Below are positions 1 to 20,451 of a stretch of 20,451 nt of DNA, piece after piece. Source of the stretch: Bdellovibrionales bacterium (GTDB taxonomy: Bacteria; Bdellovibrionota; Bdellovibrionia; Bdellovibrionales; UBA1609); NCBI GenBank assembly GCA_050246815.1, contig JBFWVI010000049.1, positions 1-20,451 of the forward strand. Reading direction: 5' to 3'. Below the pieces are notes generated by a model. That model saw only the letters and a program-made list of their open reading frames with translations, had not been told where the DNA came from and did not search any database. The translations under genes were made by a program, and so were the position numbers. Position 1 is the stretch's first letter. Each line of letters begins with the position of its first letter.

Positions 1-78
1 CGGATTATACCAGCCTTCGATAAATTCAAAAACCTTCATCCGTGCTTCAACTCTTGTTTTAAATCTATTCTTCGCCAG
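1..78 (-). mobile_element. IS3-family transposase fragment (C-terminal part of the integrase core), running off the window edge
   Basis: Not in the ORF track. The minus-strand frame 78->1 reads LAKNRFKTRVEARMKVFEFIEGWYNP, matching the IS3 OrfB C-terminal motif F.TR.EAR..(V/I)FE(Y/F)IEGWYN. No upstream transposase sequence is present, so it is a remnant. Confidence 0.85.
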
Positions 79-1495
79 AAAAAACCAACTCAGTCGACAC
101 CATCAGAGTCTTCAAGAAAACTTCGCCTTCTTTGCCGGTTGTGACCTCTTTCACTCGTACCATGTTTACACCGTCAAGTTTTCGAGGTTTGCTCAAAACT
201 TCGAGACGACCTTTTGGAGGTACTCCAAAACTTGCATCTGTAAACGTCGGAGCGCCTTGAATTTCGAAGATTGCCAAGGCAGGCAAGTTTTCGTCAGCCT
301 TCATATAGCCAATTTTATCTTTAACAACCAACATAGCTCCGGGTACAAGAGCCTGGCTTGTGACTTTTACGCTGTCCGCGGGGCGTTCTTTGGCGAGTAC
401 AATTTCTTTTGATCCCCCGCCTTTAGCCGCAACGATCTCCTGCCATACTTGGCGAAAGGTCTCCGCACGCGAATTTTTATAGCGAATACGAACCCAGTCA
501 GGCGCATTCTTTTTGGTGTCGTCGGAGCGAGCAGGCTCCATAGGGGCTCCGAAAATACCGGCAAACTCCATGTATGCGTCCAACGGTGCAATAAATTTGG
601 TCAACGCAGCTTCGTTGTAGCGCTTTTTGCCGCGCGCCAAAGCAAAATGAGGATAGGATTCACCACCACGAACTTTACGACCCAACAAGATCTTTATTAC
701 CGCTGAAGAGCCGTAGCTGGGTGGAACAGCCAGCGTCGTTTCAACCACAGCCCAGGCCATGTCGTAGCCTTCTCTTGTTGTAGGTGAACCGAAAGCCGAC
801 TCAACCAAGGCTTCAATCTTCGAAGTTCGCATTGATTCGCGTACGATTTGTTCTTCAGTGGTTTGGGGGACCAGTGTGAGGATATAGGCATCAGGCACTC
901 CGCGATGCCCCGGCCCGAACTCCACTTTTCGCAACTCCCCTTGGGGCGTGCGAAGCATAAAACCTTGAAAATGCTCAATTCGAGGATGTCGGTCTTCTGG
1001 AGTTGTATTGTCGCGCTCGCCTTTAAAATAAGACTCCACCTGGCCAGAAAAATAGTAACGCTCCATACGCGCATCGCCAGGTTTACCGTCAACCATCACC
1101 CGCTCCTTGTGCTGGTCGAAATAGCCGATAACTGCCTGACCCACGAGACTCGAAAGATCCACATGAGTTTCGCTGTAAAGACCGCTACCAAAAGCCATAA
1201 ACTCGACCGGGAGGTCGCTCACCTGCAAAAAAGTCACATGATTGCTGACAGGATTGATTTGAGATAAATCGGCATAGGAAGGCTGTTGGAAATTACGCTC
1301 AAATTTAAAAAACCACTCGCGAGTGAAGTTGGGGAAAGCTTTTAAGGCCTGAAGCACTTCGGGAGTGAGCTCAGGAGTCTCATCGGTCAAAACTTTTTCG
1401 CAGTGATTGACGACCTGACCTGGCACCTGTTGGTTTGCCCCAACCGAAACTGGCACGAAACACACCATACTAGTGAGTACGAGTAAGCGCTTCAT
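65..1495 (-). CDS. Secreted hypothetical protein (~476 aa)
   Basis: Long ORF 65..1504. The AGAAGG SD at 1505-1510 is better spaced (9 nt) for ATG 1495 (MKRLLVLTSMVCFVPVSVGA, signal-peptide-like). No family recognised. Confidence 0.8.
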   Translation of the reverse strand: MKRLLVLTSMVCFVPVSVGANQQVPGQVVNHCEKVLTDETPELTPEVLQALKAFPNFTREWFFKFERNFQQPSYADLSQINPVSNHVTFLQVSDLPVEFMAFGSGLYSETHVDLSSLVGQAVIGYFDQHKERVMVDGKPGDARMERYYFSGQVESYFKGERDNTTPEDRHPRIEHFQGFMLRTPQGELRKVEFGPGHRGVPDAYILTLVPQTTEEQIVRESMRTSKIEALVESAFGSPTTREGYDMAWAVVETTLAVPPSYGSSAVIKILLGRKVRGGESYPHFALARGKKRYNEAALTKFIAPLDAYMEFAGIFGAPMEPARSDDTKKNAPDWVRIRYKNSRAETFRQVWQEIVAAKGGGSKEIVLAKERPADSVKVTSQALVPGAMLVVKDKIGYMKADENLPALAIFEIQGAPTFTDASFGVPPKGRLEVLSKPRKLDGVNMVRVKEVTTGKEGEVFLKTLMVSTELVFSGEE

Positions 1496-1772
1496 AGACA
1501 CCATCCTTCTTACGAGGACTTAACATTCCGATTCGAAAGAGTTAAAAGATTTCAATTGATAAGGGCGGCACTCAGTAATCTTTATAGAGGGAAATTATCT
1601 TTTGATAAGAAGGCGTAATGGTTGCGACGTGGGTCGTGCAGCTTCAGGAGCAAGCCAAAAGGACGCAGTGGAACCATCTCTGCTAGAGTTTGAGTTCGAT
1701 AATACCCTCAGGGGGTAGAAGGAGTCATTTTTACAACCTGAGCTAACTTGCTATTCATAGAGTGGATATTCG

Positions 1773-2381
1773 TTAGACGCGGTCTCCAACTTGAATATAA
1801 ATATGCGGCCTTGAGCTCTTGGTGGCAGGGTATGGGCAATCCGGTGAGCTCCAGCTTAGGGGGGGGGGGGGCCCGAGTTCGTCTTGTTGTTTAGTGATCG
1901 TTGAAAGATGTGGGAGGGGAGTGTAAAAGCCAGCCACGGCTAAAACCGCGGCTGGAACTAAAACTAAGTCACTTACATTTTTGGTAATTTTCTTAATCGC
2001 CTCTCGGCTTCTCCAAAGCGCAAGGTCAATTACATTCTCCTTCTCGCCCTTAGGTCCTTTCGGGAATACTCTCTGGGGTATCAATGTCAGGTCGGCTGTA
2101 TTGAGAAGTCCTACAATCTTTACCTCCTCCCAGCAATACCACGATAAAACGCTACGCCATTCATCGTTGGCTACAAGGAAGTACTCAAGTCCGCTTGTGC
2201 ACACCAACTTGTATTCAGAGCTTCGAGTGGCACTCACTTCCTTATCCCAAGGCACGACTACGCCAGAAAGTGTGACGGGTGTCAGGACGTTTTTGGAGTA
2301 ACCCCTCGATGGTTTCTCCAAAGGGTGGTTTGGTTCTACTTTTTCTCCCTTCATTTTTTTGAAAGTTAAAAGCGATTTCAT
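1773..2381 (-). CDS. Hypothetical protein with a possible OB-fold-like beta domain; last gene of the HPF-like operon
   Basis: GGAGG SD at 2389-2393, 7 nt before ATG 2381. Pattern VTLSGVV...EYFLV...EEVKIVGLL, then a hydrophobic stretch LVLVPAAVLAVAGF. The C-terminal tail crosses a G13 run and looks non-native. Confidence 0.7.
   Translation of the reverse strand: MKSLLTFKKMKGEKVEPNHPLEKPSRGYSKNVLTPVTLSGVVVPWDKEVSATRSSEYKLVCTSGLEYFLVANDEWRSVLSWYCWEEVKIVGLLNTADLTLIPQRVFPKGPKGEKENVIDLALWRSREAIKKITKNVSDLVLVPAAVLAVAGFYTPLPHLSTITKQQDELGPPPPLSWSSPDCPYPATKSSRPHIYIQVGDRV
1859..1871. repeat. G13 homopolymer tract (C13 on the coding strand, encoding poly-Pro)
   Basis: Seen directly: tta-G13-cccgag. Confidence 0.95.
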
Positions 2382-2398
2382 AACGATACCTCCCAATT

Positions 2399-2749
2399 TT
2401 AGCCCGCCATAGCCAACAAATCAGGGTTATTACTTAAGTCAGACTTCCTAGAGACGGGCCGACCGCCAGAGTGCTTCCACGCTTTTAGGCACTCCCGTTT
2501 TACTCTTGCGTACAGATTTTCTAACACTTGAGTCAGTGACGGACCCCTCTTGTAGACCCCAATCGGAACGTCGTTCGCCTTGCTCCAAAGCAGTCCTTCA
2601 TAAACATGGCCGCATTTTAAAAGCCGCATACTAACGTCCGAGGACGGCGAGATGGCCTTTATTGCCGTCACGATCTGACGGATCTTTTCTTCCGCATCGT
2701 GGTTAATACCGACGCCGTCGTTGTAAATTGTTGCGCCCGCTAAAACCAT
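2399..2749 (-). CDS. HPF/RaiA-like small protein, copy 3 (most divergent; 116 aa)
   Basis: GAGGAGGT SD before ATG 2749. Predicted beta-alpha-beta-beta-beta-alpha pattern. The ISPSSDVSMRL segment parallels RSPSDSAIKMAM in copy 1, and the C-terminal helix is basic (YARVKRECLKAWKH). Confidence 0.55.
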   Translation of the reverse strand: MVLAGATIYNDGVGINHDAEEKIRQIVTAIKAISPSSDVSMRLLKCGHVYEGLLWSKANDVPIGVYKRGPSLTQVLENLYARVKRECLKAWKHSGGRPVSRKSDLSNNPDLLAMAG

Positions 2750-2765
2750 AAGACCTCCTCTCTGC

Positions 2766-3119
2766 TTAGGAAGCAAATTGCTCCCTCCAAAATTGTTTTT
2801 TTCGGTAACAAATTCGTTTCTTACTTATTCTATGCACCTGTCTCAAAATCCCTTTGCGAACCTTTCTTAAAACGGCCATTACATTTTTGCCTTCTTTGCT
2901 GATGACAATTGGCTCGCCAAGACCATAGACGCTCATTGAAACCGAAAACAAATGTTTGTCTTTGGCCTCGGGCTCAATGTGCACTTGAACATCGGTATCC
3001 CAGCCGGACTGCGACTTGATTTCTTTTACAATGTGGTCAGCATATTGCTTAACCGCCTCAGTCTGAGTTAAGTCCTTAGCTTGAAACTCATACATCAATT
3101 CTTGGTTCATAAAACTCAT
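2766..3119 (-). CDS. HPF/RaiA (ribosomal S30AE-family) ribosome-associated protein, copy 2 (117 aa)
   Basis: YEFQAKDLTQTEAVKQYADHIVKEI resembles the HPF N-terminus (I.I.GKN.E.TEAL..Y...KL.KL). IVISKEGKNVMAVLRKVRKGILRQVHRISKK resembles the HPF last strand and helix (..DMYAAID....KLERQL.K.K.K). ATGA overlap with the upstream gene. Confidence 0.75.
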   Translation of the reverse strand: MSFMNQELMYEFQAKDLTQTEAVKQYADHIVKEIKSQSGWDTDVQVHIEPEAKDKHLFSVSMSVYGLGEPIVISKEGKNVMAVLRKVRKGILRQVHRISKKRICYRKKQFWREQFAS

Positions 3120-3445
3120 ACGTACTCCTCGACAGTAATTTGCGATTCATCATTCAGAAAGCGACGACTCTTCCAGCGGTCCAATTGGTCAGCGATTTTC
3201 TTTTCGACCTTCTTAATGGCCTTAATTGGGTTATCACTGATAGCTTCAGCGGCAAATATTCCAGCATGAGATACAACACGACAAGACGCCTGAACAGCGC
3301 CTTTACTTAACTTCATTGCCATCTTAATCGCGGAATCGCTGGGCGAACGAAGGTGTAATCTCTCTGCGACGGTCGAGATGAAGCTTTTCACTTCGTATTC
3401 GGGATCAAATCCTACAAATTCAAATTGCACACAATCGTTGTGCAT
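3116..3445 (-). CDS. HPF/RaiA-like small protein, copy 1 (109 aa)
   Basis: AAGGAGG SD before ATG 3445. VQFEFVGFDPEYEVKSFISTVAERL ... GIFAAEAISDNPIKAIKKVEKKIADQLDRWK matches the HPF-fold pattern (A.A.SED...AI......L..QL). Confidence 0.7.
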   Translation of the reverse strand: MHNDCVQFEFVGFDPEYEVKSFISTVAERLHLRSPSDSAIKMAMKLSKGAVQASCRVVSHAGIFAAEAISDNPIKAIKKVEKKIADQLDRWKSRRFLNDESQITVEEYV

Positions 3446-3545
3446 AGCCCCTCCTTTCAACGTGGCTATTACGCTGTCGCAAATATTCATCAAGATGGAA
3501 CTGCACCAGCTCAACGAAAATTGTAAGTTGTAACGTTTGGGTTTA

Positions 3546-3581
3546 TTACCGGCGCCGGTTGGGTGGGATACCTGATCTCAC
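3546..3581 (-). CDS. Putative 11-aa leader peptide MRSGIPPNRRR
   Basis: AAAGGAGGT SD (3595-3587), 5-nt spacer, GTG start at 3581, tandem TAA TAA stops. Lies between a promoter candidate and the first HPF-like gene. Confidence 0.55.
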   Translation of the reverse strand: MRSGIPPNRRR

Positions 3582-3666
3582 TTTGTACCTCCTTTAATAC
3601 GTCCAGGGCACGCATCAGAGTAAAGAAGCTACATTTGTTTGCAAAAGCCCTGTTGTTTCCAACCTA

Positions 3667-3694
3667 ATTTTGTAGTCGGTAAAAAAAATGTCAA
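3667..3694 (-). promoter_or_regulatory. Promoter candidate for the leader/HPF-like operon (TTGACA-N16-CAAAAT)
   Basis: Perfect TTGACA at 3694-3689 and CAAAAT at 3672-3667, downstream of the Hsp20 terminator. Confidence 0.5.
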
Positions 3695-3768
3695 GTGACC
3701 ATGGTTCCAAAACTGGACCATTTTAAAAATCCTAGAAATTTCAAAAATTTAATGTGCGATGTAAAGAG

Positions 3769-3802
3769 AAGGGCGGAGTCTCAAGTTGAGACAACCGCCC
3801 TT
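3769..3802 (-). terminator. Rho-independent terminator of the Hsp20 gene
   Basis: AAGGGCGG / CCGCCCTT stem enclosing GTCTCAA-G-TTGAGAC, followed on the minus strand by CTCTTT. A second hairpin ATCTTGC-TTAC-GCAAGAT lies at 3807-3824. Confidence 0.75.
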
Positions 3803-3837
3803 GAGGATCTTGCTTACGCAAGATTTTTAATGGGTGC

Positions 3838-4386
3838 CTAGGATACCTTTACGTCCTTCAACTCTTTGGTCCCTTCTTTTTTGGAGCCCAAGAGTTTGCC
3901 AAAGAAACTGTTCTGACCGCTTTGGATTTGAATAGTTCTTCCTTTGGCGACTTCGGCTTTAGGGAGGGCGACATTCAATACACCATTTTCATAGTGCGCT
4001 TCGATCTTTTCAGCGTTGACGGTAGTCGGTAATGTGAAAGTTCGCTCGAACTTGCCATAGGCTCGCTCGTGTCGAAGAGTGGCCTCGCCATCTTCTTCTT
4101 TCATTTCGTATTGTCTTTCGCCCGAAATAACCAGTTGGTTATTTTGAACTTCGATTTTAATGTCCTCTTTTTTTACGCCAGGCATATCAAAGCTCACGAG
4201 GTAATAATCCTTAGTTTTTTTGATGTCGCAGCTAGGTTGAAAATTGACCGTACTTGCGTAGGCGGGCCGCAGAAAGCTATTCACAATTCGGTCAAAATCA
4301 TCAAAGAGATCTCCCATAACAATGTCGGGAGATAGGCCGCGACGTGACCACGCCCAGTCTGGGGTAAACGGACTTAACATTCTCAT
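3838..4386 (-). CDS. Hsp20/alpha-crystallin small heat-shock protein (182 aa)
   Basis: Motifs PSCDI..., DMPGVKKEDIKIEV, ERAYGKFERTFTLP and AHYENGVLNVALPK. AGGAGGT SD before ATG 4386. Confidence 0.97.
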   Translation of the reverse strand: MRMLSPFTPDWAWSRRGLSPDIVMGDLFDDFDRIVNSFLRPAYASTVNFQPSCDIKKTKDYYLVSFDMPGVKKEDIKIEVQNNQLVISGERQYEMKEEDGEATLRHERAYGKFERTFTLPTTVNAEKIEAHYENGVLNVALPKAEVAKGRTIQIQSGQNSFFGKLLGSKKEGTKELKDVKVS

Positions 4387-4441
4387 TGTGTACCTCCTAT
4401 GGTTAAGGGTCATTGGTTTCATAAAAATTACTTCTAATCAA

Positions 4442-4469
4442 AAAATGTGTGGTCCGCAAAATCTGTCAA
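4442..4469 (-). promoter_or_regulatory. Hsp20 promoter candidate (TTGACA-N16-CATTTT)
   Basis: CTTGACA at 4470-4464 and CACACATTTT ending at 4442. An inverted repeat AGACA-N8-TGTCT sits just upstream at 4477-4494. Confidence 0.5.
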
Positions 4470-4689
4470 GACGGCAAGACAAAATTTTCTGTCTCATCCT
4501 TTGATCCTCGCGAATTTCAAAACAATTTTATCCTTATCTGTTGGATACTCCTTTGTTTGTTGATGATATCGTCTGCCTCCAAATTGCTCTGCTTTTTTTG
4601 CCGAAAGATGGATTTACTTTTTGTGGCGTCAAGTTCCGCACAAAATAGGTCTAAAAAATCTAGTGGTTTTGAATATTTGTGTCGGCCAC

Positions 4690-4720
4690 TTGACAAAAAT
4701 ATTTTGAAAATCATTTTTTG
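4690..4720 (+). promoter_or_regulatory. Divergent promoter candidate (TTGACA-N16-CATTTT) overlapped by a Fur-box-like site
   Basis: TTGACA at 4690-4695 and CATTTT at 4712-4717. TTGAAAATCATTTT at 4704-4717 resembles the WTGAAAATNATTTTCAW Fur motif described for deltaproteobacteria. Confidence 0.45.
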
Positions 4721-4793
4721 AAATAGGTTGATATTAGGTCCGTTTAGGATTCGGAGCTGAAGCTTCGCATTTTGAAAGGAGGTGATATTTGCC

Positions 4794-5015
4794 ATGCAAG
4801 CGGCCTTTAAAAACGCTAACGCCTACCCGCAAGATAAAATTTCTGACCATCTGAACTCCCTCGAAACTCAGCTCAAGGAGTTATGGTCACAGTATGTAAA
4901 GCGTCTTGATGAAAATGGATTTGACGAGATGGCACGTTCGTTGAGGGATAGGTACTTCAATATTTATCGTAGTTATCGACACAACAAGAAATGGAGAGAA
5001 ATTATGAACAATTAA
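4794..5015 (+). CDS. Small helical hypothetical protein (73 aa)
   Basis: AAGGAGGTG SD at 4776-4784 and ATG at 4794. Amphipathic, coiled-coil-like sequence. Confidence 0.75.
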   Translation: MQAAFKNANAYPQDKISDHLNSLETQLKELWSQYVKRLDENGFDEMARSLRDRYFNIYRSYRHNKKWREIMNN

Positions 5016-5032
5016 AAAACAGGAGGTGCGCT

Positions 5033-5371
5033 ATGACAGCCTTGGTTTTTGATAAAATCAAGTTTGATCTTACCCCGATCAAAATATTTCTTTCAATCGC
5101 GGCTATTTACCTCGCGTGCATGACCAGCATCGCGTCGGTTATGCCGAAGGTATCTACACTTGAACCGTCGTTTGAGCCTTTGATGGCGAGTGACCTTAAT
5201 TCTTGTCCGGTTCCATACTCAACCGAGTCTTGCAGCAGCGGAACGATCGGCAAATGCGAAACTGAAAGTTTATGGCCTCAGGTGTTGAATAGATATTCAT
5301 GGCAAAACACCAGTTCGCGGCCGATATGCCCACATTCAAATGCGTCAAAAAGTCAGAATAGCGAATCTTGA
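5033..5371 (+). CDS. Hypothetical single-TM protein with a Cys-containing C-terminal region (112 aa)
   Basis: AGGAGGTG SD at 5021-5028 and ATG at 5033. Hydrophobic segment IFLSIAAIYLACMTSIASV, followed by four more Cys. Confidence 0.7.
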   Translation: MTALVFDKIKFDLTPIKIFLSIAAIYLACMTSIASVMPKVSTLEPSFEPLMASDLNSCPVPYSTESCSSGTIGKCETESLWPQVLNRYSWQNTSSRPICPHSNASKSQNSES

Positions 5372-5385
5372 AGACTGCCTTCACG

Positions 5386-5415
5386 ACAGGGGATGGGCTG
5401 TCATCCGCCCCCTGT
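5386..5415 (+). terminator. GC-rich hairpin, probable terminator
   Basis: ACAGGGG...CCCCTGT stem with an inner GGATG/CATCC pair, 14 nt after the stop codon. The U-tail is weak. Confidence 0.5.
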
Positions 5416-5667
5416 TGCGCCTTGCGCTTCAGGGGCAATTGACATAGGATTTTGTTACGTCACGGGGGCGCGACGTTTGGGTCCGACAATCGGAACTCCG
5501 CCTCCATCATCTACGGAACCTGGAAATGATTTTCAGATTTTGCAGTGTTGTGGTACGAGGAAGTAAAGTTCAGAAGGTCTGAGCCGTTCTCTGAATGGAA
5601 AGACTACGAAACAAATGCTCACGGTTTCAATTCCAAAAGATCGTCAAATTAGGAGAATCGAAAAATT

Positions 5668-6264
5668 ATGGGAGCGAATCTGCAAGCCTTGCTAGAGGAA
5701 ATCCGAGACTTGGAAATGTCTGTCGTAGAGCAGATTAAGCAAAAAGAGGAAGATCTTCTTTATAGTATAAAAAATCGAACTGTTGTTTTCCGGAAAGAGA
5801 TCATCGAAAAACACAAGGCTCTCCGTAAAAGTGTTTATAGATTTTTGGTCGAATCATCTTCTATGTCCTATGTGGTCGCTCCGGTCATATACTCCATGAT
5901 CATTCCTGCATTAATTATGGATATTTTTGTCTCAGTCTATCAGAGGATATGTTTTCCTGTTTATGGGATACCTAAGGTGAAGCGAAATGATTACATTGTC
6001 CTAGACCGAAATCGGCTTAAATATTTAAATTGGATCGAAAGAATCAATTGCGACTATTGCGGTTACTTTAACGGGCTTATTTCCTATGTTCGTGAGGTGG
6101 CATCACGAACCGAACAGTATTTCTGTCCTATTCGGCATGCATTAAAGGTCAAAGGACTCCACATAAGACACGCTAGGTTCTTAAGGTACGGCGAGGTAGA
6201 TAATTATAGAGAGAGACTCGCTCAACTTAGAAAGGAAGTGCGTGAAACCGCATTAGAAGTTTAG
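5668..6264 (+). CDS. Conserved hypothetical membrane protein with CxxC and CPIxH motifs
   Basis: AGGAG SD, N-terminal coiled coil, TM segment APVIYSMIIPALIMDIFVSVY, then CFPVYGIPKV, NCDYCGYFNG and RTEQYFCPIRHA. Confidence 0.85.
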   Translation: MGANLQALLEEIRDLEMSVVEQIKQKEEDLLYSIKNRTVVFRKEIIEKHKALRKSVYRFLVESSSMSYVVAPVIYSMIIPALIMDIFVSVYQRICFPVYGIPKVKRNDYIVLDRNRLKYLNWIERINCDYCGYFNGLISYVREVASRTEQYFCPIRHALKVKGLHIRHARFLRYGEVDNYRERLAQLRKEVRETALEV

Positions 6265-6726
6265 AATCGCGGAACATGATTTTTCACGATCTAGCTTCTG
6301 ACAGAAGGGGAGAGAAAATATAAAAAAATTGAACGCCATTGTTCTCGCCCGCAGCCGACTCTTTCAGTCGTACCCCGTGCTCGCGCGGCAAGCTTTCTGT
6401 GAATGCGGCGAGGGACTCCGTGTTCAACCACGTAGTTTACGCGCAGCTTGAGGCCTTGAGTCGCGATCGCGTTTGCTAAAATCTGAAAGTTCGGCCAGGA
6501 CGGCTGTCGATAGGGCAGGGCCTCGCCGCGCACGAAACAACGGGCTTGCGCACTGATAGTTGTCCATCTTGGATTCCGCGAATTGCGATGCGTTAGTGGT
6601 AACTGCCCCATGCGGGTTCGGCTATACCGCTTTGCACAAGTACACCGAGTTTTTCAACGAACTAGGAGCCAGTACCGAAGACCTAAGTCCGGTTCAGCTT
6701 GAAGGTCTGAGAAAAAAGGAGAGATT

Positions 6727-7083
6727 ATGCTTGGATACGTCGAAGGATTCGTCATACCCATAAAACGCAAGAATATGAGGGAATACAAAAAACTGGCCCT
6801 GTGGGGGCGCCGGGTGTGGATGAAGCACGGGGCAGTTAGCTATTATGAATGCTTTGTAGACGACTTTACACAGCACGGCCTGGGCTTTAAAAAAATGTGT
6901 AAGCTTAAATCCGGTGAGACCGCAATTTTTGCCTTTATCATCTATCGATCGAAAGCTCATCGCAACCAGGTCTATAAAGGTGTGAAGAAGGAAATGGACA
7001 AGTTCAAAAATCCTCCGAAAATGCCTTTTGACATGAAAAGGTTTTCTATGGCGGGTTGCAAGGTGCTTGTTAGGTCTAAATAG
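6727..7083 (+). CDS. DUF1428 family protein (YbaA-like)
   Basis: YVEGFVIPI...W..HGA..Y.EC..DD...MPFDMKR signature; AAGGAG SD. Confidence 0.92.
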   Translation: MLGYVEGFVIPIKRKNMREYKKLALWGRRVWMKHGAVSYYECFVDDFTQHGLGFKKMCKLKSGETAIFAFIIYRSKAHRNQVYKGVKKEMDKFKNPPKMPFDMKRFSMAGCKVLVRSK

Positions 7084-7159
7084 CAGGCCGCACGAGAGGA
7101 GGCAGCCCCAGGCTTTTTTAACGATCACCGTGTTGACGGGCAGACCAGCCGACAGGTAA

Positions 7160-7342
7160 GCCATAAACCAATGGAAATTCCGATTAAGGCTGGGGAACGA
7201 CGTGGTCGCCGATTCAGTCAACCCGTGGGACCTTACCCGAAAAGAATGGAGCCTAGTTGCAACTTCAAATCAAATCGACACGGCTGGAAAAGCAGTTCCT
7301 GAAAGCCTTGACGAGTTGATTGAAAAATTAAAGATCAAATAA
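7160..7342 (+). pseudogene. Possible 3' remnant of a lost gene
   Basis: 60 open codons with no ATG (AINQWKFRLRLGNDVV...PESLDELIEKLKIK), ending in TAATG overlap with the next gene's start. Preceded by an in-frame TAA at 7157. Confidence 0.35.
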
Positions 7343-7962
7343 TGAATTTTCAAAACCTCTACAGGCAAATGTTCCATGCCAAACAAAATGGCCAAATGCA
7401 GCTGGCCGACGAGCTCATGCTTCAAATGGAAGAGCTAAGGAAGAAAAATTTCTCGAGCCCGAACCTGAGCCAGATCGAAGAGATTTTGCCACGCCTTCCT
7501 TCGTTCGCGGCAAGAACTTTGGGTCAATCGCAGGCCGACTGGGGAGGCCTTGAAAGAGCCAATTGTATCAATGCGGCCTTTAATTTTCACAACGAAGCTC
7601 CAAGAAGCGCCCCGTATTCAACGATGGAATTTTTGGATCGAATTCAGGCGGAGTTTCGTCAGATACAAAGCGATGCCATGTTTCAATTTGGCGATTTAGT
7701 CGTCATCTGGTCAAGAGTGGGCGGGGCCTGGGATGACAAAACAATTGATGTCCACCAAATCAATAAAAACGATCCCGATTTTCCATATGGATTGGTGTTT
7801 GATCATGTCATGGTTCGGTTGACTGAAGATCTTGTGTTTCACAAGCCGGATCCCGTCCTTGAAAGCAGATATCAAATTGATTTTTTGAACTCCGTGGTGA
7901 TACTCAATGTGGGCAATCGGGGCTTTGAACTTACGTTTCATCGCCGAAGCCTGTCGATTTGA
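7342..7962 (+). CDS. Hypothetical protein with possible papain-like/NlpC-P60-type Cys-His dyad
   Basis: ANCINAAF ... FGDLVVIW ... FDHVMVRL...LVFHK follows the NC / GD / H motif order of this superfamily. Confidence 0.6.
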   Translation: MNFQNLYRQMFHAKQNGQMQLADELMLQMEELRKKNFSSPNLSQIEEILPRLPSFAARTLGQSQADWGGLERANCINAAFNFHNEAPRSAPYSTMEFLDRIQAEFRQIQSDAMFQFGDLVVIWSRVGGAWDDKTIDVHQINKNDPDFPYGLVFDHVMVRLTEDLVFHKPDPVLESRYQIDFLNSVVILNVGNRGFELTFHRRSLSI

Positions 7963-7983
7963 CTTAACGGCGCACTCGTCAGA

Positions 7984-8328
7984 TCAATCTTCAACGAACG
8001 CCTTTAAGTTTTGCAGAGCTTGATCCCATTGTGCGGCGATGACTTCTAAATACTGCTGCAGGGATTCAAGCGGCTTTGGGTCAAGCTCGTACAGGCTTTC
8101 GCGGCCATCTTTGACTTTGCAAACCAGTCCCACATTCTGAAGCACGGTCAGATGTTTGGTGATAGCCTGCCGCGTGATTTTGCTGCCCGCAGTCAGGGTC
8201 GAAATCGAATGGGGTTTTCGATCAATCAGTTTTGCGACCAATGACAATCGCGTCGGATCGCCAAGGGCCGCAAAAACCTGGGCCTGCTTTTCAGTTTTTA
8301 GTGCGGCCGAACTAGTTCTTCTCAACAA
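7984..8328 (-). CDS. ArsR/SmtB family transcriptional regulator (SRPBCC-associated type)
   Basis: VFAALGDPTRL...ITRQAITKHLTVL..VGLV...KDGRE..Y.L, with C-terminal WDQAL..LK.FVE. Confidence 0.95.
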   Translation of the reverse strand: MLRRTSSAALKTEKQAQVFAALGDPTRLSLVAKLIDRKPHSISTLTAGSKITRQAITKHLTVLQNVGLVCKVKDGRESLYELDPKPLESLQQYLEVIAAQWDQALQNLKAFVED

Positions 8329-8770
8329 GGAACCTCTCGATATTCTGCAGCTGGGCTTCCCAACCCCCGGAATGCATTCTAAATGCCTCAGCGCGACGGC
8401 TGGCGGTGACTTTGTTGAATCCCGACTCTTTGACCTTCAACAGTGTCCCTTTTGCGGTTTCCTGCAGAAAGAATTCAACCAGGGTGGGTTCTTCTTTGCT
8501 ATAGTCGAAGTTTCTATCCATCGGGAAGGGGGTCCATGCGTACGAAAAGTAAGACTGAGGCGTGATTTTTTTTATATGAAACGCCATGTCCATTTCAAAG
8601 CCCTTGCTGGTATTTTTCGCCTTGGTTGTTTGGCCCGCGATAAATTCGGATTGAAAATTCGCGTTGAACCATTGGCCAAATAATTTGGAATCAGTAAGGG
8701 CCTTCCAAACCTTGTCGAGGGGGGCCTTGATTTCAATCTGTCGTTCGATAGTATTCTCGGGTTTTTCCAT
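8312..8770 (-). CDS. SRPBCC/AHSA1 (START-like) domain protein
   Basis: IERQIEIKAPLDKVWKALTD...FGQWF...TLVEF.L...GTLLKVKESGF...GGW. GGAGG SD before ATG 8770. Confidence 0.95.
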   Translation of the reverse strand: MEKPENTIERQIEIKAPLDKVWKALTDSKLFGQWFNANFQSEFIAGQTTKAKNTSKGFEMDMAFHIKKITPQSYFSYAWTPFPMDRNFDYSKEEPTLVEFFLQETAKGTLLKVKESGFNKVTASRRAEAFRMHSGGWEAQLQNIERFLVEKN

Positions 8771-8833
8771 GTGCAACCTCCAAGTTGCATATTACGGGAA
8801 TCGCATTAAAGTGCAACCATTTTATTGCATATT
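8771..8833. promoter_or_regulatory. Tandem palindromic operator sites TGCAAC-N6-(G/A)TTGCA
   Basis: GTGCAACCtccaagTTGCATATT (8771-8793) and GTGCAACCattttaTTGCATATT (8811-8833), exactly 40 bp apart. The first covers the SD. Confidence 0.8.
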
Positions 8834-8900
8834 GTCCTGAAATGGGACTAAATAGGCTTTAAAAGCTTCCTTTGTACTTTTTTAACAAAATCCGATCGGG

Positions 8901-9431
8901 GTGACTTACTTTCTAATGAAATATATTAAAAAGCTCGCCTCAGGCGCGAATCTTTTCTTCTTATTGCTTTTCATTTTTCTGGTCTTTATCAAGTATCCGG
9001 AATTTAAAAAAAATTCCGATCAGCAGGGCTCAAGAATTCAAGAGCGATATGAGTTTGTGGATCTTATTACAAACGAAAAATTTGCTTTCCCCAGTTTTCG
9101 GCGGCAAGTCGTCGTCTTTTGGGCAACGTGGTGCGCCCCATGTAAAGTTGAATTGGCTAGAATTAACAATCTGATTGAGATAAAAAAACTGAGACCAGAC
9201 CAGGTTGTTGCGGTTTCTCTTGATCAAAATAGAAGCGATATCGAGGCGACTTTGAAAAGCGCCACATATCGATTTTTAGTTGGCCACGATCTAAATGGGA
9301 AAGTCGGTCAAGCCTTTGAAGTTGTCAGCACCCCAACAATTCTTTTTGTGGATGAAAACAACGTCGTTTATTGGCGGACTTCAGGGATAAGCCCCAGCTT
9401 AGAAGCTAGAATTCTTAGCTTTTTCAATTAA
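8901..9431 (+). CDS. TlpA/ResA-family thiol-disulfide oxidoreductase, membrane anchored
   Basis: FWATWCAPC active site, N-terminal TM helix, cis-Pro motif STPT. The start may be ATG 8916. Confidence 0.93.
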   Translation: MTYFLMKYIKKLASGANLFFLLLFIFLVFIKYPEFKKNSDQQGSRIQERYEFVDLITNEKFAFPSFRRQVVVFWATWCAPCKVELARINNLIEIKKLRPDQVVAVSLDQNRSDIEATLKSATYRFLVGHDLNGKVGQAFEVVSTPTILFVDENNVVYWRTSGISPSLEARILSFFN

Positions 9432-9451
9432 AAAGACGAATCGAGAACGGG

Positions 9452-9661
9452 TCAATTCAGCTTAAGGGGAACTGCCTTTTCAGAAGAATCATCTTGTGTC
9501 TTGGGCGGCAGGCGATGCCCGTGCGATTTTGTGATCATAATCGTCATCCTTAAGTTGATGATCATAAACCGAATCAACTGCCACGGTAAAAATGATCGAA
9601 GAAATAAAGTTACCTTTGTGGGGCGCGGTGCCAGATGATTTTTTGCTTCCACAATATTCAT
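9452..9661 (-). CDS. Small SQR-associated protein (69 aa)
   Basis: GAAAGGA SD, ATG 9661, 16 nt after the sqr stop. Amphipathic basic helix LRSFLPWQLIRFMIINLRMTIMITKSH. Confidence 0.75.
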   Translation of the reverse strand: MNIVEAKNHLAPRPTKVTLFLRSFLPWQLIRFMIINLRMTIMITKSHGHRLPPKTQDDSSEKAVPLKLN

Positions 9662-9677
9662 ATAATCCTTTCGGCTA

Positions 9678-11129
9678 CTATTCTGGAATAATCCACCAGA
9701 AGGGCAATGCTTTCGCCTTGTAGATAAAGGCATAGTGAAGAATTTTTTTTATCCAGTGTCCGGCGGCACCGATTTCACCGGTGGTATGAACCAGGCTACG
9801 CCCGACGCCAGGATATTTTTTGAGGTCAGGCACAATTGGATACATGGTCATCGAAGCGGCGCCACCGCGAAAGGCATTCGCGCCCGCTGAGGCGACACAG
9901 GCGGCACCCAACTCACTCATAGAGGCGGCATATGTCGGCGCTTTTGAGATACCATTAATCATATCGACAATTGAATTGGCTACAATGCGTCCCATGACAG
10001 CCGAGGGCATGCCCGTGCGTGGCGGAGCCGGAGCAATAGGCGTTCCATTTTTGCTTACCCGCGGTTTTGAAATCTGGTGGGGGGGCGCAAATGCGATGCC
10101 GATGGCAAAAACATTCTTATAAGAAGTTTGATATGTTTTTGGCCAATCTTCCGGAGACCATTTTTCATAGGGCTTACCCGAGTAGTCGGCATCGACCTTC
10201 ATAAAGCCGGAAGGGTTAAAAAGGCGAGCCGAGATATCTTCGCCGTTTTGGGCATAGGCCTTTAGCGGCACGCCAGTAAAGGGAGGCAGCAACATTGCAA
10301 AGTCAAACTGCAGTTCGCCGCGCTCGCCGTCTAAGGTTTCATATTCCAGTCGGCCCTGTTCAACTTTATGAATATGGGCCCCTGTTACCCAATCAATGTC
10401 CCTTTCGACATACAATGATTCGGCGAACACTTTACTTGGAGTGACAAATCCGCCCACCTTCATCTGTAGTCCGCCGACACCAAAATCGCCAAGTTCGGCT
10501 TCGTTGGTGATAAAAATCAAGCGGGCCTTGTCGCGCACGCCCTGTTGGCGCAGTTCAAACTCAAGATTGAAAATGTATTCGAAGGCCGCACCTTCACATG
10601 TGCACAGGCCATGGCCTGTGCCGACCACAAATGTTTTGGTGGCGCCCTCTTTCATTTGTGCGATTACTTTTTTGAGTTCGGATGCAGTTGAAGTGGCATG
10701 GTCCACTGTGCAGACGGAGTGTGTGAAGCCTTCGGGGCCAAGGCCGGGTGTCGCAGCAAAATTAAGCCGGGGACCGGTTGCATTGACAAGAAAGTCATAT
10801 TCTATGCGAAGTGTGCTTTTGTCAGCACTTTCGCCGGTTGAATCGGCCAAAACAAACGGCGCTGATGAGGTCGCATCCCCTTCGGGGTGAATCTGAGTTG
10901 CTTTAGCCTGATGAAAGGTGATGCCGGCGCGTTTGTAGACCTTTTGTAAATCGAAGGTCACTTCGTCGGCGGTCATGTCGCCAACGCCGACCCAAATGTT
11001 CGATGGTATCCAGTTCCACTTTTGATTTGGGCTTACGACAACAACTTCATGCTGGCGCCCCAATTTGCGGCGCAACAGCAGCGCCGCGGTATGCCCAGAT
11101 ATTCCGGCCCCAAGCACCACAACTCTCAT
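9678..11129 (-). CDS. sqr: Sulfide:quinone oxidoreductase (FAD-dependent)
   Basis: GAGISG FAD motif, WIPSNIWVGVG, YDFLVNATG, SVCT, CTCEGAAFEY, PPRTGMPS and AACVAS. All three SQR-type cysteine positions are present. Confidence 0.9.
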   Translation of the reverse strand: MRVVVLGAGISGHTAALLLRRKLGRQHEVVVVSPNQKWNWIPSNIWVGVGDMTADEVTFDLQKVYKRAGITFHQAKATQIHPEGDATSSAPFVLADSTGESADKSTLRIEYDFLVNATGPRLNFAATPGLGPEGFTHSVCTVDHATSTASELKKVIAQMKEGATKTFVVGTGHGLCTCEGAAFEYIFNLEFELRQQGVRDKARLIFITNEAELGDFGVGGLQMKVGGFVTPSKVFAESLYVERDIDWVTGAHIHKVEQGRLEYETLDGERGELQFDFAMLLPPFTGVPLKAYAQNGEDISARLFNPSGFMKVDADYSGKPYEKWSPEDWPKTYQTSYKNVFAIGIAFAPPHQISKPRVSKNGTPIAPAPPRTGMPSAVMGRIVANSIVDMINGISKAPTYAASMSELGAACVASAGANAFRGGAASMTMYPIVPDLKKYPGVGRSLVHTTGEIGAAGHWIKKILHYAFIYKAKALPFWWIIPE

Positions 11130-11145
11130 AGAAGCCCCCTCACTT

Positions 11146-12219
11146 TTACTCGTTAATTAAGGTGGTTCCTGCCGTTTCTGGCAGGCGAGGCATTGTTTGT
11201 TTCGGAAACTCACCATTTAATGTTTTTAGAAAGGCAACGACTTTGTCGATGTCGGGCTGTGAAAGATCTTTTGCCAGCTGCAGCTTTGCCATTATTCGAA
11301 CGGCTTCACTTAAGTCACTTACTTTTCCATTATGAAAGTAGGGGGCTGTTAAAGCTATGTTTCGTAGAGTGGGAACAGCATACATATTTCTGTCGGCCGC
11401 ATTTTTTGTCACATCGGCGCGGCCAAGATCTTTTTGAAAGCCGTATTTTTTTTCGATATCAGTATCCGGAGTGACCGGAAACTTTTGATAAAACCCGGTG
11501 CCGACGGGGAGGGCTGGACCAGCAAAGTTGATCCCGTTGTGGCAGGCCACGCATCCGGTTGTTTTGAAGGTTTCAAAACCTGCGAGTTCCTGAGCGGTAA
11601 TCGCCGTTTTTTTGCCTTTGAGATATTGGTCAAAGCGACTGTTGGGGGTAATTAATGTTCGCTCATACGCGGCTATTGCCTTTACCGCATTGTCGATATG
11701 AATTGCATCATTGCCGCCGAATACCTTTTTGAATGCGGCAATGTAGCCAGGAATATTTCGAATTCGTTCGATCGCCACCGCATGATTGTCCATGCCCATT
11801 TCAACGGGGTTAACAATTGGCCCTTTTGCCTGCTCTTCAAGCGTGGCCGCACGACCATCCCAAAATTGGACAGATTTAAATGCCGCATTCCAAACGGTCG
11901 GCGAGTTGCGGCCACCAAGTTGACCTTTAATGCCGACAGAAAGTGAGCGATTGTCGTCACCGCCCGCCATCACGTTGTGACAGGAGTTACATGAAATTGC
12001 TCCTGACTTCGAAAGACGTGGATCGAAGTAAAGTTGCTTGCCCAGTTCAATTTTATCCGAGGTCATCGGGTTGTCGGCGGGGGTGGGCGCCTTCAGCGGC
12101 AATGCTTGTTGAGCAAAACTGCGATAAGCGGGCAGAAGCACAAACAAAGCAATCACTAAAAAAACGTGCCCTTTTATTTTAATTCTATTTTTACGCGTTA
12201 TAACTAATGTTAGTTTCAT
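11146..12219 (-). CDS. Di-heme cytochrome c peroxidase (CcpA/MauG family)
   Basis: Signal peptide, LGKQLYFDPRLS, CNSCH, RNSPTVWNA, QFWDGRA, NPVEM, CVACH and VPTLRNIALTAPYFHNG. Confidence 0.96.
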   Translation of the reverse strand: MKLTLVITRKNRIKIKGHVFLVIALFVLLPAYRSFAQQALPLKAPTPADNPMTSDKIELGKQLYFDPRLSKSGAISCNSCHNVMAGGDDNRSLSVGIKGQLGGRNSPTVWNAAFKSVQFWDGRAATLEEQAKGPIVNPVEMGMDNHAVAIERIRNIPGYIAAFKKVFGGNDAIHIDNAVKAIAAYERTLITPNSRFDQYLKGKKTAITAQELAGFETFKTTGCVACHNGINFAGPALPVGTGFYQKFPVTPDTDIEKKYGFQKDLGRADVTKNAADRNMYAVPTLRNIALTAPYFHNGKVSDLSEAVRIMAKLQLAKDLSQPDIDKVVAFLKTLNGEFPKQTMPRLPETAGTTLINE

Positions 12220-12527
12220 CTGCAGTACTCCGATTGAATGGTTTGCATCATATTCACAAGTCGTTTGTCAGCCAAAGAATACACGCTGTATTTTCCGCTT
12301 CTTTCAGACTTAATTAGCCCTTCGACTTTCATGCGGGTTAAAAACTGTGACATTTGACTTTGCGAGATGTCGCACAAATTCAACAAATCGCCAACCGTTT
12401 TGGGCCCGCGCAAAAGATGCCCTAAGATCAGCAGTCTTTGAGGGTGAGAAAGTGCCTTTAATATTTGACAGACGGCCTCACACGACCTTTTGATTTTGAC
12501 GACGGAAACCTGTGCAGCCTGGGCCAA
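12216..12527 (-). CDS. ArsR family repressor, BigR/SqrR/HlyU-like
   Basis: LKALSHPQRLLIL...SQSQMSQFL..M..EGL, with C-terminal YC. The AGGAGG SD at 12539-12534 is spaced for TTG 12527 rather than GTG 12533. ATGA overlap with the peroxidase gene. Confidence 0.92.
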   Translation of the reverse strand: MAQAAQVSVVKIKRSCEAVCQILKALSHPQRLLILGHLLRGPKTVGDLLNLCDISQSQMSQFLTRMKVEGLIKSERSGKYSVYSLADKRLVNMMQTIQSEYCR

Positions 12528-12558
12528 CGGCACCCTCCTTGAGCTAGCAGTTCGACTC

Positions 12559-12586
12559 TAACATATTATTTTATAATAATATGTTA
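12559..12586. promoter_or_regulatory. Perfect 12-4-12 inverted repeat, probable ArsR operator
   Basis: TAACATATTATT-TTAT-AATAATATGTTA, between the divergent arsR and DUF3365 genes. It contains -10-like hexamers. Confidence 0.8.
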
Positions 12587-12757
12587 ATATTTTAAGATAT
12601 GTTTTAAACAACGAATGTGCCGTTGAGCTTAAAATGGGGGCATTCGATTATGAAAAATTTGACACGCAACTCTGACGCCCCGCGCGCATTGATGATTTCT
12701 ATGGCGAGATTGTATTACTTTATAGTCGTAATCGACCCGCGAAAGGATGTGTACGAT

Positions 12758-13318
12758 ATGAAGGCACAAATAAAAAACAGAAATAAATGGCTGCTTCTTG
12801 GATCCTTGTTCGCCATATCAAGTTCAATAAATGCATCCGAGCCGGACAAAACAATAATTTTTGAAAAATTGAAGTCGTTGACGCTAATGCGTGAGGGGTT
12901 GGCCTCTACTATTGACGGTCGGGCGGCCATAACGGAAGAGACTTTTAAGACCGTCTGTAAGCCTGTCGGCGCCGAATTAAAAAAATGGTCGGATGAAAAT
13001 GGTTATATTTCAAATCAGATCTCGCACAAAAATCGCAACGAAAAGCACAGCGTTCCTGGAAATCTTCAGGCGGTATACAACGAGTTCTTAAGCGATCGAA
13101 AGCTTGAGACGAAAACTGTTCTCACGACTTTGAACAATATTGAAGGTGAAATGCATATCGCAAGAATTCCAGTGGCAAGCTCGTGTTTGGGTTGTCATGG
13201 ACAGAAGGCCTCTCGCCCTGAATTTATTAAAACAAAGTATAAGAATGACAAGGCGTATGATTTTAAAGTTGGGGACCTAAGGGGCGTGTACGCGGTCTTC
13301 GTCCCCCAAAAAAAATAA
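12758..13318 (+). CDS. DUF3365 / Tll0287-like c-type heme protein, exported (186 aa)
   Basis: GAAAGGA SD before ATG 12758, signal peptide, FKTVCKPVG, S.KNRN, CLGCHG and AYDFKVGDLRGVYAV. Confidence 0.88.
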   Translation: MKAQIKNRNKWLLLGSLFAISSSINASEPDKTIIFEKLKSLTLMREGLASTIDGRAAITEETFKTVCKPVGAELKKWSDENGYISNQISHKNRNEKHSVPGNLQAVYNEFLSDRKLETKTVLTTLNNIEGEMHIARIPVASSCLGCHGQKASRPEFIKTKYKNDKAYDFKVGDLRGVYAVFVPQKK

Positions 13319-13338
13319 ATGTGACGGAGCCATTGTCT

Positions 13339-13830
13339 TTAGCCCTGATAAGCCTGCTTCAGCGTCGCAATATCGAATTTCTTCATCTTAAACATCGCGT
13401 TCATGGCACGACTAGCGCCGTCCTTATTCTTACCATTCATTATCTCTTGGAACAATGTTGGCACCACTTGCCACGACAGACCGAACTTATCTTTCAGCCA
13501 GCCGCACTGAACCTCTTGGCCGCCTTGGCCGGTGAGCTTTTCCCAATAGTAGTCGATTTCTTTTTGGGTGTCGCAGGTGATCACCAGTGATATCGATTCG
13601 TTGAAGTGAAATAGGGGGCCGCCATTCAACGCCAGAAAACGTTGTCCATTGACTTCAAAGTCAACTGTCATGACCGAGCCCTCGGGCCGCTGGTGAAATT
13701 CAAAGCCCTCTTTGCCGTAGGGCTGAACCTTGCCAAGCTTTCCGTCTTTGAAAATTGAGGTGTAGAACTTAGCGGCCTCTTCGGCCTGGTCGTCAAACCA
13801 AAGGCAAATGGTGAATGGACGTGTGTTCAC
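13339..13830 (-). CDS. VOC/PhnB-like (3-demethylubiquinone-9 methyltransferase-like) protein
   Basis: CLWFDDQAEEAAKFY, LNGGP.F.FNESIS, QCGWLKDKFGLSWQVVP. GGGAGG SD with GTG start. Confidence 0.95.
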   Translation of the reverse strand: MNTRPFTICLWFDDQAEEAAKFYTSIFKDGKLGKVQPYGKEGFEFHQRPEGSVMTVDFEVNGQRFLALNGGPLFHFNESISLVITCDTQKEIDYYWEKLTGQGGQEVQCGWLKDKFGLSWQVVPTLFQEIMNGKNKDGASRAMNAMFKMKKFDIATLKQAYQG

Positions 13831-13936
13831 GCGGGCCTCCCGTTATTTTAAGTCCGTTTCATAATTAAAAAGAGTACCGACAAGGTCAATTCTGATTTAC
13901 AAGAAACCATGTGAAACCCTCTTAAGGAGAAAGCCG

Positions 13937-14308
13937 TTGATCTCATACGCAGTTTACAAGGTTGTTCATTTGCTTGGCATCCTAATGGTGTTTCTTGCTT
14001 TGGGTGGGGTTACGATGCACGCTATCAGCGGCGGCGGCAAAGATCATTCTTGGTGGAGGCCTGCCGCCATCACTCACGGCATTGGAATGGTTTTGGCTCT
14101 AGTGGGTGGATTTGGACTGCTGGCGCGACTTGGTGTTGTGCACGGCACATTACCCGTCTGGGTGATCGCCAAGCTTGGGATTTGGTTGATCTTTGGCGCT
14201 CTGCTTGGTGTGGTTATCCGAAAGAAGACATTGGCAAAGCCGATCTGGTTCGCCACGCTTTTTTTGGGCGTGGTGGCCGCCTATCTTGCTGGCAGTAAGC
14301 CATTTTGA
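13937..14308 (+). CDS. Small 4-TM membrane protein with two His in TM helices (SirB2-like)
   Basis: AAGGAG SD and TTG start. YKVVHLLG, HGIGMVLALVGGFGLL, WVIAKL and C-terminal KPF. Confidence 0.8.
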   Translation: MISYAVYKVVHLLGILMVFLALGGVTMHAISGGGKDHSWWRPAAITHGIGMVLALVGGFGLLARLGVVHGTLPVWVIAKLGIWLIFGALLGVVIRKKTLAKPIWFATLFLGVVAAYLAGSKPF

Positions 14309-14332
14309 AATGGGAAATTTGATGCGGGCGGC

Positions 14333-14349
14333 GCGCCCAATTAGGGCGC
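14333..14349. terminator. Hairpin between convergent genes
   Basis: GCGCCC-AATTA-GGGCGC; no clear U-tract. Confidence 0.4.
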
Positions 14350-14676
14350 CTAACTTATTTTTCCGATTGCGCAACTTAAGTAACTTTTGGCTTTCAATGC
14401 GACGGCCTCTAAACCCTCTTCCGTATCAATTAGGGGATACCCCAGCCCTTTCAGTTTTGTGATGGCATCACTCAACAGCAAAGAATTTTCGGGGCTATTT
14501 ATTTCAACTGAGCTTGATTGTGGGTCAACGAAGACCTCTGTGAGCCCCAAGTCACTCAAAGCTTTGGTGATCGTCTTGGCGCAGCCGCCGCACTTAATGT
14601 TATCCAGGATCAATTTGACTCGGGAACCACTTCTTTGGATTCCTCGAATTTGATCTTTAGAATCTTCCGCTTTCAT
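14350..14676 (-). CDS. Heavy-metal-associated (HMA) domain protein
   Basis: NIKCGGCAKTI metal-binding loop, LGYP, and a C-terminal KAKSYLSCAIGKI with a third Cys. Confidence 0.9.
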   Translation of the reverse strand: MKAEDSKDQIRGIQRSGSRVKLILDNIKCGGCAKTITKALSDLGLTEVFVDPQSSSVEINSPENSLLLSDAITKLKGLGYPLIDTEEGLEAVALKAKSYLSCAIGKIS

Positions 14677-14678
14677 TT

Positions 14679-14951
14679 CTATTTCTCGGTGGTGGGGCTA
14701 TTTGCCTTACGGTTTCGCATCGGGCCTTTTCCCATTTTTCCCATCATGGGGCAGCCTTCCGCATTTTTCATATTCTGGCACTGCTCTCGCATCTGTTGAT
14801 GGCAGTCTTGCACAGGCGCTTCTGAGCGAAGGCACTTCGCCATCTGCTCGTGTGCAGAGGCCATTTGTTCCCGCGACTCGGCAGAGGGGGCGGTGGCTGA
14901 AGCGGCAATGCCAAAGCTCAAGACCATAGCGGTGATAAGGCATTTTTTCAC
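14679..14951 (-). CDS. Small secreted Met/Cys/His-rich helical protein (90 aa)
   Basis: AAGGGAG SD, GTG at 14951, signal peptide, then REQMASAHEQMAKCLRS...CHQQM...C...GCPMMGKM. Confidence 0.8.
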   Translation of the reverse strand: MKKCLITAMVLSFGIAASATAPSAESREQMASAHEQMAKCLRSEAPVQDCHQQMREQCQNMKNAEGCPMMGKMGKGPMRNRKANSPTTEK

Positions 14952-15068
14952 TCTATTCTCCCTTTTTGAGACGACAATGTGGCCCGCTTCCGAGTCAGAT
15001 TGTCCCAACTGTCGCGTTAACGACCCGAAAACGTCACGTTGTGATGTAAAAGCAATTTAAGTGCCAGG

Positions 15069-15449
15069 TTACTTTCTGCGCAGCAGAAGCCTAATCGTGG
15101 GACTGTATTCCTTTGAGAAGAAGGCCAGATAAATTTGGATGATCCCAAGCCCCAGCGCCATGGGCAAACCATCGGGCATCAAAAACGCATGGATCAAGAA
15201 GATATTCAACACAACCGGAGCTAACACCACCAGCGCCAGCGGCACAAACATTCCGCTGAGCAGCATTAATCCGCACATAATCTCGGTGCCCTTAAGCAGA
15301 TAAAAAAAGTATTGCGTGGCAGCCATGCCTTTAAAGAAATCAGCGATCGGACCTTCCAGCGGCGGTGGAGGAGTGAAGAAAAAGGCGATTCCAGATCCAA
15401 CAAAGATTAAACCCATCAATAAGCGCGCGGCAATCGTGACTTTGCTCAT
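15069..15449 (-). CDS. DoxX family membrane protein (126 aa)
   Basis: ARLLMGLIFV.SG...EIMCGLMLLSG.FVPLALVVLAPV..NI...H. GGAGGA SD before ATG 15449. Confidence 0.9.
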   Translation of the reverse strand: MSKVTIAARLLMGLIFVGSGIAFFFTPPPPLEGPIADFFKGMAATQYFFYLLKGTEIMCGLMLLSGMFVPLALVVLAPVVLNIFLIHAFLMPDGLPMALGLGIIQIYLAFFSKEYSPTIRLLLRRK

Positions 15450-15604
15450 AAACAATTCCTCCGTCTGAACAAAGGATGGCAAAAGACAAAGAGAATGTAC
15501 AGCGGCCTTTATGGTTGCAATGCAAGTGGGTGGCAGTCTAAACCATAAAGTACGCCGACTTTTTGTATTGATCTGCAGCTAAATTGCTTTGGGGAAGTCC
15601 TTTA

Positions 15605-16342
15605 ATGATAGAAGTTCGCCGAGTTAGCAAATATTTCGGAAAAACAAAGGTGCTCAGTGACTTTTCATTCAGTGTGCCAGACGGACAAACCTACGCTCTG
15701 CTGGGGCTGAGTGGATCGGGCAAAACGACGGCACTCAAACTTGTTTGTGGTCTGCACCAGCCAGAAGTCGGTGAGATTCAAGTTCAAGGAATCCCCGTTC
15801 AAAAGACACGTTTAGCAGAGGTGCGCGCCAAACTTGGCTATGTGATTCAAGATGGTGGGCTTTTCCCGCACATGACGGCCTACGAGAATTTGTCCCTGGT
15901 GGGTGAGGAGGGCGGGTGGACCGCTGCGGATATTAAGGCACGGGTTGAAGAGTTGGCGGCGTTGACAAAAATATCTTCGAAGCTATTGCGGCTGTATCCA
16001 GGGCAACTTTCTGGAGGGCAAAGGCAGAGGGTCGGAGTGATGCGAGCCCTTTTTCGTGAGCCGCCGATACTGCTTTTAGATGAGCCGTTTGGGGCGCTGG
16101 ACCCCATTACGCGCAGGGAACTGCAGATGGAGTTTAAGGCCTTGTGTAAAAATCTGAGCAAGACTGTGTTGTTGGTAACACATGATTTGTATGAGGCGGC
16201 CTTTCTTGCGGATCGTATTCTGCTTTTAAATCAGGGCTTTATTGTGCAGCAAGGATCTTTAGTGGATCTGGTGAGCAAGCCAGCTGATGAATTTGTGCGC
16301 CGCTTTGTTGAGTCTCATAAGCATCATGTGGAGATTGAATGA
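15605..16342 (+). CDS. ABC transporter ATP-binding protein, osmoprotectant (OpuBA/OsmV-like) type
   Basis: Walker A GLSGSGKTT, GYVIQDGGLFPH, LSGGQRQR, LLLDEPFGALDPITR and VTHD. Confidence 0.95.
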   Translation: MIEVRRVSKYFGKTKVLSDFSFSVPDGQTYALLGLSGSGKTTALKLVCGLHQPEVGEIQVQGIPVQKTRLAEVRAKLGYVIQDGGLFPHMTAYENLSLVGEEGGWTAADIKARVEELAALTKISSKLLRLYPGQLSGGQRQRVGVMRALFREPPILLLDEPFGALDPITRRELQMEFKALCKNLSKTVLLVTHDLYEAAFLADRILLLNQGFIVQQGSLVDLVSKPADEFVRRFVESHKHHVEIE

Positions 16343-17835
16343 TTGCGACCATTCTGGCGCTTTGCTTAAGCGCTTCTTATGCGGAAAGTAAACCTGTTGT
16401 TGTGGGGTCGAAGAAATTTACGGAATCCGTGCTATTGGCGGAAATCGCGCGTCTTTCTCTTTTGCATGAAGGTTTAGCGGCCCTGCACAACAAAGAGCTC
16501 GGAGGCACGCGTATTCTATGGAATGCCCTGCTGAATGGAGATGTCGATGCATACGTCGAGTACACGGGCACGTTGGCCGATGAAATTCTTCGCGAAAAAA
16601 ATACGGGCTTTGATGAATTGAAAACCAAATTGGCAAAGCTCGGGGTCGGCGTTCTTCCTCCGCTTGGCTTTAATAACACATATGCGGTTGGAATGCGGCG
16701 TTCGGTGGCCGAACAGCTAAAAATTAAAAAAATCTCAGATCTGGCGAACCACCCTAATCTGAAGATTGGTTGGGGCGATGAGTTTCGCCTGCGAAATGAC
16801 GGCTGGCCTGGGCTTAAAAAGAGGTACGATTTGCCTCACCAATTCGTGCGCGGCATGGATCACGACATCGCTTATCGTGCGCTTGAAAGCGGTGACATTC
16901 AAGTGACGGACTTGTACTCCACCGATGCTGAAATCGCATATTATGATTTATTGATTCTTGAAGATGATCTTAAATTTTTTCCAAGATATGAAGCTGTATT
17001 TCTTTACCGAATGGACCTGGCGCAGTCCAACGCTCAATTTTTTAAAGCCTTGAATCGCATGAGTGGCAAAATATCGGACGCGACCATGATCGCGATGAAT
17101 CGGCGGGCCAAAGTTGAAAAAATTCCTGCCGGTGTGATCGCGGCAGAATTTCTGAATAAGAAATTCGGATTGGCGACTGAGCATCGAGTTGTCTCGCGCA
17201 GTGAACGCATATTCGTTCGCTCCAAAGAGCACGTCGCACTTGTTTTTGTATCTCTCTTCTTCGCTATTCTTGCGGCCATTCCACTTGGAATTTTAGCCGA
17301 AAAGATTCCTGGCCTTGGCCGAGGTATTCTGTTGATTGTTGGTATTATTCAAACAATACCGGCCTTGGCGTTACTAGTTGCCTTGATACGTCCGCTCAAT
17401 ATGATCGGTCTTCGCGGCATCGGCGATACGCCCGCGCTTATCGCACTTTTTTTGTATGGTCTGCTGCCAATTGTGCGCAGCACCCATACCGGCTTTCAGC
17501 AGATTTCTGCAACTTTTCGTGAGGCCGCAGCGGTCTTGTGTCTGCGCTTATCCACACGATTATTTCGGGTTGAAATCCCGCTGGCCTTGCCCATGATCCT
17601 CTCTGGTATAAAAACCTCGGCGGTCATGTGTGTTGGTTTTGCGACCTTAGGAGCTTTGGTTGGCGCAGGTGGATACGGACAGCCCATACTGGCCGGAATT
17701 CGACTGGATGACTACGGGCTCATCTTAGAGGGCGCTATCCCTGCGGCTGTCTTGGCGCTAGTTGTGCAGCAGTTTTTTGATTTTGTTGAGCGCCGATTGG
17801 TTTCTCCGGGCCTACGAAGTACCGGCAATAAGTAG
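16339..17835 (+). CDS. Fused substrate-binding/permease subunit of a betaine-type ABC transporter
   Basis: N-terminal binding domain (VGSKKFTES, YVEYTGT, GFNNTYA, R.DG, YSTD, FFPRY) and C-terminal permease (QTIPALALL, ALFLYGLLPI, EAA loop, GAGGYG). ATGA overlap with the ATPase gene. Confidence 0.94.
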   Translation: MIATILALCLSASYAESKPVVVGSKKFTESVLLAEIARLSLLHEGLAALHNKELGGTRILWNALLNGDVDAYVEYTGTLADEILREKNTGFDELKTKLAKLGVGVLPPLGFNNTYAVGMRRSVAEQLKIKKISDLANHPNLKIGWGDEFRLRNDGWPGLKKRYDLPHQFVRGMDHDIAYRALESGDIQVTDLYSTDAEIAYYDLLILEDDLKFFPRYEAVFLYRMDLAQSNAQFFKALNRMSGKISDATMIAMNRRAKVEKIPAGVIAAEFLNKKFGLATEHRVVSRSERIFVRSKEHVALVFVSLFFAILAAIPLGILAEKIPGLGRGILLIVGIIQTIPALALLVALIRPLNMIGLRGIGDTPALIALFLYGLLPIVRSTHTGFQQISATFREAAAVLCLRLSTRLFRVEIPLALPMILSGIKTSAVMCVGFATLGALVGAGGYGQPILAGIRLDDYGLILEGAIPAAVLALVVQQFFDFVERRLVSPGLRSTGNK

Positions 17836-17944
17836 AGTACAAAGACGAATTTCGGCATAAACACCAAGGACTAGATGTGCCTAGACAAACTGAAGTGCAC
17901 GGTGTGACACTCACTTTAGAGGGCGACAAGCTGGAGAATCCAAA

Positions 17945-18139
17945 ATGAACGAAGCGGACTTTGAAGGTACCCTGGTTTTAGAAAGATTGGCCGAGATCAA
18001 CAAGGTCGACGAGTTTTTTGAAGCCATTGACTCTGATGACTTCAACAGGGCCGCCGCGCTTATGCGCCGAGCGAGATTAGATTCCGAAACAATTGCCATG
18101 GTCCTTAAAAAAATGGGCAGTGCGGATGGCGCGCACTAA
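17945..18139 (+). CDS. Small acidic hypothetical protein (64 aa)
   Basis: GGAG SD and ATG start; helical acidic sequence DFEGTLVLERLAEI..VDEFFEAID.DD. Confidence 0.8.
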   Translation: MNEADFEGTLVLERLAEINKVDEFFEAIDSDDFNRAAALMRRARLDSETIAMVLKKMGSADGAH

Positions 18140-18184
18140 AGTTTGCCGCGCCATACAACGCCCTGCCTGTGAAGTGCCGTTAGA

Positions 18185-18616
18185 TCACTTCTCTTTCTTC
18201 TGAGTCTCGGTTTTTGTATTTTCCGGCAAAGGCGTTGTCGAGTTTGGTGCCTTCTTTGCGGAGCATTGAAATCCGGCCTCTTCAAGTTTTTGCTGAATTT
18301 TATCGCGTACGTTTTCGCAGTGCACCTTGGCCAGAGAAGAAGAGGCGACAGGGTCCGTGCTGCTATGATTGGAGTAATAAAGCAAACAACCTTTGGGCTG
18401 AGGATTTTCAATTCTTAGCGTACGAGATTCTTGGTTTCGACTGCAGGTGATCTCATCTTTTGTCGATTCCGCTTTAGCCTTATCTGGTAATGTCTGCGAA
18501 TTTGCCGATGGCGTGGACGCGGTCTGCTTGGGTGCGGCCGGTGAGTTTTTCTGTTTGCTAGAGCAGGCGACAATCATGACCGTGCATGCCCCAATTAGTA
18601 TAAAATTTATGCGCAT
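18185..18616 (-). CDS. Lipoprotein with a four-Cys C-terminal domain (143 aa)
   Basis: GGGAGG SD, ATG 18616, lipobox IVAC-SS, Pro/Ala/Ser/Thr linker, then C...RTL....GC...Y...C.....KL..AGF.C. Confidence 0.85.
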   Translation of the reverse strand: MRINFILIGACTVMIVACSSKQKNSPAAPKQTASTPSANSQTLPDKAKAESTKDEITCSRNQESRTLRIENPQPKGCLLYYSNHSSTDPVASSSLAKVHCENVRDKIQQKLEEAGFQCSAKKAPNSTTPLPENTKTETQKKEK

Positions 18617-19785
18617 TCTGAACCTCCCTTTTGTGTATTTGGTTTCTTTGTTTTGCTTTCTATCCATTTTGGTTTGTCGGTCCGTAACTCATCGATCAAC
18701 GCGTCCATAACAGGATGAAAGTTTTTACTCGATTGGCGATAAATGCTTCTTTGGCGATCCGCGCTTGACCCCTTCGCCATGATTTGTCTTAGAGTTTCCA
18801 TTTGCGGAGCATAATCATTAACCTCGATCAGAGGAGAAAGATCTTTTAGGACTTTATCTAAGTACTCCGCCATTTTTTTTGTTTCTCCTGCTGTATCGAC
18901 GATCAAATCTGCGTCAATGCCTTTGTTCATGGCACGCCATTTGTTTTCGCGTAGCAGCCAAAATGGAGGCGGATAAGAGTCACCCTTAAGGGCGAGATTT
19001 TGATCAATTTTCTGGCAAAGCAGGTGAACTAAAGCGACAATGGCTTCGGTTTCTTGAATTGTCGCAGGTGAGTCACAAACCCTGATTTCAATTGTGCCCA
19101 AGCTTGGATTGGGGCGGATATCCCACCAAAGATCTTTAGGGCCGTCGATGGCGTGGGACTGTTTCAATTTTTCATACATTGTCAAAAAGTCTGACCAGCA
19201 TTCGAATGTGCAGGGCTGGCCAGCGGTTGGGATCGCTTCAAAAAAAGATGTTCTTGCTGAGGCAAGTTGCGTATCTTCAGAACGGCAAAACGGCGAACTG
19301 GCAGATAAAGACAAAAGTAAAGGCGTGTAATGAAGAAGAGAATTTGCGACCTGAATGCTATGTTGACCGCTACGCATACCAACATGGATGTGAAGGCCGA
19401 AAATAAGTAAACGTCTTGTCAGCCATTGATTTTTTTTGAGCAATCTTCTGTACCTAGCATCCGGATACAAAATTTCGTTTTCGTATTGTGCATAGGGGTG
19501 TGTTCCGGCTGAAGCTAAAGACAAGTTCAATTTACTGCAGACAGTGTATAGTTTTGCCAGGGCTTCGCGAAAGTCGCCGCCAATCTGCTGAGCATTTTGA
19601 CATATGCCTGTCGTAATTTCGATCATGCTTTGATAAAGCTCCGCTTTCACGGAGTCGGTTGAACCCAGCAGCTGTAGCACTTTGGGTGAAGATGAGCTTA
19701 AATTATTGCTGCCACTTTCAAGCAATTGAAGTTCAAGCTCAGCACCTAGGGTGAGCGACGACGATGGCTCAAAGGGTAAGGGCAG
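18607..19785 (-). CDS. ybdK: YbdK-family carboxylate-amine ligase (glutamate-cysteine ligase GCS2)
   Basis: TLGAELELQL, SMIEITTG, AGTHP, FGLHIHVG, LSASSPF, WWDIRP, GTIEIRVCD and ENKWRA. Start placed at CTG 19785 from the SD and the family N-terminus; the ORF track extends to TTG 19878. Confidence 0.92.
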   Translation of the reverse strand: MPLPFEPSSSLTLGAELELQLLESGSNNLSSSSPKVLQLLGSTDSVKAELYQSMIEITTGICQNAQQIGGDFREALAKLYTVCSKLNLSLASAGTHPYAQYENEILYPDARYRRLLKKNQWLTRRLLIFGLHIHVGMRSGQHSIQVANSLLHYTPLLLSLSASSPFCRSEDTQLASARTSFFEAIPTAGQPCTFECWSDFLTMYEKLKQSHAIDGPKDLWWDIRPNPSLGTIEIRVCDSPATIQETEAIVALVHLLCQKIDQNLALKGDSYPPPFWLLRENKWRAMNKGIDADLIVDTAGETKKMAEYLDKVLKDLSPLIEVNDYAPQMETLRQIMAKGSSADRQRSIYRQSSKNFHPVMDALIDELRTDKPKWIESKTKKPNTQKGGSECA

Positions 19786-20047
19786 AAATCCTCCTGCAAT
19801 CAAGCGTGCGCCTAAGTATCTTAGGTCACATGGCGTAAAATCATGAATAGCGGCCTTCAAATAGAATGAAGCACCCAAGTCGTCGTCGCAACGCGGACTT
19901 ATTCTGCGTATTAGTATGGTGCCGCCCGGGTTATTGTTGTAATATCAACGCCTTATGACGAAAATTAAGTCGGAGATAAATTTAAATTTATCCTCAGTTC
20001 AGATAATTCAGGATGTGTTTTCTCCTATCATTTCTGTATTACCTAAA

Positions 20048-20451
20048 ATGAAGCAGAGAGGGGAAGCCGGCGAGGTGTCATCACTGCGGGTTCTTATAGT
20101 CGAGGATGAGGCCAAGTTGCTAAATCACTTAGAAAGAATGATTCGCAATGAAGGCTTTTCAACCTTCACCTGCACTTCATTTTCAGCTCTGGAATTGCTT
20201 TTGAATATTTCCGTGAAAAGGTTTGATGTCGTGGTGCTCGATCGCCTTTTGCACGGTCGAGACACGGCAACTTTAATAACTCAAATAAAGCACGCGCTGC
20301 CTGAAGCAAAAGTGCTGATTTTATCAGCCATTGATACGCCTGCCGAGAAGGCACAGCTTCTTGATTTGGGAGCCGATGATTATGTGGCCAAGCCATTCGA
20401 CAGCGACGAATTAATCGCTCGTATCCGGGTGCTGCTTCGCAGGGCGACACC
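20048..20451 (+). CDS. Response regulator, OmpR-type receiver domain (partial, runs off the window)
   Basis: Absent from the ORF track because it has no stop. Reads RVLIVEDE...FDVVVLDRLL...VLILSA...LDLGADDYVAKPF..DELIARIRVLLRR. Start is ATG 20048 or GTG 20075. Confidence 0.93.
   Translation, partial: MKQRGEAGEVSSLRVLIVEDEAKLLNHLERMIRNEGFSTFTCTSFSALELLLNISVKRFDVVVLDRLLHGRDTATLITQIKHALPEAKVLILSAIDTPAEKAQLLDLGADDYVAKPFDSDELIARIRVLLRRAT

Follow-up and report, generated by a model that had tools for sequence, protein, structure and literature searches.

Within a window of 20,451 nucleotides (the whole stretch of DNA analysed here, from a Bdellovibrionales bacterium), four tandem genes, termed A to D, stand behind a short leader open reading frame, and we hypothesize, with a probability of roughly 40%, that they form an accessory operon of divergent HPF-fold and OB-like proteins whose proline-pair leader would sense slowed translation and whose products would shield idle ribosomes. 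The leader ORF, overlooked in the original prediction for this locus, is its best feature. Control of hibernation factors is known at the level of stress transcription; a leader peptide reading ribosome speed and gating hibernation-type proteins would, if the proposal is true, constitute a new feedback loop, and literature searches turned up no precedent for leader-peptide feedback onto hibernation-type proteins. More doubtful is the proposition that a stall on the GIPPN leader induces the HPF paralogues and that A-type proteins are the working hibernation factors of Bdellovibrionota genera seemingly devoid of HPF; the A-type subfamily, which as judged from sequence is largely missed by Pfam, bears on ribosome storage in such bacteria.

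The four-gene layout is real (Table 1): A, B, C and D are co-oriented, A and B share an ATGA overlap, the other gaps are 16 and 17 nt, and the first three products span 109-117 aa, all as originally described. All four genes are kept by purifying selection, with pN of 0.10-0.29 against pS of 0.56-0.88, and dN/dS of 0.04-0.20 in the three of eight pairs for which dS could be estimated.

Table 1. Features of the locus, in positions of the window
Feature	Position	Strand	Remarks
Gene A	3116-3445	-	109 aa; HPF-fold, lineage-wide subfamily, P-S-x-S and QL-x-x-W motifs
Gene B	2766-3119	-	117 aa; HPF-fold, basic second helix
Gene C	2399-2749	-	116 aa; HPF-fold, without family match
Gene D, conserved 150-aa part	1932-2381	-	OB-fold-like core (residues 33-107) and C-terminal helix
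Gene E remnant, frameshifted	1729-1931	-	Paralogue of D; identified by tblastn with gene E of locus L003
Hsp20 small heat-shock gene	3838-4386	-	PF00011, E 4e-29
Candidate sigma-70-type promoter	3667-3694	-	TTGACA, T-run, AAAAT; scan score 10/12
Structured 5' region, conserved	3582-3660	-	Anti-SD segment and alternative CAGGGC/GCCCUG helix
Leader ORF	3546-3581	-	GTG start, MRSGIPPNRRR, 11 codons
Leader-to-A spacer	3446-3545	-	First 40 nt C-rich and G-poor; candidate Rho loading site
Gene F, small, divergent	4794-5015	+	Beside the module in L003, L005, L008 and L042
Gene G, divergent, 3' of F	5033-5371	+	Hydrophobic N-terminus; present in L003, L005, L008 and L042

The leader ORF is preceded by a perfect Shine-Dalgarno (SD) site and belongs to a family found at 20 loci, with the consensus M-x(1-4)-[ST]-G-[IV]-P-P-N-x-x-R-stop, a length of 11-13 codons, and a position ahead of whichever cluster gene stands first. 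The distance from the proline pair to the stop is four codons in 17 of the 20 leaders, and among the 12 loci that came from protein homology nucleotide changes are concentrated at the third position of codons (98/44/233 for the first, second and third). All eight loci found solely by the leader's DNA pattern carry A, B, C or D downstream. What precedes the operon is thus a conserved short ORF with an SD site and constraint at the peptide level, and we consider it very probably translated. The leaders were selected by requiring the proline pair, which is not rare (of 115 short ORFs that follow GGAGG in the same genome, 13 contain it). A scan under relaxed criteria recovered a proline-pair leader in only four of 52 more remote loci, three of these four being already counted, so that most A-type genes stand without one. 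The available part of a preprint describes PPN as a stall motif rescued by EF-P (bioRxiv 10.1101/2024.04.15.589488), and the genome encodes both rho and efp. We think it fairly likely that a ribosome lingering at G-I-P-P-N-x-x-R-stop would control the downstream genes, the trigger being a shortage of EF-P, of prolyl-tRNA or of ribosome activity.

Upstream of the leader, the conserved 5' region was aligned over 16 loci (alignment A7) and folded with RNAalifold, giving an anti-SD helix that pairs the leader's SD site, with 96% of alignment cells paired. Start of the leader may thus be gated by this helix and its alternative pairing. Among 16 loci, 9 have the leader SD paired at P>=0.9, against 8 of 72 control genes, although SD pairing averages 0.56 in the control genes too; two-sided change occurs in just 1 of the helix's 11 pairs, and folding stability of the leader region does not exceed that of shuffled sequences (z -0.54). 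One could suppose from the conservation of this region, from its two alternative helices and from arm lengths of anti-SD and SD that co-vary, as judged by eye, in L117/L118, L026 and L046, that control lies in the RNA only: a ligand- or protein-switched anti-SD structure, with a peptide that acts in trans or just holds a ribosome and whose sequence is irrelevant. We regard this as quite unlikely, since the S/T-G-I/V-P-P-N segment is constrained at the peptide level while its third positions are free, the distance from the proline pair to the stop is fixed, the helix is predicted to remain shut at temperatures up to 55 C, which does not suit a simple thermometer, and Rfam covariance models give no match (best E 0.6, far under the gathering score and off the leader).

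A promoter-like site at 3694 stands between Hsp20 and the leader, picked up by a scan whose total number of matches is at chance level; TTGAC recurs at a similar upstream distance at those leader loci whose flank is long enough. In the first 40 nt after the leader stop, C outnumbers G by 153 to 94 (1.63) over the 20 loci, which are kin, and exceeds it in 17 of them, against a control ratio of 1.02 at 1246 gene ends; a conserved intrinsic terminator was sought in the spacer and none was found. By analogy with the MgtL leader, whose Rho-dependent control of mgtA is described in the accessible portion of PMC12856214, the lingering ribosome might, more tentatively, cover a C-rich Rho loading site. 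Both systems have a short proline-bearing uORF, a C-rich spacer and a genome with rho and efp; the present one, with its putative Rho step, differs in the leader sequence (GIPPN-x-x-R-stop), in having an anti-SD helix at the start of the uORF itself and in its HPF-fold targets. As in the uORF attenuation of vmlR and similar ribosome-protection genes, outlined in the part of PMC9226507 at hand, a leader reading the state of the ribosome is here predicted to control a ribosome-associated factor; unlike those systems, the targets are HPF-fold rather than ABC-F proteins, and no conserved intrinsic terminator turned up in the spacer.

The HPF-like fold originally attributed to A, B and C is supported by different means: only C was modelled, and its model resembles HPF/RaiA structures in Foldseek, while A and B were assigned through profile matches to solved chains (A to HI0257, E 1.6e-4; B to HPF/RaiA chains, E 4e-4). 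In Pfam, A and B pass PF02482 narrowly (24.9 against a cut-off of 23.7 bits) and C has no match at E<=1. Compared with short HPF/RaiA (YfiA; PF02482, TIGR00741), all three fall below the equivalog cut-off (15 bits for A and 19.2 for B against 40.9, with no match for C), and they stand in tandem with OB-like genes, whereas the canonical rpoN-linked copy is separate. The long-HPF C-terminal dimerisation domain is absent, as had been noted, the proteins being 109-117 aa long without a Pfam match to it. The strongly basic character claimed for all three holds for B (net +7) and C (net +5), and fails for A, which is net neutral; the C-terminal tail of C is modelled as a low-confidence coil. A, B and C are deeply diverged from one another.

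The potential for ribosome binding was judged from the sites equivalent to K27, R30, K84 and R87 of S. aureus HPF, which lie on two helices and which, in the section of PMC4889938 consulted, must all four be lost before binding is abolished. Because A keeps just two of these basic sites, B one and C two, ribosome binding by the three proteins is uncertain. At the columns that we take to represent the four sites (assigned by motif, with a joint alignment in agreement), K or R occurs in 16, 16, 16 and 14 of 16 rpoN-linked copies, in 22, 0, 23 and 2 of 27 A proteins, in 0, 1, 4 and 16 of 19 B proteins, and in 0, 1, 34 and 34 of 36 C proteins; 18 of the 27 A proteins show a charge reversal to D or E at the R87 site, as do 14 of the 19 B proteins at the K27 site. 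Loss or reversal at two to three of the four sites in each subfamily is what would be expected if the leader were a real sensor and the HPF folds of A, B and C had been repurposed to bind partners other than the ribosome, be they RNAs or proteins, with two-component signalling as one example; the fold would then have been given another use. An A-type/receiver-like fusion (L041), A-type genes adjoining response-regulator-like genes in L040, L043 and L075 (labels that we assume from motifs) and a weaker Foldseek match to a dsRNA-binding Dicer chain (rank 36) point the same way. We nevertheless consider repurposing unlikely: every one of the top matches, by structure and by profile, is a ribosome hibernation factor, the second helices of B and C remain basic, and A-type genes are kept in genera without PF02482 matches (in three such genera, 15 of 15, 3 of 4 and 7 of 10 genomes have one), as expected of a replacement. 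Under the accessory-operon proposal, at least one of A, B and C would, on balance, bind the 30S decoding channel in the manner of HPF, the proteins being separate and partly redundant beside the canonical hpf; that none of the three has lost all four basic sites favours this.

The end of gene D at 1773, as first drawn, is not meaningful. Its 71 relatives mostly end at about 150-156 aa, and its final 50 residues are an out-of-frame read-through into a broken fifth gene, E (tblastn matches at 1909-1760 and 1863-1729), which is intact in L003, L114 and L115. The G run at 1859-1871 is of uncertain length, with contigs from both source runs breaking there, and another database copy of D across it has 174 aa. 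The OB-like assignment of D stands, weakly: for a model with pLDDT 70.7 and pTM 0.55, Foldseek against the PDB gives no match at E<=0.001, and the best rows are OB domains with probability about 1.0 and E>=0.024. D shares these OB rows and the Atlas name DUF5818 (TM 0.54 by query) with DUF5818/OB-fold proteins, and lacks their Pfam match (0 of 66 D-family members scanned). A Pfam search with F and G gave no family over the cut-off.

The broken E, together with C-D and D-E deletion fusions in relatives and an uneven distribution (among 109 family genomes, C occurs in 8 and D in 5), might suggest a functionless, decaying array of duplicated hpf genes; the dN/dS values largely refute this reading, the promoter, 5' region and leader are conserved across two families, and the divergence of A, B and C is deep, such that we judge it highly improbable. 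Relatives of A occur in 73 of the 109 genomes and B in 16 (single-protein search). Conservation of the cluster elsewhere, anticipated in the original prediction, is borne out by A-B-C being intact in six loci of Bdellovibrionota-type genomes, in five of which the order A-B-C-D is fixed with tight gaps. This order, the loss of different basic sites in different subfamilies and an upstream Hsp20 at 7 of 20 leader loci would suit the obligate hetero-oligomer of A, B, C (and D) working with Hsp20 that was first proposed. A fixed complex is nonetheless improbable: frequent partial deletions of the A-B-C row speak against an obligate trimer, and leader loci exist with B-SDR, C alone, A-C, B-C-D, B-D or B-E. 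The Hsp20 link is likewise loose; the neighbour is confirmed, 392 nt from A with the leader ORF in between, and it was not found at 9 of the 16 leader loci that have sufficient flank (4 of the 20 being too short to judge). Hsp20, cut off from the leader by the latter's own promoter-like site and followed in four aligned loci by an inverted repeat, ending in a T-rich stretch, that the terminator scan did not list, is probably transcribed separately from A-D.

The earlier figure of one or two HPF copies per genome is too low, as this genome holds about eight HPF-fold domains. The place behind rpoN belongs to the canonical hpf on another contig (C27); A, B and C lie elsewhere. Nearly a third of bacteria are reported to have multiple hpf copies in the available part of Chan et al. 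(bioRxiv 10.1101/2025.11.04.686544), where no leader ORF is described for extra copies; the words 'Bdellovibrio' and 'tandem' are absent from its main text. By analogy, additional hpf copies of variable position accompanying a short canonical HPF would fit the pattern of that study: like RafH/Rv0079 and the Csp-, SigE- and CBS-HPF chimeras, A, B and C coexist with a canonical HPF, vary in location and have ties to stress genes; unlike the chimeras, they are stand-alone tandem domains. Separately, the fusion of A-type and receiver-like domains at L041 is encoded in this same genome and hints at roles off the ribosome.

The genes run in the order Hsp20, A, B, C and D on the minus strand, with the overlap and intergenic gaps that the original prediction gave, and alignment of the gap between Hsp20 and A revealed a conserved block that it had overlooked, containing a short leader ORF. 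The end it assigned to D, the OB-fold-like gene, is wrong: most relatives terminate near 150-156 aa, and the tail in the window reads, out of frame, into the frameshifted remains of E, a fifth gene paralogous to D that is intact in three loci (L003, L114 and L115). Within this tail lies a G run (1859-1871) at which contigs from both source runs break and another database copy comes out at 174 aa. Relatives are recorded as Bdellovibrio sp. and Pseudobdellovibrionaceae, and the Atlas clusters are largely Bdellovibrionota, which places the host probably in that phylum.

Gene row and leader ORF in window coordinates
Feature	Position	Strand	Description
Hsp20	3838-4386	minus	PF00011, E 4e-29
Leader ORF	3546-3581	minus	perfect Shine-Dalgarno (SD); GTG start; 11 codons; MRSGIPPNRRR
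A	3116-3445	minus	ORF
B	2766-3119	minus	ORF
C	2399-2749	minus	ORF
D	from 2381	minus	ORF; conserved part about 150-156 aa by relatives

The A-C row consists of members of the HPF fold superfamily that are not canonical HPF. A and B, predicted to be HPF-like, pass PF02482 narrowly (24.9 versus 23.7 bits) and fall short of the HPF/YfiA equivalog threshold. The two profiles resemble one another (probability 95.6), and each matches solved HPF/RaiA chains; the fold support for both comes from these family and profile matches. The model of D has a pLDDT of 70.7, and its Foldseek matches are exclusively OB-fold (best E 0.024). A 567-aa protein, P0158, has nine matches to the C profile, all over positions 55-77 (a repeat protein or an artefact). 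The fold and the existence of the leader are much firmer than the leader's signal or the proteins' target.

Four basic positions are needed for ribosome binding by Staphylococcus aureus HPF, whose double mutants kept binding and only whose quadruple mutant lost it (PMC4889938). Lysine or arginine occupies these sites in 16, 16, 16 and 14 of 16 rpoN-linked canonical copies; the counts are 22, 0, 23 and 2 for A (n=27), 0, 1, 4 and 16 for B (n=19), and 0, 1, 34 and 34 for C (n=36). The charge is reversed to D/E at the last site in 18/27 A proteins and at the first in 14/19 B proteins. The columns were assigned by motif, and a joint alignment concurs. Because the S. aureus double mutants bind and the quadruple mutant does not, ribosome binding by A, B and C could go either way; that the HPF folds have been repurposed is possible, if somewhat unlikely.

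The leader was found in 20 loci: 12 via protein homology, six via a DNA pattern in metagenomes, and two via the same approach in 401 genomes of the phylum (four matches, two of them known beforehand). In each of the eight loci reached by pattern, at least one of A, B, C and D follows downstream, and the leader sits ahead of whichever cluster gene is first. Its length varies in whole codons (11-13), and the six core codons of the 12 homology-found loci have 98, 44 and 233 changes at positions 1, 2 and 3. A proline pair, required when leaders were chosen and also encoded by 13 of the 115 short ORFs that follow a GGAGG in this genome, stands four codons from the stop in 17/20, and the final residue is Arg in 7/12 homology-found loci. 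When 52 loci at greater distance were scanned with relaxed criteria, four showed a proline-pair leader, three of these counted before; the leader is therefore a trait of the close cluster, not of A-type genes generally. An unrelated short ORF with three prolines (MMKCFCRFNLPPPVRL, L054:3788-3838) precedes a lone A-type gene.

From an alignment of 16 of the 20 upstream regions (three divergent and one truncated were omitted), RNAalifold predicts that the SD of the leader is covered by an anti-SD helix, with 96% of cells paired, one-sided variation in 7/11 pairs and two-sided in 1/11. The SD is paired upstream at P>=0.9 in 9/16 leaders versus 8/72 control genes (means 0.77 versus 0.56), and the computed helix stays closed up to 55 C. 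A second conserved complement, CAGGGC/GCCCUG, makes up the top-ranked fold of L003 and of L004; it may represent a pseudoknot or an alternative state. The 226-nt leader region has no excess stability over shuffles (z -0.54) and no Rfam match. A switch made of RNA only, to which the helix would be central, is unlikely, and the codon-position pattern speaks against it.

The 40 nt 3' of the leader stop have a C:G ratio of 1.63, with C>G in 17/20 loci, which are kin (control, 1246 gene ends: 1.02 and 48%). Both rho and efp are present in this genome, and a promoter-like site lies at 3694. PPN has been used as a stalling motif that EF-P relieves (bioRxiv 10.1101/2024.04.15.589488), and mgtA is under MgtL control via Rho access (PMC12856214). 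We hypothesize that the anti-SD helix gates ribosome loading on the leader, and that pausing at its end would cover the C-rich spacer and let transcription continue into A-D, although control might run in the opposite direction; the products would be additional, partly redundant hibernation or protection factors. To this whole proposal we give a probability of about 0.4.

Conservation of the row beyond this genome is borne out: A-B-C is intact and adjacent in six loci (the window, L003, L005, L025, L117 and L118), of which L117 and L118 come from another family. Among 109 genomes of the family, 3 have it intact; A-profile matches occur in 73, B in 16 (single-protein search; 35 by profile, including cross-matches to canonical HPF), C in 8, D in 5 and PF02482 in 74. 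Incomplete versions and deletion fusions are frequent, and A is decayed in L115. A dead gene array is hardly credible beside the pN of 0.10-0.29 versus pS of 0.56-0.88 across A-D, and dN/dS of 0.04-0.20 from the 3/8 pairs without saturation. An obligate oligomer working with Hsp20 is improbable; Hsp20 lies upstream in seven of the 20 leader loci, was not found in nine and is undecidable in four.

This genome carries about eight HPF-fold domains, including a short canonical hpf behind rpoN, a second A-B pair (L026:7916-8702, contig C17) whose leader has diverged (MKPTLNAPPEHTE) and has an anti-SD complement of its own, one A-type gene standing alone, and an A-type domain (L041:3807-4541, same contig) fused ahead of what, from its motif, we take to be a receiver-like domain, amid two-component genes. 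Response-regulator-like genes adjoin A-type or A-B genes in L040, L043 and L075. A-type matches occur in 15/15, 3/4 and 7/10 genomes of genera g29, g30 and g18, where PF02482 had no match at E<=0.01, a first-look filter that could have missed some; these genes are candidates for hidden HPF replacement. The three genera (for example L055, L061-L066, L078-L081) have small genomes, 1.2-2.5 Mb.

Nearly a third of bacteria have multiple hpf copies, and chimeric copies coexist with the canonical one (Chan et al., bioRxiv 10.1101/2025.11.04.686544); RafH is a second, hypoxia-induced HPF (PMC10799931). The main text of Chan et al., whose homologues by genome sit in supplements, contains neither 'Bdellovibrio' nor 'tandem', and the accessible portions of PMC13728122 and PMC11102965 do not mention Bdellovibrio. 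Extra hpf copies are thus known already, whereas the tandem triplet, of which the original prediction knew no description, was likewise not found in print under a conserved proline-pair leader, nor was the A-D cluster or a leader ORF before hpf-type genes, in a literature search covering subscription journals thinly.

Upstream of Hsp20, a second, divergent Hsp20-like gene occurs in L003 (2330-3016) and L042 (3271-3930); in the window the alignment breaks where it starts (about 4400-4620), and it is seemingly deleted. On the plus strand (4691-5371), a divergent promoter-like site, a conserved 5' region and the small genes F (4794-5015; dN/dS 0.12) and G (5033-5371) accompany the module. A short-chain dehydrogenase gene, absent from the window, often terminates or adjoins the cluster (L003, L025, L027, L043, L050, L052, L114, L115). 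In two runs, contigs unrelated to the window match 35 nt of it (1619-1656), and a motif of similar look, by eye, lies near 5470 (about 5460-5490); these sites flank the module, and they could be the ends of an element. ORFs that are transposase-like by their motifs lie near two cluster copies (L003:568-1611; L025:3968-4801 and 6108-6476). The minus-strand stretches 9678-12533 and 18607-19878 hold ordinary accessory genes: a GCS2 ligase gene (PF04107) and, presumably, ArsR-like, cytochrome c peroxidase-like and sulfide:quinone reductase-like genes.

Follow-up and report, generated by a model that had tools for sequence, protein, structure and literature searches.

The HPF-like gene module and its leader ORF

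The window, i.e. the whole stretch of 20,451 nucleotides analysed here, carries a module of four genes, A to D. All features described below lie on its minus strand and are given in reading direction. HPF-like gene A (3445-3116) encodes a protein of 109 aa that scored 24.9 bits with PF02482 at a cut-off of 23.7. Its AF2 model had a pLDDT of 87.5 and a beta-alpha-beta-beta-beta-alpha layout. Foldseek matched it to the HPF of V. cholerae (4hei) with TM values of 0.73/0.86 and an rmsd of 1.6; the 32 matches at E up to 1e-3 were nearly all HPF, RaiA or protein Y. The start of HPF-like gene B (3119-2766; 117 aa) overlaps the stop of A. Gene B likewise reached 24.9 bits with PF02482, and hhalign aligned it with the profile of A at a probability of 70% and an E of 4e-5. 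Both scores are just above the Pfam cut-off, and with the NCBIfam equivalog TIGR00741 (yfiA) genes A and B stayed below the cut-off (15 and 19.2 bits vs 40.9). Judged by the structural model, gene A has the HPF/YfiA fold. The PF02482 score of A and its similarity to the V. cholerae protein bear out the description of the downstream genes as HPF-like in the earlier note on this DNA.

Gene C (2749-2399; about 116 aa) had no Pfam or NCBIfam match. Its hhalign alignment with the profile of A was collinear over 84 columns (probability 28%, E 6e-4), and from its sequence gene C is likely a third, distant HPF-like paralogue. The last gene of the module, D (2381-1773; about 202 aa), was also without a Pfam or NCBIfam match; homologues of D were found in the same loci of relatives. 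Upstream of the leader lies hsp20 (4386-3838; PF00011 100.9 bits), followed by a hairpin with a U-run (3800-3763). By tblastn Hsp20 was found in 22 loci, which stem from at least 15 different genomes. The genome of the window, G000, has its canonical HPF elsewhere (C27; 57.5 bits) and encodes EF-P and Rho.

The leader ORF (3581-3546) starts with GTG (3581-3579), continues with the codons AGA TCA GGT ATC CCA CCC AAC CGG CGC CGG on the minus strand and ends with TAA (3548-3546), which yields the 11-codon peptide MRSGIPPNRRR. A second TAA follows the stop (3545-3543). The SD of the leader, AAAGGAGGT (3595-3587), is located five bases before GTG, and about 135 nt separate it from the main start codon. 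The Pro-Pro-Asn codons CCA CCC AAC (3566-3558) are the predicted pause site. The ATG of the first HPF-like gene (3445-3443) is exactly 100 nt from the first leader stop. The 100-nt spacer (3545-3446) comprises an A/U/C-rich, G-poor part, then one or more hairpins and then the strong SD GGAGGGG (3454-3448); its sequence is poorly conserved between subgroups. The earlier note had described an 11-aa ORF with a perfect SD that ends 100 nt before the first HPF-like copy. The ORF was correct to the base on the minus strand, and the coordinates of its end were confirmed.

A consensus scan found a sigma-70-like promoter (3694-3667) with TTGACA (3694-3689), 16 nt and CAAAAT (3672-3667), which corresponds to 10/12 matches. 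The promoter part cTTGACAttttttt was aligned in 17 of 19 leaders. With this predicted promoter the leader ORF would belong to a 5' UTR of about 215 nt. A conserved box, ATGGTCCAGTTTT (3721-3709), immediately precedes the -35 hexamer. It was recognized by eye both in the window and in the upstream sequences of L003, L004, L027 and L051 and is a possible candidate for a regulator binding site.

Metatranscriptome contigs covered the leader in three studies and bridged it to the HPF-like start in two. All of them come from relatives (85-95% alike) and are uninformative about starts and ends, strand or level; X22 has a 10-kb contig that may be DNA, and X19 had no aligned contig. The relatives' RNA contigs ended at 3624-3649 (three studies), DNA contigs continued to 3673-3800. 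The RNA contig ends weakly suggest a 5' end located 3' of the -10 hexamer.

Conservation of the leader ORF and its peptide

Taken singly, the leader ORF could be compatible with chance. When SD-led ORFs of 2-60 codons between -300 and -30 were counted for 2160 control genes of G000, 222 genes (about 10%) had such an ORF and nine had one with Pro-Pro (9/246 ORFs). The leader ORF gains its significance because it is conserved at related HPF-like loci. An SD-led upstream ORF with Pro-Pro was present at 34 of 124 distinct HPF-like loci of the same order and accounted for 34 of the 55 SD-led ORFs lying wholly within -300..-30 of these loci. Dinucleotide-shuffled upstream regions (100 shuffles) had a mean of 0.78 loci with a Pro-Pro ORF and a maximum of 3; as the loci are relatives of one another, the counts overstate independence. 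Conservation of the ORF before orthologous operons, proposed in the earlier note as a check, was thus observed at 34 loci vs 0.78 in shuffles. No SD-led ORF existed within -300..-30 at 74 of the 124 loci, and at 67 none was found in the whole 400 nt. Because only 34/124 loci have such a leader, it is dispensable for the HPF-like family.

A same-genus relative encodes MRSGIPPNRLR at the equivalent position. A second independent case exists in G000 itself, where the C17 paralogue (45% identity) has MKPTLNAPPEHTE behind its own SD. No further convincing Pro-Pro leader was found by a scan of the whole genome, and the canonical HPF gene on C27 is without an upstream ORF. A search for related loci with a single protein as query gave one match of 20 residues, which was irrelevant. 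A strict DNA pattern of the leader had matches in 23 of 384 genomes of the order, the reversed pattern in none. The complete genomes G097 and G102 are among the carriers of the leader. Eight of the pattern matches were new; five of them precede homologues of gene B, one a homologue of gene C and one of gene D, and one runs off the contig end. At L147 a GIPPN leader immediately precedes the gene D homologue. In its distribution the leader resembles a cassette that serves the whole four-gene module, and it is always found in cis, 23-163 nt upstream of a module gene.

The largest class of leader peptides, M-R-x-x-G-[IV]-P-P-N plus three residues, was encoded at 18 of the 34 Pro-Pro leader loci, and additionally at L027 and in the eight pattern matches. 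When 27 distinct GIPPN leaders are compared, two to four different letters occur at the third position of each of the Gly, Ile/Val, Pro, Pro and Asn codons. The invariance of positions 1 and 2 is partly built in by the selection of the set with a peptide regex and a DNA pattern. The distance from the start to Gly is 3, 4 or 5 codons, and indels are in frame. Starts are GTG (18) or ATG (9), stops TAA (19), TAG (5) or TGA (3). The variation thus has a three-base periodicity with starts and stops replaced only by other starts and stops. In 27/27 leaders the start codon follows the SD after 5-6 nt with the conserved ORF behind. Judged by this pattern of variation, selection at the amino-acid level has preserved the leader ORF, its SD, start and stop and the G-[IV]-P-P-N core across one bacterial order, which probably belongs to the Bdellovibrionota.

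Distant loci have unrelated leader peptides that retain only PP or PPP, 0-8 codons from the end, and Pro-Pro is the sole feature common to all leader peptide classes. Leader lengths are 11-13 codons in the GIPPN class and 7-39 overall. The 41 unique Pro-Pro leaders include 22 with PPN, 8 with PPP, 2 with PPD and 3 with PP-stop, so PPN, PPP or PPD is found in 32/41. A review, PMC13602936, counts these three among the PPX motifs that cause the strongest pauses in E. coli without EF-P. The earlier note had viewed both Pro-Pro and the terminal Arg-Arg-Arg as pausing-type features. Pro-Pro is indeed kept across otherwise unrelated leaders, but Arg-Arg-Arg is not. The tail varies (RLR, PQR, KFS, PLP and others), and a single terminal Arg is present in 15 of 24 unique GIPPN peptides. 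RAPP, RAPG and (G)IRAGP are the arrest motifs of SecM and the RAPP peptides. The earlier note had brought up such arrest peptides, but none of these motifs occurs in any of the 41 unique leader peptides (0/41).

RNA structure of the leader

The SD of the leader is masked in a predicted 5' hairpin (3628-3587) with an MFE of -17.7 kcal/mol. It consists of the anti-SD CUUCUUUA (3628-3621), the SD side UAAAGGAGGU (3596-3587) and an apical stem AUGCGU/ACGUAU (3615-3610 / 3602-3597). RNAalifold of 27 leaders yielded the SD-masking helix as the only consensus helix, with seven pairs, each in 24-27 of the 27 leaders; a conserved CUUCUUU anti-SD pairs with AAGGAGG. In the MAFFT alignment A2 94.7% of the cells of the SD helix were paired, and no double changes were seen there. 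The median unpaired probability of the leader SD window was 0.21 vs 0.42 in 300 control genes. Because the folding model predicts the helix to stay closed at 15-55 C (unpaired fraction of the SD 0.10 between 15 and 45 C, 0.12 at 55 C), a simple thermometer is unsupported. The predicted closure also counts against easy access of ribosomes to the leader. Conservation is higher in the 5' part of the leader than in its coding region.

Further upstream, CAGGGC (3652-3647) can pair with GCCCUG of the apical loop (3609-3604). For this helix 78.7% of the cells were paired and four of six pairs were changed on both sides, examples being GUGCGC:GCGCAU in L063 and GUAC:GUAC in L039. These changes are moderate evidence from sequence for an alternative or pseudoknot helix. 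Pairing in alignment A2 amounted to 77.1% of cells vs 40-52% with the partners slid; 24 of 500 column shuffles reached the 77.1%. The structure of the whole UTR had a z-score of 0.27 against shuffles. An Rfam cmscan of 3000-4600 with E up to 10 gave three weak matches, none of them in 3446-3700.

A small hairpin, ACCG-GCGC-CGGU (3559-3548; -4.3 kcal/mol), is predicted inside the ORF from the second Pro and Asn codons to the first base of the stop. It coincides with the 12-bp palindrome in which the earlier note had placed the Arg codons. ACCGGCGCCGGT is present at 3559-3548, but its exact form is not conserved, as the nearest relative has ACCGACUUCGGU. Equivalent hairpins, mostly of the form A-CCGAA-N3-5-UUCGG-U, had z-scores below -1 in 17 of 27 distinct leaders and are absent from the NKFS, NKFI, NLCS and NLLF forms. 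The terminal Arg codon CGG is explained by its pairing with the Pro codon CCG in this hairpin.

Two ways in which a ribosome on the leader might act were examined and gained no support. For a SecM-like unmasking of the HPF-like SD, partition-function folds of 19 leaders were computed with and without a mask for a 27-nt ribosome footprint; in these purely thermodynamic models the RBS was unpaired to 0.38 when free vs 0.37 with the mask. For an intrinsic attenuator, the consensus scan of the window revealed no terminator-like site at 3545-3446. In some relatives a spacer hairpin followed by U-rich sequence was seen by eye. The 40 nt after the leader stop (34 loci) contain A 0.34, C 0.18, G 0.11 and T 0.36. 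This AT-rich stretch with a mild C excess and without a clear rut site is suggestive of a Rho site at most. Only L016 and L072 have the SD-masking hairpin of the leader directly on the HPF-like SD, with no leader ORF. Altogether the HPF-like SD was masked in 9 of 74 leaderless loci, which are too few to infer the sign of regulation.

Ribosome pausing as a possible control of the HPF-like genes

From the conserved features we consider the leader a likely ribosome-pausing control element for the HPF-like genes. We think it probable, with some reservation, that the leader is translated and acts in cis and that the predicted pause at PPN sets the output of the downstream HPF-like operon. The ribosome would dwell at the EF-P-dependent PPN motif. 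In 20 of 24 unique GIPPN peptides the last Pro is followed by four codons, which would place the leading edge of a dwelling ribosome at about the stop codon. The dwell time would be set by EF-P activity, prolyl-tRNA or general elongation capacity, and the SD-masking hairpin would gate the entry of ribosomes into the leader. A parked ribosome may favor downstream expression as in tna and mgtL, either by shielding the G-poor spacer from Rho or RNases or by changing the fold of the spacer. Accordingly more of the ribosome-silencing paralogues would be made when elongation falters. The pause may be short, as normal EF-P would resolve PPN quickly. Sensing of translation, i.e. a coupling of ribosome status to expression as put forward in the earlier note, is what we infer from these features. 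In a more specific and tentative version, which we regard as possible but doubtful, the lineage-restricted G-I/V-P-P-N leaders gauge elongation capacity, such that shortage of EF-P or prolyl-tRNA parks ribosomes and turns on three HPF-fold paralogues and a fourth protein beside hsp20.

Several other explanations have to be weighed against pausing control. The leader might be a constitutive 5' stabiliser or ribosome dock, in which SD and short ORF hold a ribosome, Pro-Pro prolongs its stay and nothing is sensed; the held ribosome would protect the mRNA from 5'-end-dependent decay or Rho. Stalled ribosomes in erm leaders and the STAB-SD of B. thuringiensis cryIIIA are comparable cases. The perfect SD about 135 nt upstream of the main start, the G-poor, unstructured spacer after the ORF, leader folds in which no alternative-structure switch was found and the position of PP close to the ORF end in 41/41 unique leaders would all agree with such a function. 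We consider it unlikely nevertheless, since a stabiliser could do without a conserved G-[IV]-P-P-N peptide and would not require its SD to be masked by a conserved anti-SD, and an element of the STAB-SD type has no ORF behind the SD. Distinctly unlikely is regulation by the RNA structure itself as a thermosensor or factor site, where CUUCUUU:AAGGAGG opens on heat or binding and the ORF plays a subordinate part. Points in favor are that no RNA feature is better conserved than the SD:anti-SD helix, that loci of at least 15 genomes have hsp20 as their upstream neighbour, and that L016 and L072 carry this hairpin on the HPF-like SD in the absence of a leader ORF. But the SD helix is predicted closed (0.10-0.12 unpaired at 15-55 C), a masked SD is limited to 9/74 leaderless loci, and both the conservation at the amino-acid level and the presence of PP in unrelated leaders would be left unexplained.

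We view it as very unlikely that the leader senses antibiotics in the manner of erm, cat or ABCF leaders, where a drug-bound ribosome would arrest and induce the HPF-like proteins. It does precede proteins of a ribosome-binding type, and R/K-X-R/K follows PP in 7 of 24 unique GIPPN peptides including RRR of the window, a motif that is macrolide-dependent according to the abstract of PMC12583479. The motif is absent from the other 17/24 peptides, however; the conserved part is GIPPN and not the tail, in which the terminal CGG is accounted for by pairing with the Pro codon CCG, and the module contains no resistance gene. A function of the 11-13 residue peptide in trans as a micropeptide, e.g. 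by binding to the ribosome or to the HPF-like proteins, seems highly improbable. Conservation of S-G-[IV]-P-P-N exceeds the needs of a bare PP pause, but the other leader classes have only PP in common, and the peptide is very short and always encoded in cis, 23-163 nt before a module gene. It is hardly credible that the ORF arose by chance in a non-coding leader that is itself conserved, or that it belongs to a small RNA bearing an SD, the latter an alternative in the earlier note. SD-led upstream ORFs of some kind precede about 10% of control genes, and the coding region is less conserved than the 5' part of the leader, but a chance ORF is contradicted by the coding signature with its periodicity, in-frame indels and start and stop swaps within a class. 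Against a small RNA speak that no terminator-like site follows the ORF, that the relatives' RNA contigs run on into the HPF-like gene and that no Rfam match was found at E up to 10.

Significance and comparison with known systems

Searches of the openly available literature revealed neither a description of a leader ORF preceding HPF-like genes nor one of Bdellovibrio leader peptides, and no functional study of members of the stress module formed by A, B, C, D and hsp20. The leaders constitute a new family of polyproline leader peptides, the function of which we infer from their conservation. If the leaders do gauge elongation capacity, this would constitute a direct feedback from ribosome speed to ribosome silencing in predatory Bdellovibrio-type bacteria, possibly at the transition between attack and growth phase. 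If the pause is read out as proposed, elongation speed would decide when ribosome-silencing proteins are made. The locus provides a testable handle on the control of hibernation-factor paralogues and on the use of EF-P-dependent motifs beyond model bacteria. Furthermore, unannotated short ORFs are flagged in at least 34/124 loci together with the four-gene stress module of A, B, C and D with hsp20.

In fourU and ROSE thermometers, next to a small heat-shock gene, a U-rich strand forms G.U and A-U pairs with the SD, and the same arrangement is found here. In contrast to these thermometers, the hairpin here gates the leader ORF and not the heat-shock gene, and its predicted stability is too high for melting at 15-55 C. 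The STAB-SD of cryIIIA shares a perfect SD far upstream of the main start, but it has no start codon or ORF behind it, whereas a conserved ORF follows here. The raiA RNA motif of Firmicutes and Actinobacteria, which is represented in Rfam, is a structured RNA upstream of raiA and hpf genes. Like the leader it is a conserved element upstream of hibernation-factor genes, yet it is a large structured RNA, while here we have a coding leader without an Rfam match at E up to 10.

The slow formation of the Pro-Pro bond is exploited by leader peptides known from few enterobacterial examples, such as mgtL, mgtP and arrests of the SecM type. In SecM and in the RAPP/RAGP arrest peptides ApdA and ApdP a proline-centred pause at the peptidyl-transferase step regulates the downstream gene. 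The arrest motif of SecM ends with G-I-R-A-G-P, which loosely resembles G-I-P-P-N. The peptides here differ in that they have 11-13 residues, no RAPP/RAGP motif and no secretion signal or force sensor, and SD unmasking of the SecM type had no support in folding.

Leaders with Pro codons or with ribosomes parked at the leader end, as described for mgtL and tna in PMC5021804 and PMC12856214, are precedents. In tna the stalled ribosome covers an adjacent rut site and blocks Rho (PMC5021804). TnaC holds the ribosome at the end of a short leader ORF; here the stop comes 0-8 codons after PP, and the sequence behind it is poor in G. TnaC has 24 residues, senses free tryptophan and stalls at termination, whereas an elongation pause at PPN is predicted here. 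MgtL and MgtP of Salmonella mgtA and mgtCBR are likewise short SD-led ORFs with Pro codons in a long 5' UTR. PMC5021804 and PMC12856214 describe that the progress of the ribosome depends on the supply of proline or EF-P and thereby controls the downstream genes. The peptides are unrelated, the targets of MgtL and MgtP are Mg2+ transporters and virulence genes, and the phylum is another one; MgtL uses an Mg2+ riboswitch and a defined Rho site, whereas neither an alternative structure nor a rut site is defined here. What characterizes Pro-codon leaders of the mgtL/mgtP type, an SD-led ORF in the 5' UTR, a conserved frame and an XPPX motif, was found in the leader of the window. The same principle would exist here as a conserved, modular cassette in another phylum, attached to proteins of the hibernation-factor fold.

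The leader ORF and its conservation

Re-reading of the minus strand, on which the leader and its downstream module lie, bore out every detail of the earlier note, which had described an SD, a GTG start, the peptide, a palindrome and a 100-nt gap. The SD AAAGGAGGT (3595-3587) is followed by an ACAAA spacer and the GTG start (3581-3579), and the codons AGA TCA GGT ATC CCA CCC AAC CGG CGC CGG complete the peptide MRSGIPPNRRR. TAA at 3548-3546 closes the frame and is followed by another TAA (3545-3543). The palindrome ACCGGCGCCGGT covers 3559-3548, and the ATG of the HPF-like gene A is located at 3445, 100 nt from the first stop. A sigma-70-like promoter 5' of the ORF (TTGACA 3694-3689, 16 nt, CAAAAT 3672-3667) and a hairpin with a U-run 3' of the preceding hsp20 gene (3800-3763) place the leader ORF mid-way in a 5' UTR of ~215 nt. 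Immediately 5' of the -35 hexamer is a conserved box, ATGGTCCAGTTTT (3709-3721), also seen 5' of the promoters in four loci of relatives (L003, L004, L027, L051), which may be a candidate binding site of a stress regulator; the palindrome GAAATTTC (3735-3742) is situated farther 5'. Gene A itself has, inside its initial 12 codons, a terminator-like hairpin, UGCACAACGAUUGUGUGCA then AUUUGAAUUU (3426-3444), kept only in part in the nearest relative; it may be a mere consequence of conserved codons.

Some SD-led ORF of 2-60 codons was present at -300 to -30 of 222 of the 2160 control genes of the same genome, and the window's leader ORF taken alone is not beyond chance. That it exceeds chance is due to evidence from relatives, not from the window alone. 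Homologues of gene A were found in 40 of 61 related genomes by protein search and in 255 of the 384 genomes of the order by profile search. The locus sample combined the loci returned by both searches with 80 further listed places, the ranking being followed down to E 8.5e-22; the sample excludes all lower-ranked places and one place whose upstream stretch was just 117 nt long. Removal of duplicates yielded 124 distinct HPF-like loci, 50 of which had an SD-led ORF wholly inside -300 to -30. The conservation upstream of orthologous genes that the earlier note had named as a check was indeed found: 34 of the 55 such ORFs, at 34 of the 124 loci, contained Pro-Pro, compared to a mean of 0.78 loci (maximum 3) in 100 dinucleotide shuffles of the same regions, although the loci are related to one another and the counts are thus not independent trials. 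Among the control genes 9/2160 had a Pro-Pro ORF (9 of 246 ORFs). A chance ORF is excluded as an explanation, and the divergence of the peptides is far too great for plain inheritance in the absence of selection.

The leader peptides and the downstream module

The core G-[IV]-P-P-[NDS] was common to 18 of the 34 Pro-Pro leaders. Examples of this GIPPN class are MRSGIPPNRLR from the same genus, MRSSGIPPNPQR, MRSTGIPPNKFS, MRSSGIPPNPLP, MRIPSGVPPNLIR, MKIPLGIPPNKLR, MEAFSGVPPDSF, MRPTGIPPNEYR and MMSGIPPSRLWY. In the DNA alignment, and likewise in 27 distinct leaders, each codon of the Gly-Ile/Val-Pro-Pro-Asn core had two to four letters at its third position. Picking the set by a peptide regex, and eight of its members by a DNA pattern, accounts for part of the constancy at codon positions 1 and 2, but not for the wobble variation, the indels or the start/stop behaviour. 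The stretch from start to Gly measured 3, 4 or 5 codons, i.e. all leader indels were in frame. GTG served as the start codon in 18 and ATG in 9 leaders, and the stops were TAA (19), TAG (5) and TGA (3). The remaining leaders have unrelated sequences, yet carry PP or PPP near the C-terminal end (...NIPPPLLYPI, ...LHPPPSSTPLS, ...NLPPPVRL, ...AVPPPL, MALPPPI, ...GHPPRQ, ...FRPPDARPSI, ...SHPP-stop, ...LSPP-stop). The 41 unique Pro-Pro leaders comprised 22 with PPN, 8 with PPP, 3 each with PP-stop and PPS, 2 with PPD and one each with PPR, PPI and PPE; they were 7-39 residues long (median 13) with 0-8 codons after the last Pro (median 4). Exactly four codons followed it in 20 of 24 unique GIPPN peptides.

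The window's genome holds a paralogue 45% identical to gene A on another contig (C17, ~48.2-48.8 kb, minus strand), with its own TTGACA promoter and its own strong SD before the leader MKPTLNAPPEHTE, motif APPE. A scan of this whole genome for more Pro-Pro leaders gave no convincing case beyond these two. L027 (genome G006, around 1359-1500) has an intact leader, MMSGIPPSRLWY, before an apparently broken HPF-like gene with only 36 residues aligned and an internal stop. The gene may be a pseudogene with a retained leader, and the locus was joined to the GIPPN set by hand because of the break. Some loci have a leader without Pro-Pro at the equivalent position: MYLDEDFP (L014) and MYLDEYFP (L066), both Pro-stop, MKVYRSMFLIE (L008), which has no Pro at all, and MSSGINPRLDQ... 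(L112), which resembles a GIPPN leader minus one Pro and reads onward. These may be decayed or variant forms.

Genes A (3445-3116) and B (3119-2766) matched Pfam PF02482 (S30AE/HPF) with 24.9 bits each at a cut-off of 23.7, and remained below the cut-off of the NCBIfam yfiA equivalog (15 and 19 bits versus 40.9). An AlphaFold model of gene A with 15 relatives as input had a pLDDT of 87.5 and a beta-alpha-beta-beta-beta-alpha layout. Among PDB structures Foldseek ranked HPF, RaiA and protein Y highest for this model, with 4hei on top (TM 0.73/0.86, rmsd 1.6 A) and 32 matches at E up to 1e-3. The sequence profile of A picked up HI0257, protein Y and RaiA at E 1e-4 to 4e-2, aligned gene B with a probability of 70% and gave a collinear alignment of gene C (2749-2399) with a probability of only 28%. 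Gene D (2381-1773) matched no Pfam or NCBIfam family. The module (1773-3445) consists of three HPF-fold paralogues, diverged and arranged in tandem, C more weakly so assigned, plus the unassigned 202-residue protein D. A canonical HPF (57.5 bits) is encoded separately on contig C27, adjoining the end of a putative RpoN-like gene; no upstream ORF was found there. The closest ESM Atlas clusters of gene A were mostly from Bdellovibrionota, a lead rather than a classification. Homologues of B, C, D and Hsp20 recurred in the fetched loci, Hsp20 in 22 of them from at least 15 different genomes.

A strict DNA pattern (SD, 4-7 nt, TG, 6-15 nt, GGN RTH CCN CCN RAY) matched 23 of the 384 genomes of the order, and the reversed pattern none. 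Among 201 genomes sampled evenly across the phylum it matched 4, all from the window's order, and none of the 155 outside that order. Five of eight new matches preceded homologues of gene B, one each C and D, and one ran off the contig end. Module gene order varies among other genomes, where this leader is found ahead of B, C or D. The leader behaves as a cassette serving the whole module.

RNA structure and traces in public data

The sole RNAalifold consensus helix of the 27 leaders paired the leader SD with a conserved CUUCUU(U) strand. Each of its seven pairs was present in 24-27 of the 27 sequences, and 94.7% of it was paired on the MAFFT alignment; double changes are absent since the SD is invariant. 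The median unpaired value of the SD was 0.21 in the 34 Pro-Pro leaders versus 0.41 for the HPF-like SD of the same loci and 0.42 for 300 strong-SD genes of the genome; 12% of controls were as little unpaired. The window's SD hairpin (-17.7 kcal/mol) is predicted to be closed from 15 to 55 C and hence is unlike a simple thermometer; the folding model led us to reject fourU- and ROSE-type thermometers.

CAGGGC (3652-3647) can pair with GCCCUG of the apical loop (3609-3604), with 78.7% of cells paired and both-side changes in 4/6 pairs. This pairing would compete with the SD hairpin or form a knot onto it. The palindrome of the earlier note survives as one case of a hairpin that extends from the latter of the two Pro codons to the stop codon's first base, with z below -1 in 17/27 distinct leaders; its usual form is A-CCGAA-N3-5-UUCGG-U, and it was absent from the NKFS, NKFI, NLCS and NLLF forms. 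The frequent final Arg (15 of 24 unique GIPPN peptides) is attributable to this hairpin, CGG pairing with CCG, which probably also causes the fixed spacing after the last Pro. Overall, 77.1% of cells were paired compared to 40-52% with partners slid, and 24 of 500 column shuffles equalled this value, so that covariation support is modest. Whole-UTR stability was unremarkable (z 0.27). In its non-coding 5' portion (3587-3660) the leader is near-identical to that of the same-genus relative, with only 78% identity between the two gene A proteins.

31-mers from 3050-3850 were frequent in metagenomes and metatranscriptomes of groundwater, soil, wastewater and sludge, and the matched contigs locate them on the leader. 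All contigs of the matched runs are from relatives, and therefore show presence only. RNA-library contigs of three studies covered the leader (X14 3372-3633, X15 3336-3637, X21 3373-3624, X20 3538-3649), in two of them bridging it to the HPF-like start; an additional X14 contig had another leader, MRSSGIPPNP. The RNA-library contigs all ended at 3624-3649, while DNA contigs extended to 3673, 3688 and 3800, which hints weakly at a 5' end shortly downstream of the predicted -10. The 10-kb contig of X22 may be DNA.

Proposed mode of action and known systems

A conserved, SD-masked, Pro-Pro-containing leader ORF precedes genes of the HPF fold. Its coding signature suggests that it is translated. 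Pausing is the favored mode of action because Pro-Pro is the sole feature common to all peptide classes, because the leader motifs belong with the strongest that depend on EF-P (PPN, PPP and PPD in the ranking of PMC13602936 for E. coli lacking EF-P), and because mgtL, SecM and tna are precedents for pausing leaders (PMC12856214 and PMC5021804). Residues preceding the prolines modulate stalling, according to PMC4176338. EF-P and Rho are both encoded in the genome.

A ribosome paused with its P site occupied by Pro and its A site by Asn would cover ~12 nt of downstream mRNA, and codon spacing suggests that in the GIPPN class its leading edge would be at the stop codon. We favor the view that the parked ribosome would either refold the naked spacer or keep Rho or RNases away from it, so that slow elongation would result in more hibernation-like proteins. 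Masking the footprint in folds left the predicted access to the HPF-like RBS unchanged (0.38 vs 0.37), no terminator-like site was found in the window's spacer (3545-3446), and the 40 nt after its stop are G-poor and AT-rich rather than C-rich. At L016 and L072 it is the HPF-like gene's own SD that the SD-masking hairpin covers. Such an arrangement would agree with gene expression being positively linked to translation of the leader, but a pair of loci is too small a basis for the argument. Other roles could be assigned to the same element. We consider it unlikely to be a constitutive stabiliser and quite improbable as a switch made of RNA only; a sensor of antibiotics is given even less credence, and a peptide acting in trans hardly any.

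A SecM/RAPP peptide was rejected, the motif being absent, as was membership in an Rfam family, none of which matched the leader. A full-text literature search turned up no account of Bdellovibrio leader peptides or of any leader ORF preceding HPF-like genes. On these grounds we rate these polyproline leader peptides as a new family, restricted to one lineage and attached to a new target class. By analogy, the leader element would work in the manner of mgtL and mgtP, whose leaders also rely on Pro codons, with a geometry like that of TnaC.
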